A stretch of 64,000 nt of DNA from Candidatus Latescibacterota bacterium (GTDB taxonomy: Bacteria > Latescibacterota > UBA2968 > GCA-2709665): contig OZ220733.1 in assembly GCA_965116875.1 (NCBI GenBank), positions 2,464,001 through 2,528,000 of the forward strand. The letters are read 5' to 3'. Positions 1-64,000 of this stretch are shown one piece after another (position 1 is the stretch's first letter; every line of letters begins with the position of its first letter). The notes under the pieces are model-generated. The model was not told the DNA's origin. It did no database searches and saw only the letters and a program-made list of their open reading frames with translations. Both the position numbers and the translations under genes were made by a program.

Positions 1-465
1 GTGGTAACCGCAGAACAGCACCCTGTCCTTCCCCGTAACCCCCCGGGCAATCCGAACCGCCACCGTACAGGCCTCGCCTCCGCCCTTCGCGTAACGCACC
101 ATCTCCGCCGATGGTATCAGGCGGACCAGCTCTTCCGCCAGTTCCACGGCGCTATCGTGTACGATGCTGCAGATGCCGCCTTTTTTGATCTGCCGTCTTA
201 CGGCCGCGTCGACGACCTCGTCCGCGTAGCCGAGAATGATCGGACCCACGCCGCTCATCCAGTCGACGTACTCGTTGCTGTCGACGTCCCATATCCGGCA
301 CCCCTTCGCACGGTCGGCGTAGACCGGGCTCACGCCCAGGGCCGCCTGCGTGGGACGACGGCTGAGCAACTGCGTCACGCCCGGTATTACCGCCTGTGCC
401 CGTGCATACACCGCCATCGACCTCGCAACGGAATGTTCAGCAGGCGTTGCGTTCTTTTCGCTCAT
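1..465 (-). CDS. Class III aminotransferase, glutamate-1-semialdehyde aminomutase-like (5' part only; runs off the window edge)
   Basis: Not in the ORF track. Manual minus-strand translation from ATG at 465 gives MSEKNATPAEHSVARSMAVYARAQAVIPGVTQLLSRRP...ADRAKGCRIWDVDSNEYVDWMSGVGPIILGY...SAEMVRYAKGGGEACTVAVRIARGVTGKDRVLFCGYH, open to base 1. Confidence 0.85.
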   Translation of the reverse strand, partial: MSEKNATPAEHSVARSMAVYARAQAVIPGVTQLLSRRPTQAALGVSPVYADRAKGCRIWDVDSNEYVDWMSGVGPIILGYADEVVDAAVRRQIKKGGICSIVHDSAVELAEELVRLIPSAEMVRYAKGGGEACTVAVRIARGVTGKDRVLFCGYH

Positions 466-506
466 CTCCGGTCCTCTCGAACGTGCGTTCGCGATGCGTC
501 GCCTGT

Positions 507-1304
507 CTACCATGACGTCCAACCTCCGTCGATGGTCATATTCTGCCCGGTCATGTAGCTGCTTGCATCGCTGGCGAGAAACACGATCGCCCCCTTGAGC
601 TCGTGCGGCTTTCCCATGCGTCCCATCGGACTCTTCGTGCAAAGCCGGTCTACCATTTCTCCAGGCGCCGTGCTCATGTTGGGAAAGGGACCCGGACTCA
701 GACAGTTCACCCGCACCCGGTCCGCCGCCCAGTAGACCGCCAGGTGCCGCGTCACGTGAATGATCCCGCCTTTCAGCGCGTGATAGGCCGCGGGGCTGGC
801 CGGACACACCCCCGCGTACGCATCCGGATACGACGCCACCTGTCCGTACATGGAACCGAGCATGACGATGCTCGCGGGGTCTCCGCGTTCCACGGCGTCG
901 TTTCGCACCAGTCGTGCCAGCGTGAAATACCCGGCCACGTTCCCCTGTTGCCACGCGAACTGCTCGTGTGTCACGTCCGTCCAGTCGTTCAGTACGCCCT
1001 CGTTCCCGTTGTTCACCAGAACGTCGATCTGTCCGGCGGCTTCCACGGCGTCGGCAAAACCGGCCTCGATGGATCCGCCGTCCATATGGTCCAGCCGCAC
1101 GCCCACGTGCGCGGCGTCGCCGGGCAACTTCGCGACTGCTGCCTCGGCGCGGCTGCGTTCCCTGCTGCTGATGACGACCCTCGCCCCTGCTTCGGCCAGC
1201 GCAGTGGCGAACGCCGTTCCGAGATAACCCGTACCTCCCGTCACCAGCGCCACCTTGCCACTCAAGTCGAACAGTCTCTGTACCGTCGGTTCGTTCGTTG
1301 CCAT
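507..1304 (-). CDS. SDR family oxidoreductase
   Basis: TGGTGYLG Rossmann motif, DVLVNNG, YHALK (YxxxK), CLSPG, GQNMTIDGGWT. Start reset to ATG 1304 (MATNEPTVQ) after a GGAGG RBS. Confidence 0.9.
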   Translation of the reverse strand: MATNEPTVQRLFDLSGKVALVTGGTGYLGTAFATALAEAGARVVISSRERSRAEAAVAKLPGDAAHVGVRLDHMDGGSIEAGFADAVEAAGQIDVLVNNGNEGVLNDWTDVTHEQFAWQQGNVAGYFTLARLVRNDAVERGDPASIVMLGSMYGQVASYPDAYAGVCPASPAAYHALKGGIIHVTRHLAVYWAADRVRVNCLSPGPFPNMSTAPGEMVDRLCTKSPMGRMGKPHELKGAIVFLASDASSYMTGQNMTIDGGWTSW

Positions 1305-1336
1305 TTCATCGCCTCCTGTGCCGTGCGAAACCTCTA

Positions 1337-3244
1337 TCACCGCGGAATAATCGGGAGCACAATGTGGGAAGGCCGCTCGAGGTCCATGTACACCGTATTT
1401 CGGGCAACAACGGAGTGCGTATGCCGTCCCACGGGTTCGCCGGTATTCGGATTCACGTCGAAACGGGGGAAATTGCTGCTGGAGATATCCACGCGGATCC
1501 GGTGGCCGCGCACGAACAGATTGCTGGTTGGCGTCAGCACGATCCTGACGGCGTATACTTCGCCGGGAACCATCATCTCGGGTTGTTCCCACCCGTTCCG
1601 ATAGCGCACGCGGATAATGGAATCGACCAGATTCATGTGGTAGCCATCCGGATCATCTTCGCCGGGTGGGTAGACGTCGATCAGCTTTGCCGTAAAATCC
1701 GTGTCGACAGCGGTCGACGAGATCCAGAGATTCACAGCCAGCGGGCCGGTGACTTCAACGTCCTCCACCAGCGGCTCCGTCTGGAACACGAGCACGTCTT
1801 CCCGGGACGCGAGGGTCAGGTACGGAGGCCGTGCGCCAACGATGCCCGGCGCCTCCTTCTGGTGGGCGGCTCCGTCCAGCACGATGCTGCGCATCCGGGC
1901 CCTCGGGGGCGTGTACCGCTCCACCATCCCTTCGCCCAGCGGCACCATTTCGTAGAATCCGGTCACATTTCCCGCGATGGTGGGCACCGGGTGTTCCGGA
2001 TCGTGAGCATAGCCGGCCGGTGCGCCGTCCACACCGGGTGTTTCCGGACCGAGGCCGCCGCCGCCGTGAAGATAGTACGGCGTGTACCTGGTGCGGGCCA
2101 GCGGCCACGCGCGCTCGGACCGCCACGAGCCGCCGTGGTTGAGACGGCCGGCGTCGTTCCGCCGGCCATCGCCTCCTCCCATCACGAAAATACGCACGGG
2201 GGGGTCGTCATCCACGTCGTTGCGGACACCCTTCAACCAGCGGTCGAACCAGCGGAGGCGCTCCCGGTTGTACACGTCGTCGCCCCAGGCCGCGTCGGGT
2301 CCGAAATCCACGTCGCCGGCGAACGAGTCGCCCTCTCCCCGTATGCCGCCGTGGTTCCACGGACCCATCAGAAGCCGCTGGGGCGTCCGGTTCTGTTTTG
2401 ACATTGCGGCGAAATAGTTCGTCGTCGCCCCCGCGAAGGGATCGTACCAACCTCCGCTGAAGACGGAAGGAATATCGCCGTGCCGGTCGAAATAGCGCTC
2501 CTGGTCGCAGCAGTCCTGCTGCCAGAACTCGTCGTACTCGCCGCGATGGTAGTAATCGAACAGCACCCGTTCGAGATTGGGCACCAGCGCCAGGGGCGTA
2601 TCTCCCGGCTTGAACGGCGTTGTATAGACCAGTTCCCTCATCCGCTCCATGGCGTCCACGAACGCCTGCGCCGCGGCCGGATCGTCCCTGATCTCCTGCG
2701 CGTCGTGCCCGTGCAGAAACAGGGCGCCGAACATATGCAGCGCCATCGCCCCTCCCTCGCGGGAGCAATGCGCGTACATATTGGTCGGTCCCACGTCCTG
2801 CCACAATGCCGCGAGATTCGGCGGCCGGTACAGCGCCATCGCCGCCTGAACGATGGCGCCGTGCGAGCTTCCCACCGTGCCCACCCGCCCGTTGGACCAT
2901 GACTGTTCCGCAATCCACTGCACCGTGTCGTATCCGTCCCTTCCCTCGCCGGGATTCGCGGTATGGAAATACTGCCCCGTACCCTCAGACCGGTGACGCC
3001 CTCTCAGGTCCTGGATCACCGCCACGTATCCCCGCCGGGCGAAGAACATCCCCACGGGCTCCACCCACATCTGTGGACTGCTCTTGTCATAGGACGTCCG
3101 CCCCAGAATCGCCGGATATCTGCCCGGCGCGGGTTCACCGTCGACGGCGGGGCGGTAGACATCCGTCGCCAGCCGGACGCCGTCGCGCATGGACACCATA
3201 ACGTCAGGCGCGATCACGACGCCGGTTTCGGATTCCGGGTTCAT
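1337..3244 (-). CDS. CocE/NonD family hydrolase
   Basis: MRDGVRLATDVYRP, QDLRGRHRSEG, WSNGRVGTVGSSHGA nucleophile region, C-terminal ISSSNFPRFDVNPNTG. Confidence 0.92.
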   Translation of the reverse strand: MNPESETGVVIAPDVMVSMRDGVRLATDVYRPAVDGEPAPGRYPAILGRTSYDKSSPQMWVEPVGMFFARRGYVAVIQDLRGRHRSEGTGQYFHTANPGEGRDGYDTVQWIAEQSWSNGRVGTVGSSHGAIVQAAMALYRPPNLAALWQDVGPTNMYAHCSREGGAMALHMFGALFLHGHDAQEIRDDPAAAQAFVDAMERMRELVYTTPFKPGDTPLALVPNLERVLFDYYHRGEYDEFWQQDCCDQERYFDRHGDIPSVFSGGWYDPFAGATTNYFAAMSKQNRTPQRLLMGPWNHGGIRGEGDSFAGDVDFGPDAAWGDDVYNRERLRWFDRWLKGVRNDVDDDPPVRIFVMGGGDGRRNDAGRLNHGGSWRSERAWPLARTRYTPYYLHGGGGLGPETPGVDGAPAGYAHDPEHPVPTIAGNVTGFYEMVPLGEGMVERYTPPRARMRSIVLDGAAHQKEAPGIVGARPPYLTLASREDVLVFQTEPLVEDVEVTGPLAVNLWISSTAVDTDFTAKLIDVYPPGEDDPDGYHMNLVDSIIRVRYRNGWEQPEMMVPGEVYAVRIVLTPTSNLFVRGHRIRVDISSSNFPRFDVNPNTGEPVGRHTHSVVARNTVYMDLERPSHIVLPIIPR

Positions 3245-3286
3245 GTTCTTTCTGCTCCTCCAATTGACGCGAACTGTGACGGGCTG

Positions 3287-5968
3287 TTATGCCAGGATTC
3301 CGTCTCCCGCGACAACGGCCGGGGCGCCGGAATCGAACCGGACCTCCACAAAATCAGTCTCCGCTTTCAGATCGAGCGCGGTATTGCCAACCTGTACCGT
3401 CCTGCCCTTGCAGATTGCGACCGACAACACGTCGCCGCCGCGTCTCCGCCGAACCATGCAAAGTTCCGCGTCGGTCCGGATGTCCATGTCCTTCTGCACC
3501 ATCCGCCCGCCGTCCCGCCCGAAGTCTTCCGCGTCTATGGCCAGGACGACGTCCCGACGTCCATCTGCGAGCTCGATTTCCACGGCCACGTCCGAATCTG
3601 AAGGGGCCCGGCCGTCTTCGTCCTCCAGCGAAAGACGTCGTACTCCGGTGATGGCCGGCTCACCCTCATAGGGTTCGATGACGCCCACGAACGTGGACGC
3701 CAGCGGACCCGCGTCCGACCGCCGCCGCACCATCACCCTGGGGATCCAGGCCGTCTCGCTGCCGCCATAGCCGCGCAGCGCAACCCAGGCCTCGGCCGTA
3801 GATGCCTGCGCGCCCGCCGTCAGGTCGGTGTAACGCAGGTGGACGTCACGGTCCTCATCGAGATATCCGAACCGGTCCTCCACCTTCCAGTCCACGTGCC
3901 ATCCCGGGACCGGCTTCTCATCGCTCATGAAGTCGCGCATCTGCGTCTCGTACCCGTATTCGTCGGCTGGCGCCAGCGTAAGCCCCCGTGTCGAAATCTC
4001 TCCGAAATGACTGTGCATGAACTTCGCGTGGTCTCGCCCGCCTGCGACGCGGAACACATCCAGAAGGTAGCTTCCAATGTCCGAAGTGTCGACCATCGCG
4101 ACGGTCCGTTCATAGCGCGGTATCCCGTACAGCGTCGAACCGCTCGCCCGGACCGCCCGGAACCGCTCGCCGTCCGCCCACAACGTGGACTCGCCATCCG
4201 AGGGGCGTTCCTGGTCCTTCCCGTCCACAACCACGGTGTTGTGACCGGCGGTACTCACGTACCAGTGAAACTTCGGGCCGCTCCACCCTCCGTAATGTAC
4301 CGGCGGGTAACCGAAATCCGGCATCAGGTCCAGGCCCATTGCGAAAAACCCGAGGTTCATCCCGTCGGCGTGTCCGTGAGGTCCGCCCGAGTCGTAGTCC
4401 AGCCACGCCGCGCGTCTTCCGTCGCCCCGCCCGGATCGAAGGATGGCCAGTCGCCACTCCGTCTTGTTGGCGCTGGCCTGCCGGATTTCCGTACCGCTGG
4501 CGTCGATAACGGCCTGCACCCCGGCCTGAAATGCCGCCGGATCGTCCGAAAACAGGTCGTACGGCAACCCGTCGACCGCACTTCCGTTGGCCTGGAAAAG
4601 CGCCTGAACGTAGGCCGCATCGCCCGTTTCCCGGTACAGATGCCACAGGAACGCGTACATCGACGGCTCCAGCCCGGGATCATCGGAGAAGGAGACGCCC
4701 ACGTACTTGTCGACCTTCCCGCCGTAGTATCCCGTGTCGCCGGCTTGAGGATAGTATTGTTGGAGGCACCACGTATCGATATGAAACCGGTACGTCTGCC
4801 GCAGCTTCGGGTGCCGTGCCAGCATATCGCCCAGGAATCCGGGGTCGACCCTGCTGAACCGCGCCAGGAACTGCGCCAGGCTCTGTATCACCCCTGAACA
4901 GTAACCCGCAAGTCCCTTTTCCCCTGTCACGCCGTCCACCGCCGTGGCGCGCTCCATCATCTCGGCGATCAGGCCATACACCTTCTCCCGGTTTCCCTCC
5001 CAGTCCAGGACAGAGTGAATCGTGATCAACGCGATTTCCTTGCGGGGATAGTTGGACCGGATCCGATCATGGTTAACGACCGTATCCTGGAGTATCCCCT
5101 CCTCGATATGCCGCGTCACGTCTACCGGCGACGCCTTGCTCACCTCAATGCCGTACCTGGCAGCCTTTCCGCTTAGAAATCCCGCCAGGGCTTCATCTTC
5201 GCCCAATGCGTCACGGACCTGGTCATACGCCTGCGCGAGTACCCGCGCTTCCTCGCACGCGTCGTGCCAGGTGGACACGTACCCTGCGTGCGCGGGACCT
5301 TCGTACATCATCGCCTGATCTTTGAAATTGAACGTCGTGTACAGGTCCGCCACCCGGTCGAGCAGCACGCCCGCCTTGTGGGCAAACACGGGTTCTCCGG
5401 TTGCCGCGTAGGCCTCCGCCAGCGCCTTGATCCCGCCATGCACGATCTGCTTCCACTGGCCGTAGACCAGGTAGGTCCCCACGAACCACCAGGTATTCTC
5501 ACCGTCGCGGTACCCCTCGCCGTCGTCCACTCCGAACAGGTGCAGCGGATCCGCCGGATCGGGATGCTCCGTGTTGAACAGGAGCGAGCGGTCCGCAAGG
5601 CCGTGTTGAAACACTCCGTGTTCATCCAGACCGGAGCGGTAGAACGCCTGGAAGTCGTTTTTGGGAAACAACTCTTCGCAGTGCGGGCATCGCAGCTTCC
5701 ACGGGAGGCGCAACGCCTGGATACGCCAGTTGTACATGGGCACGCCCTCCCCGCACGCCGGGCAGTGCCCGTTCGACCAGACCATCCAGGACCTCCGGAT
5801 GGTACTCCCGAACATCAGGTCCCACAACTCATCGTCCGAAAACGCCACCCACGGCTGAGCGGCCTCGACGATCCGGTCCCGCGCCCGCTTTGCCCACACG
5901 TGGTTTTCCGCGTTGCGCTTCGCCTTTTCAATCAACTCCGCCGGGTAGAACAGGCTGCCCTTGCTCAC
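3287..5968 (-). CDS. Heparinase II/III-like polysaccharide lyase-family protein
   Basis: HGHADGMNLG, PDFGY and AGHNTVVVDG motifs; N-terminal CPAC...CPHC pair. Confidence 0.75.
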   Translation of the reverse strand: MSKGSLFYPAELIEKAKRNAENHVWAKRARDRIVEAAQPWVAFSDDELWDLMFGSTIRRSWMVWSNGHCPACGEGVPMYNWRIQALRLPWKLRCPHCEELFPKNDFQAFYRSGLDEHGVFQHGLADRSLLFNTEHPDPADPLHLFGVDDGEGYRDGENTWWFVGTYLVYGQWKQIVHGGIKALAEAYAATGEPVFAHKAGVLLDRVADLYTTFNFKDQAMMYEGPAHAGYVSTWHDACEEARVLAQAYDQVRDALGEDEALAGFLSGKAARYGIEVSKASPVDVTRHIEEGILQDTVVNHDRIRSNYPRKEIALITIHSVLDWEGNREKVYGLIAEMMERATAVDGVTGEKGLAGYCSGVIQSLAQFLARFSRVDPGFLGDMLARHPKLRQTYRFHIDTWCLQQYYPQAGDTGYYGGKVDKYVGVSFSDDPGLEPSMYAFLWHLYRETGDAAYVQALFQANGSAVDGLPYDLFSDDPAAFQAGVQAVIDASGTEIRQASANKTEWRLAILRSGRGDGRRAAWLDYDSGGPHGHADGMNLGFFAMGLDLMPDFGYPPVHYGGWSGPKFHWYVSTAGHNTVVVDGKDQERPSDGESTLWADGERFRAVRASGSTLYGIPRYERTVAMVDTSDIGSYLLDVFRVAGGRDHAKFMHSHFGEISTRGLTLAPADEYGYETQMRDFMSDEKPVPGWHVDWKVEDRFGYLDEDRDVHLRYTDLTAGAQASTAEAWVALRGYGGSETAWIPRVMVRRRSDAGPLASTFVGVIEPYEGEPAITGVRRLSLEDEDGRAPSDSDVAVEIELADGRRDVVLAIDAEDFGRDGGRMVQKDMDIRTDAELCMVRRRRGGDVLSVAICKGRTVQVGNTALDLKAETDFVEVRFDSGAPAVVAGDGILA

Positions 5969-6088
5969 GTCCGTGCCTCCTCGTTGTGTTGCGGCGCCGG
6001 GACAATCCTGCTTGATCGACCCGACGCGGCGCCCTATCTTCGCTCGAAGAAATCTCCTTCAAATGACCACGGAACAGGAAACGGACCC

Positions 6089-7303
6089 ATGCTGGTTGCC
6101 TCACAGGACTTCCGCTGGCACGACCGCGGCGAAGGAGGCGTCTACGTCTTCGGTGACGACGGCTACCTCACGATCGACGGCTCGCGAGGCCGCGCGCGCT
6201 GTTCCCGGCGAATGAAGAACCGCGTCCGGCGCACGGAGGATGCAGTTGAGCTGAAACTCCGGGTGGCCCTCGGAAAGCGCTACCATATCCTCTTCACTCG
6301 CGCGGACGACCGGATTGCGCTGGATTGCCGGATCGACGTCGACGGGCGAATCCATCTGACCGGGGACAGGGGAACCGTCGACTCCGGCAAGTCCCTGACC
6401 TTTCACTACGGCAGACCCTACGCCGATCCGGCCATTCGCCCGCCTTACGTCGTGCCGTCCGACGAACATCGCCTGACCTTTTCGGGATTCGATTTCGAAA
6501 ACAGAAAGTTTGTGTTCGCCCTGGAAAAGAACGACCCGGTCGAGATTCAAGGATGCATTGGACCGGACATTGACGAAATCAGTACAATCGAACTGGCCAC
6601 GGGGACTGTTGAAACCGGCAGTCTCATGCGCCTGAGGGAATACGCCGAATACAACGATGGCGCCGTGGCATCCAGGGAGACGTTTCCGTTGTACTGGGCG
6701 CCGGTTCCTCCCCCTCCGGACGGCATGCCGGACGACAACGTCTGCGAGACGGTCATGCGGCCCGTGAATTTCCGGTGGCTGGAGACGGTCACGAAGTACG
6801 GTTACGTCAAGGTCCGGATCCCGCCGCTGAAAGCGGGCGCCGTGGAATTCGAGATGAAGCCTGCCGACGCGGCGCTGGAGTCATGCCTCATCCTGGAAGA
6901 ACACCAGGGCATCATCAAATACGGGAATATCCAGTTCGGGTTGCTCCGGGGCAAGATAATCATCTGCACCGGGAAAGGCATCACCGAATTCGATCAGGCC
7001 GTCCAGGTCGCGAGCGGCAGGGTGTACAGGTTCCGGATTGAATGGGATGCGCGAAACGGCGAGGTGCGTCTCCGGATCGACGGGGAAACGATGACGCACA
7101 GAGGGTCGGACGCGTTCTCTTTCGCCAACCTTCCGGTCAACGGTATCGATACCATCACGCTCCATCCGGGAGACGTGCGGGCGAGACGAAGTCTTATGGA
7201 GAAACGCCTCGGCGTAGAGCCGCGAGAGGTTTCCACGTCGATCGTACACTGGGGCGCGTTCCGGGTTTACGATCTGGCCGGGAGCCAGGTTGACGCACAT
7301 TGA
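6089..7303 (+). CDS. Hypothetical protein, beta-rich (possibly concanavalin/LamG-like)
   Basis: Divergent ORF. The probable start is ATG 6089 (MLVASQDF) after AGGA; the longer track ORF overlaps the opposite-strand gene. Motifs such as GAVEFEMKP and YRFRIEWD suggest a beta-sandwich. Confidence 0.6.
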   Translation: MLVASQDFRWHDRGEGGVYVFGDDGYLTIDGSRGRARCSRRMKNRVRRTEDAVELKLRVALGKRYHILFTRADDRIALDCRIDVDGRIHLTGDRGTVDSGKSLTFHYGRPYADPAIRPPYVVPSDEHRLTFSGFDFENRKFVFALEKNDPVEIQGCIGPDIDEISTIELATGTVETGSLMRLREYAEYNDGAVASRETFPLYWAPVPPPPDGMPDDNVCETVMRPVNFRWLETVTKYGYVKVRIPPLKAGAVEFEMKPADAALESCLILEEHQGIIKYGNIQFGLLRGKIIICTGKGITEFDQAVQVASGRVYRFRIEWDARNGEVRLRIDGETMTHRGSDAFSFANLPVNGIDTITLHPGDVRARRSLMEKRLGVEPREVSTSIVHWGAFRVYDLAGSQVDAH

Positions 7304-7559
7304 CGGCGCGGCCAGGCGATTTCGATTCGCGCACAACCGTCCGGTTCAAGGTTTTTTTGGAACCCTCGCCCGGCCGGGTTCGTCAGCGAGGTACGTGGCT
7401 CGAAGGTGCAGACGTCCTTGACTTTCCGGTCGCATTGCTTAATTTCCGTTCGGTCCCCTGCGTTCAATGGACGGACCGAACATCGAGATCCCCGATAGAC
7501 GGACGGAATCAGCAAGTTGCCGCCCGCCGCCGCCAGGGAGAAATCATGGAGGAACGATC

Positions 7560-8828
7560 GTGCACGTCGCCATAATCGGCAACGGCGTCACCGGTGTTAG
7601 CGCGGCGATCAGGCTGCGGCGCAAACAGCCGGACTGGCGCATCACCCTTATCTCCGGCGAATCCCGATACCACTATTCGCGGCCGGCCCTGATGTACGTT
7701 TTCATGGGCCATATGACCTATCAGGGCACCAAACCCTTCGAAGACGACTTCTGGTCCATAAACCGGCTGGACCTGCGCCGGGACTGGGTCGCCGGGATCG
7801 ACGCCCCCCGAAAGTGCCTCACTCTCCACCGGGGCGGTGACTTCCACTATGACAAGCTGCTCATCGCCACCGGCTCGAAATCCAACAAATTCGGATGGCC
7901 GGGACAGGACCTCAAAGGCGTTCAGGGCCTCTATTCCCTCCAGGATCTCCGCACCCTGTACGACAACGCGAAGCACACCCGTCATGCCGTGATTGTCGGC
8001 GGCGGCCTCATTGGCGTCGAACTGGCCGAAATGCTACATTCGCGCAACATCCACGTCACCTTTCTGGTACGCGAGCCATCCTACTGGGGCAACGTCCTTC
8101 CCGGAGAAGAATCCGTTATGGTCAACGAAATCATCCGGGAACAAGGCATCGGACTCAAACTCAGCACCAGCCTCAAGGAGATCCTGGACGACGGAAACGG
8201 CAGAGTCTGCGGCGTTGTCACGGAAGACGGCGAATCGCTGGAATGCCAGTTTGTGGGTCTCACCGCAGGCGTGTCACCCAATATAGACCTTGTCAGGGAC
8301 TCCGAAATCGAGACCGGCAGGGGGATCCTTGTCGATCACAGCTTTCAGACCAGCGTTCCTGACGTATATGCCGCGGGTGACTGTGCCGAAATCGTCACCG
8401 GCGGCGAGCGGAATCTGTTGCAGCAGGTCTGGTACACAGGCAGGAAACAGGGAGAGGTCGCGGGGGACGTCATGGCGGGCGAAACCCGTAGCTACGACCC
8501 GGGCATCTGGTTCAACTCCGCCAAGTTCCTGGACCTGGAATACCAGGTCTACGGCCGCGTCAACCTCAATGTGCCGGGCGAAAAGAACCTCTATTGGCAA
8601 CACCCCGCACAGCGCCAGTCCGTGCGAATCGTTTACACCGAACCGGACGTGATCGGCATCAATCTCATGGGTATCCGCTACCGCCACGAAGTCTGCGAAC
8701 GCTGGATCTCGGAACAGCGCCCGGTCGACTTCGTGCTGGACAACCTTGCAGACGCCAACTTCGACCCCGAGTTCTTCGACCGGCACGAATCCGAAATCGT
8801 ACCCGCCCTCAGGGAGCAGATGTCATGA
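7560..8828 (+). CDS. NAD(P)/FAD-dependent oxidoreductase (pyridine nucleotide-disulphide/ferredoxin reductase-like)
   Basis: GTG start after GGAGG. IIGNGVTG, LLIATGS, IVGGGLIGVELAE and VYAAGDCAE motifs. Confidence 0.88.
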   Translation: MHVAIIGNGVTGVSAAIRLRRKQPDWRITLISGESRYHYSRPALMYVFMGHMTYQGTKPFEDDFWSINRLDLRRDWVAGIDAPRKCLTLHRGGDFHYDKLLIATGSKSNKFGWPGQDLKGVQGLYSLQDLRTLYDNAKHTRHAVIVGGGLIGVELAEMLHSRNIHVTFLVREPSYWGNVLPGEESVMVNEIIREQGIGLKLSTSLKEILDDGNGRVCGVVTEDGESLECQFVGLTAGVSPNIDLVRDSEIETGRGILVDHSFQTSVPDVYAAGDCAEIVTGGERNLLQQVWYTGRKQGEVAGDVMAGETRSYDPGIWFNSAKFLDLEYQVYGRVNLNVPGEKNLYWQHPAQRQSVRIVYTEPDVIGINLMGIRYRHEVCERWISEQRPVDFVLDNLADANFDPEFFDRHESEIVPALREQMS

Positions 8829-10321
8829 TTGATACCGCCACCCTCGACTACGACTTCGATGAGGAAACGCAGGGCTTCGAGGAACCGCCCGCGCAACAGG
8901 CGCCACCGGCATCCTGGCCGGAAAGGCTCTCCATTTCGGCCGTCGCGGTCGGCTTCCTGGCACTCATCGTGACCCTGCTCGGTCCGCTTTCCGGTACCTG
9001 GACCGGCATCCTGCTCAGCTTCGGCCTCATCGTGCTGGGATCGGCAGCGTATTTCTGGTTCACGTACAGGAACACGGTTCCGGGGATCAAGCACGACGGC
9101 ATCATGTTCGGCAGCGCGACCCATCTGGGAGCCATCGGATGGGCCCTGGGCATTGTCATCACCGGATTTTACGTCTTGCTCTATTGGTGGCCCGAAACCC
9201 TCGAACGCGGCGTCCGGCTGGTGGACCCGCTATCCCAGGCGTTGGCCGGGGGTCCGGCGGACCGATGGTTCTTCTACGGCTTCCTGTACACGCTCGCCAT
9301 CCTCGTGTTCGGTGTCCGCATGTTCATGAAGTACCGCCACAACCGCTACCAGATCATCCGCACCGCGTCCGTAATGTTCTTCCAGCTTGGCTTCGCCTTT
9401 CTCATACCGCAACTGCTCAAGAGCTTCAACCAGCCTGAGTTCTATTTCACCTATTTCTGGCCGCTCAAATACGACTACCTCTTTCCCTCCACCGTGGGCA
9501 GCCTGACCGGCCATCCCGGCGCCCTCGGCGTCTTCATGGTCTTCTGGGGCGCCGTGGCCACCTTCATCGCCACGCCCGTACTCACCTACTTCTACGGAAA
9601 ACGATGGTACTGCTCCTGGGTATGCGGCTGCGGCGGCCTCGCCGAGACCCTGGGCGATCCCTTTCGCCAGCTCTCCAGCAAGACGACCCGCTCCTGGAGG
9701 ATCGAACGGGGCATCATCTACTCGGTCCTCATCTTCATTACCGTAACCACAATCGCGCTGTGGGTCAACTCCGCCACCGAAGGCCGCGTCTTCGGCCGGC
9801 TGTCGGGGCCGCTTGCCAGCGCGTACGGATTCTACATCGGCGCCCTGTTTTCCGGCGTCATCGGCGTGGGCTTCTATCCACTGATGGGCAGCCGGGTCTG
9901 GTGCCGCTTCGGCTGTCCCATGGCCGCAATTCTGGGCGTCTTCCAGCGTTTCTTCTCACGCTTCCGGATCACCACCAACGGCGGCCAGTGCATGTCCTGC
10001 GGCAACTGTTCCACCTACTGCGAAATGGGCATCGACGTACGGGCGTACGCCCAGCGCGGCGAGAACATCGTTCGCGCTTCGTGCGTGGGATGCGGCATCT
10101 GCTCCGCCGTCTGCCCGCGCGGCGTACTCAAGCTGGAAAACGGCCCCACGCACGCCGACCGGTATCCCGGCTCAGATCGTCCCCTGGCCGCCTTCCAGGA
10201 AGCGGTGAGCGCCGCGAAGGTGTACGAGGGAAAAAACGGGTCGGCCGCGCCGGAGCCCGTCGACCCTGCCCTCCTCAGCCAGCGCAGGCCGCTCAAATCG
10301 CAATTCAGACGGCGTCTATAA
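8825..10321 (+). CDS. Multi-pass membrane 4Fe-4S binding protein (NapH/YccM-like)
   Basis: ATGA overlap with the upstream gene. [21 protein letters not shown] and two ferredoxin motifs, [12 protein letters not shown] and [12 protein letters not shown]. Confidence 0.88.
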
Positions 10322-12533
10322 TGGCGTTGAAGATCCCGCTGGGACGCATCGCGCTGGCGGTCTGGTCCGGATCGGGCGCATAATAGCCGCCAAGATCCAC
10401 CGGCTCACCCTGGGCGGCCAGCAGTTCCGCGCTTATCCTGTCCTCATTCTCCTCGAGTTTCCTCGCGACGTCCCCAAACCTTGCTTTCAGTTCCGCGTCG
10501 CTTTCCTGCGCGGCCAGGGCCCGCGCCCAGTACATCGCGAGATAGAACGTGCTGCCCCGGTTGTCGATCTCGTTCACCCTTCGTGAGGGCGACCGCGAAT
10601 TCTCCAGGTATTTCGTGATGGCCCGGTCCAGCGTATCCGCAAACACCGCGGCCTTCGCGTTTCCCGCGGTCTCGGCGATCAGCCGGAACGACGGCACGAG
10701 GGCGCAGTATTCTCCCAGCGAGTCCCACCTCAGGTGCCCCTCCTTCAGGAACTGCTGGACGTGCTTGGGCGCCGATCCGCCCGCCCCGGTCTCGAACAGT
10801 CCGCCGCCGTTCATCAGCCTGACGATCGACAGCATCCGCGCACTGGTCCCGAGTTCCAATATTGGAAAGAGATCCGTCAGATAGTCGCGAAGCACGTTGC
10901 CCGTCGCCGCGATCGTATCCTCTCCCCTGCGTATCCGATCCAGCGAAAACCGCATCGCGTCGCGGGGCTTCAGCACGCGGACGTCCAGGCCCTCCGTGTC
11001 GTGTTCAGGGAGATAGACGTCCACCTTTGCGATGATTTCCGCGTCATGCGCCCTTTCACGGTCCAGCCAGAACACCACCGGCGTTGCGGAGACGCTCGCC
11101 CGCCTCACCGCCAGGCCCACCCAGTCCCTGATCGCGGCGTCCTTCGTCTGACACATCCGGAAGATATCCCCGACTTCCACCTCCTGAACGAGCAACACGT
11201 CGCCGGTCGCGTCCACAACGCGAATCACACCCGCGCCGGGAGCTTCGAAGGTCTTGTCGTGTGAGCCGTATTCCTCGGCCTTCTGCGCCATCAGACCCAC
11301 GTTGGCCACGCTGCCCATCGTGGCGGGGTCGAACTGCCCCCGCGCCTTCGCGTCTTCGAGAATCTCGCTGTACATGGTCGCATAGCACCGGTCCGGCACG
11401 ATGGCGATCGTATCCTGCAGTTCGCCGTCCCGGTTCCACATCTTCCCGCCGTCGCGGACCACGTTGGGCATCGAGGCATCGATAATCACGTCGTTCGGCA
11501 TATGGAGATTGGTGATGCCGCGATCGGAATCGACCATCGCCAGTCCGGGGCGACCCTCATATACCGCGGCAATGTCGGCCTCGATCTCCGCCCTTTTGCC
11601 GGCGGGAAGGCGATCGAGCCGTGACACCACGTCGGCCAGGCCGTAGTTCACGTCGGCGCCGATCGCTTCCAGCGTATCGGCATGTTTCTCCAGCGCTTCC
11701 TGAAAATAGACCGAAACGCAGTGGCCGAATATAACGGGGTCGGAGACTTTCATCATGGTGGACTTGAGATGCAACGAAAGCAGCGCGCCGTCCCGCTTCG
11801 CCGCATCCATCTGCTCCGAGAAGAACCGCCGGAGGGCGTTCACGTTCATCACCGCGGTGTCCACCACCTCGCCGGCTTCCAGGGATATCCCGTCCTTGAG
11901 TGCGTTGACCCGACCGTCGTCGCCGGCGAACTCGATTCGCACCCGGGTCGCTGCGATCACCGTGGTCGATTTCTCGCTTTCGAAGAAGTCCCCGCCCGTC
12001 ATGTGGGCGACCCGCGCCCTGGAGCCCGATTTCGGCCATGGCCGCATCATCCTGTGCGGATTCCTCCGGAAGAATGCCTTCACCGAAGCGGCGGGCCGCC
12101 GGTCGGAGTTGCCCTCGCGCAGGACGGGATTGACGGCTGAACCGAGCACCCCTGCGAATCGGGTCTGCAACTCTCTCTCAGCGTCGGTTTGCGGCTCGTC
12201 CGGGTAGTCAGGAATGTCGTAGCCCTTGTCTTGCAGTTCCTCGATGGCCGCTTTCAATTGCGGAACCGTGGCGCTGATATTGGGCAGCTTGAGGATATTG
12301 GCCTCGGGTTTCCGGGTCAGGGCGCCGAGTTCACCCAGGCAATCCGGAATCCGCTGCGCTTCGGCCAGGTTTTCCGGAAAGCTGGCGATGATCCTGCCGG
12401 CAAGGGAGATGTCGCTGAGTTCGACGTCAATGCCGGACCCACGGATGTAGGACCGTACAACCGGCAGCAACGCGGCGGTGGCCAGCGCGGGCGCTTCGTC
12501 GATCTTCGTCCACATGATTTTGGCTGTCGCCAT
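10305..12533 (-). CDS. icd: NADP-dependent isocitrate dehydrogenase, monomeric type
   Basis: [58 protein letters not shown]. Start ATG 12533 after a GGAG RBS. Confidence 0.97.
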
Positions 12534-12591
12534 TTGCTGTCCTCTCCTTCTTGTATGGATCAACCAGGCGTAGGTCGGGTTTCGGGTTGTG

Positions 12592-15500
12592 TCATCCGTC
12601 CACACGCAGAAATCGCAGTTCGGAATTCTCACGTCCGAATCGTAACTCGTCAATCATTCCGTCCGGCCGGCGGACCTCCAGCCGTTCACCGTCCCATCGA
12701 CACATGGGCGTCCCGGTTTCACGGGTATCCGGCCAGATGACCGTCAGCAATTCCACCTCGCTTCCGGCCTGTGTGGTTGCATGCAGCGCGCGGTCGGTGA
12801 GCTGGGTCATCACGCAGTCCGGCGGCGCGACGCGGTCCAGAGTCACATCCGGGCCCGCAAACGCCAGAGACAGTCTCGTCTTGATTCCCCTGATTTCACA
12901 GCCCCCGTCCCCGTTGACGATCTCTCCAGCCGTATGCGCCATAAACGTCACCTGTACCGGTAGCTCGCTCCATATTTCATCCAGAACAACCAGGTACCGC
13001 CCGTCTACCATGACGACGTGGCGGCGGGCGCGTCCGACGTCGTCTCCGAACGACCTGTCCGCCTCCGCCGCGATGGCCAGATGCCGGGATGCCTCGTCCC
13101 AATACAGGAACGTCCCCGTTCCCGGTCCCTGCGGCCTGCCGTTCACCAGCGTGGTGCTGTATCCCACAGGCGGCGTACTGTAGTCGTGGCTGCGCCGGAT
13201 CAGCGGCTCTCCCCCCGCCACCACCTGGATCGCGTTCAGGTCCCGGCTCGTATGGCCGAAACCGGGAGCGGCGTATCCGCTCTTGAACGACACGTACAGC
13301 GCCGGATCGGGCCATTCCGAGGCGAGCGCGGCCCACCGGATCTCCTCGTAGACACGCAGGCGCTTCAACCCCGTCATGATGGATCCCAACAACGCCGGCG
13401 CCGGCCTGTCGCCCACGACGGTACGTGACGCCTCGTGCTGATAGGGAATCCCGGTGGAGCGCCACATCACCGTATACCAGTCCGATCGCCTGTTTTCGCC
13501 CTCGCCGCCGTATGCATCCGCAAACAGCGATAGGAGAGGTTGGTCAAACCGATGCGCCAGAAGATGCAGAAAAGGCGCCGCTCCGGTGTTCATACCGTCG
13601 TTGAACCCCGCAGGAACCCCACGCGGCGTAAAATAAACGGGAAAATACCCCGCGTCACGCATGCCCGGCAATGAAAAGACACCGTCGTCCCCGCCCGTTG
13701 CGGATTCCATTGCCGCGCCGTGCAGTATGATCCCCCGCAGAAATACCGCCCAGTAGTTGACGGATTCCGGCCAGGACCCATCGGTCGGAAACGCGCGCAT
13801 CGGCGTTCCGATGTCTTCCCTGGCAATCCTGAGAACGGCTTCCGCGTCGAGCGCTTCATCCCGGAGGCAAAGCGCCAGCACGGTCGCCACGCTATCCGAA
13901 ATCGGCGTCAGATTTGCAATCCTCCCCTTCCAGTACGCCTGGTCATTCTCCATGGCCCACAGGTACACCAGCAGCCCGTTCTCGACCAGCCGATCCCTGA
14001 GTACCCTGCGTTCATCAGGCGGGATCAGGTCTCCCAGCCAGTCCATCGCCAGCGCGCAGTACATCGCCTTCCACATCAGATCGGGATCCGCCCCGTAAAC
14101 CCTCGGATCTCCCCACAGCACGTGCTCCACGAGCACCCGGACCATCTTCCGGGCAAGTTCCCCGTAGCGGTCGTTTCCCTCGATCAGATAGACCAGGGCC
14201 GCGGCCATCATCTGGTGAGGGTCCCGCTGAAACAGCGTATCCTCCGAGTGGCCCTGCATCAGCAGGTCGTCGCCGGCGAGCAGGTCGTCGATCGCGATCT
14301 CGCGGACCTCGGTCCCATCGGGCGTGAGGCTGCGCTCCGAAATCGCCCCTCGCTGAAGCACTTCATCCACCTGCGCCCTCATTGCGTCATAGTGCGGTTT
14401 CAGGCCCCCTTCCTTCGCCTGCACCCGCAGCCGCTCCACGTCCTCGCTTCGCAGCAGAACACGCGGCTGACGACCCGTCCCCATAACGTTACAGGGACAT
14501 TCCAATCCGCCTGTCGCGTTCAACCCGATTGGCGCGAGGCGCAGCCGGTAACGTCCCCTTGGCACTTCACCGATACAGATTTCAAACGTCGTCTCTTCCG
14601 AATCCGCAACGACCCGTCCCCGTTCCAGCGTCTCGCCGGCGTCATTCACCATCGACGCCTGCCATTGCGTGCCGGCCAGGCCTTCGCCGGCCAACCTGAA
14701 TCGGCCGCGGCCGCGCTGATCGTTGCCCAACCGCAGCGGATCCAGGCGGATCCCCCGGGGCGGTACGAACTCGCATTGCGTTTCCGCCAGTATCGCGCCG
14801 GTCTCCGGATCGGAAACTGAAACCGCCAGGCGCGATGGATGAAGGAAGCCTCTGAACGTCCCGAACAGGCAGTCCAGACGCATACGTGTTTCGCCCTCAC
14901 CGCGGGATTGGTCCACGAAAACGGTTTCGCGTCCGTATGGATCGACAAGCACGACGCGAACGTCCAGCATTTCGGGCAGCCCGGTGGAAGGCTTCAGATT
15001 CATCCAGAGTTCCTTCTGCGTCAGACCCACGTCGCGAAGGCTCAGATTCTCGATTTTCAGCCGTGGACTCAACACCAGGCGCCCCAACCTGTCCGCCCGA
15101 AGGGGATCGCCGACAATCGGATACCGCACCGCCCGGCTCAGCGTGCTGACTTCCAACCCAGGCTGGATGCGGGAGAGACCGTTGACCACGAATCCGTCCG
15201 GTAACATCTCGGGCGGCGGCGTATCCGTCCAATCCGTAAACCGCGAGACGTTCAGGGGAATCTGCAGCCCGGACCGGGGACGAACGCCGAGCATCGCCCA
15301 GGGCGCCGTCAGACGCGCCGACCACCCTTTCCCGCCCGTGTCCACGACGAACTCCGCCCGCTCCGCGCCATCGGGCAGCCGGACCGTCCCATCCGAAAGA
15401 CACGCCAACTGAAGCAGCCTGTCTTCCCCCGTCACGATCGACACGACAATGCGGTCTTCCCCCTCTGTCCGACCTTCGCACGTCGCCGAAACCACCAGCG

Positions 15501-15750
15501 TCCGGCGGGTCCAGAACGCGGAGACGCGCGTACGTCCTCGCGGCCGATCCAGATGCGGGCGGACGGGGTCCATCATATTTCGCGTTCCCCGGCGCTTCGC
15601 GTACTCGAATCCGGTCAGCTTGGAACTCCGCCGGCTGTCCCAGATGTGCTTCGCAATCTCCATCCGGGCCAGTTCACCCAGCGCCGTGGATTCCCGCCCC
15701 GCGGGCCATACGTCTTTCCGATTCAGTTCGATTTCCATTATTCGGACCAA
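12592..15750 (-). CDS. Large multidomain heparinase II/III-like protein with N-terminal carbohydrate-binding-like modules
   Basis: [28 protein letters not shown] and [17 protein letters not shown]. The N-terminal [14 protein letters not shown]...IPLNVSR resembles CBM9/DOMON-like domains. Start uncertain. Confidence 0.65.
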
Positions 15751-15757
15751 TCTGGCC

Positions 15758-15864
15758 GGGCGCCCACAAGGGACGCCCCTACCATTTCAATCCCCATTCA
15801 TTCACAAATCCGGAACTTACATTGTGTGCCCCGTACCTCGTAGGGGCGTCCCTTGTGGGCACCC
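15758..15864. repeat. REP-like inverted doublet GTAGGGGCGTCCCTTGTGGGC(G/A)CCC
   Basis: The 25-nt unit at 15840-15864 and its reverse complement at 15758-15782 differ by one base. Each unit begins with GTAG and is internally palindromic. Confidence 0.8.
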
Positions 15865-16008
15865 TGCGTTTCGGTTGTCTCCGGGTTCTCGTTGCGCCGT
15901 CGTGTCTTCGTGTGAGCTTTATTGGCCAAACGCATTGAATTTGGGAGATGTCCCCGGTCAAAACGTTAACTGAATCCAATTCAAAACAAAAGCGAATCAT
16001 TGACATAG

Positions 16009-16037
16009 ATTCTATTCCAAAAGGGAATAGATTGCAA
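16009..16037 (-). promoter_or_regulatory. Sigma70-like promoter TTGCAA-N17-TAGAAT with overlapping inverted repeat TCTATTCC-N5-GGAATAGA
   Basis: Read on the minus strand in the AT-rich gap upstream of the 12592-15750 gene. The palindrome spans 16011-16031. Confidence 0.55.
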
Positions 16038-16085
16038 ATGGGCCGCCAGAACCCGCCGCGCGCGCTCGATAGCACGCCACCAACC

Positions 16086-17060
16086 TCATCCCGCTTCGGT
16101 AATCCTGTACAACGGCTCCAGCCCGCGCGCGATCCGATCCACGTTTTCCGCGCACGCCTCTCCACGCCTCCTGGATGTGCCATAGGTCTGACCCGCGGTG
16201 TGGGGCGTGGCCACGACGTTCGGCATGTTCATAAACGGATGGTCCGCGGGCAGCGGCTCTTCGGCGTACACATCCAGCCCTGCGCCCCGGATCCTCCCGC
16301 TTCGCAACGCCTCCACCAGCGCGTCTTCATCCGCAATCTCCCCCCTTGCCACGTTGATCAGCACCGCCGTGGGTTTCATCGCCGCCAGGGCCCGGCCGTC
16401 GATCATATGCCGCGTTTTCGACGTCAGCGGCACGTGCAGCGACACGTAGTCGGCCCGCGCGAGAATGACCTCCAGTTCGGACGGCGCCCCGAACGCCTCC
16501 ACCCCGAGCTCATCCAGCCGTTCCCCGGGGATATCGACCGCGTCCACGGCCGCAATCCGCATTCCCATCGCTTTCGCCCGTGCCGCCAGCGCCTGTCCGC
16601 TCGCGCCCAGCCCGACGAGCGCGAGCGTCTTCCCCTCCAGCTCCTCGCTCACCGGAAAGTAGAACACCTTCGACCGGAGGTTCCGCACGTGTTCGTCGAA
16701 CTGCTTCGCGAAGTAAAGCATCAGGAACATCGCGTGTTCCGCCAGCGCCACCGCGCTGAACGGGCCGGGGGTATTGGCCAACATCAGACCCTTTTCGAGG
16801 AAATACGCCACGTCCACGTGGTCCACCCCGGTTCCCAGCACCTGCCACAGCTTCACGCGGGCAGCCAGCGCGGCGTCGATCAGAGCCCGCGTTCCCACCG
16901 ATCCGCCCTGGTCCACCACCACCTCCACGTCCTCGAACTGCCCGGCCACGGGTTTCTCGGGATCGTACAGGCATACCGTATGCCCGTCCCCGACCGCCGA
17001 TCTGAAATCGTCGTACCACGGTTGGAGCATGCCGGGTACGTTCAGGTACAGGACCTTCAT
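16086..17060 (-). CDS. D-isomer specific 2-hydroxyacid dehydrogenase
   Basis: LVGLGASG, LHVPLT, INVARGEI, GAGLDVYAEEP, ATPHTAG. Confidence 0.92.
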   Translation of the reverse strand: MKVLYLNVPGMLQPWYDDFRSAVGDGHTVCLYDPEKPVAGQFEDVEVVVDQGGSVGTRALIDAALAARVKLWQVLGTGVDHVDVAYFLEKGLMLANTPGPFSAVALAEHAMFLMLYFAKQFDEHVRNLRSKVFYFPVSEELEGKTLALVGLGASGQALAARAKAMGMRIAAVDAVDIPGERLDELGVEAFGAPSELEVILARADYVSLHVPLTSKTRHMIDGRALAAMKPTAVLINVARGEIADEDALVEALRSGRIRGAGLDVYAEEPLPADHPFMNMPNVVATPHTAGQTYGTSRRRGEACAENVDRIARGLEPLYRITEAG

Positions 17061-17097
17061 CTGATATCAACCTCCGGATTGTGTTTGGGCGTTCGTG

Positions 17098-17275
17098 ACC
17101 TACCCCCTGACCCCCTTCCTGAAGGAAGGGGGAACCGGGGTTCATCGGTGTCTTGTCCTTGAGAAAAAACGGAGATGACGTTACCGCGTCGATGAGAGTT
17201 TATATGGGAAGGCGTCAACGCACCGCTTCGCTTTTCTCCCCCTTTCCTTCAGGAGAGGGGGCCGGGGGGAGAGGT
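17098..17275. repeat. Inverted pair of palindromic extragenic repeats (CCCCCTTCCTGAAGGAAGGGGG type)
   Basis: ACCTACCCCCTGACCCCCTTCCTGAAGGAAGGGGGAA (~17098-17134) resembles the reverse complement of TTCTCCCCCTTTCCTTCAGGAGAGGGGGCCGGGGGGAGAGGT (~17234-17275). Three GCTGAnn heptamers follow at 17279-17299. Confidence 0.65.
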
Positions 17276-17301
17276 CCCGCTGACGGCTGACCGCTGATTC
17301 T

Positions 17302-19302
17302 TTAATAATTATGAAACCCGTGCCCCTGTCCGGGAAACCAGATCAGGTCGACGACCTGTGCGATGCCGATGCCAACGCAGTAACCGATCACCGTCCCGTA
17401 GAAAAACGGCTTGGCTTTTTCGTACATCCGCGGCCCCCCGTAGTGTACGATCAGCAACTTGGCCGCCCATACCAGCATGATGCTCAGAACATAGTACCTG
17501 GGTCCGGTGGTGTACTGGAACGCCAGGCCCAGCGGGTGCAGCGGCCACCATGGAAACCACGTCCGCAGCAGCGCCAGCAAGCCCGCCTCGGCCGCGCCGA
17601 AGAGCCACACCCCCAGCTTCTGCGGGTCGAACACGGTCCGGTCGGTTTCGCCGATAGACGTAGCGAGGCCGTTGAATATGCCGTGCGGCCCCTCCCATAA
17701 CGTCCACGACCTCAGAAACAGCGCGGACTCCGTGTAGCAGTAATAGACGATGAAGCCCACGCAAACCAGAAAGCTGACCACGAATCCGACAAAAACGGTC
17801 CCGCCGACCCATCCCCGGCGGGACTTCAGGTGGTCCATCGCCTTCAGATGATGGGGCAGCATCTGAATCGTCTGCAGCCTGCCCCCGCCAAAGAAGACGC
17901 TGCTGTTCAATAGCCCCAGTCCCACCAGGTTCCGGGTATCCATCGTGGCCGTGCCGGTGATGGACTTCAGCCACCATCCGCCCTTGCCGCCCACGGGAAC
18001 CAGATACCCGAACCCTGTCGCCGCCATGTATTTCGCCACGGTGAAATACGCAATGAACATCAACGTCATCTGTCCCAGTGCGAGGCTGAACGAGAGGCCC
18101 ACGGCCATGAAGAACCCGCAGACGAAACTCGCACAGACCAGGAGTCCCGCCACCGCGGTCCTGTAGGACACCGGACCCTCTCCCTCACCGCCGCCTTCCC
18201 AGGCCTTCTTCCAGACGTACGCGAGGTGACGCCTGGCCATCCACAGCGACCACACCACCAGGACCGTCATCGCCCCGTGGCTTTCCAGGTTGACGATCTC
18301 GTTGCCGGTGGAGGGTTGACCCGCCATGCCCACGGTGAATCCCGTGCGGTTCATCACCCCGACCTTCACCACCGCCAGCAGCCCCATGAACCAGAAGCTG
18401 AACAGCAGGTCCAGGCGACACAGATAACCCAGACCGATCACCAGAGGCAGGACCCGGTAGTAGACGCGCGGGAAATTCTGGGCGACTACCATCCACTTGG
18501 TATTCACCGAATCGAACAGCGTCACGCGCGGCACCTGCGGATACCAGAACGTGATGATGTTCCAGCAGATGATGCCGGCGGTCCACGAAAAGCCCAGCCA
18601 GAACACGGGCGACCGGAAGAGCCCCGGAATGGCGTGACCCGGTCCGATCCCCTCGGTCAGGTCCGTGGGAAAACTGACCAGCGGATAGGTCAACCGCTCG
18701 GCATCGGCCCACTGGCGATGGAAGATCGTGGTAACGAAAAAAGCCACGCCCACCATGGCGAGGCTTCCTGCCAGCCACCATCCCACCGGCGCCAGCCATC
18801 CGGACCAGGGAACGGTCTCCCCCTTGCGCAGCCCGAAATAGAACCGGTCCACGATTTCCGGCACAGGCTCGGGGAATGCCCAGTGCGGCAGCTCGTCGAG
18901 GAACAGGTCCGCCCAGCGGTTCTCGGGGGTCGCGAAGAAATGCGGTGCGGGCAGCGCGCCCGTCATATACCCGGTCCAGCCCACCCCGGGCATCATCCCC
19001 GCGATCCAGGCCATGGCGAAGATGACCATCATCTCGGTGCGGGAAAGCACGCTGCGCGGCGCAACCCGGGCGATCGCCATATTGACGACCACCCAGATTG
19101 TAAATACGAGGATCAACGAGACGGGGAAATTCGACTTGACCAGCGACCCCACGTGCAGCACCATCGACCCGGCAATGCCGTAATAGGCCGAGGCGGCCGC
19201 CGTCAACAGGCCCAGAACCACCGACCGCGCGGTGATACCGCTTTGCGCGGACACGGGGTCGTGCAAACCCTTCTGTTGATCCGAAAGACGGGCCTGGGCC
19301 AT
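17302..19302 (-). CDS. DUF6785/DUF6784-type multi-pass membrane protein (putative peptide transporter)
   Basis: ITARSVVLG, RQWADAERLTYPLV, LDLLFSFW, FPWWPLHPLG, YGGPRMYEKAKPFFYG; many TM segments. Confidence 0.8.
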   Translation of the reverse strand: MAQARLSDQQKGLHDPVSAQSGITARSVVLGLLTAAASAYYGIAGSMVLHVGSLVKSNFPVSLILVFTIWVVVNMAIARVAPRSVLSRTEMMVIFAMAWIAGMMPGVGWTGYMTGALPAPHFFATPENRWADLFLDELPHWAFPEPVPEIVDRFYFGLRKGETVPWSGWLAPVGWWLAGSLAMVGVAFFVTTIFHRQWADAERLTYPLVSFPTDLTEGIGPGHAIPGLFRSPVFWLGFSWTAGIICWNIITFWYPQVPRVTLFDSVNTKWMVVAQNFPRVYYRVLPLVIGLGYLCRLDLLFSFWFMGLLAVVKVGVMNRTGFTVGMAGQPSTGNEIVNLESHGAMTVLVVWSLWMARRHLAYVWKKAWEGGGEGEGPVSYRTAVAGLLVCASFVCGFFMAVGLSFSLALGQMTLMFIAYFTVAKYMAATGFGYLVPVGGKGGWWLKSITGTATMDTRNLVGLGLLNSSVFFGGGRLQTIQMLPHHLKAMDHLKSRRGWVGGTVFVGFVVSFLVCVGFIVYYCYTESALFLRSWTLWEGPHGIFNGLATSIGETDRTVFDPQKLGVWLFGAAEAGLLALLRTWFPWWPLHPLGLAFQYTTGPRYYVLSIMLVWAAKLLIVHYGGPRMYEKAKPFFYGTVIGYCVGIGIAQVVDLIWFPGQGHGFHNY

Positions 19303-19360
19303 TTCACCGCTCCCCAAGGCGAAACCGGCGGGCTGTCGGTGGTTCGGTCATCCCGTCGTC

Positions 19361-20191
19361 TCATCCGCCCGGAACAAACCGCCTGAGATAGTCGACCGCT
19401 TTGGGGACCGCCGTCTCCTCCGCCTCCACCGCCTGACCTTCGTACACCACGGAAACCCAACCGTTAAAGTCCACGCCTCCCAGGATCTCGAAGATTCTGG
19501 GATAGTCCAGCCAGGCCTCCTCTCCGGTCTGAATCCGGTAAATTTTCGCGCGCACGTGCACGGCCAGAGGGGCCGTTTCGGCGATGCTCCCGTAGAAATC
19601 CAGCGCGGGGTCCTCTCTCCCGTTCGCTCCGCTGGCGCCTGGCGATCCAACGTACTGCCCCGTGTCCAGGATATGCGAAAGATAGGCATTGTCCACGGTC
19701 TCGATAATGCGGCGTACGTCCTTCCCCGTCCGGGTCACGCACCCGTGGTTGTGGTTGTGCAGGCCCAGCACCACGCCTTTCTCCTCGCCGTAGGCCGCAA
19801 CCTCGCGCATACACGGCATCATTCGCGCCCACACCTCCTCCTCCGTCGCGCCGCCGCGGACCCACGCCGCGAATATCCGCACCATCGGGACCCCCATGAA
19901 AGCCGCCACGTCCACCCACTCCTTGACCTCGGAAACCGCGCCGGCAAGCTCCGGCTCCGGCCGGCCGAAGTCGTTGCTTACCCCGATATAGGAAATCGCC
20001 AGCCCGCGCTTCAGACACCGCATCCTGATTTCCCGCAGGTACGCCGGATCCGTGGAGGCGAACGCCCGGGTATGGACGTCGATGCCGTCCAGCCTCAACT
20101 CATACGCCCGGTCGATAAACCCCTCCAGGTCCATCGCGCCTTCCGCAAACCTGTCCTTGTAGCTCAGCGACATGCAGCCCAGTTTCATCAT
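19361..20191 (-). CDS. Sugar phosphate isomerase/epimerase family TIM-barrel protein
   Basis: Start reset to MMKLGCMSLS. VRIFA, LGLHNHNH, LDTGQ, HVRAK, VSVVYEG. Confidence 0.85.
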   Translation of the reverse strand: MMKLGCMSLSYKDRFAEGAMDLEGFIDRAYELRLDGIDVHTRAFASTDPAYLREIRMRCLKRGLAISYIGVSNDFGRPEPELAGAVSEVKEWVDVAAFMGVPMVRIFAAWVRGGATEEEVWARMMPCMREVAAYGEEKGVVLGLHNHNHGCVTRTGKDVRRIIETVDNAYLSHILDTGQYVGSPGASGANGREDPALDFYGSIAETAPLAVHVRAKIYRIQTGEEAWLDYPRIFEILGGVDFNGWVSVVYEGQAVEAEETAVPKAVDYLRRFVPGG

Positions 20192-20246
20192 ACCGTCGAT
20201 CTCCTCCATCGTGCCCGACAACGACTCGTGCCGGACATCTCGCAGT

Positions 20247-21374
20247 TTATATCCGTTCCAGGACTTCCAGAAGCCTGTCCACGTCCGCGCTGCCATTGTA
20301 CAGATGGGTGGACACCCGCAGCCGGCCGTATTCCCCCCAGCACAGCACATTGTGCGCCGCGAGAGCCGTTTCGAGCCCCTTGGCGTCGTCCACCGCAAAG
20401 CAGGTGTTTCCGGAACGCGCTCCGCGTTCCCTCGGGCTGATCACCGGGTATCCGAGCCGGTCCAGGCCCGCGCTCACCTCCTCCGAAAGATCGCGCGCGT
20501 GCGCATCGATTTGTTCCATACCCACGCCCAGCAGAACCTCCAGCGCCTTGTCCAGGTGCATCACCACCATCATCGCCGGATTTCCGGGCTCCATCCGGTC
20601 CGGCATCGGCTTTTCATCCACGTCGGGATGGCGCTCGGCGCGCTGGGCCGGCCACACAGCCAGATTCCGCCAGCCATAGCACGTCGTTCCGATCTGGGAC
20701 TCCGCGTGTTCGCTCACGTAGTACGGCGCAACGCCGTGCGTTGCCAGCAGCCATTTGTAGCTGCTGCTCACGGTCACGTCCGTCAACCCCGCGTCGACCC
20801 GCACCACGCCGGACGCATGGGTGGCGTCAACCGCCAGCAGTACGCCCCTCTCGCGCGTTCCCTCGGAGAGCCGCGCCACATCCAGGTTCTGCCCCGTATA
20901 GAAACTCACCTGGCTCACGGCCAGCACCCGGGTGCGTGAATCCACGGCATCCAGCAGGTCCGTCTCGTGGACAAACCAGTCCCGATGCGGAACCAGGCGC
21001 ACCTCCACACCCAGCCGGTCCAGCTGCTTCCACGCGTATGCCACCGACGGGAACTCCAGATTCGTCGTCACCACATTATCCCCGTCCCGCCAGTCCAGGC
21101 CCCGCGCCAGCCAGTTGATCCCCTCGGCCGCGGACGGCATGAACGCAATTCGATTTGCGGGCACGCCCCATAAATCACCCATCCGGCCGCGACAGCGGTT
21201 CCCGATCGTGTAGATCACGCCCCGCCCGTCGTATCCCCCGCTCTTCAGGCGCGAGAACTCGGCATAGACCGACTCCTGCGCCTTCAGCCACGGGCTTTCA
21301 CCTCCCGTACACAGATGTGTGATTCCTTCAAGCCCCACGAATTCTTCCGGTGAAATCAACGGCTCGATCTTCAT
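20247..21374 (-). CDS. Class V PLP-dependent aminotransferase (cysteine desulfurase-like fold)
   Basis: EFPSVAYAW, VDATHASG, SSSYKWLL (PLP lysine), LRVSTHLYN. Confidence 0.9.
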   Translation of the reverse strand: MKIEPLISPEEFVGLEGITHLCTGGESPWLKAQESVYAEFSRLKSGGYDGRGVIYTIGNRCRGRMGDLWGVPANRIAFMPSAAEGINWLARGLDWRDGDNVVTTNLEFPSVAYAWKQLDRLGVEVRLVPHRDWFVHETDLLDAVDSRTRVLAVSQVSFYTGQNLDVARLSEGTRERGVLLAVDATHASGVVRVDAGLTDVTVSSSYKWLLATHGVAPYYVSEHAESQIGTTCYGWRNLAVWPAQRAERHPDVDEKPMPDRMEPGNPAMMVVMHLDKALEVLLGVGMEQIDAHARDLSEEVSAGLDRLGYPVISPRERGARSGNTCFAVDDAKGLETALAAHNVLCWGEYGRLRVSTHLYNGSADVDRLLEVLERI

Positions 21375-21426
21375 AGACCCTCATCTGCGGAAGCTGTCTT
21401 TAGAAGTTGTTTAAAATTCCCGGCGG

Positions 21427-22470
21427 TCAAACGTGAAAAATGTACAGGTCCCGGTCGACTTCGGACGGCGCCACCCGGGCCCCGTTCCTGCGATGGCTCT
21501 CGGCCACTGCGAAACAGGCCTCCGTGACGTGGTGCGTGACCTCCACGTTGCCCAGCGACGGCTCGCCCGATTCGTGGGCGGCCACCAGGTCCTCCAGACA
21601 TGCCACCACGGCGCTCCGGGGTTCCACCTCCGGAAACCCGGCCGCTTCCACGAACCTGTGTCGTCCCCTCTGTGCGCCCATCTTGCGCAGTTCCCATCCG
21701 GCGCCGTTGTTCCGCGATCGGATCGCCCCATCGCTGCCCACCACCTCGAATTCCCAGTGACCCGCGGGAATTGTCCACGCTTCGACTCCGTCTTCGAATT
21801 CCAGATGATACCTCGAAACCGGATCGTCATCCAGGCGGTTGTTCTCCATTGACAGGTCCTCCGGAAGAAGCTCCCCCCGTACCCGCTCAATCTTCGGATC
21901 GCCCAGCAGATATGAGAGCGTGTCCATCGAATGAACGTGTCCGTGAAGGAGATTCGAGCGGGCAAAATGCACTGCCACACTGGCCTTGCCGATTTCGCCC
22001 TGTGCGATCAGGGCCCTCGCCGCGTGGTAACGGTTGTCGAACCGCCGAAGCACGCCGGTATTGAATACGGTCCCGTGTTTCCGGCACGCATCCCGGACCG
22101 CGTCGGCTTCCGCCATCGAACACGCCATTGCCTTTTCCAGGTAGAGCATCGGAACGCCCGACTGTGCGACGGCCACCCCCATCTCGGCGTGCAGGACCCC
22201 CTTCGTGCACACCGCGACCATATCGGGCCGTTCCACTTCAATCATCTCGAGGTAATCCTCGTATAGCGCCGCCACCCCCCATTTCTCGCCGAATGCGCGA
22301 CGTTTCTCCGCCACGAGGTCCGATCCGGCAGCGAGTTCCAGGCGTTCACTCGCCACGCACGATGCGGCCACCGAATACGGCAAGGCGATGGATGGATAGC
22401 CCACCACTTCCTCGTCGATCGTACTTCCCATGCGACCCAGGCCCACAATGGCGACCCGATACGTCTTCAT
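21427..22470 (-). CDS. Gfo/Idh/MocA family oxidoreductase
   Basis: MKTYRVAIVGLGRMG, YLEKAMACS, HGHVHSMD. Start ATG 22470 after AAGGAG. Confidence 0.9.
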   Translation of the reverse strand: MKTYRVAIVGLGRMGSTIDEEVVGYPSIALPYSVAASCVASERLELAAGSDLVAEKRRAFGEKWGVAALYEDYLEMIEVERPDMVAVCTKGVLHAEMGVAVAQSGVPMLYLEKAMACSMAEADAVRDACRKHGTVFNTGVLRRFDNRYHAARALIAQGEIGKASVAVHFARSNLLHGHVHSMDTLSYLLGDPKIERVRGELLPEDLSMENNRLDDDPVSRYHLEFEDGVEAWTIPAGHWEFEVVGSDGAIRSRNNGAGWELRKMGAQRGRHRFVEAAGFPEVEPRSAVVACLEDLVAAHESGEPSLGNVEVTHHVTEACFAVAESHRRNGARVAPSEVDRDLYIFHV

Positions 22471-22598
22471 AGATCTGCTCCTTTTGGAAGCTGTCTCTAA
22501 ATTCCCAGCGGTCTTCGCGTGGCTGCATGCCGTCAACAATCAGCGAGCCACAACGCCGGCTTTCGCCATTCAGTTTTTCAGTGCAGGCAGAAAGATGC

Positions 22599-22627
22599 AT
22601 TTTAACACCCGAAATCGGAAGCGTCAA
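22599..22627 (-). promoter_or_regulatory. Sigma70-like promoter TTGACG-N17-TAAAAT with extended -10 TG
   Basis: The minus strand reads TTGACG cttccgatttcgggtgt TAAAAT, about 130 nt upstream of the Gfo/Idh/MocA gene. Confidence 0.6.
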
Positions 22628-22764
22628 GGTCAAAAACGCACATTCGGAGACCCCGCTTGCGCCGGCGCCGCCAATTCCTTATTTTCCGGAATAACGCAGA
22701 TGCCTCAAAGCGAGACAGACGGGCGATCGGACAGGGGCGGATTAATCCGGATCGGACACTCACC

Positions 22765-23301
22765 ATGCAGGAAGGCCACGTTGTTGATTCTCTCCTGATT
22801 GACGGGACTGAGACGCGCTTTCGGTATCCTCGCTGGAGCGACCTCGACGCCTTCATCGACATGCACCGGACGCTTACGCACGAAAAAGTCATGTGCAGAC
22901 GACTTGAACTCGACGCCGCTTCAGGGGGCCGGAAACTCTCACATGCACTTGTCGGGATTCAGCAGAATCGATCCAGTTATCTCCTCGTCGAACAGGGTGG
23001 CGTTCTCGTGGGCGAAGGATTCACCCTCCGAAGCGGGCACGAATACCAGACCATCGGACTGGCCCTGGTAGCTCGAGCGCGGGGCCGGGGAGTTGGCACC
23101 CGCCTGATGCATGTCCTGGAAGAAGAGGCCCGGAGGCTGGGCGCGCGCAGGCTGTATCTCACCGTCTGGTCCGCCAATGTTTCCGCGGTCCACGTCTACC
23201 GGAAAGTCGGCTACGTTGAATGCGGATGTCGCCCGGACTGGGTATTGATGGACTCCGGCGAGACCTGCGATCTTATCGATATGGTGAAGATCCTGGAATA
23301 G
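22765..23301 (+). CDS. GNAT family N-acetyltransferase
   Basis: ARGRGVGTRLM acetyl-CoA motif, N-x-x-A-x-x-x-Y-x-K-x-G-Y. Confidence 0.85.
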   Translation: MQEGHVVDSLLIDGTETRFRYPRWSDLDAFIDMHRTLTHEKVMCRRLELDAASGGRKLSHALVGIQQNRSSYLLVEQGGVLVGEGFTLRSGHEYQTIGLALVARARGRGVGTRLMHVLEEEARRLGARRLYLTVWSANVSAVHVYRKVGYVECGCRPDWVLMDSGETCDLIDMVKILE

Positions 23302-23540
23302 AAGCTGTCAGCGATCCGCCGTCAGCCAAAACAAAAGCAAAGGCAAAAACCCCTTTTCCCTTATTCCCTGCCTACGGCGTGTTCCCTGAAACCGGGAAGA
23401 GGAGGGTAGACCGTGGACGGGAGAAGAAGCCCTTTACGGCATGCGATCTCTCCCCTCTCCCGTCTCACCGATTCAAGGTAAGTTCCGGTTTCTGAATCGA
23501 GAGGCCATTGAAATGCTCCCCCAAATGACCCGTTCAATCC

Positions 23541-24341
23541 ATGTCCAATAAAAACGAAAAACAACCCATCAACTGGTCCGCGCTGACGTCCTTCAGCTTC
23601 GCGGGCGTACAGGTCGCCGTGATCGCCGGTGTGGCCGTGGCGGTGGTGGCGGCTTCCGAACTCGTGGTCCGCGCGTGGGACATCCCGTCCTACGTTTTCC
23701 CGCTTCCGAGTGAGATCGCATCCGCGCTCTACAGGTCTTTCCCGCTCATCTGGCCCCACTTGCTGGTTACGCTCCAGGAATTGGGTCTGGGATATGCGAT
23801 CGGGGCCGTCGCGGGCATTCTCCTGGCCGCGCTGATCACGCAGTTCCCGTTTGCGGAAAAGATCGTCACGCCGTATATCCTGATTCTGGTTACCACGCCG
23901 ATGCTCGCTCTCGTGCCGCTGCTGATCCTCAAGTTCGGATTCGGCCAGACGCCCCGGGTCATCGCGGTCGCTCTCGCGGTGGGTCCAATGGTCATGATCA
24001 ACGCCGCCACCGGCTTCCGCAGGACCGACCTGGCGAAGATCGCCCTGGCCCGCTCATACGGCGCCTCGACGCTTCAGATCTTCTACAAGGTCCGGTTCCC
24101 ACTCGCGCTGCCGATGATCATCGTGGGATTGATGGTCGGCGGCATTTTCGGCCTCTTGACCGCGATCGGCGCGGAGATGGTGGGAGGCGGTTCCGGCCTG
24201 GGCAATCGCCTTGTCTATTATTCGTCGCTCGCGCGCATGTCCAATTTTTTCGCCGTGATCATCCTCATTGCGGCTATTGGCATCGGTCTGTACGTCGCCT
24301 TTTACCTGATCGGCAAGAAATGGGCGAACTGGGAGAATTAG
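23541..24341 (+). CDS. ABC transporter permease, NitT/TauT type
   Basis: EAA-loop equivalent LARSYGASTLQIFYKVRFPLALP, AIGAEMVGG. Confidence 0.9.
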   Translation: MSNKNEKQPINWSALTSFSFAGVQVAVIAGVAVAVVAASELVVRAWDIPSYVFPLPSEIASALYRSFPLIWPHLLVTLQELGLGYAIGAVAGILLAALITQFPFAEKIVTPYILILVTTPMLALVPLLILKFGFGQTPRVIAVALAVGPMVMINAATGFRRTDLAKIALARSYGASTLQIFYKVRFPLALPMIIVGLMVGGIFGLLTAIGAEMVGGGSGLGNRLVYYSSLARMSNFFAVIILIAAIGIGLYVAFYLIGKKWANWEN

Positions 24342-24407
24342 CGAAAGCCGGGGAGAGAGGTCCGGGCGCGTTGTCAATCCGTCAAGATTCAACCAGGAGG
24401 ATATGAA

Positions 24408-25520
24408 ATGAAAACAGACACCCTTACCCGCCGCGAATTCCTGGGGTATTCATCGGCCATGGGCGTCATGCTCTGCATTCCCGCCAACCCGCTCAGCGCG
24501 GGCGAAGCCGACAAGATCGTCTGGGTCTCTCCTCGGGGAAACCTGGAGGTGATGGACGACTTCAACCTCTGGGTCGCCCACGAAATGGGCTACTTCAAGG
24601 AACTGAACCTGGACGTGGTGCTGCAACCCGGTCCCACCGAGGCGCTGGCGGTGACCAAACTGGTGGGCCAGAAACAGGCTGATATGGGGTTTCCGTCTCC
24701 CGGCGTTCTGCTGTCCAGTATCGACGCGGGGATCCCGGTTGTCCTCGTGTGGGAAATGGTGATGAAGCAGGTCTTTGACTTCGCGTTACCGGAAGACAGT
24801 CCGATCACGAAGGTCCAGGACCTGGCAGGGAAGAAGATCGCCGTCGCCTCGGAAGGATGGCGCGTGATCATCGATCCCATTCTCGTGGAGGCGGGGGTGG
24901 ATCCCGGTTCCGTCACGTACCTGAACGGCGGCCCTCAGTGGGGACAGATGGTCGCGCTTGGACGCGCGGACGCGGGGCTCGCCTGGAGAGGGCTGGCCGC
25001 CCAGTGGAAGGCGCTGGGAATGAAGCTCAAGTTTCTTGTGGGTATGGAGTTCTCAAAACATCCTTCCAACGGTTATGCCATCCACCGCGACGACCTGAAG
25101 GATGAAACCCGCGTGGACATCTGGACGCGGTTCTTCAAGGCCAATTGCATGGCCTACGAATTCTCGCGGGCCAACCCGCGCGCGGCCGGCCAGATCACCT
25201 ACGGCCGGTTTCCGGCCCTGCAGGAGCAGATGGCGCCGCAGCTTGCGCTGGATTCCATGCTCGAACTGGGCACCATCTACTTTGACGGCGACCGCATCGG
25301 CAAAGGGTACGGATACAGCGACCTGGAATCCTGGCAGGCCTACATCGACACCGTTCACAAACTCGGGCAGATCCGGAACCACTACAAGGCCGAAGACGTC
25401 GTCAGCAACGTTTTCGTCAAGGATGCGAACGACGTCGACAAGGACCGCGCCCGCGCGGAAGGGAAGACCTTCGAACTGAACGATGACTTCAAGGATCTGA
25501 AAATCAATTATCCGGTGTAA
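24408..25520 (+). CDS. ABC transporter substrate-binding protein, NMT1/THI5/SsuA-like, Tat-exported
   Basis: TRREFLG twin-arginine signal, GYFKELNLDV, ITKVQDLAGKKIAV. Confidence 0.85.
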   Translation: MKTDTLTRREFLGYSSAMGVMLCIPANPLSAGEADKIVWVSPRGNLEVMDDFNLWVAHEMGYFKELNLDVVLQPGPTEALAVTKLVGQKQADMGFPSPGVLLSSIDAGIPVVLVWEMVMKQVFDFALPEDSPITKVQDLAGKKIAVASEGWRVIIDPILVEAGVDPGSVTYLNGGPQWGQMVALGRADAGLAWRGLAAQWKALGMKLKFLVGMEFSKHPSNGYAIHRDDLKDETRVDIWTRFFKANCMAYEFSRANPRAAGQITYGRFPALQEQMAPQLALDSMLELGTIYFDGDRIGKGYGYSDLESWQAYIDTVHKLGQIRNHYKAEDVVSNVFVKDANDVDKDRARAEGKTFELNDDFKDLKINYPV

Positions 25521-25544
25521 AAAAGGAAGCAGGAGACACTTGTC

Positions 25545-26726
25545 ATGACCGACGAAGGCAACACGACGTACCCGGGCATCAGGATCACGGGCGTGGACAC
25601 CTTCCTTGTGGAAGGCAACTGCTGTTTTGTGAAGATCAGAACAAACGAGGGGATCACGGGACTGGGCGAGGGGTCGATCAGCGACAACAAGGTGGGCACC
25701 ATCGCCCAGTGCATCAAGGATTTAGAGGGTCACCTCATCGGAAAGAATCCCACGGACATCGAGCTGCTCTGGCAGGGGCTGTTTCGCTGGAACCGCTGGC
25801 ACGTGGGCGTACTCTTCACCACCGCTCTGAGCGCCATCGACATCGCCCTGTGGGACATCCTCGGAAAGATCGCCGGCCTGCCGATTTACAAGCTCCTCGG
25901 GGGCGCCGCGCGGGACAAGGTGCGCATCTACGCCGGTGGCGGGGGGAGAGCAGGCGTGCAGCGCGCACGGGCCATGGGATGCAATGCCGTCAAGACGGGG
26001 CCGCCGGTGACAAAAGCCGGTGACCCCCTCACCGTACCCATGCCCTGGGACCTGAAGCGCGCGGTTGCACAGATCGAGGAAATGCGGATCGAAGGGGGCG
26101 ATGACTTCGATATACTCATCGACGCCCACGGCCGGCTGACGCCCACCATGGCCCTGGAGTACTGCAAGGCCGTGGAACCCTACCGCCCCTTCTGGGTGGA
26201 GGAGCCGATCCAGGTGGAAGGATCGAACGACGCCCTCGAGTGGTTGAGCGACCGGACGACGGTGCCCCTGTGCATGGGCGAGCGGAACTTCACCAAATGG
26301 GGATTTCAGGATATCATCGCCAAACGCCTGGTGAGCTACCTCAATCCGGATATCGTCCACTGCGGCGGCATCTCGGAGTTCAAGAAGATCGCGGCCATGG
26401 CGGAGGCGCAGTACATCCAGGTCTCACCCCACATCACCTACAGCAGGGTGGGTGTGGCCGCCGAGATCCACATGGGCCTGAACTGCCCGAACAGCGTGAT
26501 CCAGGAAATGGCGTCGTATGCGGACGATTCATCCAGAGAAAAGACCGGCTGGCGGGACGACCTGTTCCACGGGCACCGGTTCCAGGTCGAGGACGGTTTC
26601 GTAACGTTGCCGGATACCCCGGGTCTCGGACTCGAACTGAACGAGGAGGTCGCCCTGGCGCATCCCTATAAGCCGATTCTTCGGGAGGAACTCAGGTACG
26701 AGGACGGATCCGTGGAGGATAACTGA
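25545..26726 (+). CDS. Mandelate racemase/muconate lactonizing enzyme family (galactonate dehydratase-like)
   Basis: SAIDIALWDILGK, IDAHGR, WVEEP, GER, PDIVHCGGISE, PGLGLELNE. Confidence 0.9.
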   Translation: MTDEGNTTYPGIRITGVDTFLVEGNCCFVKIRTNEGITGLGEGSISDNKVGTIAQCIKDLEGHLIGKNPTDIELLWQGLFRWNRWHVGVLFTTALSAIDIALWDILGKIAGLPIYKLLGGAARDKVRIYAGGGGRAGVQRARAMGCNAVKTGPPVTKAGDPLTVPMPWDLKRAVAQIEEMRIEGGDDFDILIDAHGRLTPTMALEYCKAVEPYRPFWVEEPIQVEGSNDALEWLSDRTTVPLCMGERNFTKWGFQDIIAKRLVSYLNPDIVHCGGISEFKKIAAMAEAQYIQVSPHITYSRVGVAAEIHMGLNCPNSVIQEMASYADDSSREKTGWRDDLFHGHRFQVEDGFVTLPDTPGLGLELNEEVALAHPYKPILREELRYEDGSVEDN

Positions 26727-26770
26727 AGAACGGGACATCGAAGGACTCCCTGGCCGGCGTATATAGCCTG

Positions 26771-28897
26771 TCATGTATTCATCACGACCGCCGCATAGCT
26801 TTCCGGGCCGCAAACCCCCGCGCTGTTGCGCGCCTTGAGCCGAAGTTGATTCAGGCCTTCGCGCAGGCGCCATTCCAGCGAGGGGGTTTTCTGTTCCCTC
26901 CATTCGGCTCCGTCGATCTTCACCAGAAAGGCGTCAAAGCAAGGCGTCTCGGTGTCCGCATCCACGTGCAGGACGTCCGGTTCGGCGGTTTCGCTCAGGA
27001 AGAGTTCCGTCTGGTTGAGCGGGGGGCTGAAATCCTGCCAGCGCCTGGTGTGTTGATGGTATTCCCGTTTGCGGGGGAACACGTCGCTGTAGAAACAGTA
27101 GAAGAGATCGCTTCCCCAGTTGCTGGAAATCCGCCACGGCAGCGGCCAGGGCCGGCTGGCAAAATCGTTGCGCCGAACCATTTGCAGGTGTCCCTTGAGC
27201 ATCAGGTGCTCCGGGCCTCCGCTCAGGTCGTCAATTGAAAATGCATTGTCGCCCTGGCGATAGGCAACGCGGGCGGCGCGGAGCATTTCGAGGTCCGGCA
27301 GGCGCCACTGGATGGGATACTCCCACGTCGCCGGTCCCGGCATGATTTCGGCCAGGCGCTCGCTGATTTCCACCAGACCCAGGGGAATCCCCGTGTCGGG
27401 ATCGTAGATGTAGTAATCGCGCGTGGCATCCAGGAATATCCACTTGTCGAACTCGTTGGACCACACTTCCGCCACTTCGTGGCCGTAGGTGTGCTTCGTG
27501 GAGATATTGACCCACCGGGCCGGAAAGCCCAGGGACAGACAGGCGGCGATCAGGGTCAGGTTGCAGTAGAGGCAGTGGCCGTCGCGCCGGCGTTGCCGGT
27601 ATTCGTCCAAAAGGCGGGGACGTCCGCTTGCATCCCTCTCGAGTCGAGGCAGATCAAGGTAATTCCATTGGTACGCATCCAGGCGATCGAGCGGCACTAA
27701 ATAGGCCCAGCGCATGAGTTTCAGTTGCGCTTCGAACTCAGTGGCCGCGTCCGAAACGATCGCGTCCAGTTCAAATCGCTGGCGCAGTTCGTTCAAGCGG
27801 GCGAAATCCTCGTGGACGTAGGGCAGAGATGGGCGGATGACGCGACCGTTACGGAACTCCAGAAGGCGGCATCGTCTGTCGAAGCGGTGCTTGTGCTCGC
27901 GGTACCTCGTTTCCACGGAAATGCCTTTGAACACCGGCGTCACCAGCGGACTGTGGGCGCGCATGACAATCCTGAATTGCATGTAGCGCCCGGCGGGAGC
28001 GCGCCAGGTCCTTGAGAGATTCCCTACAGGCTCGAACGGTGGCCATGCGGCGGCTGAAGGTACTGGATTGTCGCCCAGGCGCGCCTCTACACTCACCTGG
28101 CTTCCCTGGGGCACATCCGCCTCCCATGTTACCCGGCATTCTTTCAGGTCGAGCAATTTCCCGATCCCCTTTGCGTCGTCTCCGGTAGCCAGGTCGATCA
28201 CCGGCGAGACAAAGGCGCCCTGCGGTACGCTGCGATCCAGGCTCAGGCGGATGGCGTATTCGCCGTCGATTTCATCTTTCCAGCCCAGGCGCTCAAAATC
28301 CCAGGTGCGGCCTCCGTCCCGGCTCTTTGCGCTGCGGTTTGGGTGGCAAAGTCGCGTTTCAGATCCACGCCTGTATTCTCCATCGGCAGCCACCATGATT
28401 TCCCAACTGGTCTCCTCCGATTCGGTCCAGAGGACGAACTCATTGGTACCCTGCCGCAGGGCGCCCACCGGAACGGCCACGACGAACCAGTTGTCGAAAT
28501 GCGAGCCTCCCCAGTCGCTGGTGTAGTAGTGGCGGGCGGCGGGGTGGGCTATCTTGCTCGGAGGCCGGATCAGTTGGTGACCGTTGACACAGATGTGCAG
28601 CGCATGGTCATTGTCGTCCATTTCCCGTCCATTGAAGACCAGATAGGCAGCCGTGGCGCGAGGGTCGTCCAGGACCAGATCCTTGCGGACCATCACGCCT
28701 TCCTGCAATTTCTCGAACCACGACCGCTCCTCAGCGCCCTGGGGTTGGCCGATGCCAGGCGCATCGTCTTCGATCAGGAGCATATCATTGAGGACGATGG
28801 TCTTTGTCAGTTCGCAGTATTGGACCTGATCGAACTGACCCCGCGCTTCCAGCGCGGCGGCATTGAGCGAAAAACAGAAATCGCTCTCCGTCGACAT
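26771..28897 (-). CDS. Transglutaminase-like (Cys-His-Asp) domain protein with large N-terminal beta-sandwich region
   Basis: GHCLYCNLTLIAACLSLGFPARWV, GHEVAEVWSNEFDKWIFLDAT. Start ATG 28897 after GAGGAGG. Confidence 0.75.
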   Translation of the reverse strand: MSTESDFCFSLNAAALEARGQFDQVQYCELTKTIVLNDMLLIEDDAPGIGQPQGAEERSWFEKLQEGVMVRKDLVLDDPRATAAYLVFNGREMDDNDHALHICVNGHQLIRPPSKIAHPAARHYYTSDWGGSHFDNWFVVAVPVGALRQGTNEFVLWTESEETSWEIMVAADGEYRRGSETRLCHPNRSAKSRDGGRTWDFERLGWKDEIDGEYAIRLSLDRSVPQGAFVSPVIDLATGDDAKGIGKLLDLKECRVTWEADVPQGSQVSVEARLGDNPVPSAAAWPPFEPVGNLSRTWRAPAGRYMQFRIVMRAHSPLVTPVFKGISVETRYREHKHRFDRRCRLLEFRNGRVIRPSLPYVHEDFARLNELRQRFELDAIVSDAATEFEAQLKLMRWAYLVPLDRLDAYQWNYLDLPRLERDASGRPRLLDEYRQRRRDGHCLYCNLTLIAACLSLGFPARWVNISTKHTYGHEVAEVWSNEFDKWIFLDATRDYYIYDPDTGIPLGLVEISERLAEIMPGPATWEYPIQWRLPDLEMLRAARVAYRQGDNAFSIDDLSGGPEHLMLKGHLQMVRRNDFASRPWPLPWRISSNWGSDLFYCFYSDVFPRKREYHQHTRRWQDFSPPLNQTELFLSETAEPDVLHVDADTETPCFDAFLVKIDGAEWREQKTPSLEWRLREGLNQLRLKARNSAGVCGPESYAAVVMNT

Positions 28898-28981
28898 ATT
28901 TGAAACCTCCTCTGACAAGTGTCCTGTCCCAGAACTACCTCACCATTCGACCGGCGATTCATCCCGTCTCGCTGAAACGTG

Positions 28982-29112
28982 GTCATTGAGCTTGTCGAAA
29001 TGCCCGCGTTTCAATATCAGCCGATGGCCTATCGATATCCCTTCGCCGACCCTTCGACAAGCTCAGGGAGCGGCTCAGAGCTCACCCGCTGACTCCTGAG
29101 CCTGTCGAAGGA
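28982..29112. repeat. Cluster of three REP-like units (TGAGCTTGTCGAA / CCCTTCGACAAGCTCAGG) in alternating orientation
   Basis: GTCATTGAGCTTGTCGAAATG (28982-29002), CCCTTCGACAAGCTCAGGGA (29050-29069), TCCTGAGCCTGTCGAAGGA (29094-29112). Confidence 0.8.
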
Positions 29113-29178
29113 TGCGAAACGGGCGACTCGACGGCCGAATCCTGGCAACTTACTTCCGGGACAGATCACCGATCCCGG

Positions 29179-30234
29179 TCATCTCCACGACGCGCGCAGC
29201 AGGCGGATCCAGTTTCCGTGCATGACGTCGGCGACGTCTGCCTGCGAGTAACCGCGCTTTTCGAGGATGGCCGGAATCTTCCGAAGGTCGGCGATGGTGT
29301 CGAGATCGGAGGGGCACTGCTCCTTGCCGAAGCCGCCGTCCAGGTCGGTGCCGATGGCGGCATGGCGCGAGTTCCCGGTCAGCTGGCAGACGTGGTCGAC
29401 GTGGTCCACCACGGTCTCCAGCGTGATGCCCGTGTTGTCCATAGCGGCCCGGTCCCACAATGGGGAGACCATCCAGACGTCCAAGGCGGCGCCAATAACG
29501 CCGCCGCGTTGCGCCAGCGTCTTAATCTGTCGATCATCGAGCTGGCGGTCGTGGTCGCACAGGGCTCTGCAGCAGTTGTGCGTGGCAATCACGGGACCGG
29601 TGAAGATCTCCAGTGCCTCCCAGAATGCCTGCTCGGCCAGGTGGCTCACATCGAAGATGATTCCGGCCGCGTCCAGGGCTTCCAGCATCGGGCGTCCTCT
29701 GGCAGTCAGGCCGCCGGGAGCCTGGGTCCCGTGTGAGTATGCGCTGATCCCGTAGTGACACAGGCTCACGATCCGCAGGCCTTGATCCCACCACTCCGGT
29801 ACCTGTTCCGGCGCCACAATACCGTCCGCCCCTTCCATGCTGAGGACAAACCCCAGCGGGGTCGTCTGCGGATCCTCATCCCACTCGGCCAGATGGGCGT
29901 CGAGTTCGGTCCGGTCGCGTATCTGGCGCAGGACGCCCCTGGCCTCCATCAGGCGGTAGTAGGCCAACTCGCCCCTGCACCTGGCGTAGGCGATGTCCTG
30001 GGTGCGCACGCCGGAAAAGCGATTGCCCATCGAAGCGAGCCGGGAGTGCACCGTGACGAAGAAGAGTCCGATTCCGCCGCGCCGCAGTTCGGCGAAATTC
30101 ACCACGTTCATGCCGCGGCCCTTCTGCATCATTCCTGCCTCGGCCTCGCGAATTTCGGCGATGGGCTGGAGCAGGTCCCTGTCCCATTCGAGCGCGTTGT
30201 GGGCGATGTCCAGGTGAGAATCGACGATCAGCAT
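29179..30234 (-). CDS. Membrane dipeptidase (peptidase M19)
   Basis: IVDSHLD, SMEGAD, FDVSHLAE, ATHNCCRAL, IGTDLDGGFG. Confidence 0.92.
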   Translation of the reverse strand: MLIVDSHLDIAHNALEWDRDLLQPIAEIREAEAGMMQKGRGMNVVNFAELRRGGIGLFFVTVHSRLASMGNRFSGVRTQDIAYARCRGELAYYRLMEARGVLRQIRDRTELDAHLAEWDEDPQTTPLGFVLSMEGADGIVAPEQVPEWWDQGLRIVSLCHYGISAYSHGTQAPGGLTARGRPMLEALDAAGIIFDVSHLAEQAFWEALEIFTGPVIATHNCCRALCDHDRQLDDRQIKTLAQRGGVIGAALDVWMVSPLWDRAAMDNTGITLETVVDHVDHVCQLTGNSRHAAIGTDLDGGFGKEQCPSDLDTIADLRKIPAILEKRGYSQADVADVMHGNWIRLLRASWR

Positions 30235-30337
30235 GGAGATTCTCCTATCGGAAATGTCATTGGGCAATCCGCCCTCGCTCCAGGGAACGCAAACCGTACC
30301 GGTCCCAGGACGGTTTCTTTTTCTGTATTCAGATGAA

Positions 30338-31831
30338 TCACTTTTCAATTCTTTCGAACAACGCCTCGACCTCCGCCTCCTTCTCCGCGCTGCGCCTGGA
30401 GAGGTAGCCCTCGCCGAAGTAGATGGTCAACGCGACCAGGATTTCCAGACCCGTGTAGATTTCGAATCTGTCGGTAAACTGAATCGCGATGAAATAGGTG
30501 ATGACGCCGCCGATGAACGAGAGAATCGCGCCGCGCGCCGTCGGGCGTTTCCAGATCATGCCGAACATCAGCGGGATCGCGATGGGCGACAGGAGCCCGC
30601 CGAACAGCTTTACCGTCAAACCAAACACTTTGTTCATTCCCTGGCTCTGGGAGATCACGATCGCCGTCACCAGGACCGCGAGCCCGAAAATCGCTGTTAT
30701 GGTCATGCCAGCCCTGAACAGCGCCCGGTCGTCGATATCACGCCTGAAGTTCCGCTGATAGAAGTCCTTGGTGAACACCGCGGCGAGCGCATTGATATCG
30801 CTGTCGATCATGGACATGGTGGCGGCGAACATCGAGCATACCAGCAGCCCGATCAGTCCCGGCGCCAGGGCCGAAAGGATCTTCTGCGTAACCAGGATAT
30901 ACGTCTGGTCCAGATCGAAACCGGCGATCGGCTGGAGTGTGTTCGGATCGAAGTATTCGGGAATCAGCAGCGGCGCCGCCCACGCGGGGACGAAAATGAC
31001 GATGGGATAGAACAAATAGAGTATCGCCGACAAGAGCGCCGCCCTCTGGGCATCCCGTGGCTTTTCAACGGAAACGAATCGCTGCGCCAGTCCCCACGTT
31101 CCCCCGTTGTAGCTGAAGATGATCACAACCACATAGACCAGCCAGAAGCTCGCGCTGATTCCCCCTGCCGCATTGAAAAAGCCCGCGCGCTCCCGCGGCA
31201 GACTGTCCCACATCGCGTTCCAGCCACCCACCATATCCAGCGCGATGAACAGCACGGCCAGACTCATGACGAGTTGGACCACGAATTGCACCAGGTCCGT
31301 CAGTACCGTCGCCCACAACCCGCCGATAAACACGTACGCGATGGTAATCAGGCCCGAAACGACGATCACCGGCAGCACGGCCCATCCGGTAACCACGTGC
31401 ACCACGATCGATATCGCGAACAGCTTGATGCCCAGGTCGATAAACTTGATGAGGATACCGGAAACCGCAATCAGGCCCCGCACGGAATTGCCGTAGCGCG
31501 CTTCCAGGTATTCCACCGGCGTCAGCACTTTCAACCTGGACCATCGCGGCGCCCATACGAGGCATCCGATCACCAGCGCCACGAACACCCCGAGCGAAAA
31601 CAGGGTCCACATGCTGAATCCCGTGACCGCCGCGCGACCGGCGAAACCCACGAAGGCCACCGCGCTGTATCCCGAGACATGGTGCGAGATCGCCGCCATC
31701 CACCAGGGCAATCCGTGCCCCGCCACGAAATACTGTTCGACGTTGGCGGACTTCCGCTTCGCCAGAATCCCAATCCAGGCCATCAATGCCGCGTAGACCG
31801 CGATTACCGCATAATCCGTTTGTGTCAGCAT
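30338..31831 (-). CDS. Sodium:solute symporter family protein
   Basis: YFVAGHGLPWW, EYLEARYG, GGLWATVLTDLVQF, FAATMSMIDSDINA. Start ATG 31831 after AAGGA. Confidence 0.92.
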   Translation of the reverse strand: MLTQTDYAVIAVYAALMAWIGILAKRKSANVEQYFVAGHGLPWWMAAISHHVSGYSAVAFVGFAGRAAVTGFSMWTLFSLGVFVALVIGCLVWAPRWSRLKVLTPVEYLEARYGNSVRGLIAVSGILIKFIDLGIKLFAISIVVHVVTGWAVLPVIVVSGLITIAYVFIGGLWATVLTDLVQFVVQLVMSLAVLFIALDMVGGWNAMWDSLPRERAGFFNAAGGISASFWLVYVVVIIFSYNGGTWGLAQRFVSVEKPRDAQRAALLSAILYLFYPIVIFVPAWAAPLLIPEYFDPNTLQPIAGFDLDQTYILVTQKILSALAPGLIGLLVCSMFAATMSMIDSDINALAAVFTKDFYQRNFRRDIDDRALFRAGMTITAIFGLAVLVTAIVISQSQGMNKVFGLTVKLFGGLLSPIAIPLMFGMIWKRPTARGAILSFIGGVITYFIAIQFTDRFEIYTGLEILVALTIYFGEGYLSRRSAEKEAEVEALFERIEK

Positions 31832-32056
31832 AGATCCTTCCTTATCAATCTTTGCGCTATCCTGTGAACAACGAAAACATAAGCCGCACCGTTCGCAATG
31901 CACAGCCCCCGAAGAGTCCATTCGGATCGCAGCAGCAGCGGCCGAGGAATCCGTTCCGTTCCTCGAATCGCTCTGCTGTGAACTCGACATGACCCTCGTC
32001 GTCGGTACCATCGAGCCAGCGGGCGAGCACTATCGCACGCCTATATAGTAATACCC

Positions 32057-32071
32057 GTTACAATCTGTTAC
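32057..32071. promoter_or_regulatory. Direct repeat GTTAC-N5-GTTAC (OmpR/CpxR-type box) upstream of the response regulator
   Basis: GTTACaatctGTTAC, about 60 nt before the regulator start. The same motif occurs at 34323. Confidence 0.6.
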
Positions 32072-32131
32072 AAAGCAGAAAATATCCATTTACACTGCAA
32101 GGTTTTCTTCTCCTTACAGAAGAAAGGACTC

Positions 32132-32827
32132 ATGGTAATGGATTCAATTCTGATCATCGATGATGACCAGGAACTCACCGACCTCTTAAAGACCTACCTG
32201 GGAGACTTCGGCTACCGGACAACCGCTGTACACAGCCCGTCTAAGGGTCTCGAGCTCCTCGGAACAAGAGACTTCGACTTGGTCATTCTTGATGTCATGT
32301 TACCAGAATTGGATGGATTCAAGGTGTGCAAGACCATCCGAGAAACGAATACGCTGCCCATTATTATGCTCACGGCCCGTGGGGACATCACAGATCGTGT
32401 CGTCGGACTCGAACTCGGAGCAGACGACTACCTGCCCAAGCCATTTGAAGCAAGAGAGCTGGTCGCGAGAATACAAGCAGTCCTCAGACGAGGGCACAAG
32501 CCGGCCAGGAGAGACCTTCTCCACGTCGGCAGTCTCAAAATCAGCCTGGAGAAATACGCCGCCACACTCGATGGCGTCGCCTTGAATCTCACAACAACAG
32601 AATTCGAAATGCTGGCTCTGCTCGTCCAAAGCCAGGGAAGAGTCCTCAGTCGAGACTATATCATGCAGAGTATTCGAGGAGTAGACTGGGAGGCCTTCGA
32701 CCGCTCAGTTGATGTCCTCATATCCAGAATACGCAACAAGCTAAAAGACGACCCGAAAAACCCTCGCTACATACGAACGATTCGCGGTGCAGGATACATG
32801 TTCCTCGGTGCCACGGAGGCAGTATGA
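32132..32827 (+). CDS. OmpR-family response regulator
   Basis: IIDDD, ILDVMLP, MLTARGD, GADDYLPKPF, DRSVDVLISRIR, RTIRGAGY. Confidence 0.95.
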   Translation: MVMDSILIIDDDQELTDLLKTYLGDFGYRTTAVHSPSKGLELLGTRDFDLVILDVMLPELDGFKVCKTIRETNTLPIIMLTARGDITDRVVGLELGADDYLPKPFEARELVARIQAVLRRGHKPARRDLLHVGSLKISLEKYAATLDGVALNLTTTEFEMLALLVQSQGRVLSRDYIMQSIRGVDWEAFDRSVDVLISRIRNKLKDDPKNPRYIRTIRGAGYMFLGATEAV

Positions 32828-34128
32828 GACTCTTCAATATCAAGCGGTCGCTCTTTCTGAGGATCTTCCTACTGTTCTTCCTCGCCGTTGCAATCACGAC
32901 AACCCTCCTCCTCTGGCTTGAAGACCGTGAACTGCAAAGCAGCATTCTACCGGCCCTATCAGGCCTCATGGTGAGGCACGCACAAGGCATTGTAGCCGAC
33001 CTTGGACCACAACCCGATCCGCATCGACTACAACAAACAGCGGACAGCCTGCAAGTACACATCAGGTATGAAAGCAACGGCGTCATTTGGCAGAGTGAAC
33101 CCGACATGCAGGTGAAGAAGAGAGAGGCCATGATCCCCTATGAGGAGGATGATCGAGTCAGGATCATGATCAGCGAGGAAAGCGAAAGCGAAGGCATATT
33201 CGTAGATCTGCAATCAGACCATGGCCACTATCAGTTCAATCTCCTCAAAGCCGGCCATCTACCTCAAGATGAACTCTATGATTTCATCTCACTTGGACTC
33301 GTCATATTCTCCTTCTTCGCCATCTACCTCCTACTTCGCAACCAACTCAAACCCATAAAAGCACTACATGAGGGCGTAAGAGCAATTGGGGAAGGCAACC
33401 TCGACTTTGAGATCAAGACCAATAGCGTCGACGAGCTTGGCCAGCTCGCACTCTCGTTCAATCACATGACCCAGCAAATCCGTGAGTCACTCCAGGCACG
33501 CGACCAGTTGCTGCTCGACGTGAGTCACGAGTTACGCTCACCGCTAACGCGCATGCTGGTCGCTCTTGAGTTTCTCAAGCACGACAAGACCAAGCAAACC
33601 CTCCACAGGAACATCAAGCATATGGAAGCAATGGTGACAGAAATCCTCGAAACTGAGCGCCTGAACAGCTCCTACGGAGGACTCCGGCCCGAACCGATCA
33701 ATATCCTCGATCTCCTGATGGAAACGTGCAAGAATTACCAGGACCAGAAACCTGGTGTTATCCTCCAATTCCCACCTGAAGACCTCATAGTGAGCGTCGA
33801 CCCCACAAAAGTAACAACGGTTCTCAACAATCTCCTCTCGAATGCCGCCAGACACTCCAACGCGAAAGATCCCATCGAAGTCACCTGTGCCCGAGAGCAA
33901 GGGAAGATCCTTGTCAAGGTGCAAGACTACGGATCAGGCATCCCGAAAGACGATCTCCCCCACATTTTCGAACCCTTCTACCGCGTGGATAAATCTCGCT
34001 CCAAACATACAGGCGGCTATGGCCTGGGCATGAGTGTATGCAAGAAGATCATGGAGGCACACGGAGGACAGATCGATATTACGAGCCAACCGAACAAAGG
34101 AACATGCGTCCTCCTTACGTTTCCCTGA
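32824..34128 (+). CDS. HAMP-domain sensor histidine kinase
   Basis: Two TM segments, HAMP (DELGQLALSFN), H-box DVSHELRSPLTR, NLLSNA, DYGSGI, GYGLGM. ATGA overlap with the regulator. Confidence 0.95.
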   Translation: MRLFNIKRSLFLRIFLLFFLAVAITTTLLLWLEDRELQSSILPALSGLMVRHAQGIVADLGPQPDPHRLQQTADSLQVHIRYESNGVIWQSEPDMQVKKREAMIPYEEDDRVRIMISEESESEGIFVDLQSDHGHYQFNLLKAGHLPQDELYDFISLGLVIFSFFAIYLLLRNQLKPIKALHEGVRAIGEGNLDFEIKTNSVDELGQLALSFNHMTQQIRESLQARDQLLLDVSHELRSPLTRMLVALEFLKHDKTKQTLHRNIKHMEAMVTEILETERLNSSYGGLRPEPINILDLLMETCKNYQDQKPGVILQFPPEDLIVSVDPTKVTTVLNNLLSNAARHSNAKDPIEVTCAREQGKILVKVQDYGSGIPKDDLPHIFEPFYRVDKSRSKHTGGYGLGMSVCKKIMEAHGGQIDITSQPNKGTCVLLTFP

Positions 34129-34322
34129 ATCCGTGACCACCCCTCTTTGTCGGTTGTCCGAATTGTGGACTGACTGGCAATAGAGGTAATGAGGGCGCAT
34201 CCACGCAGCCCCCAATAGCTTCTCATAACAACATCCCCCTACCATCCTTGCTTGAGGCAAGACAGAATCTGCCCGGGCACGAAATAATCGTGCGTCCGCA
34301 ACGCTCCCACCGTTCACATCTT

Positions 34323-34337
34323 GTTACAATTCGTTAC
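34323..34337. promoter_or_regulatory. Direct repeat GTTAC-N5-GTTAC upstream of the TonB-dependent receptor
   Basis: GTTACaattcGTTAC followed by GCAGAAA, as at 32057. Confidence 0.6.
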
Positions 34338-34681
34338 CCGGCAGAAATCCTCGGTTAACAGCCGTATCGTAATATTTGGTTGTGACGCTCGTCAGATGAC
34401 CACTGCACGGTGCAATACACAATCCTTGTGATGGTCACCGAGAAGCCTTGTCGCACATACCCGTAGCTATTAACCTCAATCCGAAAAAACAGCAACGCGG
34501 CGACGCGATAAAACCCTCCGAAACAGGTCGTTATCGACGTAAAGAAGGACGTTTTTTCCCTTCACGTCCAGTGACCTGGTGTATCCTGGTAATCAGCAGT
34601 TGAATCGCCTTTATTTACAATCACATATTCAAATTAACGTCCCCGAAGACTTACGAATCAAGGTTAACCAGGAAAGAAGAT

Positions 34682-37045
34682 ATGCACAAATCCCTCCTGA
34701 CAGCTTGTCTGCTGCTCACGACGATTACAAACAGCGCAGCCCAGGAGAAATTCACCGTTAGCGGCCAAATCAAGAATGCAGCCGACGGCGAAGCCCTACC
34801 AGGCGTAAACGTCGTTGTCACGACCCTGCAGGTGGGTACAACCACGAATGCCTACGGGCATTACTCGCTACGACTGCCAGCAGGAGTTCATGAAATCAGC
34901 TTTAGCTTCATCGGCTTCGAATCAATCGTGCGCATGACAGATCCGCATCAGGATCAAGTGCTCAACATCGAAATGCGGGCAGCCGTCATCGAACTGGGGC
35001 AGATCGCAGTCAGCGCACACCAAGCCGATGAGAATGTGGAATCGATCGAAATGAGCGCACCCGAGTTGGACATACAGACAGTACAGCGCACGCCGGCTAT
35101 ATTGGGCGAAGCAGACGTGGTACAAACAATACAACTGTTGCCGGGAGTGACGACCGTACGCGAAGGGGCTGCGGGCTTCAACGTACGCGGTGGCGCAGCA
35201 GATCAGAATCTCGTCCTTCTCGACGAAGCCATCGTCTATAACGCCGCTCATCTCTTCGGCTTCTTCTCAGTTTTCAATGCCGACATCACCAAAGATATCA
35301 AGATCTACAAAGGCGGTATCCCGGCGCAATATGGCGGACGCCTGTCTTCAGTGCTGGACGTGCGACAAAAAGAGGGCAATACCAAAGAGTTCCGCGGCAA
35401 AGTGGGAATCGGCATCCTCTCGGGGCGGCTGCTCCTTGAAGGACCGGTCGCCAACGGTCGCGGATCCTACGTGATCGCCGCTCGCCGTTCATACGGCGAC
35501 ATCTTCTACAACGCGTTCAGCAGTGACAAGAGCACCGCCCACTTCTACGACATCAACTTCAAAGGCAACTACAATATCAACGACAACAACCGGCTCTTTG
35601 TCTCGGGCTACCGTGGCAGAGACGCGTTCAAAGTAGCCGACATCTTCGGCAACGCGTGGGGGAATACCACAACCACCATCCGCTGGAACCTGTTCAGCCG
35701 GCGACTCTTCGCGAATTTCACGGGAGTGTTCAGCAGGTATAGCTACGATAGTGATACATTCACGGCAGGCGCAGAACACAATTGGTTATCACACATAACC
35801 AACTACATGCTCAAAGCGGATTTCTCATACTCACTGAGCGAAGGAAATGCGGTCAACTTCGGCGCGAGTACCATCCATTACAGCTTTACCCCCGGCACCA
35901 TCAAACCCATTGGGAAAGCGTCTTCTGTTGTGCCGACGGAACTGGATCAACAGAACGCCATAGAACCAGGCGCGTACGTCAGCCTGGACCATCAACTCAC
36001 CGGCTTTATATCCCTCCAATATGGGTTGCGTCTCTCAGCGTTAAGACGTCAGGGCGCCCAGAACCTTCCCGCCTATCGTGATAATGAACCCATCGTCTAC
36101 AACGAGGCCCTGGGCCGGTACGAAGCCGGCGTGGTCGAAAGCGTCATTTCGTTTGGTGAGAGGGAAAACATACAGAGCTTTGCTGGTCTGGAGCCCCGAG
36201 CGTCGGCACGATTGTCCTTGACAGAGTCCAGCTCGATCAAGGTGAGCTACAATCGCATCCGGCAGTACATCCACCTCATCTCCAATACTGCCGCGTCCCA
36301 GCCATTGGACATCTGGAGGCCCAGTGGACCTTTTGTTGAGCCGCAAACAGCGGACCAGATCGCCGCCGGCTACTTCCGAAATCTCCAGGACAACACGTAT
36401 GAAGCCTCGATCGAAGCCTACTATAAAAGAATGAACAACCAGATCGACTACGTCGACGGAGCCGACCTGACCGCCAACAACAACCTGGAAACTGAGCTAC
36501 TGAAGGGCGAGGGCCGTTCCTACGGCGTTGAGCTGATGGTGCGCAAGCGCACCGGACAATTAACCGGTTGGTTGGGGTACACGTGGTCGCGCACCGAGCG
36601 GCAAGTCCCTGGAATAGGTAACGGCGATCCGGGCATCAACAACGGGAGGTACTACCCAGCCAGCAACGACAAGACACACGACCTGACCCTGACAACGGTA
36701 TACGCGCTCAACCCCCGCTGGTCGCTATCGACGAATCTCGTCCTTGCCACAGGTACGCCCTCCACCCTCCCGGCGAGCCGCTACGAATTCGCCGGTTTTA
36801 TTGTTCCTCAGTACGAGACTCGCCATGGGGCTCGCCTGCCAGCCTATCACCGCCTGGATGTGGGACTGACCTACACGACAGCCAATGAAAACAGTTGGGC
36901 CTTTACCATCTACAACGTGTACAACCGACGCAACTCCGCCTCAGTATACGTGCGGCAAAACCAGAAGGACAAGCTTGTCACCGAAGCCGTACAAACATCC
37001 CTTTTCGGAATCCTGCCCAGCATAACCTACAACCGGAAATTCTAA
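34682..37045 (+). CDS. TonB-dependent receptor with N-terminal carboxypeptidase-regulatory-like domain (FCB/Bacteroidota type)
   Basis: Signal peptide, GEALPGVNV..GTTTNAYGHYSL, plug QLLPGV...NVRGG..DQNL, YKGGIPAQYGGRLSSV, C-terminal ITYNRKF. Confidence 0.93.
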   Translation: MHKSLLTACLLLTTITNSAAQEKFTVSGQIKNAADGEALPGVNVVVTTLQVGTTTNAYGHYSLRLPAGVHEISFSFIGFESIVRMTDPHQDQVLNIEMRAAVIELGQIAVSAHQADENVESIEMSAPELDIQTVQRTPAILGEADVVQTIQLLPGVTTVREGAAGFNVRGGAADQNLVLLDEAIVYNAAHLFGFFSVFNADITKDIKIYKGGIPAQYGGRLSSVLDVRQKEGNTKEFRGKVGIGILSGRLLLEGPVANGRGSYVIAARRSYGDIFYNAFSSDKSTAHFYDINFKGNYNINDNNRLFVSGYRGRDAFKVADIFGNAWGNTTTTIRWNLFSRRLFANFTGVFSRYSYDSDTFTAGAEHNWLSHITNYMLKADFSYSLSEGNAVNFGASTIHYSFTPGTIKPIGKASSVVPTELDQQNAIEPGAYVSLDHQLTGFISLQYGLRLSALRRQGAQNLPAYRDNEPIVYNEALGRYEAGVVESVISFGERENIQSFAGLEPRASARLSLTESSSIKVSYNRIRQYIHLISNTAASQPLDIWRPSGPFVEPQTADQIAAGYFRNLQDNTYEASIEAYYKRMNNQIDYVDGADLTANNNLETELLKGEGRSYGVELMVRKRTGQLTGWLGYTWSRTERQVPGIGNGDPGINNGRYYPASNDKTHDLTLTTVYALNPRWSLSTNLVLATGTPSTLPASRYEFAGFIVPQYETRHGARLPAYHRLDVGLTYTTANENSWAFTIYNVYNRRNSASVYVRQNQKDKLVTEAVQTSLFGILPSITYNRKF

Positions 37046-37047
37046 AT

Positions 37048-37914
37048 ATGAAAAACGTAATTATGGCCGTCTGGCTGTCAGTCCCCGTGCTCATGGGATG
37101 TGAAAGAGTCGTCAATATCGATGTAGAAGAAGGACCGGAACGACTCGTAGTTGAAGGTCGCATTGAGCGCCACCAGGATGATCGCGAATTCGTGCAGTCA
37201 ATCAGATTGTCGACCACAGCCCCCTATTTCAGCAATGAACCCACACCGGTGGTCAGCGGAGCAGAGGTGATCATACACGACGATGAGGGCGCCACCTACC
37301 TCTTTGCTGAGTCCCGGCGCCAGGCCGGCATATACGAAAACAGGGACATGCGGCCAGAAGTTGGCAGAACCTATACCCTTGAAATCGACATTAACGGCGA
37401 ATCATATCGAGCAGTCGAAACACTGCATTCAGTCGCGCCCATCGACTCGATCTACCAGCAGTTTGAGAAGGCCAATTCGTTCGAGGACGGAGGCATTCGA
37501 GTAAAGATCAACTATCAAGACGTCCCGGGTCGCGAAGATTACTACTTGTGGGAGCAATTCGCGGACGGCGTACTACAGGCAGAGCCCGATCCTGGTAATT
37601 CGCTCAACTTTGTCGGATCGGATGAGTTTTTCGACGGAGAGTACGTCATCGGTTTCGAACCCAATCAGGAAGCCACGGTAAAACCGGATCAGTTGGTACT
37701 CGTGAGACAGCTCTCCTTATCGAAAGAGGCCTTTAAATATCACTTCCTGCTCTTTGAGGAAACAGGGCAAGATCCCCTCTTCACTACGCCTGCGTCGTTG
37801 ATCAGGGGCAATGTAGAGAATCTGACCAATCCCCAGCGATATGCATTGGGATATTTCGGAGCCAGTGAAGTGGACACTGCCGAACTGCAAATCGTGGAAG
37901 AGAGAGGGCGCTGA
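37048..37914 (+). CDS. DUF4249-type lipoprotein (partner of the TonB receptor)
   Basis: Lipobox VLMGC, CERVVNIDV..RLVVEGRI, GRTYTLEI, GNVEN, ALGYFGAS; directly downstream of the receptor. Confidence 0.85.
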   Translation: MKNVIMAVWLSVPVLMGCERVVNIDVEEGPERLVVEGRIERHQDDREFVQSIRLSTTAPYFSNEPTPVVSGAEVIIHDDEGATYLFAESRRQAGIYENRDMRPEVGRTYTLEIDINGESYRAVETLHSVAPIDSIYQQFEKANSFEDGGIRVKINYQDVPGREDYYLWEQFADGVLQAEPDPGNSLNFVGSDEFFDGEYVIGFEPNQEATVKPDQLVLVRQLSLSKEAFKYHFLLFEETGQDPLFTTPASLIRGNVENLTNPQRYALGYFGASEVDTAELQIVEERGR

Positions 37915-38149
37915 CCAGGACAGATATGGTATCTCATTACGACCAACTCTGTCAAAAGTTCGGAACCTCAATAACTGATTGGTTGGTGAAAGCCGGGCGA
38001 TATGGCAACTTTGCCCGGAGGTTGAGGTGGTTTATCCACAAAAATTGCATCGACGATTGCAGGCCGGAAGGCTGTGAGCGATACTATCCAGAGCAGGATA
38101 TTGATCTACTGTCATCCCCAAATAGCAAGCCCACCTTCGCTGCGTTTAT

Positions 38150-39886
38150 TCACCAGCCGATCGCATATGACGTTGAGCGAGGGTCCGCACCACCCATCCG
38201 CGTGCCGGCCCTGGGATCAATTGTAATCGCGCACACCCGGCTGACTCCGGCGCTCCATTCGTCATTATCGTCGACGATGTGCCCCCGGCCTCGCAGATCC
38301 TCACGCACGTGCGGGGCGATGCGGGCTTCCACCGTCACCTCGCCGGGCAACGATCCGTGGGGCCAGAAAGAATTCGGAAAGCTGTGGCTGATGACGCGCG
38401 GGGCGTCGATCGCTTCCTGCGGTTCCATTCCGAACTCGATGATATTGAGAAACACCTGCAGCATCCCCTGGACCTGCGCATCGCCGCCGGGACATCCGAA
38501 GGGCATGAACGGCTTTCCATCCTTAAGGACCAGCGCGGGATTCGGGGTGAGGCGCGGACGCTTCCACGGTTGCAGACAGGAGGGATGGGCCGGATCGAGC
38601 CAGGTCTGCGTGCCCCGACCCGATATTGGAAAACCCAGACCCGGCACGATCGGGGTCCAGCCGACCACGTCGGACGGGGTCGATGAGAAGGCGTTGCCCT
38701 GTTCGTCCACCACGCAGAGGTAGCTGGTGTCGCTTTCCCAGTGCGACAGTCGTTCCGGCTGCGGGCGGTCCGGATCCATGGCCGGGAAGGGACAGTTATG
38801 ACCGCGCGATTCCGGATGGAATGGCCACGGATTGCCGGGGGGCGGCATGTCGGCAGCGGCGCGATCCGGATCAATCGCGTTTCGTCTTCCAGCGGCATAG
38901 CGCTCGTCGAGCAGTCCGGCCAGGGGCACCTGCACAAAGTCAGGGTCGCCGAAGTACGCCTCCCTGTCGGCAAACACCAGTTTCATCCCCTCGATAATCG
39001 CATGGAGAGAGTCCGCGGATTCGTGCCCCATCCTCCGCAGGTCAACCCCTTCGAGGATCTTCAGGGCCATGTTCAACGTCGGCCCCTGGCACCAGGGGCC
39101 GCAGGTATAAACGTCGTAGCCCTTGTAGGTGACGTGCGACGGCGGTTCCACCCGGACCGAGAATGAGGCGAGGTCCTCGTACGTGAGCAGTCCCTCCTCC
39201 CGCGCGTAGAAGCCGGCAATTTCCCGCGCGATTTCTCCCTTGTAAATCAGATCGCGTGCGGCCCTGATTCCGGATTCCCGGTCTCCTGCTGCCCCTCGTT
39301 CGGCATCGATCATCCGCCGGAAGGTGTTCGCCAGGTCCTTCTGAAAGAATATCTCGCCGATCTGTGGAATATGTCCGCAGGGATTGAAGACCGCAGCCGT
39401 AGACGGCGCATCCCCCAGCGCCCCGCTGGCGAAGGCGTGGAACTGATCGTCGACAGGGTGACCGTTTTCGGCAAGGTCCAGCGCCGGCTGGATGACCTGC
39501 TCGAAGGTCATGGTGCCGAACCGCGCCAGCGCCGTCAGCCACGCATCCGGGGATGCGGGCATAATCGTCCGCAGGATGCCGGGGGGCAGGTCGCCGCTGT
39601 GGCGTTTCTTGAAGTAGTCCAGGCTTGCCGCCCGGGGCCAGCGTCCGAGTCCGCTGACGGTTTCAACGGGCGCGCCCGTACCGGGGCAATAGATGATCGG
39701 CGCGACGCCGCCGAAATGGGTGGATCCAGGCTGCAGCACGTTGATGCAGATCCCGGTGGCGACCCCCGCATCCGCGGCATTGCCGCCGTTTTCGAGGATG
39801 CGCACCCCGCCCATGGTTGCGAGATAGTGCAGCGATGAGACGACGTACCGCTTTGCGCGGATCGAGGGACGTTGACTTCCTGACAT
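38150..39886 (-). CDS. ggt: Gamma-glutamyltransferase family protein
   Basis: GGNAADA, AENGHP, FADREAYFGDP, catalytic Thr in DTSYLCVVD, PGGDAQVQ, GGADPR. Confidence 0.9.
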   Translation of the reverse strand: MSGSQRPSIRAKRYVVSSLHYLATMGGVRILENGGNAADAGVATGICINVLQPGSTHFGGVAPIIYCPGTGAPVETVSGLGRWPRAASLDYFKKRHSGDLPPGILRTIMPASPDAWLTALARFGTMTFEQVIQPALDLAENGHPVDDQFHAFASGALGDAPSTAAVFNPCGHIPQIGEIFFQKDLANTFRRMIDAERGAAGDRESGIRAARDLIYKGEIAREIAGFYAREEGLLTYEDLASFSVRVEPPSHVTYKGYDVYTCGPWCQGPTLNMALKILEGVDLRRMGHESADSLHAIIEGMKLVFADREAYFGDPDFVQVPLAGLLDERYAAGRRNAIDPDRAAADMPPPGNPWPFHPESRGHNCPFPAMDPDRPQPERLSHWESDTSYLCVVDEQGNAFSSTPSDVVGWTPIVPGLGFPISGRGTQTWLDPAHPSCLQPWKRPRLTPNPALVLKDGKPFMPFGCPGGDAQVQGMLQVFLNIIEFGMEPQEAIDAPRVISHSFPNSFWPHGSLPGEVTVEARIAPHVREDLRGRGHIVDDNDEWSAGVSRVCAITIDPRAGTRMGGADPRSTSYAIGW

Positions 39887-39935
39887 TCCGGTTCTTTCTC
39901 GTCGAGATAGTTACGAATAGACAGATGGGTAGTTT

Positions 39936-40775
39936 TCAGAAACGCGCGCGGTAGTTGATTGGCTGCAAGTGTACGTGATGGCCGACGTCCCCGTGTAACT
40001 GGAATAGCCCGGGGCTCTGCCGAAACTGGAACAGACGGTAGAGATGGTAGGCGTTTGCGTTCGCCTCGGAGAACCGGACCTCGCCGGCGCTGATGTAGAA
40101 TGGTGTGAGTTTGCCGTAACGTGGCGTTTTGACCTCGATGAATCGGTCCTGCCCGTTGACTTCGTACGAATGAATATCGAATCCGGCGTGGTCGCCCACG
40201 GTTTTGGAAACCTGCTCGACGTTTTCGGCCAGCCGGTCCTTGCCTTCACACCGCAGGCGGGTGCGCTCGAACCTCATCACCAGATCTTCTCCCGCATCCC
40301 CAAGGGATCGATTGAGCGCTTCCATCTGAAGATAGTTGATCGGTGGGCCAGGTCAGCTGGAAACGACGTATTCGATCGGTCTCTCAGCTACCGAAACAGA
40401 AGCAGGCACTGGCGGATCGACGCCGATACCGAGCACGTCGTCGACGGTAAACGGGTCCTGGAGTGCCGTGACATCTGCTACGACCAGATCCTCCAGCGAC
40501 GAAAGCTGCGCACGCACCACTTCCCTCAGCAGGTTCTGGACGTTTCCAAGGGGTTTGTAACCATTGATATACGGGAACCCCAACTCGATCAGAACCGCGC
40601 TGATGTTCTGGTGTTTGCGCTCCACCGCGCCCCGCGTGCGGTCATCCAACCGATCACGGAGCGCACGGTTGTGAGCGGCTTTGTTAAAACCGTCCCCTCG
40701 AAGTTCCGAAGCCAGCATATCGAAATAGTCTCGAACGGTGGCTTCGACCTCCTGTTGGCTCCAGGCACTTGACAT
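39936..40775 (-). pseudogene. DUF3883 (NOV C-terminal, PD-(D/E)xK-like) domain protein interrupted by an in-frame TGA
   Basis: Track ORFs 40353-40784 and 39936-40325 are in the same frame, separated by one TGA at 40353-40355 (...VVSS*PGPPINYLQMEALNRSLGDAGE...). The C-terminus has AGFDIHSY...RFIEVKT and FYISAGE. Confidence 0.75.
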
Positions 40776-40856
40776 CGGCACCAAAGTTCACTTTCGTCTT
40801 CGTGGGTCCGGGGTGTGATGCTCACTCGTAATTTTCGCCACAACACCAACGTCCAT

Positions 40857-41066
40857 TCAGAATACAACAAATCTCATCACCAGCATAGTCACCAGAATTA
40901 CAATTCCAAGACTACACAGGAGACTCCACAAGAATTGGATCCACTTTCCCCATTTCTTGTGTCGAAAAACGCTGTACCAGAACGTAATCGTCAATCCGAC
41001 CAAAGCAATAAGGCTGATCCCAAATAGCTTTAACAATTCAAAGGTATGGAACATGTATCCACGCAT
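40857..41066 (-). CDS. Small two-TM hypothetical membrane protein
   Basis: 69-aa AT-rich ORF with two hydrophobic helices separated by RHKKWGK. Confidence 0.4.
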   Translation of the reverse strand: MRGYMFHTFELLKLFGISLIALVGLTITFWYSVFRHKKWGKWIQFLWSLLCSLGIVILVTMLVMRFVVF

Positions 41067-41151
41067 AGTAAAGCTCCGAGCATCCCGGAGGGCATGCCCA
41101 TGGATGCTCGCTGGAATTACTCCGTCGTCTTCGGAATCAAGGTGTTCTTAG

Positions 41152-41180
41152 TTGACTCGATCCGGGTAATGGTTTACACT
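41152..41180 (+). promoter_or_regulatory. Sigma70-like promoter TTGACT-N17-TACACT, 5 nt before an ATG
   Basis: TTGACT 41152-41157, TACACT 41175-41180, ATG 41186; no Shine-Dalgarno between them. Confidence 0.6.
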
Positions 41181-41185
41181 GAAAT

Positions 41186-41800
41186 ATGACCGCTCTGTCT
41201 ATACTCATTCTTCTTTTGGAAATGAGTACTGGTGCCAGTGAACATTGGCACCTTACCACGGAGCATTCTCCATTTACCGAAATGGAGGTATTGACAGTTC
41301 GTGGGAGAGTTCACCATGCATATAGTTCCTGGTATGGATCTCCAGCGCCGGGTGATTCACTTTACTGTGTCCTTTTGATTACCCCCACTATGATCGCCAT
41401 TGAATACCCATTGGAAAGGCTTCCTCGCTGGAGTGAATCAAACACCTTTCATCAAGATATGGTGGTTTTATTTAAGGGAAAGAATAGGCGTCCTCAGTTA
41501 ATAGGTACGTTCCGACGGGCTTTTGGTGAAATACATGGTGAACGCAATCTTCTATTGATGGCACCCAAAGATCGGGCAACTTTATTGTGGGCATTATTTC
41601 AAGATAAATTTCAAACAGTCGAGGTGCATTTGCAGACCATCCCTAAACGTAAGGTAGGACAACATCCAAACGAACTTATACGAAATCTGGGTCACGAACA
41701 CTTCAGGTTTAATCTCACAGGTTCGGGGAAGGCTATTCGGCGATTATTTGAGGTCACCAAGACCGATACTGCGATCTATACAACAGTTGATTGGAGGTAG
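41186..41800 (+). CDS. Hypothetical secreted protein (low GC)
   Basis: 204-aa ORF with a hydrophobic N-terminus, directly after a promoter; no recognised family. Confidence 0.6.
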   Translation: MTALSILILLLEMSTGASEHWHLTTEHSPFTEMEVLTVRGRVHHAYSSWYGSPAPGDSLYCVLLITPTMIAIEYPLERLPRWSESNTFHQDMVVLFKGKNRRPQLIGTFRRAFGEIHGERNLLLMAPKDRATLLWALFQDKFQTVEVHLQTIPKRKVGQHPNELIRNLGHEHFRFNLTGSGKAIRRLFEVTKTDTAIYTTVDWR

Positions 41801-41802
41801 AC

Positions 41803-42570
41803 GTGGTTATTTTCCTTTTGGGTGCATTGACCGTTTTTGCACAATCGGGTCACATTACCCATGGCCTTACTCCTGAATCGGGTATCAAAGGACGTGTGAT
41901 TGAAGACTTTCATACCGTTGGAAAATTCGAGGTATTTGAATCACCGACGTCGAAACATCCCATAATAAGATCAGACGGTGAAATCTTACATTGGTATGGG
42001 CGCCCCTTGTGCAAGCTCGGTTATTCGGGCAATTGCACCAGGTTGTTTTTTTTGAAACGAAATGTAGTTGGCGATGCTTCTCTCTGGTTGCCCTACTTTG
42101 AGGAATCGGTGGTCGGGGGACAAACATGGTATCTCATTAAATGGTTTCAACCACCCTCACGTGATACTCGCATAATTAGTCTTCAATTCGGTTGGGTTAG
42201 GGCCGCGGATTTTCCCGAGGCCCAATCCCTGCAGGAGATTATCAAGTCACACAAAGGTATGTTGTGCCTAACCAGAAAATTGGATTATCTGCGATTTTAT
42301 GATGATTTAACCATGGAACCCAGGCTTCTCGCAGCAGAGCCAAAGGTTGTGTGCAATGCCTGGGATTTGCAGGAAAAGGGTTTGTCGAACGAAATAAACG
42401 TGCAAGAGTTCGTCACGTTTCAAGGCGTCGAATTTGTAAAGTTGAAATTGGATATTTATGTTTGTGATCCTTTGAAGAACAATCCAAAATCTCTTATGGC
42501 TGAAGGTTATATCAAGTTTTGGGACGTGGATTATCGACCTAATATCTGGGTGTGTTACATGTCGGATTGA
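41803..42570 (+). CDS. Hypothetical secreted protein (low GC)
   Basis: GTG start after GGAGG, signal-like VIFLLGALTVFA; co-oriented and adjacent to the previous gene. Confidence 0.6.
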   Translation: MVIFLLGALTVFAQSGHITHGLTPESGIKGRVIEDFHTVGKFEVFESPTSKHPIIRSDGEILHWYGRPLCKLGYSGNCTRLFFLKRNVVGDASLWLPYFEESVVGGQTWYLIKWFQPPSRDTRIISLQFGWVRAADFPEAQSLQEIIKSHKGMLCLTRKLDYLRFYDDLTMEPRLLAAEPKVVCNAWDLQEKGLSNEINVQEFVTFQGVEFVKLKLDIYVCDPLKNNPKSLMAEGYIKFWDVDYRPNIWVCYMSD

Positions 42571-42594
42571 TCCGTGATAATAAGTCCATCTGAG

Positions 42595-43893
42595 TTACTC
42601 TGACGGTACCTCTACAATATAAATATCAAAAGTCGTCTCGGGGTTGGAGAGGAAGGCGACTTTCCCGCCATCAGGCGACCAGGCCGGAAAATACTCCGCA
42701 TTCTCGCGATTCGTCAAGCGCTTGACATTCGTACCGTCGGCGTTCATGACGTAAAGTGGGCCATCTCCCACGGCTGAGTAAACGACTCTGGTTCCGTCCG
42801 CCGACCAAGCGGCATCGACCCACAAATCATCCCAGATATCCTGATTAGTCAGGCGAGAAACCTCGCTGCCGTCGGCATACATCACATACATATCGCCATA
42901 GTTTGTACGGGCATTGTCGCGCCTTGACCAGAAGGTGATTCTGGTTCCGTCAGGCGACCACGCAGGCAGAACACTACCTTCGGTATCCGCGGTGAGTTGC
43001 GTAACCGTTGCCGACACAACATCCACTACGGAAATTACAGCGAACTCGTTTTGATTGGAATCGACTCCTATGGACGTATAGGCGATTTTCTTACTGTCGG
43101 GTGACCAGACCGGAATCAGATCCTGGAAAGTATCGATCGTCAGCCGTGTGAGATCTGAGCCTTCCGGATCCGTCACATAGATTTCGAAGTTCCCGTCCTG
43201 GTTAGAAGAAAAGGCGATCCTGGTGCCGTCAGGTGACCAGGACGGGTATAAATCTTCTGCGTCATTATCTGTAAGACGAGTGAGACCTTCACCATTTGCG
43301 CCTGCCTTATAGATCTCGGCATTCCCATCCTGAGCAGAGGAAAAAGCGATCTGATCACCGTCCGGTGACCAGGCGATGGTCGTGTATGATTCGGTATCGA
43401 CTGCAATCGAAGTGGCCAATCTCAAAGAATCACCACCATCCGCATTCATCACCCACAATTCCGGGTCTTCAAAACCGGAAAGATAAGCAATCTTCCGGCC
43501 GTCCGGAGGTGACCACGTGGGATGTAACTCGATGGTCTCGTTATTCGTCAATCGGGTGAGTTCGGCAACACAGGGTTGACCGAACAACCTCGCGAAGGCC
43601 AGAAAGTCGGCCAGATCAATTGAGCCATTCCTGTCCAGATCCATCGCAGCGTTATAGCCCGCCTCTCCCTTCTGACTGCCAAATGCACCGGCCAGCGCAA
43701 GAAAGTCCGCGAAGTCAATCTGACTGTTGTTGTCGAAGTCACCTGGGCAACCGGAAGCCTGGGTTGCGATAGCCAGGATTGCGAAGAAGACAACTGATCT
43801 GAAAAACAAAGAGGTCTCCCCAATAGCAAGCCGGATACATGCCAATATCGCCTGACCTGCAAATAAAAAAGGTAGTTTCCTTACACAAGTCAT
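42595..43893 (-). CDS. TolB-like/PD40 beta-propeller protein with N-terminal EF-hand/dockerin-like domain
   Basis: GDFDNNSQIDFADFL...MDLDRNGSIDLADFLAF duplicated Ca-loop, then repeated RLT...PxWSPDGxxIAF units. Start uncertain. Confidence 0.85.
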   Translation of the reverse strand: MTCVRKLPFLFAGQAILACIRLAIGETSLFFRSVVFFAILAIATQASGCPGDFDNNSQIDFADFLALAGAFGSQKGEAGYNAAMDLDRNGSIDLADFLAFARLFGQPCVAELTRLTNNETIELHPTWSPPDGRKIAYLSGFEDPELWVMNADGGDSLRLATSIAVDTESYTTIAWSPDGDQIAFSSAQDGNAEIYKAGANGEGLTRLTDNDAEDLYPSWSPDGTRIAFSSNQDGNFEIYVTDPEGSDLTRLTIDTFQDLIPVWSPDSKKIAYTSIGVDSNQNEFAVISVVDVVSATVTQLTADTEGSVLPAWSPDGTRITFWSRRDNARTNYGDMYVMYADGSEVSRLTNQDIWDDLWVDAAWSADGTRVVYSAVGDGPLYVMNADGTNVKRLTNRENAEYFPAWSPDGGKVAFLSNPETTFDIYIVEVPSE

Positions 43894-44054
43894 TGTATTA
43901 TATTATGGTTAGACAATTAACCAAACAACAATGATCTTGGAAGAAACTACGATGGAACGTCAAGATAATCATCACGGAGTGTCTTTCGCAAGTATTTCGG
44001 GCGAGCAGATAGAAGCAGCCGTCGTCGGGGGTCTGCCAGCGATCAGAAAACGCT

Positions 44055-44227
44055 ATGCCGAAGGTTAAAAAGCACAGACACGGATCGCCGTGTTGGGTTG
44101 ATCTGGCGACAGTTGATTTGGCCGGGGCGAGGGCGTTCTACGCCGGGTTATTCGGTTGGGAGTACGTGGATGAGGAGATGGGGGAGATGGACATCGGGGT
44201 TTATTCGATGGCGATGCTGGGCGGGTC
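44055..44227 (+). pseudogene. Truncated 5' copy of a VOC/glyoxalase (CFP32-like) gene
   Basis: 173 nt matching 45363-45535 with about 10 mismatches (manual count). HGSPCWVDLAT...FYAGLFGWEY, then similarity stops and a stop follows at 44252. Confidence 0.75.
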
Positions 44228-44294
44228 GACAAGCCGCCTCCCGAGTCCCTGAGCACAACAGCCGGCGGTCGCGCCGGCCGGAAAGGAAGTTGAT

Positions 44295-45236
44295 TTGACA
44301 AACCCTCCAGCCATCTGGGAGATACCCGAGCCGCTGTCCACGGACAGCGTGAAAATGGACGACGACGCCGTCATCGTCCTGAGACGCCACGGGAATCCGG
44401 CGGGTCCCCGGCTTGTCCTCAGTCACGGGAATGGCCTCGCCATCGACCTCTACTTCCCGTTCTGGTCGTTGCTGGCCGCTGGCTTCGACCTGGTGGTTCA
44501 TGACCTCAGGAACCACGGCTGGAACGAAGTCGGAGCCCTGGAGAACCACCGTTTCGATGCGTTTTCCCGCGACCACGACAGCATCTTCGAAGCGATCGAG
44601 AGGCTCTACGGCGAGAAACCCACGGTGGGCGTCTTCCACTCCATTTCTGCCCTGGCGGCCATGCACCTGCCTTCGAGAGGCAGTCAGTACTCCGCGATGG
44701 TACTGTTCGCGCCGCCTCTGTGCAACAAGGGCTCGGGATACAGGGAGTTCGAGCTGCGGGCGATCCGAACGGGTGACATGCTCAGTTGGAGGGCGCCATG
44801 GTTCAGGGCCCGGGAAGAACTCGCCGAACTTCATACCAACCTCCATTACTTCCAGCACGCTGTGCCGGGCGTCCTGGATCTCATTGCCAGGACGACCCTC
44901 AGGGAGTCCGGGACCGGACAGGGTTTCGAGCTCCGATGCCCTCGCGAGTACGAAGCGCAAATCTGGTATGAAGCCTCGCAACCGGCGGTGTCTGTGGACT
45001 TCGGCTCCCTGCGATGTCCCACCAGGATCGTCGGTTCAGATCCCGCCCTGGATCCGAATCGTCCGAAGTTCGACTACAGCGCCGCCACAGGCGTCGACCA
45101 CGAGATCGTGCCCGGAACCACACACTTTCTGCAGCTCGAGAAACCGGAGGAGTGCGCGGCGGTGATGCTGGACTTCCTGAGCCGGCAGGGCTTTGTCGAG
45201 AGTCCGCGATTGACCGCGGGACACGCGCCGACGTGA
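44295..45236 (+). CDS. Alpha/beta fold hydrolase
   Basis: LSHGNG, HDLRNHG, nucleophile region GVFHSISA, GTTHFLQLEKPE. Confidence 0.85.
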   Translation: MTNPPAIWEIPEPLSTDSVKMDDDAVIVLRRHGNPAGPRLVLSHGNGLAIDLYFPFWSLLAAGFDLVVHDLRNHGWNEVGALENHRFDAFSRDHDSIFEAIERLYGEKPTVGVFHSISALAAMHLPSRGSQYSAMVLFAPPLCNKGSGYREFELRAIRTGDMLSWRAPWFRAREELAELHTNLHYFQHAVPGVLDLIARTTLRESGTGQGFELRCPREYEAQIWYEASQPAVSVDFGSLRCPTRIVGSDPALDPNRPKFDYSAATGVDHEIVPGTTHFLQLEKPEECAAVMLDFLSRQGFVESPRLTAGHAPT

Positions 45237-45362
45237 CGCGAAACGTCCACTGCCGAATGATCGGTGGACCCGCAGGAGGCCGTGTTCGGTGTACGTGGTT
45301 GGCCGATGGCGATTGATGATGAAAACCAGGTCGACGAGGTCTGCAAGGAATCAGGAAACGCG

Positions 45363-45822
45363 ATGCCGGAGGTTGAAATGTACAGACACGGAACGCCGTG
45401 CTGGGTTGATCTGGCGACAGTTGATTTGGCCGGAGCGAGGGCGTTCTACGCCGGGCTATTCGGTTGGGAGTACGTGGACGAGGAGATGGGGGAGATGGAC
45501 ATCGGGGTTTATTCGATGGCGATGCCGGGCGGGTCCGCGGCGGCGGCGATTTGTGAGTCGGGTCCAGGGCAGATCCGCTCAGACGGGGCCGCGAAGTGGA
45601 ATCTCTACGTCTCGGTGGATGATGTCGACGCCGTCCTCGGACGGGTGGCGGCGAATGGCGGGGCTGTGCTGGCAGGTTCGAGAGACGTGGATCGCGCGGG
45701 TCGGGTGGCGGTGATCGCGGACCCGACGGGTTGTGTGACGACGCTGTGGGAGCCCGGCGAGTTCGTGGGATGCGGAGTGATGTCGGAGGTGGGCGCGTTT
45801 TCCTGGTGTGAGCATCTGAGCA
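45363..45822 (+). pseudogene. VOC/glyoxalase (CFP32-like, two-domain) gene truncated at the start of its second domain
   Basis: The first VOC domain is complete (GTPCWVDL...WNLYVSVDDVD...IADPTG). The second begins GAFSWCEHLST, then the frame runs into antisense sequence of the convergent gene up to 46004. Confidence 0.7.
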
Positions 45823-45834
45823 CGTACCGGAATC

Positions 45835-46572
45835 TCACGCGTTCCCGTCCGTCAGAATCGACACCACCTGCGGGACGGCCTCTTCCACGCATTCATCCAC
45901 TTTATCGCCTTCCATGGGTGCGGTGTGCGCGCGCAGTTCGATATTCCTGTAACCTGCGACGCCGTCAAGGGTACTCGACCAGGCGCCGGCGCCCGAAGGC
46001 CTGAATCTGGCCTCCAACTCCTTTCGTGGATACTCCCATCGCAGGTCCCTGCCGCGGTAGTGGACCCGGTCCCCGTCCTTCACGTCGTGCATCCGCATCC
46101 TGCGGTGTACACCGAAGTGAATCAGCCTGCGATGCGCGTTGTCCGGCTGCGGTCCGGCCTCCTCCCACGCCTCAATCAGGTAGTTTCCCGTCGCATGCGA
46201 CAGCCTGAAACCGTCACCATCTCGTTCGATCATTGGCACCCTGCCCGCGGCCGTGATGTAGGCGGTGGGGACGCCTCTCAACTCGAACTCCAGCATATCG
46301 TGCAAACTGCACGAACTGGCGCCGCATCAGTCCACCACCCCCATGACAAGCCCGTCGCACTCCGGGACGATCTCCTCCACGAGCTTCTTGGTGCAGACGC
46401 GGTAGGGCGATGACTTTTTCCAGGGTCCCACCACAGTCGCGTCGTACTCCGCCGCGAGCCGCTCACCGACGCCATTGAGAACGGCTCCCGCGGTTCGCTT
46501 TCCCGGATCCAGAAGTCCGATCCTGGCGCCGTTCAGGCGGGTCAGTCGGGATGCGGGTTCGATTCTTGACAC
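45835..46572 (-). CDS. UGSC-family selenoprotein (in-frame UGA at 46327-46329) with an internal Obg C-terminal (OCT)-like insertion, 245 aa
   Basis: GTG start after AAAGGAG. Track ORFs 46327-46572 and 45835-46305 are in one frame and join as ...CDGLVMGVVD-U-CGASSCSLHDMLEFELRGVPTAYIT. The N-terminus LNGARIGLLDPGK and C-terminus EEAVPQVVSILT fit the UGSC family pattern. A hairpin follows the UGA. Confidence 0.82.
46298..46314 (-). promoter_or_regulatory. Bacterial SECIS-like hairpin
   Basis: The mRNA reads UGA-(12 nt)-UCGUGCA-GUU-UGCACGA: a perfect 7-bp stem with G as the first loop base, 20 nt after the UGA. Confidence 0.75.
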
Positions 46573-46808
46573 AGGTTTGCTCCTTTCTGATCTTTACCCT
46601 CGGGTTAACGTCCGCAGTGTCAACGTATTGGGAATGTCGCCGGATTCGGTGCGTCCGAGCGCTCCTGCCCTTGACTCCGGTAATATAGCCAATGATCGAT
46701 CAGGTGTCTGCTACAAGTTTGCGTGATCATTCCCGGCGGATGTGGTCCCCCGCATCGCTCGTCGCCTTTGCGCGACCGTAGAATCCGAGCAAATTCGAGG
46801 AGGTCTTT

Positions 46809-47546
46809 ATGTTGACTGGCAAGCAGGTCCGACAGTTTCGGGAAGACGGCTATCTCGTTTTCGAAGCCCTGATACAGGGCGAGCGACTGGCCTATTACAA
46901 GCGGGTGTTCGATGAACTGGTCGCCAAGGGGAGCGAGTTGACCGAGGAGACGCCGCACTGGTCGCTCGAGTTGGACGAACACGGTAATCCACGGGCGGGT
47001 CTATTGCACAAGGTTCAGGGGGTTTGCGTGGTGGATGCCCGTGTGCTGGAACTGGCACGTGAGTCGGCGATTCTGGACCGCGTGGCCGTATTGACCGGTG
47101 AGAATATCGACGTGTTTGGCACCAAGTTCTTTCCGAAGCTGCCCAACGGCGGCACGTCGACAAGCTGGCATCAGGACAATTACTATTTTGGCACCGATAC
47201 GGACCGGATAATCAGTTGTGGAATCTATCTGGAAGATTCAAACGTGGAGAACGGGTGTCTGCGGGTGGTTCCCGGCAGCCACCGGACGGGAAGGATTGTC
47301 GAACACAGCAGGAATCCGGGCAGACATGGCAGCTGGACACAGGTCGATGAATCGCGGGCCGTGGATCTGGTCATTCCGGCTGGTACGGTCGTTCTGTTTT
47401 CCGCCAATCTCCTGCACGGCGCTTATGATAACCACAGCAATCGCACGCGCTACAGCACGGCCTGGCATTATCTGCCGGAGGAACTCAATCCGGACAGGTT
47501 TCCAAAGGGCGTATACGAAGATCGACACGTGGCGCGTACACATTGA
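46809..47546 (+). CDS. Phytanoyl-CoA dioxygenase (PhyH) family Fe(II)/2OG enzyme
   Basis: FREDGYL, WHQD, NGCLRVVPGSH, LLHGAYDNHSNRTR. Confidence 0.92.
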   Translation: MLTGKQVRQFREDGYLVFEALIQGERLAYYKRVFDELVAKGSELTEETPHWSLELDEHGNPRAGLLHKVQGVCVVDARVLELARESAILDRVAVLTGENIDVFGTKFFPKLPNGGTSTSWHQDNYYFGTDTDRIISCGIYLEDSNVENGCLRVVPGSHRTGRIVEHSRNPGRHGSWTQVDESRAVDLVIPAGTVVLFSANLLHGAYDNHSNRTRYSTAWHYLPEELNPDRFPKGVYEDRHVARTH

Positions 47547-47588
47547 GAAGCGTGGCCGACCGATGCGCCGGGAAGAGTCCTATCTGGG

Positions 47589-48392
47589 TCAGAGCATTTC
47601 CGCAATTTCGTCGAGATACTCTTTAAGGGACAATCCGTGGCTTCTTGCCAAAATCGCCAGCGTGTCGATTCTTGTCCGTTCCCCCTTTTCAATCCTTCGC
47701 ACATGGCGTTCAGAAAGCCCTCGTATATCGGCCTGTATAAGCCCGCACTTCTTGCGCAATTCGGCAACGGCCTCACCGAATCGGAGGTCGTACATCAGTC
47801 TTTCCCGATCCTTTTTCTCACGCCATGTTTCGTCTTTCAGGTAGCGAACAGCATCCAGGTCAATGTGTACATCGACCTCAGGCCAGTGTATATAACTGCC
47901 TTCACTGGAGATGGTAAATGAAGAACGCTGTTGGGATGGAATCCGCTCCAGGGCGGGCATTTCGGCAAAACCCGCTCTGAATAAGGTATGATCACACGCC
48001 ATGACAAAGAGTTCCTCACCTACGACCTGTGCATCGGCAATGAGTTGATCAGGGCATCCAAGGCTCCAAGCCGTTAGCACACGCTTTGGAACATCCTTCG
48101 TCGAATGCACAATAATATGTCGGCTGCTCTTGAGTTTTGCCTCGTAAAGCATCTGCGGCAAAAACTGAGCGTTGCCGTCTTCGCGAACGAATAGGGTTCG
48201 AAGATGGTTCCGCTGATTGGCAGCACGGACAAAATCACTTACCGTAGGAAGATCGGCAACGGAAGTTAATACGAAAATATACCGAGCGTTCACCTCGCTT
48301 TCATCCGGTCTAAAAACGGTGAAAGTGGGCGGAATGATGTCATAGCTAAATTGATCTTGAGCCCAGACAATCATTTCAGCAGTCCTTGCCAT
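47589..48392 (-). CDS. DUF2442-like protein with C-terminal XRE-type HTH (putative antitoxin)
   Basis: FTISSEGSYIHWPEVDVHIDL resembles DUF2442. FGEAVAELRKKCGLIQADIRGLSERHVRRIEKGE is an HTH. Confidence 0.75.
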   Translation of the reverse strand: MARTAEMIVWAQDQFSYDIIPPTFTVFRPDESEVNARYIFVLTSVADLPTVSDFVRAANQRNHLRTLFVREDGNAQFLPQMLYEAKLKSSRHIIVHSTKDVPKRVLTAWSLGCPDQLIADAQVVGEELFVMACDHTLFRAGFAEMPALERIPSQQRSSFTISSEGSYIHWPEVDVHIDLDAVRYLKDETWREKKDRERLMYDLRFGEAVAELRKKCGLIQADIRGLSERHVRRIEKGERTRIDTLAILARSHGLSLKEYLDEIAEML

Positions 48393-48402
48393 TTTTGGCT
48401 CC

Positions 48403-48672
48403 TTATATCACTTTGGTTTCCCACTCGGCATAAAGGGCGTCTCTATGCTGAAGCACCAGACTTAACAGTTCTCTCAGCTCTTTGCTTGAAGGGCCTGATC
48501 CCGACGGGGGAAACTTCACATTAAAAGCCAGTTTCTTGCGTTTACACGCACGAAAAAAGACGCGTATCTCCCATTTGTCCGGTTTGCGAGCGTGAAAATG
48601 AGGAGGTTCGTGATCCGAGGAATTGAACCATAAATCCAGGCCTGCCAATTGAAAGCATTCCAACCTTCCCAA
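48403..48672 (-). CDS. DUF4160-domain protein (putative toxin-antitoxin partner)
   Basis: WFNSSDHEPPHFHA motif, 89 aa, TTG start after AAGGAG, 10 nt upstream of the DUF2442-like gene. Confidence 0.8.
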   Translation of the reverse strand: MGRLECFQLAGLDLWFNSSDHEPPHFHARKPDKWEIRVFFRACKRKKLAFNVKFPPSGSGPSSKELRELLSLVLQHRDALYAEWETKVI

Positions 48673-48857
48673 AAGTTGGCTCCTTGCTCTCTACCAGAGA
48701 ACATATCCAAAACCGGACAATTGTTCAATTATACACAAAATTAACAATGTCCGCCATCTGGCCGCAATGATTTAGTTTGACGGTAGCTGATCGGCTGCCA
48801 TTAAAATCACTGATTCTCAGGTTATCGTTCAATCCGGAACCATGCCGCCGCGGATGT

Positions 48858-49751
48858 TTATGGTCTGGCCGGACCTGTATCGCGGAGGCCGGGAGGACGC
48901 CACCGCTCGGTGAGCCTTGGGGCGTGCGAGCGTACTGCGATGGATAGCCGCTCCAGCCCGTCGACTTCCACGTCCACGCGGTCCCCGTCGTTGATATTGC
49001 AGAGACCTCCGTGGTGGGTGCCGCACGCGATCACGTCGCCGGGCATGAGGGTGATGTACCGGCTGAGCCAGGCGATCTGCTCAGAGATTGAGTATGCCAT
49101 CGCAGACGTGTTGTAGTCCTGCTGTAATTCATCGTTCAGCCACAGCCGCACCCGTACGTCCTGCGGGTGGGCAATCTCGTCTCTGGTCACGAGTGCGGGG
49201 CCCATCGGCGCCCAGTCATCAATCCCCTTGGAGAGGAAGGTGGTGCGCCGCGCCTGCAGCCCCCGGCAGGACACGTCGATGAAGTTGACGTACCCGAAGA
49301 CGTGGTCCATGGCGTCTTCCCCGGACACATGCCGGGCCTGTCTGCCGATGACGTATGCGATCTCCGGCTCCGGCTGATAGGCCAAAGCGCCTTCCAGATC
49401 GGGTACCTCAATCGTCGTTCCCGTGCCGACGATGCTCGTTGCGCCCTTGTAGAAGAAATCGAGGGCGCCTCTTGTCGCACCCTCCCGTTCCAGGTAGTTC
49501 GAGAACGCGCAGAGCAGGTGGCGCGGTCTCGGCAGCGGCGCCAGGATCCGTACGGAGTCCCTGGGTACGCCCTTCTCGCCCCGTGCCAATTCCTCGAACC
49601 GCGGGCGGTACTCATCGAAGGCTTCGATCACGGCTTCCATGCGCCATTGCGCGGGCTGCTCGGCCAGGCTGCCGAGTGCCGGACTGAGGTCGATGACCCG
49701 GCCATCGTGGAGCAGGCCGCTTCTGGCATCATCGAACAGGACGAGTTTCAT
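48858..49751 (-). CDS. Fumarylacetoacetate hydrolase family protein
   Basis: NY, FYKG, EPEIAYVIG, KGIDDWAPMGP, TLMPGDVIACGT. ATGA overlap with the VOC gene. Confidence 0.9.
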   Translation of the reverse strand: MKLVLFDDARSGLLHDGRVIDLSPALGSLAEQPAQWRMEAVIEAFDEYRPRFEELARGEKGVPRDSVRILAPLPRPRHLLCAFSNYLEREGATRGALDFFYKGATSIVGTGTTIEVPDLEGALAYQPEPEIAYVIGRQARHVSGEDAMDHVFGYVNFIDVSCRGLQARRTTFLSKGIDDWAPMGPALVTRDEIAHPQDVRVRLWLNDELQQDYNTSAMAYSISEQIAWLSRYITLMPGDVIACGTHHGGLCNINDGDRVDVEVDGLERLSIAVRSHAPRLTERWRPPGLRDTGPARP

Positions 49752-50674
49752 CCGTTCCCTCCTCCCGAGACAATGTCCTTCGCCGCCCATCCCGGATCAG
49801 GGTCGCCCGCCATCGCCTTCCGAACGTCCGGGCCGGGCGCCCCTGCGGTACCCCACAGATCCGAAGTTTCAGGCGCCCGTTTCCACACCGTGGGTTCGTG
49901 CGTTGCTTCGTCCTCGATGTACTCGATGTCGCTGGAGTATTCGTTCACGTATCCGGCCGGATCCCTGTAGTAGCAGAAGATGTTGTTGCCCGGGCCGTGA
50001 CGCCCCGGTCCCCAGTCGGGTTCCTGTCCCCGGGCGCGCAGGTTGGAGACCCCTTTCATCACCTCGTCCACGTTCGACATCACGTACGCGACGTGGTTGA
50101 CCGACGCGTATTCAGCGCGAGTGAAGACAATGACGTGATGCCTGAGGCCGCATCGCAGGAAGGCCATCCGGTCCTCAATCCGGTCCGAGACCCGAAACCC
50201 GAGAAGATCGGTGTAGAACGCCACGATCTGCTCGAAACACGGCGTGTTGAGACCCACGTGGCACAGCCCGCGGGGGGCGACTTTCCCGGTAGAACGGCCG
50301 TTCGGATATTCGGCCACCCCTGCCGACAGCTCGATGCAGCGGTTCTCCGGATCGAGAAACCGCAGCCCGTAGCCGCCGCCGGGTTCGTCCAGGTCGCCCG
50401 GCTGCGCCACCAGCGTTGTGCCCCGCCGTTCGAGTTCGGCCGCCGCCGCGTCAATCGCTTCGCGCCCGTCAAGGCTGAAGGCCAGGTGGTGGAGCCCACG
50501 CCGGTCGGCCGGATGCAGGCTGAGAACGTGACGCCCGGTCGACGCGGCGCGGAGATATCGAGCGTGCCGGTCTTCTCCGGCCGACTGGAGTCCCCAGACC
50601 TCGAGGTAGTAGTTCGTGTGGGCGGCGATCGCCGGCGACAGCAGCCCCACGTGGCGGATGTCCCGGATTTTCAT
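49748..50674 (-). CDS. VOC family extradiol dioxygenase-like protein (catechol 2,3-dioxygenase-like)
   Basis: Two VOC domains; LCHVGL, FYTDLLGFRVSD, NHVAY, WGPGRHGPGNNIFCYYRDPAGYVNEY. Confidence 0.88.
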   Translation of the reverse strand: MKIRDIRHVGLLSPAIAAHTNYYLEVWGLQSAGEDRHARYLRAASTGRHVLSLHPADRRGLHHLAFSLDGREAIDAAAAELERRGTTLVAQPGDLDEPGGGYGLRFLDPENRCIELSAGVAEYPNGRSTGKVAPRGLCHVGLNTPCFEQIVAFYTDLLGFRVSDRIEDRMAFLRCGLRHHVIVFTRAEYASVNHVAYVMSNVDEVMKGVSNLRARGQEPDWGPGRHGPGNNIFCYYRDPAGYVNEYSSDIEYIEDEATHEPTVWKRAPETSDLWGTAGAPGPDVRKAMAGDPDPGWAAKDIVSGGGNG

Positions 50675-50675
50675 C

Positions 50676-51383
50676 TCAGTGTCCTGCTGGATTTCCGGTG
50701 GGTTGCGCTCCGGATTTCTTCCGTGTCAAATCGATCTTCAGGTCCCGTCGAATGTAGATTTCGATGAACTCACGCAGCCACACCTCCTTCGCATGCGTGA
50801 ATCGCTCGATCAGTTTCTGTCTGGGCGCATCCGTGAGGTAGACGATGCGCCACAGGTTAAGAGGTCGCAATTCACTGCCATCGACCGCGTGCTCAACGTG
50901 AAAGAGAGGCTGTCCTTCGCCCGCCCGAAGCAGGTTCCCGCCTTCGTCGAGGAGATCCGCCGTCCCGATGAAGGTGGCGCTCTGCCGGACGGGGTTGAGG
51001 AAGACCTGTTCGAGGACCAGCCCGCGCTCGGACGGCTTCAGCCAGAGGCGCTGCAATGAGCATCGCACGAAGGATTCGGCGCCGTTGGCAGCAGCCTGCC
51101 GGCGCCAATATCGAGAGCTGCCCGCCGTTACGACCGAGGGAATATAGAGATCGGGCCGGAACGCCTTTTTCACCTCCATGTCCCATAGCATGCTCCGGGT
51201 AAACCCAAGCGGCTTGCTCGTGCGGTAATGCCGGGCGAGCACCATGTTGATATCAACCGGAGACAACTCGACCCGGGTGTTGGCGGGATCAGCCCAGGCA
51301 CGCTCGAATTCTTCCTCATGATTCAGCCGGGCGACAGGCCTCGATGCTTCCCCGGTTTCGCCGGTGCGTTTAGGGACTCCCAC
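50676..51383 (-). CDS. Hypothetical protein, possibly START/SRPBCC-fold (DUF1857/AtaL-like)
   Basis: Tightly packed in the operon. FTRSMLWDMEVKKAFRPDLYIP recalls the DUF1857 N-terminal helix. Start uncertain. Confidence 0.5.
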   Translation of the reverse strand: MGVPKRTGETGEASRPVARLNHEEEFERAWADPANTRVELSPVDINMVLARHYRTSKPLGFTRSMLWDMEVKKAFRPDLYIPSVVTAGSSRYWRRQAAANGAESFVRCSLQRLWLKPSERGLVLEQVFLNPVRQSATFIGTADLLDEGGNLLRAGEGQPLFHVEHAVDGSELRPLNLWRIVYLTDAPRQKLIERFTHAKEVWLREFIEIYIRRDLKIDLTRKKSGAQPTGNPAGH

Positions 51384-53130
51384 GACCCGTCTCCGGAACT
51401 TTCACGTGGACGGTCAGGATGTCCGTGTCGTGGAACTGCTGGTGGCGGACGGAGGACGCGATATGCCGCAACAGCCGTAGCGAGACTTCCCGCTCCATCA
51501 GCACGTCATCGGGCCGGTCCGCAAGCAATCCGATCCGGTCCTGGACGTTCTCCTCGCCAGCCGCGGCAATGAACTCGAGGACAGCTCCGCCGCTCTCCTT
51601 TTGCGCCTTCAGCAGCAGGCGCCGCTGTTCGGGTTCATCACGACCTTCGTCCTGTCCGATCAGCGTGAGCAACGTCTCTTCGCTGGCAGCCTCGAGACGG
51701 TCGACCATATCCGCGCCCCAGCCGTTGCGGGATGCGAACACACCGAGGAAATCTCTGATCTTCGGGAGTACGGAAAGATCGAGTTCCGTTTCGATCCGGC
51801 CGCGGCGCGACCCCGTGACTTCCAGAAACAGGGTCATGAGGATCGCCGTGATACCGCCGGCCGTGATGCCGTTGCTCAGCAGGCCGCCCCCCAACTCATC
51901 GAGAATCTCGGGAAACAGGAGGTCGTTCTGGCAGCCGACGCCGACCCAGAAGGCGACGCCCGTGATCAGCGCTTTGCGGTGATCGATCCCGCCCTGCACC
52001 ACTTCCGTCATCCCGCGGACGAAGGTCATCGCCAGCACGACGGTCAGATAAGCGACGACGACCGGGCTGGGTATCGCCAGTATCATCGCAAGGACCCTGG
52101 GCAGGAACGCAAGCACGATCAGCACGCCAGCCGCGACGAATCCCACCCGGCGGGCCGCGACACCCGTCAGTTCGACCGTAGGAACGCTGACTCCGATGGT
52201 CTGGGTCGGCACAATTCCCGTGACGCCTGACAGCAGTTTGCCGATGCCGTCCGCCGTAACGGCGCCCTCCACGGCCCGGTAGTCCACGGCCCGCGGCCGG
52301 CGCCATGATACGCGCTGGATGGCGACCGCCCCGGTGATCGTCTGGATAGCGCCGATGAGGGACACGAACGCAAAGGCGGGCAGGAGTTCCACGAAGGCCG
52401 GACCGAAGTCGAGCCCGATTCCCGGCCAGCCGCCCTGTGGCAAGCCGATCCACGGAGCCCGGGCAATCAGGGCATGGTCATAGAGACCCATCGATCCGCC
52501 GACAACGGATCCCGCGATCACCCCGATGAGCGGAGCCCACAAACGCAGCGTTGCCCCTGCCTTCAACGAGATGCCGCCGATGACCAGGCCTGTCGCCACC
52601 GCGGTGAGCGGCGAACTGAGAGCCGTTTCGGGAGGCGCATCGGCCAGGCGACTGAATACAACCGGAAGCACGGTCGCAGGGATCAGCATGTTCACCGTGC
52701 CGACGATGGTTGGTGTCAGAAGTCGCCTGAACAGGGCCAGACGCATCGAAATCACGATCGGGACGAGCGACGATGCCACGACCAGAGTGGCGAGCAGCGG
52801 TGGCCCGCCCTCGCTGAGCGCGCTGACGCAGACCCCGATGAAGGCTCCGGCGGGGCCCATGAAGAGCAGGTATCCTGCTCCGACCCGGCTCAGCCTGAGC
52901 GCTTGAAGAGCCGTGCAGACGCCACTGACGGCGACTGCGCCGAACACGGCCCAGGACAGGTACGCTTCGGTTCCGCCGCCGACCCGAATGATGATCGTGG
53001 GGATGAAGATGATGCTGGTGATGCCGAGAACGACCAGCTGCAGGCCGCTGCCCAGAGAGACAAGCGCCGGAGGATTCTCGTGGGGTTCGTATTGAACGTT
53101 GGAAGCGCTTTGCTCGTTGCCGCTGCTCAC
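51370..53130 (-). CDS. NCS2 (xanthine/uracil permease)-like membrane protein with a C-terminal degenerate HATPase/anti-sigma-like domain
   Basis: YEPHENPP...SGLQ, TALQ, GAVTADG, ELTGVAARRVG, IPSPVV; soluble C-terminal tail of about 145 aa. Confidence 0.8.
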   Translation of the reverse strand: MSSGNEQSASNVQYEPHENPPALVSLGSGLQLVVLGITSIIFIPTIIIRVGGGTEAYLSWAVFGAVAVSGVCTALQALRLSRVGAGYLLFMGPAGAFIGVCVSALSEGGPPLLATLVVASSLVPIVISMRLALFRRLLTPTIVGTVNMLIPATVLPVVFSRLADAPPETALSSPLTAVATGLVIGGISLKAGATLRLWAPLIGVIAGSVVGGSMGLYDHALIARAPWIGLPQGGWPGIGLDFGPAFVELLPAFAFVSLIGAIQTITGAVAIQRVSWRRPRAVDYRAVEGAVTADGIGKLLSGVTGIVPTQTIGVSVPTVELTGVAARRVGFVAAGVLIVLAFLPRVLAMILAIPSPVVVAYLTVVLAMTFVRGMTEVVQGGIDHRKALITGVAFWVGVGCQNDLLFPEILDELGGGLLSNGITAGGITAILMTLFLEVTGSRRGRIETELDLSVLPKIRDFLGVFASRNGWGADMVDRLEAASEETLLTLIGQDEGRDEPEQRRLLLKAQKESGGAVLEFIAAAGEENVQDRIGLLADRPDDVLMEREVSLRLLRHIASSVRHQQFHDTDILTVHVKVPETGRGSP

Positions 53131-53144
53131 GAGTCTGCCCTTAC

Positions 53145-53220
53145 CAGCACGTTGAAAAAGTCCATCCGGGCTGCCAAGACTTCACTGGCAGGCCTGCAGA
53201 GCGACTTTCTCAACGGACTG
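53145..53220. mobile_element. 76-bp MITE-like element with imperfect 18-bp terminal inverted repeats and TTAC flanking direct repeats
   Basis: The left end CAGCACGTTGAAAAAGTC matches the reverse complement of the right end, CAGTCCGTTGAGAAAGTC, at 15/18 positions. TTAC at 53141-53144 and 53221-53224. Confidence 0.7.
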
Positions 53221-53249
53221 TTACAGTGTTGGGCGGTCCGGAAACGGGC

Positions 53250-53549
53250 TCAGGCAGGTCGACCCGTCAGCCAGTTCCATGGGCGGACGTGGGACTCGGC
53301 AAAGATGCCCGCCTGGGCATAGGGGCTGCCGGCGACAAATGCCTGGGCCGCCTCGAGCGAGGGAGCTTCGAGTACGAGGACCAAACCGGTAACGGACTGT
53401 TCATTTTCGCTGAGTGTCTGCCCGCCATGATGAACGGTCACGTCCGGATGTTGGGCATGATCGTGAAGGTAAGCGGCGAATGAATCCTGCAGTTGAGACC
53501 TTTCCTGTCCCTTTTCTGCCTTGTGAGTCGCGAACACGACGCAATACAT
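53250..53549 (-). CDS. YciI family protein
   Basis: MYCVVFATHK...GGQTL...TGLVLVLEAPSLEAAQAFVAGSPYAQAGIF...VRPW; GGAG RBS. Confidence 0.85.
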   Translation of the reverse strand: MYCVVFATHKAEKGQERSQLQDSFAAYLHDHAQHPDVTVHHGGQTLSENEQSVTGLVLVLEAPSLEAAQAFVAGSPYAQAGIFAESHVRPWNWLTGRPA

Positions 53550-53919
53550 AGGACTCCCTCCGTTTGCTGCCGGGATGCGCGCAGGACCGCCCGGATTTGC
53601 GGAAGCGCGGGCAGCCGGCAGTCGATCGCTTGAGTTGCGGGAACGTACGGATTCTCCACGTTTCGGCGCCCGGTCGTCCCAATAACGTCTGTGATGCAAC
53701 TGACACAAATCCGAACGCCGATAATGGAGGTTTCGTATTAGATATTATAAGGGAATTGTTGCCGATGGCAACCCTGAGGTCCATCCCGGTACGACGAGGC
53801 AGAATGTGGGCGGGCCTGGCAGGAAGCCCCAGGATGTGGGATCAGACTCGGAGGTGAAGTTGTCTCAGTCGATATCGGCATGCAGGGTCCGGCGCTGGCG
53901 TCGTATAGACGCCCACGGA

Positions 53920-54819
53920 CTACCTTGATCCATTGATGTCGTATCTTGACACGAAATTCCAGATCAGCGCGCCTGTATTGGCACCGTCGTAGCTGATGTC
54001 GAACCAGACATGACCTCCGTTGATCACCTTGTAATGCTCAACGGAGGTATTCTTGTCTCCATTCGAGTAGGAATGGCGTTCAATCGTTGTCGCGCCGTCG
54101 GTGATGCGATTCACCGTGGGAGTTGCGCCGGTATTGTTGTAATCCGTCCAGTACGCGAGCACGTCGTCGGTCGACTTCAGTCCCACGGCCCCGCCATACG
54201 GGACAATGGCGTCCGATGTGCCGTGGATATTGATCATGGCGGTAGGGTGTGACGGGTTACAGTTGTTGTATGTTTCCTCCATCATCGTTCCTGCAACGGA
54301 ACCGATCGCCGCGATTTTGTCACTGTGGTAGCAGGCGAGCGCGTACGTGAAGAAAGCGCCGTTCGAGTAACCGCAGGAATACACTCGTTCCGGGTCGATC
54401 CTGTAATGGGAAGAGATCTCGTCGATCAGCGCTTCCACGAAGCCAAAGTCATCCGCATCGCTCTTGTTGGCATCTGATTTCAGACCCGCATTCCAGTGCG
54501 GATCACCATCCAGCAGCGTGCCTTGAGGATAAACCAGTATGAAATTGTCCGATTCCGCCTGAGGCCGCATGTCCGCGAATCTCAGATACCGGTCCGCCCG
54601 CTGACCGAATCCATGAAAGTTGAGCATCAGCGGGACGCTCGCATCTCCGCCGTAAGAGTCCGGCACATACACGATATATTCTCTTGTTATGCCGCTATGG
54701 GAAAGTGTTCGCGTGAACAGACCCGATGAATCCGGCGCATCGAGCGGCACGTCGTCGTCTCCCGAACACGAAAACAGGAATGACATCGCCGCAATGGATA
54801 TAAAAAAAAGCCTTATCAT
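53920..54819 (-). CDS. PHB depolymerase/LpqC-type esterase lipoprotein
   Basis: Lipobox LFSC, REYIVYVP, NFHGFG, VYPQG, GYSNGA (GxSxG), IHGTSD, GGHVW. Confidence 0.88.
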   Translation of the reverse strand: MIRLFFISIAAMSFLFSCSGDDDVPLDAPDSSGLFTRTLSHSGITREYIVYVPDSYGGDASVPLMLNFHGFGQRADRYLRFADMRPQAESDNFILVYPQGTLLDGDPHWNAGLKSDANKSDADDFGFVEALIDEISSHYRIDPERVYSCGYSNGAFFTYALACYHSDKIAAIGSVAGTMMEETYNNCNPSHPTAMINIHGTSDAIVPYGGAVGLKSTDDVLAYWTDYNNTGATPTVNRITDGATTIERHSYSNGDKNTSVEHYKVINGGHVWFDISYDGANTGALIWNFVSRYDINGSR

Positions 54820-55013
54820 CAAGGCGGTCCCAATGTTCTTGTCGTTAAAACATCTCTCCGCCTCTCTTCGCTCTAAAGAGCCGGGGTGAGAGGTCGCGAA
54901 CAGGCGGTAAGACGGTAGAGGGTAGACGGGAGAGGAAATCTTCGCCCGGTAAATTCCCCCTCCTTGCCTTCGGCACGAAAAGAATCCTCGCAAGGCAGGC
55001 AATCTCTCCCGTC

Positions 55014-55493
55014 TCACGACTCGCGTCTTCCCGCTTTTGGCTGAAGGATGGCCTCGATCGAGGTCAGCAGCGTCTTCCACCCCTGCTCTGCACGCTCCGT
55101 GTACTTCGCGAAGGCCGTAGGCATCCTATGGGTGAGCCTCGCCGAGCAACCAGTCGCTTGAGGAGTGATCTCGATCTTGACAACCGATGATCCCTCCTTT
55201 TCCGACAATTCCCTTGTAAACCAGGTACACTGGATGACCGAGGGGCGCTCCAGGGTCAGGTACGTGCCCCAATGCCGCATCTCTTCGCCATCACGCATGT
55301 CGCTGAACAGGAAGGCGCCGCCGGGACGAGGATCGATCTCGATTCGAACGATCTTTCCGGAAAGGCCGAACGTGACCAGGGCATGGCTCATCCACCTCCG
55401 GACTTTCTGAGGGTTGATCCACGCATCGTAGACCTCGTCCGCCGTCGCAAGCCGGAAGTGATGGTCCGCACTGACTTCGACCGCATCACTCAT
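55014..55493 (-). CDS. SRPBCC/AHSA1 domain protein
   Basis: EVYDAWINP, IDPRPGG, HWGTYLTLERP, LTH, GWKTLL. Confidence 0.85.
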   Translation of the reverse strand: MSDAVEVSADHHFRLATADEVYDAWINPQKVRRWMSHALVTFGLSGKIVRIEIDPRPGGAFLFSDMRDGEEMRHWGTYLTLERPSVIQCTWFTRELSEKEGSSVVKIEITPQATGCSARLTHRMPTAFAKYTERAEQGWKTLLTSIEAILQPKAGRRES

Positions 55494-55648
55494 TTTTGCA
55501 CTCCGTCCCCTTGAATCTGCGTCGTGGGGTAGCGCCGCATTGAGGGGATCGGTTCAGTTGACGAAAACCGTCGACGCTCTCGGGTTTTACAATTATTCGA
55601 CGCAGCGGTCCAGCGGGGTAAACAGCGAACAGATGAGCCTCGACTTCA

Positions 55649-56080
55649 TCAGAAAACCCTTTCCCCGGGAAGGGCGGCGGCCTGCTCGACCCAACTCGCC
55701 AACTGCTCTTCGTCGAGGCCGTCATCCTCGTGAATATGGAGGTAGCGGACGTTTGGTACCTTCGACGCCTTTGGGGGCAGGGGCCTTAGCTGCCCGCCGT
55801 TCAGGAAGGTCACCTGCACGTAGCGCGTGTAGCAGTAGAACGCGAGAAACCAGCCCTGTCCTTCGATCCCGTAGAATGGCGTGTTCCAACGCACCGCTTT
55901 CCGGATGCGTGGCACGCGCGCATCCACCAGTGCGTCCAGCCGTTTCCCGATCGCCTGTTTCCACCCGGGCATGGCCGCGATATATGCCTGGACCGGGCCG
56001 TCCCCATCCCCTCTGGGGATGTAGGGGTTACCCCCGGCGTTTCTCCTGGGCGCCGTCATTCCTTGCGCCTTCGGCGTCAT
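55649..56080 (-). CDS. DUF1801 domain protein
   Basis: GGNPYIPRGDGDGPVQAYIAAMPGWK, KAVRWNTPFYG, RYLHIHE. Confidence 0.85.
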   Translation of the reverse strand: MTPKAQGMTAPRRNAGGNPYIPRGDGDGPVQAYIAAMPGWKQAIGKRLDALVDARVPRIRKAVRWNTPFYGIEGQGWFLAFYCYTRYVQVTFLNGGQLRPLPPKASKVPNVRYLHIHEDDGLDEEQLASWVEQAAALPGERVF

Positions 56081-56580
56081 CCGTCGCCACTTTCCTCTAC
56101 CGATGACGGCTGCGGTGAACAGGAATGAGACACGTGGGCCTCCGGATTGCGATCCGCCACCAGATTCAGGGCGATTCCGTGCTCCAACCATGCCTTGAGC
56201 GCGGCGAGGACGAGAGAGAAGCCGCCCATGGAGTCGAGCGCCATCCCGACAACCTCTTCATCGGTTCCCTGGAACCCGGTGTTGGTGATCTGAACGAGGG
56301 TGGCTTCCGCTTCCAGTGAAGTGAACTGCCACTCGACCGTCGTCGGCGGATCGTCCCATTCGATGAGAATTCTGGAGGGCTGTTCGATCGCCTTGACGTG
56401 GACGTCCGCGGAGACGCCGTACATCTCCCATTCCCACGTCACCTTCGCGACCGGCTCCAGCCTGCCACTGCTCCCTGTGAACCAGAATCGCGTGGTGACG
56501 GCGGGGTCCACGAACGCGTTGAACACTTCGTCGACCGGCCGCCGGACGAGCATCTGCGTTTGAACCGTTGGATCGATCAC
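56077..56580 (-). CDS. SRPBCC family protein
   Basis: QMLVRRPVDEVFNAFVDPAVTTRFWF, DSMGGFSLVLAALKAWLEH. Start reset to GTG 56580. Confidence 0.85.
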   Translation of the reverse strand: MIDPTVQTQMLVRRPVDEVFNAFVDPAVTTRFWFTGSSGRLEPVAKVTWEWEMYGVSADVHVKAIEQPSRILIEWDDPPTTVEWQFTSLEAEATLVQITNTGFQGTDEEVVGMALDSMGGFSLVLAALKAWLEHGIALNLVADRNPEAHVSHSCSPQPSSVEESGDG

Positions 56581-56612
56581 CCTGACCCCCAGGGGTTGCC
56601 ACCCGGGAAAGA

Positions 56613-57089
56613 CTACCGGCCTGAATCGCGCAGCGCCTTGAGTACGGCCGATCCGTGCCCCGCGGCTCGGGCCCGTTTCCAGACCTTGATCAGCACTCCA
56701 TCCGGGCCGATGATGAACGTTGACCGCGTCATCCCCTCGAACCGGCGCCCGTACAGGACCTTCTCGCCCCAGGCGCCATAGCGCGTGGAGACCCCGGCGT
56801 CCGCATCCACCAGCAACGGAAACGGCAGACGCTGGCTTTCGCGGAAATCCCGGTGCGAATCGGCATCGTCTCGCGAAACGCCGAGAACAACGGCGCCCTC
56901 GGCCAGGATTTCGGCATGATGGTCCCGCAGGGAGCAGGCCTGAATCGTGCAACCCGGCGTGTTATCGCGCGGATAGAAGTAGAGGACGACCGTCCGGCCC
57001 CGGTATCCGGCCAGCGAATGGATGTTGCCGTCCTCGTCGGCGAGTGAAAAATCCGGGGCGGCGTCACCGGCCCCCAGCGTGATCGGCAT
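56613..57089 (-). CDS. bcp: Thioredoxin-dependent peroxiredoxin (BCP/PrxQ)
   Basis: LYFYPRDNTPGCTIQAC, GVSRD, RSTFII. Confidence 0.93.
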   Translation of the reverse strand: MPITLGAGDAAPDFSLADEDGNIHSLAGYRGRTVVLYFYPRDNTPGCTIQACSLRDHHAEILAEGAVVLGVSRDDADSHRDFRESQRLPFPLLVDADAGVSTRYGAWGEKVLYGRRFEGMTRSTFIIGPDGVLIKVWKRARAAGHGSAVLKALRDSGR

Positions 57090-57143
57090 CGCGATTCCTT
57101 TCTTCCGCTACATCAATTGCACCGCTGTGGGCGTCCGACGAGA

Positions 57144-59390
<2,247 letters not shown>

Positions 59391-59649
59391 TCACACAATT
59401 GCGGAGGTCCGGCTCGTCCACCATGCGTAGCCGTAGTACTAATAGCGGGGCCGATGGCCGTGGATGCTGCGCCTTAGTTCCTGAAGCTGGGCATCTGATT
59501 TCTTGCTGGATTAGTACAAAGATAAACGCCCGTACGCAGGTCCGAACATTATCACCATGACACCGCTACAGGCATTCGAGAATACTCTACAAGCGTTGAG
59601 CAAGTTGGAAGCAGCAGCAGAAACGTGGCCCAAGCAACTATCCTTGTGT

Positions 59650-60250
59650 AGCGAGCCCTATTAACGCTCTCTACCACCTGCGTCTTGACCTGCTTTGTCT
59701 CCCGGTCTTTAGCGCCTACCACCGGGGTCTTGCCCACCGTACCACGACCGGCATGCAGCTTCTTTTTGGCATGCTTGTTGCCTTCCTTGCGGCCAATATA
59801 GGTTTCGTTAATTTCGATCGGTCTGGTAAGAAGACTACCAGGACTCGAAAGCGCTTCCCGAATCCGGTGAGTCATGAACCATGCCGTCTTCTGCGTTACA
59901 CGAAGACGCCTGTGAAGATGCATGCTTGAGACGCCCTTGATGCTGGTAGCGCAGATGTAAACAACATACCCCCACTTTCTGAGAGAAACCTTAGACCTCT
60001 GCAAGACTGTACCGGTACGAACCGAGAAAAATTCTCAGCAATTCTCGCAACGGAAAGGCATGGGCTTGCCGTTTTCGACAACCACTGTCTCTCCATGATT
60101 ACATCGTTGACAGGGACGTTTTCCGTCCGGCCAGCGCTGCTCAGCGAACCAGTCTGCGGCGGTTTTTTCATCAGGAAACATCTCGGCCAGCTCAATGTCG
60201 CTGATGCCGAGTCTACAGGCTTATGGGTTCTCGGGAACTAAATCATTCAT
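59650..60250 (-). mobile_element. IS1595-family transposase remnant (pseudogene)
   Basis: One frame reads GISDIELAEMFPDEKTAADWFAEQRWPDGKRPCQRC...PFRCENC*EFFSVRTGT...KGVSSMHLHRRL.VTQKTAWFMTHRIREA...EINETYIG...GRGTVGKTPVVGAKDRETKQV. It has in-frame stops, DETY changed to NETY, and is truncated before the rest of the DDE domain. Confidence 0.88.
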
Positions 60251-60280
60251 AAGCGCGTTACTCCTGCTTGTGACGCGTCT

Positions 60281-61258
60281 CTAGTCTGACCTGCCGTCGG
60301 TTTTAGTCCGGTATTTTCTCGGGCGGGCGGCGATCTCGGCCGCTTCCTTTGCCAAGGCTGCGCTTTTCGACGCGAGCAGATGGGACACACTTGCGGCCGC
60401 GACGTTACTCATGGCCTCTTCCGTGGCTTTGACAGTCAGGCGGGCGGCGGTTTCGGCCCGTATGGAATTGCCCTCCCTGGCAGCGCTCTGCGCCCGTTCC
60501 GCCTCAAGACGTGCGGCATCCGCGGCTTTGCGGGCCTTGCGGGCGCATTCGGAGGCGCCCGTGCTGGCAGTTGCCGCCGAGAGCGCAGACTCAAGAGCAG
60601 AATGCGCCAGTGCTGATATTTCTTCGCCCGTCTCGCTGGCGAAATCCGTAGCGGCTTTGTATTTCTTGTACGCGGCGGTCGCGCGGTCGGCCAGGTATTG
60701 CCCCCATGCGGCGGCGTTGTATGTGCGCCCGTCGGCATGGTATTTCTTGAACTCGGCGTTGTACTTATCGACGTCGATGCGATATTTCGTAATAGCAACG
60801 TCTCTCTTGGCATAGTATTCCTCCGAGGAGGCGGCGCTGGCGGCGCGAAATTCCTCCAGTGCGGCACCACCAGGGTCGCTGGCGGCCCAGTACTTTGCCC
60901 TGGCGTGGGCGTATTTTTTGGCCCGGTATTCCGACGCGGCGTCTGTTTCGGCATTGTATTTCGCCCAGGCTGAGGACTTCTTGTATTCTGCCCGTGCATC
61001 CTCTACAAAATCAAAGCCGTCGTCCAACGCCCTCATATAGGCACGGGCCGCCTCTTCAGCGGCGGACGAATGCCTACTGGCGTCCTCGGCGTAGGGCACT
61101 GCGTCCTCCGCCAAGTCCTGCGCCGCCAGTGCGGCGCTGTCCGCCCTGGCAGCATATCGGGTGGCCACTTCCGCCGCGGCATTGGCGGCTTTCTGCGCTT
61201 CACTCTGGCAGGATAGGACCAACGCCGCGGCAGGTAATGCCAATGCGATCCGTTTCAT
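60281..61258 (-). CDS. Alanine-rich all-alpha lipoprotein with Tyr/Lys-periodic central repeats
   Basis: MKRIALALPAAALVLSC lipobox; Ala-rich coiled-coil-like ends; central AEYKK/AKYNA/AKYWA/TKYRI/DKYNA/KKYHA/KKYKA units. Confidence 0.65.
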   Translation of the reverse strand: MKRIALALPAAALVLSCQSEAQKAANAAAEVATRYAARADSAALAAQDLAEDAVPYAEDASRHSSAAEEAARAYMRALDDGFDFVEDARAEYKKSSAWAKYNAETDAASEYRAKKYAHARAKYWAASDPGGAALEEFRAASAASSEEYYAKRDVAITKYRIDVDKYNAEFKKYHADGRTYNAAAWGQYLADRATAAYKKYKAATDFASETGEEISALAHSALESALSAATASTGASECARKARKAADAARLEAERAQSAAREGNSIRAETAARLTVKATEEAMSNVAAASVSHLLASKSAALAKEAAEIAARPRKYRTKTDGRSD

Positions 61259-61481
61259 TTTCCCTCGCTTTCTCCAGTCCATACTTTCTCCGTTGATTTC
61301 TTCTGGTCGTGCAATCGAATGGAGCTCGTTTAGACCATATCCCATAATCGCGAAACGTATTTCTCAAATTGCATATTGCCGCCATCCGCGAGTTATATTT
61401 TTTGCAAGTGGATAAATCATCCCCATTTTCACGCCCCAAAAATTCATCTGTGGAACAGCCTGAATCCGCCGCTTAGCACGC

Positions 61482-62546
61482 CTACTCTGACTTGTCATAT
61501 TCCTCGGCTTCGGTCTTACCCTGCGTTTGGGCTGGCTCGACTTCTGGAAGCCGGCATTCTCTCCAAGGCCGCTGAATGTATTCGCAATACTGTCGTGCGC
61601 TAAAGGAAACGCAGTCTGGCCATGCGCACTTGGTTTTTCCTTTTTCAGTCGTCTTGAACGGGATACACATCAGGTCCCCGTCGACGTCTCCGAACATCTT
61701 GATCAGATAGAACTCCTGAGGATGATGGTAGAGGTACACTTTGTGGCATTTTAGTAGGTTCTCTACCTGCGATATCCAGCCAGGAAATGCATCTATGAAG
61801 AAGCGGTAGTCGGTCTCGTTACCCAAAGGGTTCTCTGCATGAAGAATGTTGCCCAGCCGTCCGTATATCTTGATCAGTTTGTTTTCGCTGAGGTAACTGC
61901 CCTTCAGTTCTGCTGGTTCCTCACTTGCTGCGCTTTCCTGTAAGGCTACGGGCTTCGGGTAAAAATCTGGATGGAGGCGATTCAATTCCTTGAGCTTTTT
62001 GTTTATGTCTTGGGAGCTCCGCAACTCCTTTTTCGACTTCTTCCAGGCATCCTTGTTGGACACCAAGGAACTGAACACGATGAGCTCCAGAATCATCCTG
62101 AGTTGGAGGCAGATCGACTCGACACGGGTTTGAATCCTGATTTCGGATATTTCCAACAATTGTTTGATCGATTCGACTCTGGACTTGACCTCTTCCATAA
62201 GATCGCAGTACTGAGCGATATCCAGTCCTTCTGCCTGCTTGATCGTCCATTCGCAATTAAGGCAAACTATGTTCCAGCCCCATTCGACAGGGCTATCCCC
62301 CTCAAGTTGCAGCGCGTCTTCTCCACACGCCGGACAGATTGAGTATTGGTGACCATCCACCCCCTTTACCGATCTATCTCCGTATAAATCCGGGCTCATC
62401 ATTGCATTACCGAACTTGGGAATCTCTCCGCAATCGGGGCAGGGCTCGGTAGGTTGGATCCCGTACAACATGAATGCCAGAGCTTCCTCCCGATGGCCGT
62501 GCGGGCATTTTCCCAGATTTCCCGATTCCTTCTGATCGGCAGACAT
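61482..62546 (-). CDS. Hypothetical protein with N-terminal Zn-ribbon motifs and a helical HEPN-like core
   Basis: CPHGH, CPDC, CPAC and CLNC; ESICLQLRMILELI helix; YGRLGNILHAENP (Rx5H); Cys-rich tail. Confidence 0.6.
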   Translation of the reverse strand: MSADQKESGNLGKCPHGHREEALAFMLYGIQPTEPCPDCGEIPKFGNAMMSPDLYGDRSVKGVDGHQYSICPACGEDALQLEGDSPVEWGWNIVCLNCEWTIKQAEGLDIAQYCDLMEEVKSRVESIKQLLEISEIRIQTRVESICLQLRMILELIVFSSLVSNKDAWKKSKKELRSSQDINKKLKELNRLHPDFYPKPVALQESAASEEPAELKGSYLSENKLIKIYGRLGNILHAENPLGNETDYRFFIDAFPGWISQVENLLKCHKVYLYHHPQEFYLIKMFGDVDGDLMCIPFKTTEKGKTKCAWPDCVSFSARQYCEYIQRPWRECRLPEVEPAQTQGKTEAEEYDKSE

Positions 62547-63312
62547 AATCGAGACTTTCTCGCAAATTCAAAGCCCCATGCACAGTTCGATGTTTTCGAT
62601 GCTCCTGCTGGTAAGTCGAAGACTCTCGCTGGCACGTACGAACTGATGCTTCTCGTCCTCTACTGTTACAACTTCCCCGGCTTTAGGTCTTCCGTAATGC
62701 GATTCGCTATCGACTAACAGACACTTCCGTAGATGTCGGCGTCGCCGGTCTTGAGAAGCTCTTCAAGGGGCTGGATTTGTGACGCATTTCGCCTGGGCCG
62801 GTGTGATTCGTCTTTGGCCAATTCATACCCACGGATTGCGTATTTATCTGTCTCTCAGATTCAGCGTCCGTCGTTCTATGTAGCCGGACGTAAACACCTG
62901 AGTTTACTGTACCAATCCTGCCATTCCGAGTGCGTTCTGGACTCACGAATGCCATCTACTGACTATAATCTACCAAGATTGGCATTGACAATAGCGACCG
63001 CATTAAAGCTCGTCTTACATGATAGCCATCTCCCTCGCGCTCGCTCATTCAGTCTTGCGTCGGCCTTGTCGATCGTGTACGACTAGGTGTTGAATTCCGT
63101 CCCGTACAGAAGCGTGGCTACCGTCTTGCGGTGAACCGATGCAAGCAGGTAGCCACGTCTCCGTTTCAACGGTAAACATTCCTGCGTGTAGCTTATCGTA
63201 CAACAAAACATCAAGATCAGCAGTCTCAACTTAACAGGCCGAGCGGCCGTTCTGTGGACAAGCCTACGCCCAAATGAAGCCGACTATCGGCGGAAGCGAC
63301 TGACCAGAAGGG

Positions 63313-63957
63313 CTACGTTGGTGCAGTAGTGATCGGGCTGATCTTCATTGGTGTTGAGGTCGCGGATCGCGGTTCGAAATACAGATCACCTTCACGACGT
63401 CCTCGCTGGTGACGTACTAGGTAGCCCTCTCGATGGAGATTCACCAACCTATTTGTCGCCGCGGACGGCCTAATCCCCTCCTTCATTGCTAGCTGGGACG
63501 CGGTCACACGCCCGCCCAGTACATTTATGGTATCTAATGTGCCTTTTTCTGTTTCCGTCAATGCACCGACGGGGTTTCCTTCCCTTAAGTCGAACGGTGA
63601 GTGCGAAAGATAGAGCGGCAATTGGTGTGTATGCGCCATGTACCGAATGAAATCGCCTACGCCCGGGTCGGTGGTCGTGATGACAAGCCGGACAATTCCA
63701 TGCTCGCCGCCGCGGATTCGCTGGGCGAGCGGCAGGATCAATTCCTGCAAAGCCGCAGGGGTGTACGCAAATCCCGCCAGATCCAATACAAGTACCTGAG
63801 GATTCTCTGTAAGGTTCAGCATTGTGGCCAAATGATCACGCGCAGTTGCCGCATCTTCTTTTTTGTTAAGAAACCGAGTTGCGTTAAGTCGCGATTCAGA
63901 AGATTCGCGAAATAATCCTGATAGAAACACGATGCCTGCAGTAGGAAACTCGTTCAT
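63313..63957 (-). CDS. STAS-like (DUF4325-like) domain fused to a winged HTH
   Basis: VLVLDLAGFAYTPAALQELI resembles STAS. VTASQLAMKEGIRPSAATNRLVNLHREGYLVR is a MarR-like wHTH. Confidence 0.7.
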   Translation of the reverse strand: MNEFPTAGIVFLSGLFRESSESRLNATRFLNKKEDAATARDHLATMLNLTENPQVLVLDLAGFAYTPAALQELILPLAQRIRGGEHGIVRLVITTTDPGVGDFIRYMAHTHQLPLYLSHSPFDLREGNPVGALTETEKGTLDTINVLGGRVTASQLAMKEGIRPSAATNRLVNLHREGYLVRHQRGRREGDLYFEPRSATSTPMKISPITTAPT

Positions 63958-64000
63958 TTGACCGATCCCCCGATGTGGTACTGGTTGCCGTTTAAGTCCC
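63954..64000 (-). CDS. 3' end of an upstream gene (partial)
   Basis: Open frame ...DLNGNQYHIGGSVK* whose TGA overlaps the ATG at 63957 (ATGA). Only about 15 codons are visible. Confidence 0.35.
   Translation of the reverse strand, partial: DLNGNQYHIGGSVK

Follow-up and report, generated by a model that had tools for sequence, protein, structure and literature searches.

Two adjacent reading frames on the minus strand of a Candidatus Latescibacterota genome are a single gene, which encodes a 245-residue selenocysteine (Sec) protein and is a variant of the UGSC family. It is a real selenoprotein gene that annotation has missed, of a known family with a variant architecture, and it lies within the 64,000-nucleotide stretch of DNA analysed here as a whole (hereafter, the window). 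The complete explanation, namely one gene whose UGA82 would be read as Sec through a stem-loop and whose product forms a distinct UGSC subtype bearing an Obg-C-terminal-like insert, is considered highly probable. The gene structure, the conservation of the UGA, the Cys homologues, the Sec machinery and the domain architecture are directly established, and from the sequence we infer the insertion of Sec at UGA82 itself.

Regarding the gene layout, the minus-strand ORF 46572..46327 opens with a GTG start, runs for 81 codons and stops at a TGA (46329-46327); the strong ribosome-binding site claimed for it can be read directly from the sequence as AAAGGAG (46580..46586, minus strand), 7 nt upstream of the GTG. 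When this TGA is read as U, 163 further codons stay open down to a second TGA at 45837-45835, exactly as in the original prediction, resulting in a product of 245 residues with U82 in the context ...GVVD-U-CGASSCSLHDMLEFELR. The whole selenoprotein gene thus occupies 45835..46572 on the minus strand, from the GTG (46572-46570) through the putative Sec codon (46327..46329) to the terminal TGA (45837-45835). It is monocistronic, and the position of its start is conserved among orthologues, with either GTG or ATG as the codon. Standard gene callers were expected to split such a gene and indeed do so: each of the 30 proteins retrieved from databases is a mere fragment, of 138-196 aa, and the N-terminal 81-aa piece is deposited as well (P0034).

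The in-frame TGA is present at the identical codon in 25 out of 25 copies of the subtype, which share 57-95% protein identity. In a protein search of 41 related genomes, matches were obtained in 29, and each of the 15 full-length matches, i.e. those spanning query residues 1-3 to 242-245, contains exactly one TGA. Among 22 translated loci from GTDB-representative genomes, the segment VVD-U-CGASSCSLHDMLEFE is invariant and the protein is well conserved on both sides of the U. At the scale of the phylum, scanning 168 genomes with PF24696 returned 64 UGSC matches in 57 genomes, all 64 with exactly one in-frame TGA, and a search of metagenome DNA with alignment A5 added one close relative (L107). 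The reading of the TGA as a nonsense mutation of a former Cys codon, and consequently of the gene as a pseudogene, would require a single base change from TGC to TGA; faced with the retention of the TGA at one codon throughout the subtype and across the UGSC matches of the phylum, as well as with the purifying selection that persists on both halves, this reading is vanishingly improbable.

In homologues, the place of the UGA is taken by Cys. A profile-free search of 1.84 billion representatives gave 152 matches, and the metagenomes contain full-length Cys forms of the subtype, of 225-254 aa and with the same architecture (P0032, P0036, P0039, P0040, P0047, P0049, P0050 and P0062). The U82 column is Cys in every homologue of alignment A1 (15 of 15 sequences), as confirmed in the raw sequences; the original prediction had made its case depend on Cys or Sec at this codon, and no other residue appeared there. 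More distant lineages are represented by fragments starting at about residue 90-93 (P0043, P0048, P0051, P0052, P0055, P0067 and P0070), the kind of piece left by a gene caller halting at a Sec codon.

Those fragments relate to another reading of the locus, in which UGA82 is a true stop and the locus comprises two genes, one for an 81-aa protein and the other for a separately initiated protein of 153-156 aa, starting at TTG codon 90 or ATG codon 93. Start codons do exist just past UGA82 and both halves are held as separate database proteins, but no evident ribosome-binding site precedes codon 90 or 93, the Cys-form homologues are single chains over the same length range as given above, one Pfam domain (PF24696) spans the UGA, and the AlphaFold2 (AF2) model joins both halves in one sheet. 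In addition, codons 83-92, which lie upstream of the first downstream ATG and thus before the proposed restart, differ at 5 codons among 23 close copies and all of these differences are synonymous, which indicates that the stretch is translated in the read-through frame, contrary to what a stop-and-restart model predicts. Two genes are therefore a highly improbable alternative, and the single read-through gene is retained in what follows.

Two genomes hold additional copies. Genome G011 contains three full copies of the subtype (L034, L035 and L045, which are 86%, 85% and 64-65% identical to the protein of the window), each with an in-frame TGA and a hairpin. In G013, a partial extra 3' copy (C1:955455-955736, equivalent to L047 3001-3279) covers residues 152-245 at 90% identity, is free of stops and lies ~5 kb downstream of the intact gene copy, and a second partial copy (G013:C1:2294889-2295098) covers residues 172-242 at 59% identity, likewise without stops.

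The genome from which the window is taken, a single contig of 5.45 Mb, encodes the complete machinery for Sec, so that the absence of this machinery, named in the original prediction as a ground for giving it up, did not materialise. The profile scores of selA (549 bits), selB (373 bits), tRNA-Sec, i.e. selC (73 bits), and selD (366 bits) all exceed the curated cutoffs; selA, selB and tRNA-Sec are adjacent in one cluster (G000:C1:184347-187783), and tRNA-Sec was confirmed with ARAGORN, with the anticodon tca. The selD gene (G000:C1:1070717-1071640, L012) encodes a selenoprotein in turn, its in-frame TGA lying at ...TCG-U-AAKV.... Besides, TGA is the terminal stop of the gene here; the 3' end is included in 21 orthologues, of which 20 likewise stop at TGA and one (L027) at another codon, hence TGA is no general sense codon. 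It could still be proposed that UGA82 is recoded as Cys, Trp or Gly rather than Sec, by near-cognate reading or through an altered code, as this is compatible with the sequence alone and as the Sec pathway is able to deliver Cys at UGA under selenium scarcity. The use of TGA to stop this gene and nearly all of its orthologues, the full selA/selB/selC/selD set together with a selD whose in-frame TGA is at a known Sec position, and a SECIS-like hairpin at the canonical distance nonetheless argue against it, and such recoding is judged very unlikely.

Decoding of UGA82 as Sec would involve a structured RNA element. The perfect 7-bp hairpin UCGUGCA-GUU-UGCACGA with an apical G, reported 12 nt past the TGA, proved exact in both position and sequence, and in the RNAfold structure it continues over a 3-nt bulge into a lower stem of 5 bp, CCAGU/GCUGG (including one G-U pair), for a total of 12 bp over 46319-46290. 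This SECIS-like stem-loop (46290..46319, minus strand), delineated from RNAfold, conservation, low synonymous diversity and rare codons, consists of the lower stem (46319-46315 / 46294-46290), the upper stem (46314-46308 / 46304-46298), the GUU loop (46307-46305) and the 3-nt bulge (46297-46295). As to its background frequency, the window contains 72 perfect hairpins of at least 7 bp (with a loop of 3-8 nt) over both strands, any one site has a hairpin beginning 5-25 nt behind it with a probability of about 0.012, and such a hairpin follows 27 of the 1852 TGA triplets. The fold energy of the 76-nt stretch is ordinary (z -0.95, with 32 of 200 shuffles folding equally well), and the significance of the hairpin consequently rests on its conservation and codon choice; by itself, it would not carry the case for a selenoprotein.

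The 25 copies amount to 16 distinct sequences, among which the only variation in the upper stem is one A-to-G change, which converts a U-A into a U-G pair and accompanies the replacement of His91 by Arg in the most distant copy (G018), and the third base of the loop shows one variant. In the lower stem, one U-G pair becomes C-G in two distinct rows and four of the 16 have lost the pair 12-39; 97.4% of the cells are paired across the distinct sequences. None of the 12 pairs is altered on both sides in this set and 500 of 500 shuffles score equally; covariation is uninformative as the element is almost invariant. Part of this conservation is forced by the conserved peptide C-S-L-H-D. Constraint at the RNA level is supported by low synonymous diversity and rare codons: the 13-codon windows from codons 82-88 show the minimum of the gene in synonymous diversity (0.06-0.10 vs. 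a gene mean of 0.23), the hairpin contains AGT twice as well as TTG, which account for 6.3% of the codons for Ser and 9.6% of those for Leu, respectively, and the joint probability of its seven codons, given the peptide and the codon usage of the window, is 1.6e-5.

Compared with other genes of the family, the homologous codons of canonical UGSC genes from the same phylum form CGUGCA-GUG-UGCACG above a lower stem that differs (GGUC...GACC plus UGU/ACA), and the hairpin of long-form UGSC genes, about as far from the UGA, is an unrelated one (CGGC-GGUC-GCCG); a loop G-U is common to the hairpins of all the UGSC subtypes compared. In E. coli, the determinants of SECIS function are the loop G-U, which contacts SelB, and a bulged U. 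When the region 45700-46700 was scanned against Rfam at E <= 10, only two chance-level rows were returned (a flavivirus stem-loop and a snoRNA), with no SECIS family. In bacterial SECIS of the fdhF type, a SelB-binding hairpin is described immediately 3' of the UGA (PMC9312934). The element of the window resembles this type in that the stem-loop begins 12 nt past the UGA and the apical loop, which opens with G-U, starts 19 nt past it, but differs by its 3-nt triloop and by a bulge on the 3' side; the binding of SelB to it is predicted. In the proposed mechanism, SelB together with Sec-tRNA(Sec) would be recruited by the stem-loop starting 12 nt past UGA82, and UGA82 would then be decoded as selenocysteine instead of the chain ending at residue 81.

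UGSC is an established and abundant selenoprotein family, to which the excerpts considered assign no function (PMC2398784, PMC13188914, PMC9312934); according to the GOS report in the part considered, the UGSC-containing protein from marine metagenomes is characterized by a UxxC motif and counts 255 Sec vs. 21 Cys forms (PMC2398784). The protein of the window matches PF24696 with 90.2 bits against a gathering cutoff of 25, over residues 5-108 and profile positions 16-119 of 172, across the UGA, and a second PF24696 stretch is reported in the C-terminal part. The N-terminal part of the UGSC domain (residues 5-108; 46249..46560, minus strand) contains D81-U82-C83 and C88, and the strand and helix that complete the domain at the C-terminus (residues 206-245; 45838..45957, minus strand) align with the C-termini of canonical UGSC proteins. 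With the NCBIfam equivalog NF041046, the score is 64.6 bits, under the cutoff of 125. The motif of the window's protein, D-U-C-G-A-S-S-C-S-L-H-D...RGVPT, is to be compared with D-U-G-S-C-T-T-C-S-V-H-D...RGIPT in canonical members of the same phylum: the family-defining UxxC is absent, as the Cys at U+3 is missing and a Cys directly follows Sec instead, with the Cys at U+6 being retained. The nine Cys forms of the subtype have G, A, S or C at U+3; the U+6 Cys occurs in five of them and Cys83 in one only. The UGSC-family context advanced in the original prediction is thus borne out by the PF24696 match across the UGA, whereas the motif quoted there was close but inexact, the protein having U-C-G-A and remaining below the NF041046 cutoff. 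The window's protein is a distinct, divergent and non-canonical UGSC subtype.

With canonical UGSC proteins, this subtype shares a homologous alpha/beta domain, a Sec that follows a conserved Asp where a beta-strand ends, the ...C-S-[LV]-H-D...E-x-R-G-[IV]-P-T context and a SECIS hairpin formed by the same codons; in both, Sec forms far outnumber Cys forms and the genes are split by callers. The differences lie in the length (~175-190 aa vs. 245 in the window), in the replacement of U-G-S-C by U-C-G-A and in an insert of ~100 residues. Long-form UGSC fusions also possess the UGSC domain with an identically placed Sec, immediately followed by a SECIS, but their H-U-S-T-C motif keeps UxxC and they carry a large C-terminal partner domain. 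Loci of this long form were encountered in the same phylum (L090-L097, e.g. G102:C1:571035-571514), as frames of ~550-650 codons with a hairpin of the GGUC-loop type; in L093, the big C-terminal extension corresponds to no named family. The long form may correspond to what the GOS paper calls a "UGSC/Unknown_1 fusion" (PMC2398784). In the window's genome, a single UGSC gene was found, with neither a second copy nor a long form. Regarding the selenoproteins GrdB and PrdB, none of the 50 members of family alignment A2 matches PF07355 at E <= 1, this profile had no match in the window's genome nor in the control genomes, and no GrdB/PrdB chain is among the structural neighbours listed.

In alignment A1, the ~100-residue insertion follows strand 103-108 and precedes the C-terminal strand and helix of the family. 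This Obg-C-terminal-like insert (OCT, DUF1967-like), at residues ~109-205 (45958..46248, minus strand), was assigned from PF09269 in relatives and from a fold match. Out of 13 subtype members scanned with PF09269, 10 match at E <= 0.024 and one exceeds the gathering threshold (P0047, with 46.4 bits vs. 27); the window's own protein has no PF09269 match at E <= 10. Modelled alone, the insert reaches a pLDDT of 84.2, and its model aligns with residues 341-416 of 1udx_A with Z 5.6 (71 residues, rmsd 3.2), the next best neighbour being at Z 2.3; 1udx_A also ranks first in Foldseek (probability 0.87, E 0.51). We take 1udx (TT1381) to be Obg from Thermus thermophilus and residues 341-416 to be its OCT domain. 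The insert is accordingly predicted to adopt the Obg C-terminal fold, with a modest score but as the lone match that covers the domain. Both domains have a small beta-alpha fold, and several homologues match the signature ...G-x-H-R-A-L-R-x-A-G-x-x-x-G-D-x-V... in PF09269; unlike in Obg, no GTPase is present in the UGSC subtype and the domain sits inside another domain rather than at the end of the protein. In full-text literature outside paywalled papers, no pairing of a selenoprotein with DUF1967, or of UGSC with Obg, was encountered. In structural terms, the alpha/beta core of this UGSC subtype is interrupted after strand 103-108 by this Obg-C-terminal-like domain of ~100 residues.

The AF2 model of the whole protein is of high confidence (pLDDT 90.4, pTM 0.88) and folds both gene halves into one sheet, with strand 74-80 and helices 82-86 and 88-98 on one side of the insert and strand 210-213 and helix 223-241 on the other. 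In this model, Sec82 is placed right after strand 74-80, where it opens helix 82-86. Besides residue 82, the positions conserved in at least 90% or all of 50 family members are K25, K53, D73, D81, D92 and E97; most of the conserved residues follow strands or sit in helices beside residue 82, which fits an active site centred on it. Foldseek returned nothing at E <= 0.001 for the whole model against the PDB, nor did the A2 profile return anything below E 0.2 against PDB sequences. With an exhaustive structural aligner, the first rank went to 8s7v_H, a chain of the methyl-coenzyme M reductase activation complex (Z 11.2 and rmsd 3.1 over 131 residues), and the next neighbours, at Z 8-9.7, are generic flavodoxin-, Rossmann-, periplasmic-binding-protein-, TIR- and CheY-like proteins. 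The core is thereby predicted to have a flavodoxin- or Rossmann-like fold. A Trx-like fold was the guess for UGSC in the 2008 GOS paper, in the part considered (PMC2398784); no thioredoxin-fold protein appears among the top 50 structural neighbours listed. Judged by its size (296 residues), chain H of 8s7v is probably Mmp7; with the margin over generic folds being small, the likeness is a lead only.

Functionally, Sec82 would be a reactive nucleophile or redox centre, whose resolving partner could be the neighbouring Cys83 or else Cys88, which is more common among homologues. A Sec-based redox role is in line with what was originally proposed, namely a 245-aa redox selenoprotein; the single selenoprotein gene is well supported, and its redox role is putative. 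Only position 82 is invariant among the aligned Cys-form homologues, and this restriction of universal conservation to Sec/Cys reduces the number of residues that qualify as catalytic. It bears on another reading of the active site, according to which the residues Sec82, Cys83, Cys88 and His91 are ligands of a metal or of an iron-sulfur cluster, making of the protein a selenium-ligated metalloprotein and not a selenol/thiol oxidoreductase. The best structural neighbour of the core, 8s7v_H, speaks for this site, since the McrC-like domain of what is probably that chain, Mmp7, binds complex Fe-S clusters through Cys and His, as described in the part considered of the source (PMC12176620). Its Z score is, however, only ~1.5 above those of the generic flavodoxin- or Rossmann-like neighbours, the G018 copy has Arg and the Cys forms have R, L, T or F in place of His91, and Cys88 is missing in four of nine Cys forms, with Cys83 in one only; such a metal site is thus unlikely. 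Equally doubtful is a broader proposal, in which the subtype with the OCT insert would constitute a separate selenoenzyme class that has lost UxxC and is not a thioredoxin-style disulfide exchanger, with a core homologous to McrC/Mmp7 and with Sec82 acting either as a ligand of a metal or Fe-S cluster (along with Cys83 or Cys88) or, on its own, as a nucleophilic selenolate towards a substrate that the insert presents.

The selenoprotein gene is flanked upstream by a divergent gene for a PhyH-type dioxygenase (46809-47546, plus strand) and downstream by a convergent VOC/glyoxalase gene (45264-46004, plus strand). This synteny is found in close kin only and is lost in L036, L038, L040, L042 and L045, so that no operon partner or pathway is implied. 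The VOC/glyoxalase gene is seemingly truncated, with a breakpoint near 45824-45830 and ~360 bp missing relative to L025; the gap comes directly after the stop codon of the selenoprotein gene and removes the second VOC domain encoded in L025, and what is left of the frame extends into the selenoprotein gene in antisense orientation. Further along, a DUF2442 + HTH_3 gene (47589-48392, minus strand) lies between the PhyH and FAA-hydrolase genes; it was detected in 2 of the 22 related loci (L029 and L043), a count that 3-kb flanks may keep too low.

The stretch or parts thereof occur in sponge and coral-reef metagenome runs, and the comparison at the sequence level covered two sponge runs (X3 and X4). 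In a sponge metatranscriptome run (X20), five short contigs of relatives cover parts of the gene. None of this RNA bridges the UGA, as the contig at 46244-46335 reaches just 6 nt beyond the TGA, and DNA is possible in such libraries; for both reasons, these contigs were dropped as evidence of expression.

In metagenomes from aquatic habitats, UGSC ranks with the most abundant families of selenoproteins, still without an assigned function in the excerpts considered (PMC2398784, PMC13188914), and the present locus provides a clean example of a UGSC selenoprotein in a complete genome. The name UGSC understates the diversity of the family, which includes a subtype devoid of UxxC and bearing an Obg-C-terminal-like insert. 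All the public protein entries found for the Sec forms of this subtype being fragments, the selenoproteome counts for these symbiont lineages are too low.

Follow-up and report, generated by a model that had tools for sequence, protein, structure and literature searches.

The window analysed here, a 64,000-nucleotide stretch of a Latescibacterota genome, carries on its minus strand, at positions 45835..46572, a selenoprotein gene of the UGSC family. Part of its product resembles the OCT (DUF1967) domain, which to our knowledge has elsewhere been met only at the C-terminal end of Obg, a GTPase that associates with ribosomes. This locus raises the question of whether a single protein is encoded, whether the segment in its middle is truly related to OCT, and what such a domain may do within a selenoprotein.

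The gene starts with GTG at 46572, comprises 245 codons and ends with a TGA at 45837-45835. An AGGAG (46584-46580) lies 7 nt upstream of the start. The frame contains one in-frame TGA, at codon 82 (46327..46329), in the motif VVD-U-CGASSC-SLHD. Translated from 46572 to 45835 with this TGA as U, it reads ...GVPTAYITAAGR, followed by 70 residues, VPMIERDG...DLRWEY (residues 112-181; 46239..46030). Translation thus reproduced exactly the coordinates and residues of the 70-aa segment described in an earlier note on this DNA.

The Pfam model of the UGSC family, PF24696 (172 positions), aligns its positions 16-119 with residues 5-108 (46249..46560) at 90.2 bits (cut-off 25) and E=2.3e-25. This N-terminal part of the core has the predicted order β1-α1-β2-α2-β3-[Sec]-α3-β4. 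UGSC-like sequence resumes after the segment, as had been noted by eye: scanned alone, the C-terminal piece (residues ~199-241; 45850..45978), with the return strand(s) and a long helix (223-241), matches model positions 129-171 (E=0.033), and the relatives P0042 and P0053 match PF24696 at the same positions. The insert, taken as the residues between the two UGSC matches (109-198, about 90), occupies the place of about nine model positions. It contains an OCT-like portion (112/113-182; 46027..46239 from residue 112) and a 16-residue linker, RKELEARFRPSGAGAW (183-198; 45979..46026). A Pfam scan of the protein revealed no GTP1_OBG or G domain.

The UGSC family as described by PF24696 and NF041046 has Sec at the same place after β3 as this protein, and the core segments at both ends, N-terminal and C-terminal, agree as well. 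The length differs: 245 aa versus about 150-170, with the additional ~90 residues placed after β4. At the site of the insert, a canonical UGSC selenoprotein found in a sister family within this phylum shows nothing more than EPFREAADA. The redox motif is different as well. The canonical protein displays U-G-S-C-T-T-C, whereas the window protein has U-C-G-A-S-S-C, in which the Cys at +3 is missing and that at +6 is retained; the family motif U-G-S-C (UxxC) is absent. Against the equivalog model NF041046 the protein scored 64.6 bits, below the cut-off of 125, and only residues 15-108 were aligned (model 2-95 of 147).

Selenocysteine read-through

The comparisons show that this locus is one gene, with a real selenoprotein as its predicted product, translated as a single 245-residue polypeptide. 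The PF24696 match extends across the UGA. In a diverse alignment of 45 insert-bearing sequences (A4), the Sec column is covered by 18 sequences, and every one of them possesses Cys there (seven recoded TGA codons and 11 true Cys residues). The true-Cys forms comprise ten full-length proteins of 212-254 aa and one partial sequence. Of 19 loci in further genome assemblies, whose labels are Latescibacterota or Gemmatimonadota MAGs, 18 share the 245-codon frame, the insert and the position of the TGA codon; the remaining one (L018) is a truncated extra copy. The insert is therefore no assembly artefact. In two of these loci (L015 and L016), the start codon position is occupied by ATG. A scan of metagenomes with a narrow alignment (A6) yielded one distant locus, L043, in which the whole architecture, the position of the TGA codon and the stem described below are all kept.

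A SECIS-like hairpin (46290..46319) begins 8 nt past the UGA and places a loop G 20 nt past it. Its sequence is CCAGU/UCGUGCA-GUU-UGCACGA/GCUGG. In its 7-bp upper stem and its loop, 19/19 sequences agree in every letter, and L043 has the same stem with the loop GUC. Synonymous diversity reaches its minimum at codons 86-95 (0.047 versus 0.217 for the whole gene). Part of the conservation of the hairpin is attributable to the protein, since it lies over the codons of a conserved peptide, SSCSLHD, that is kept in the Cys forms too. Compensatory changes were found in 0/20 pairs, the shuffle z-score of the fold was only -0.95, and an Rfam scan of both strands of 45000-47500 at E<=10 gave four chance-level matches and no SECIS family. 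The genome encodes two parts of the Sec-decoding machinery: a tRNA-Sec (73.4 bits; cut-off 47) adjoins a 653-aa SelB frame, whose wing-3 domain scored 74.6 bits.

Public annotations could be read differently, with UGA82 as a true stop that separates an 81-aa UGSC remnant from a free-standing OCT-like protein of 156 aa starting at TTG 46305. All 30 matches obtained from a search through 5.8 billion proteins were open frames of 138-196 aa located after the UGA, and the cluster names of ten relatives that were looked up were either 'hypothetical protein' or, in one source, 'Obg family GTPase CgtA-like protein'. Since all 30 matches are post-UGA frames, we conclude that gene calling breaks this gene in two at its UGA. 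Two separate genes are highly improbable for several reasons: both halves are joined in the ten full-length Cys forms, the UGSC model goes on past the insert, and the frame with its TGA is kept in the 18 loci and in L043. The conserved hairpin and the Sec machinery of the genome also argue against a stop, and the 156-aa frame would start in the middle of helix α3 of the core.

Distribution and conservation of the insert-bearing subfamily

A UGSC match was detected in 18 of the 61 sampled genomes of the phylum, and all of these have one TGA. Canonical, contiguous UGSC forms were found in one genus, in 12 of its 14 genomes, and insert-bearing forms occurred in the genus of the window and in two other genera. 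One genome harbours both forms and another possesses three insert-bearing copies. The earlier note had named as grounds for doubt a fusion found nowhere else; together with the 18 loci, L043 and the ten full-length and one partial Cys forms, the architecture recurs well beyond the window.

The OCT-like part is 64-86 residues long in 44 of the 45 A4 sequences. Depending on the clade, the linker that follows it measures either 15-19 or 4-6 residues. Residues near-invariant in A4 include Arg111, Pro113, Gly154, His156 (42/45), Arg157 (44/45), Arg160 (43/45), Gly167, Val170, Trp179 (45/45), Pro182, and, in the C-terminal core, Asp203 and Gly204 (45/45). As judged from the alignment, the subfamily has its own putative redox motif, U/C-x5-C, in place of U-G-S-C, and includes Sec and Cys forms in several divergent clades: the Cys at +6 was found in 12/18 sequences and that at +3 in 1/18.

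The UGSC family was first reported from marine metagenomes, and in the GOS data it ranks with the selenoprotein families of highest abundance (PMC2398784); its proteins are listed as uncharacterised in a 2026 review (PMC13188914). Passages of the GOS selenoproteome paper describe added domains, located upstream or downstream of UGSC and bearing conserved Cys, and a fusion named UGSC/Unknown_1 (Figure S1A), whose Unknown_1 part a few aquatic organisms also possess as a protein of its own (PMC2398784). Compared by these passages of text, the UGSC/Unknown_1 fusion likewise combines a UGSC selenoprotein with an extra conserved domain of unassigned function. The placement of the added domains before or after UGSC, and the separate existence of Unknown_1, differ from what is seen for the nested insert, and the fusion may or may not be identical to the architecture found here. 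Many members of the insert-bearing subfamily possess a Cys in the stretch R-L-A-G-C-K, which may be compared with the conserved Cys of the added domains described in those passages (PMC2398784).

Our literature search revealed no published description of a UGSC-OCT architecture; the passages of the UGSC papers that it covered contain neither OCT nor DUF1967. The suggestion that the fusion is undescribed thus stands with regard to the papers found, but not with regard to databases, where three relatives are already labelled with both PF09269 and PF24696.

Homology of the insert to the Obg C-terminal domain

The insert had been recognised as OCT-like by eye. This proved to be a correct lead, although the segment of the window protein by itself gives no proof. 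Scanned alone against PF09269, the segment scored 13.2 bits (E=0.097), under the gathering score of 27 bits, with model positions 38-64 covered only; the whole protein gave no PF09269 match even at E<=10. The relatives do match. When the A4 members were scanned one by one, 32/45 matched PF09269 at E<=0.01 (best 8.7e-8) and 31/45 matched UGSC. Among ten members scanned in detail, nine matched PF09269 at 14.7-27.7 bits, two of them above the 27-bit cut-off, and one did not. These matches fall mostly in the second half of the model (36-70), with that of P0085 covering positions 9-69.

A profile of the 90-residue insert, built from 19 close sequences, was compared with 1.84 billion representative proteins using HMMER. 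Among its 21 matches were family members and two Obg tails, namely residues 352-418 of a 423-aa Obg (E=6.3e-4) and a fragment from the C-terminal end of an Obg (E=4.1e-4), which cover profile positions 5-72 and 7-72. A profile of post-UGA fragments retrieved 80 proteins, many distant ones being pre-labelled as PF09269 and three as PF09269 together with PF24696. The best of two matches of the A4 profile among all PDB sequences was Thermus Obg (1udx_A, residues 349-411; E=7.6e-4); the other was ribosomal protein L6 (E=0.79). The close-clade insert profile found no Obg among PDB sequences, only chance-level matches to KAS II at E ~0.7, so that 1UDX is reached by the diverse family profile only. 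The Obg matches in the insert-profile and PDB searches are borderline (E about 5e-4 to 8e-4). The insert profile also matched five 22-residue stretches of a 524-aa repeat protein, which looks spurious.

Alignment of A4 with the Obg protein P0049 by hhalign gave a probability of 96.1% (E=3e-9) over 71 columns, with window residues 113-182 corresponding to Obg 350-420. In the ESM Atlas, language-model features of the 77-aa insert of the window protein pointed to PF09269/DUF1967 in 30/30 named neighbours (score 0.92; 174-180 shared features). These data give high confidence that residues 112/113-182 represent a divergent homologue of the C-terminal OCT/DUF1967 domain of Obg, as the earlier note had proposed. 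The two are homologous over about 70 residues and have in common the core motif G-x-x-x-x-L-R-x-x-G-x-x-x-G-D-x-V-x-hydrophobic (PF09269; 1UDX, Thermus thermophilus). They differ in setting: the OCT-like domain of the window protein is not C-terminal but nested within UGSC (between model positions 119 and 129), with no Obg fold or G domain attached. In addition, His156 and Arg157 of the subfamily are not conserved in the two aligned Obg sequences.

An insert of unrelated, lineage-specific origin, which came to resemble OCT through a short convergent motif, G-x-x-R-x-L-R-x-x-G-x-K-x-G-D-x-V, would explain why the PF09269 matches of most relatives cover model positions ~36-70 only and lie at or under the cut-off. 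It would also fit the E-value of the window segment alone and the absence of Obg from the structure-search lists described below. We consider such convergence quite improbable, because the hhalign alignment runs from the first to the last strand pair, the P0085 match covers PF09269 positions 9-69, both Obg matches cover profile positions 5/7-72, all named language-model neighbours are DUF1967, and no other Pfam family competes.

Whether the host Obg keeps an OCT domain of its own, a check also named in the earlier note, was addressed at the genome level. The sole GTP1_OBG match is a 331-aa frame without OCT, and PF09269 has no match in the host genome. This leaves the nested domain as the single OCT-like sequence that was found in the host. 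It is neither derived from the host Obg nor a duplicate of it. In a six-frame PF09269 scan of the 61 genomes of the phylum, no match rose above the cut-off; of the three weak matches, two (L021 and L022) are the insert described here.

Predicted structure and possible role of the insert

An AlphaFold2 model built with the 45-sequence alignment reached pLDDT 93.7 and pTM 0.90, with values of 88-96 for the blocks of the insert; an earlier model from 19 close sequences (pLDDT 54, insert <50) was uninformative for the insert. The modelled core comprises β1 (17-22), α1, β2 (46-52), α2, β3 (74-80), Sec82, α3 (83-98), and β4 (103-107). The modelled insert is composed of two strands (114-118 and 121-125), three helices (129-133, 144-152, and 155-161), and two further strands (169-172 and 175-178). 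A short helix (184-189) follows, and the chain then returns into the core and ends with the long helix 223-241. The OCT family is described as having four strands and three helices, and the modelled insert agrees with this description in its count of these elements. Foldseek of the whole model against PDB found nothing at E<=1e-3, the top entries being generic α/β proteins (a Piwi MID domain and lumazine synthase). Obg was absent from the Foldseek and VIA-align lists for the whole model, which were filled by the core. The likeness of the core to flavodoxin-like and receiver-like α/β folds in these searches is generic only.

The results above establish the open frame, its read-through at the UGA, the nesting of one domain in the other, the kinship to OCT and the recurrence elsewhere. 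On this basis we consider it very likely that the gene encodes a single UGSC-superfamily selenoprotein with a nested OCT homologue, acquired by an old insertion that defines the subfamily; the insert may form a lid or docking surface at the Sec site. The UGSC-superfamily core would be a flavodoxin-like, three-layer α/β unit with Sec82 at the end of β3 and the start of α3, in which the segment following β4 would have been replaced by the ~70-residue OCT-homologous domain and a short linker. Sec82 would perform selenol/thiol redox chemistry, with Cys88 or Cys83 as its probable partner in this clade. In three-layer α/β folds of the flavodoxin-like kind, the C-terminal strand ends carry the active site. 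With Sec82 placed after β3 and the insert departing from the adjacent β4, by topology the insert should lie beside the redox centre. The OCT-like module would leave the sheet at the C-terminal end of β4, next to β3 and on the active-site face of such folds, and would act there as a built-in lid or docking surface choosing the substrate or partner. Taken by itself, this functional part, which is based on topology and conservation, is put forward with low confidence. The pTM of 0.90 suggests an insert rigidly packed on the core, and the near-invariant His156, Arg157, and Arg160 suggest an anionic ligand.

The module might, on the other hand, act as it is presumed to do in Obg. It would then hold the Sec centre at a ribosome, at a GTPase or at (p)ppGpp or another guanine nucleotide, and selenium redox chemistry would be coupled to translation or to the stringent response. 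This is the direction of the functional inference in the earlier note, which names ribosome, RNA, nucleotide or partner protein as possible contacts. The homology to Obg OCT spans the full domain. According to passages of PMC9545696, the C-terminal domain in the Thermus crystal touches an adjacent G domain at its nucleotide-binding site, and the C-terminal domain has a part in nucleotide binding and the stress response. Homology is the support that ribosome or nucleotide tethering would draw upon, and we regard this role as unlikely. The passages of PMC3775756 and PMC9545696 that deal with OCT leave its function undefined. Obg of the host phylum works without this domain, since PF09269 had no match above the cut-off in the host or in the 61 sampled genomes. 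In the model the insert is packed rigidly on the core and does not hang free as a tether. His156 and Arg157 are particular to the subfamily, and the surroundings of the selenoprotein gene contain neither ribosomal genes nor genes of translation. Similarly speculative is a broader version, in which OCT would be a portable recognition module bringing the Sec centre to the own ligand or partner of Obg OCT: a ribosomal element, the nucleotide pocket of a GTPase, or an alarmone. If so, these proteins would serve the apparatus of translation or of the stringent response, either regulating it by redox chemistry or repairing it, and the nested Sec/OCT pair would offer the first tractable assay of OCT binding.

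The fold of OCT has been solved since 1UDX, yet the domain has no agreed function in the passages cited (PMC3775756, PMC9545696). A nested OCT homologue at the predicted active-site side of a Sec enzyme, conserved throughout a subfamily, would mean that this domain can work outside Obg, and it occurs in bacteria whose Obg has none. The compact 27-kDa protein is suited for probing both the target of the redox centre and the recognition properties of OCT. The annotation error can be corrected as well: these genes are split at the UGA, and the tail is labelled 'Obg family GTPase CgtA-like protein'.

The neighbouring genes encode a divergent PhyH dioxygenase, a convergent VOC/glyoxalase protein, and an α/β-hydrolase. 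The PhyH neighbour was present at 87-92% identity in 13/19 loci. This neighbourhood is common to close kin only; given the relatedness of these genomes, it was rejected as a clue to function.

Copy number and a domain cysteine in the insert-bearing subfamily

The genome from which the window derives carries a single copy of the UGSC gene with the OCT-like insert. Two or three full copies, each with one TGA, are present in some relatives. These include another sampled genome of the same genus (G051), in which the gene occurs at three places, and one assembly that holds two of the related loci (L011 and L012). A truncated additional copy, comprising the C-terminal half of the gene, was located on the chromosome record of L001, approximately 5.7 kb distant from that locus. 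This copy (L018) covers fragment residues 64-156 with 91% identity, and the N-terminal core was absent from the sequence upstream of it. It is probably a pseudogene fragment.

Many subfamily members, including P0038, P0039, P0042, P0044, P0046, P0060, and others, possess a cysteine within the OCT-like domain (R-L-A-G-C-K/R-x-G-D). Val or Asp-Val occupies this position in the window's clade. This residue may represent a second redox-active site in the Cys-bearing clades.

Obg and selenocysteine machinery of the host genome

The host Obg was found on contig C1 of the genome (positions 4515810-4516274; L044) within a frame of 331 aa, and is therefore a short form lacking the C-terminal domain. 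The survey for the Pfam model of this domain, PF09269, revealed no match over its cut-off in any of the 61 sampled genomes of the phylum. The tRNA-Sec gene and a SelB-like frame were identified outside the window (positions 184347-184440 and 184491-184631 of this contig; L024/L032). Both are on the same strand, and the end of the 653-aa SelB-like frame lies about 50 nt from the tRNA-Sec gene.

Other genes of the window

A 65-aa open frame (44055-44252, + strand) upstream of the alpha/beta-hydrolase gene (44295-45236) closely resembles part of the VOC/glyoxalase gene (45264-45830, + strand) near its N-terminal end and forms a near-repeat of it, the resemblance running from 45378 onward with the common sequence ...PCWVDLATVDLAGARAFYAGLFGWEYVDEEMGEMDIGVYSMAM. 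A 5' segment of the VOC gene thus occurs in duplicate, with the hydrolase gene between the two copies. Additional partial VOC matches are also present at related loci.

A 267-aa DUF2442 and HTH_3 protein, with an 89-aa frame next upstream (47589-48672, - strand), is located between the PhyH and FAA-hydrolase genes. Used as a tblastn query, this protein gave matches at only two of the 19 related loci (L009 and L019). The pair looks like a small inserted cassette and is possibly toxin-antitoxin-like. Also, a 432-aa protein (42595-43893, - strand) combines an N-terminal dockerin/EF-hand-like segment with subsequent PD40 (TolB-like) beta-propeller repeats.
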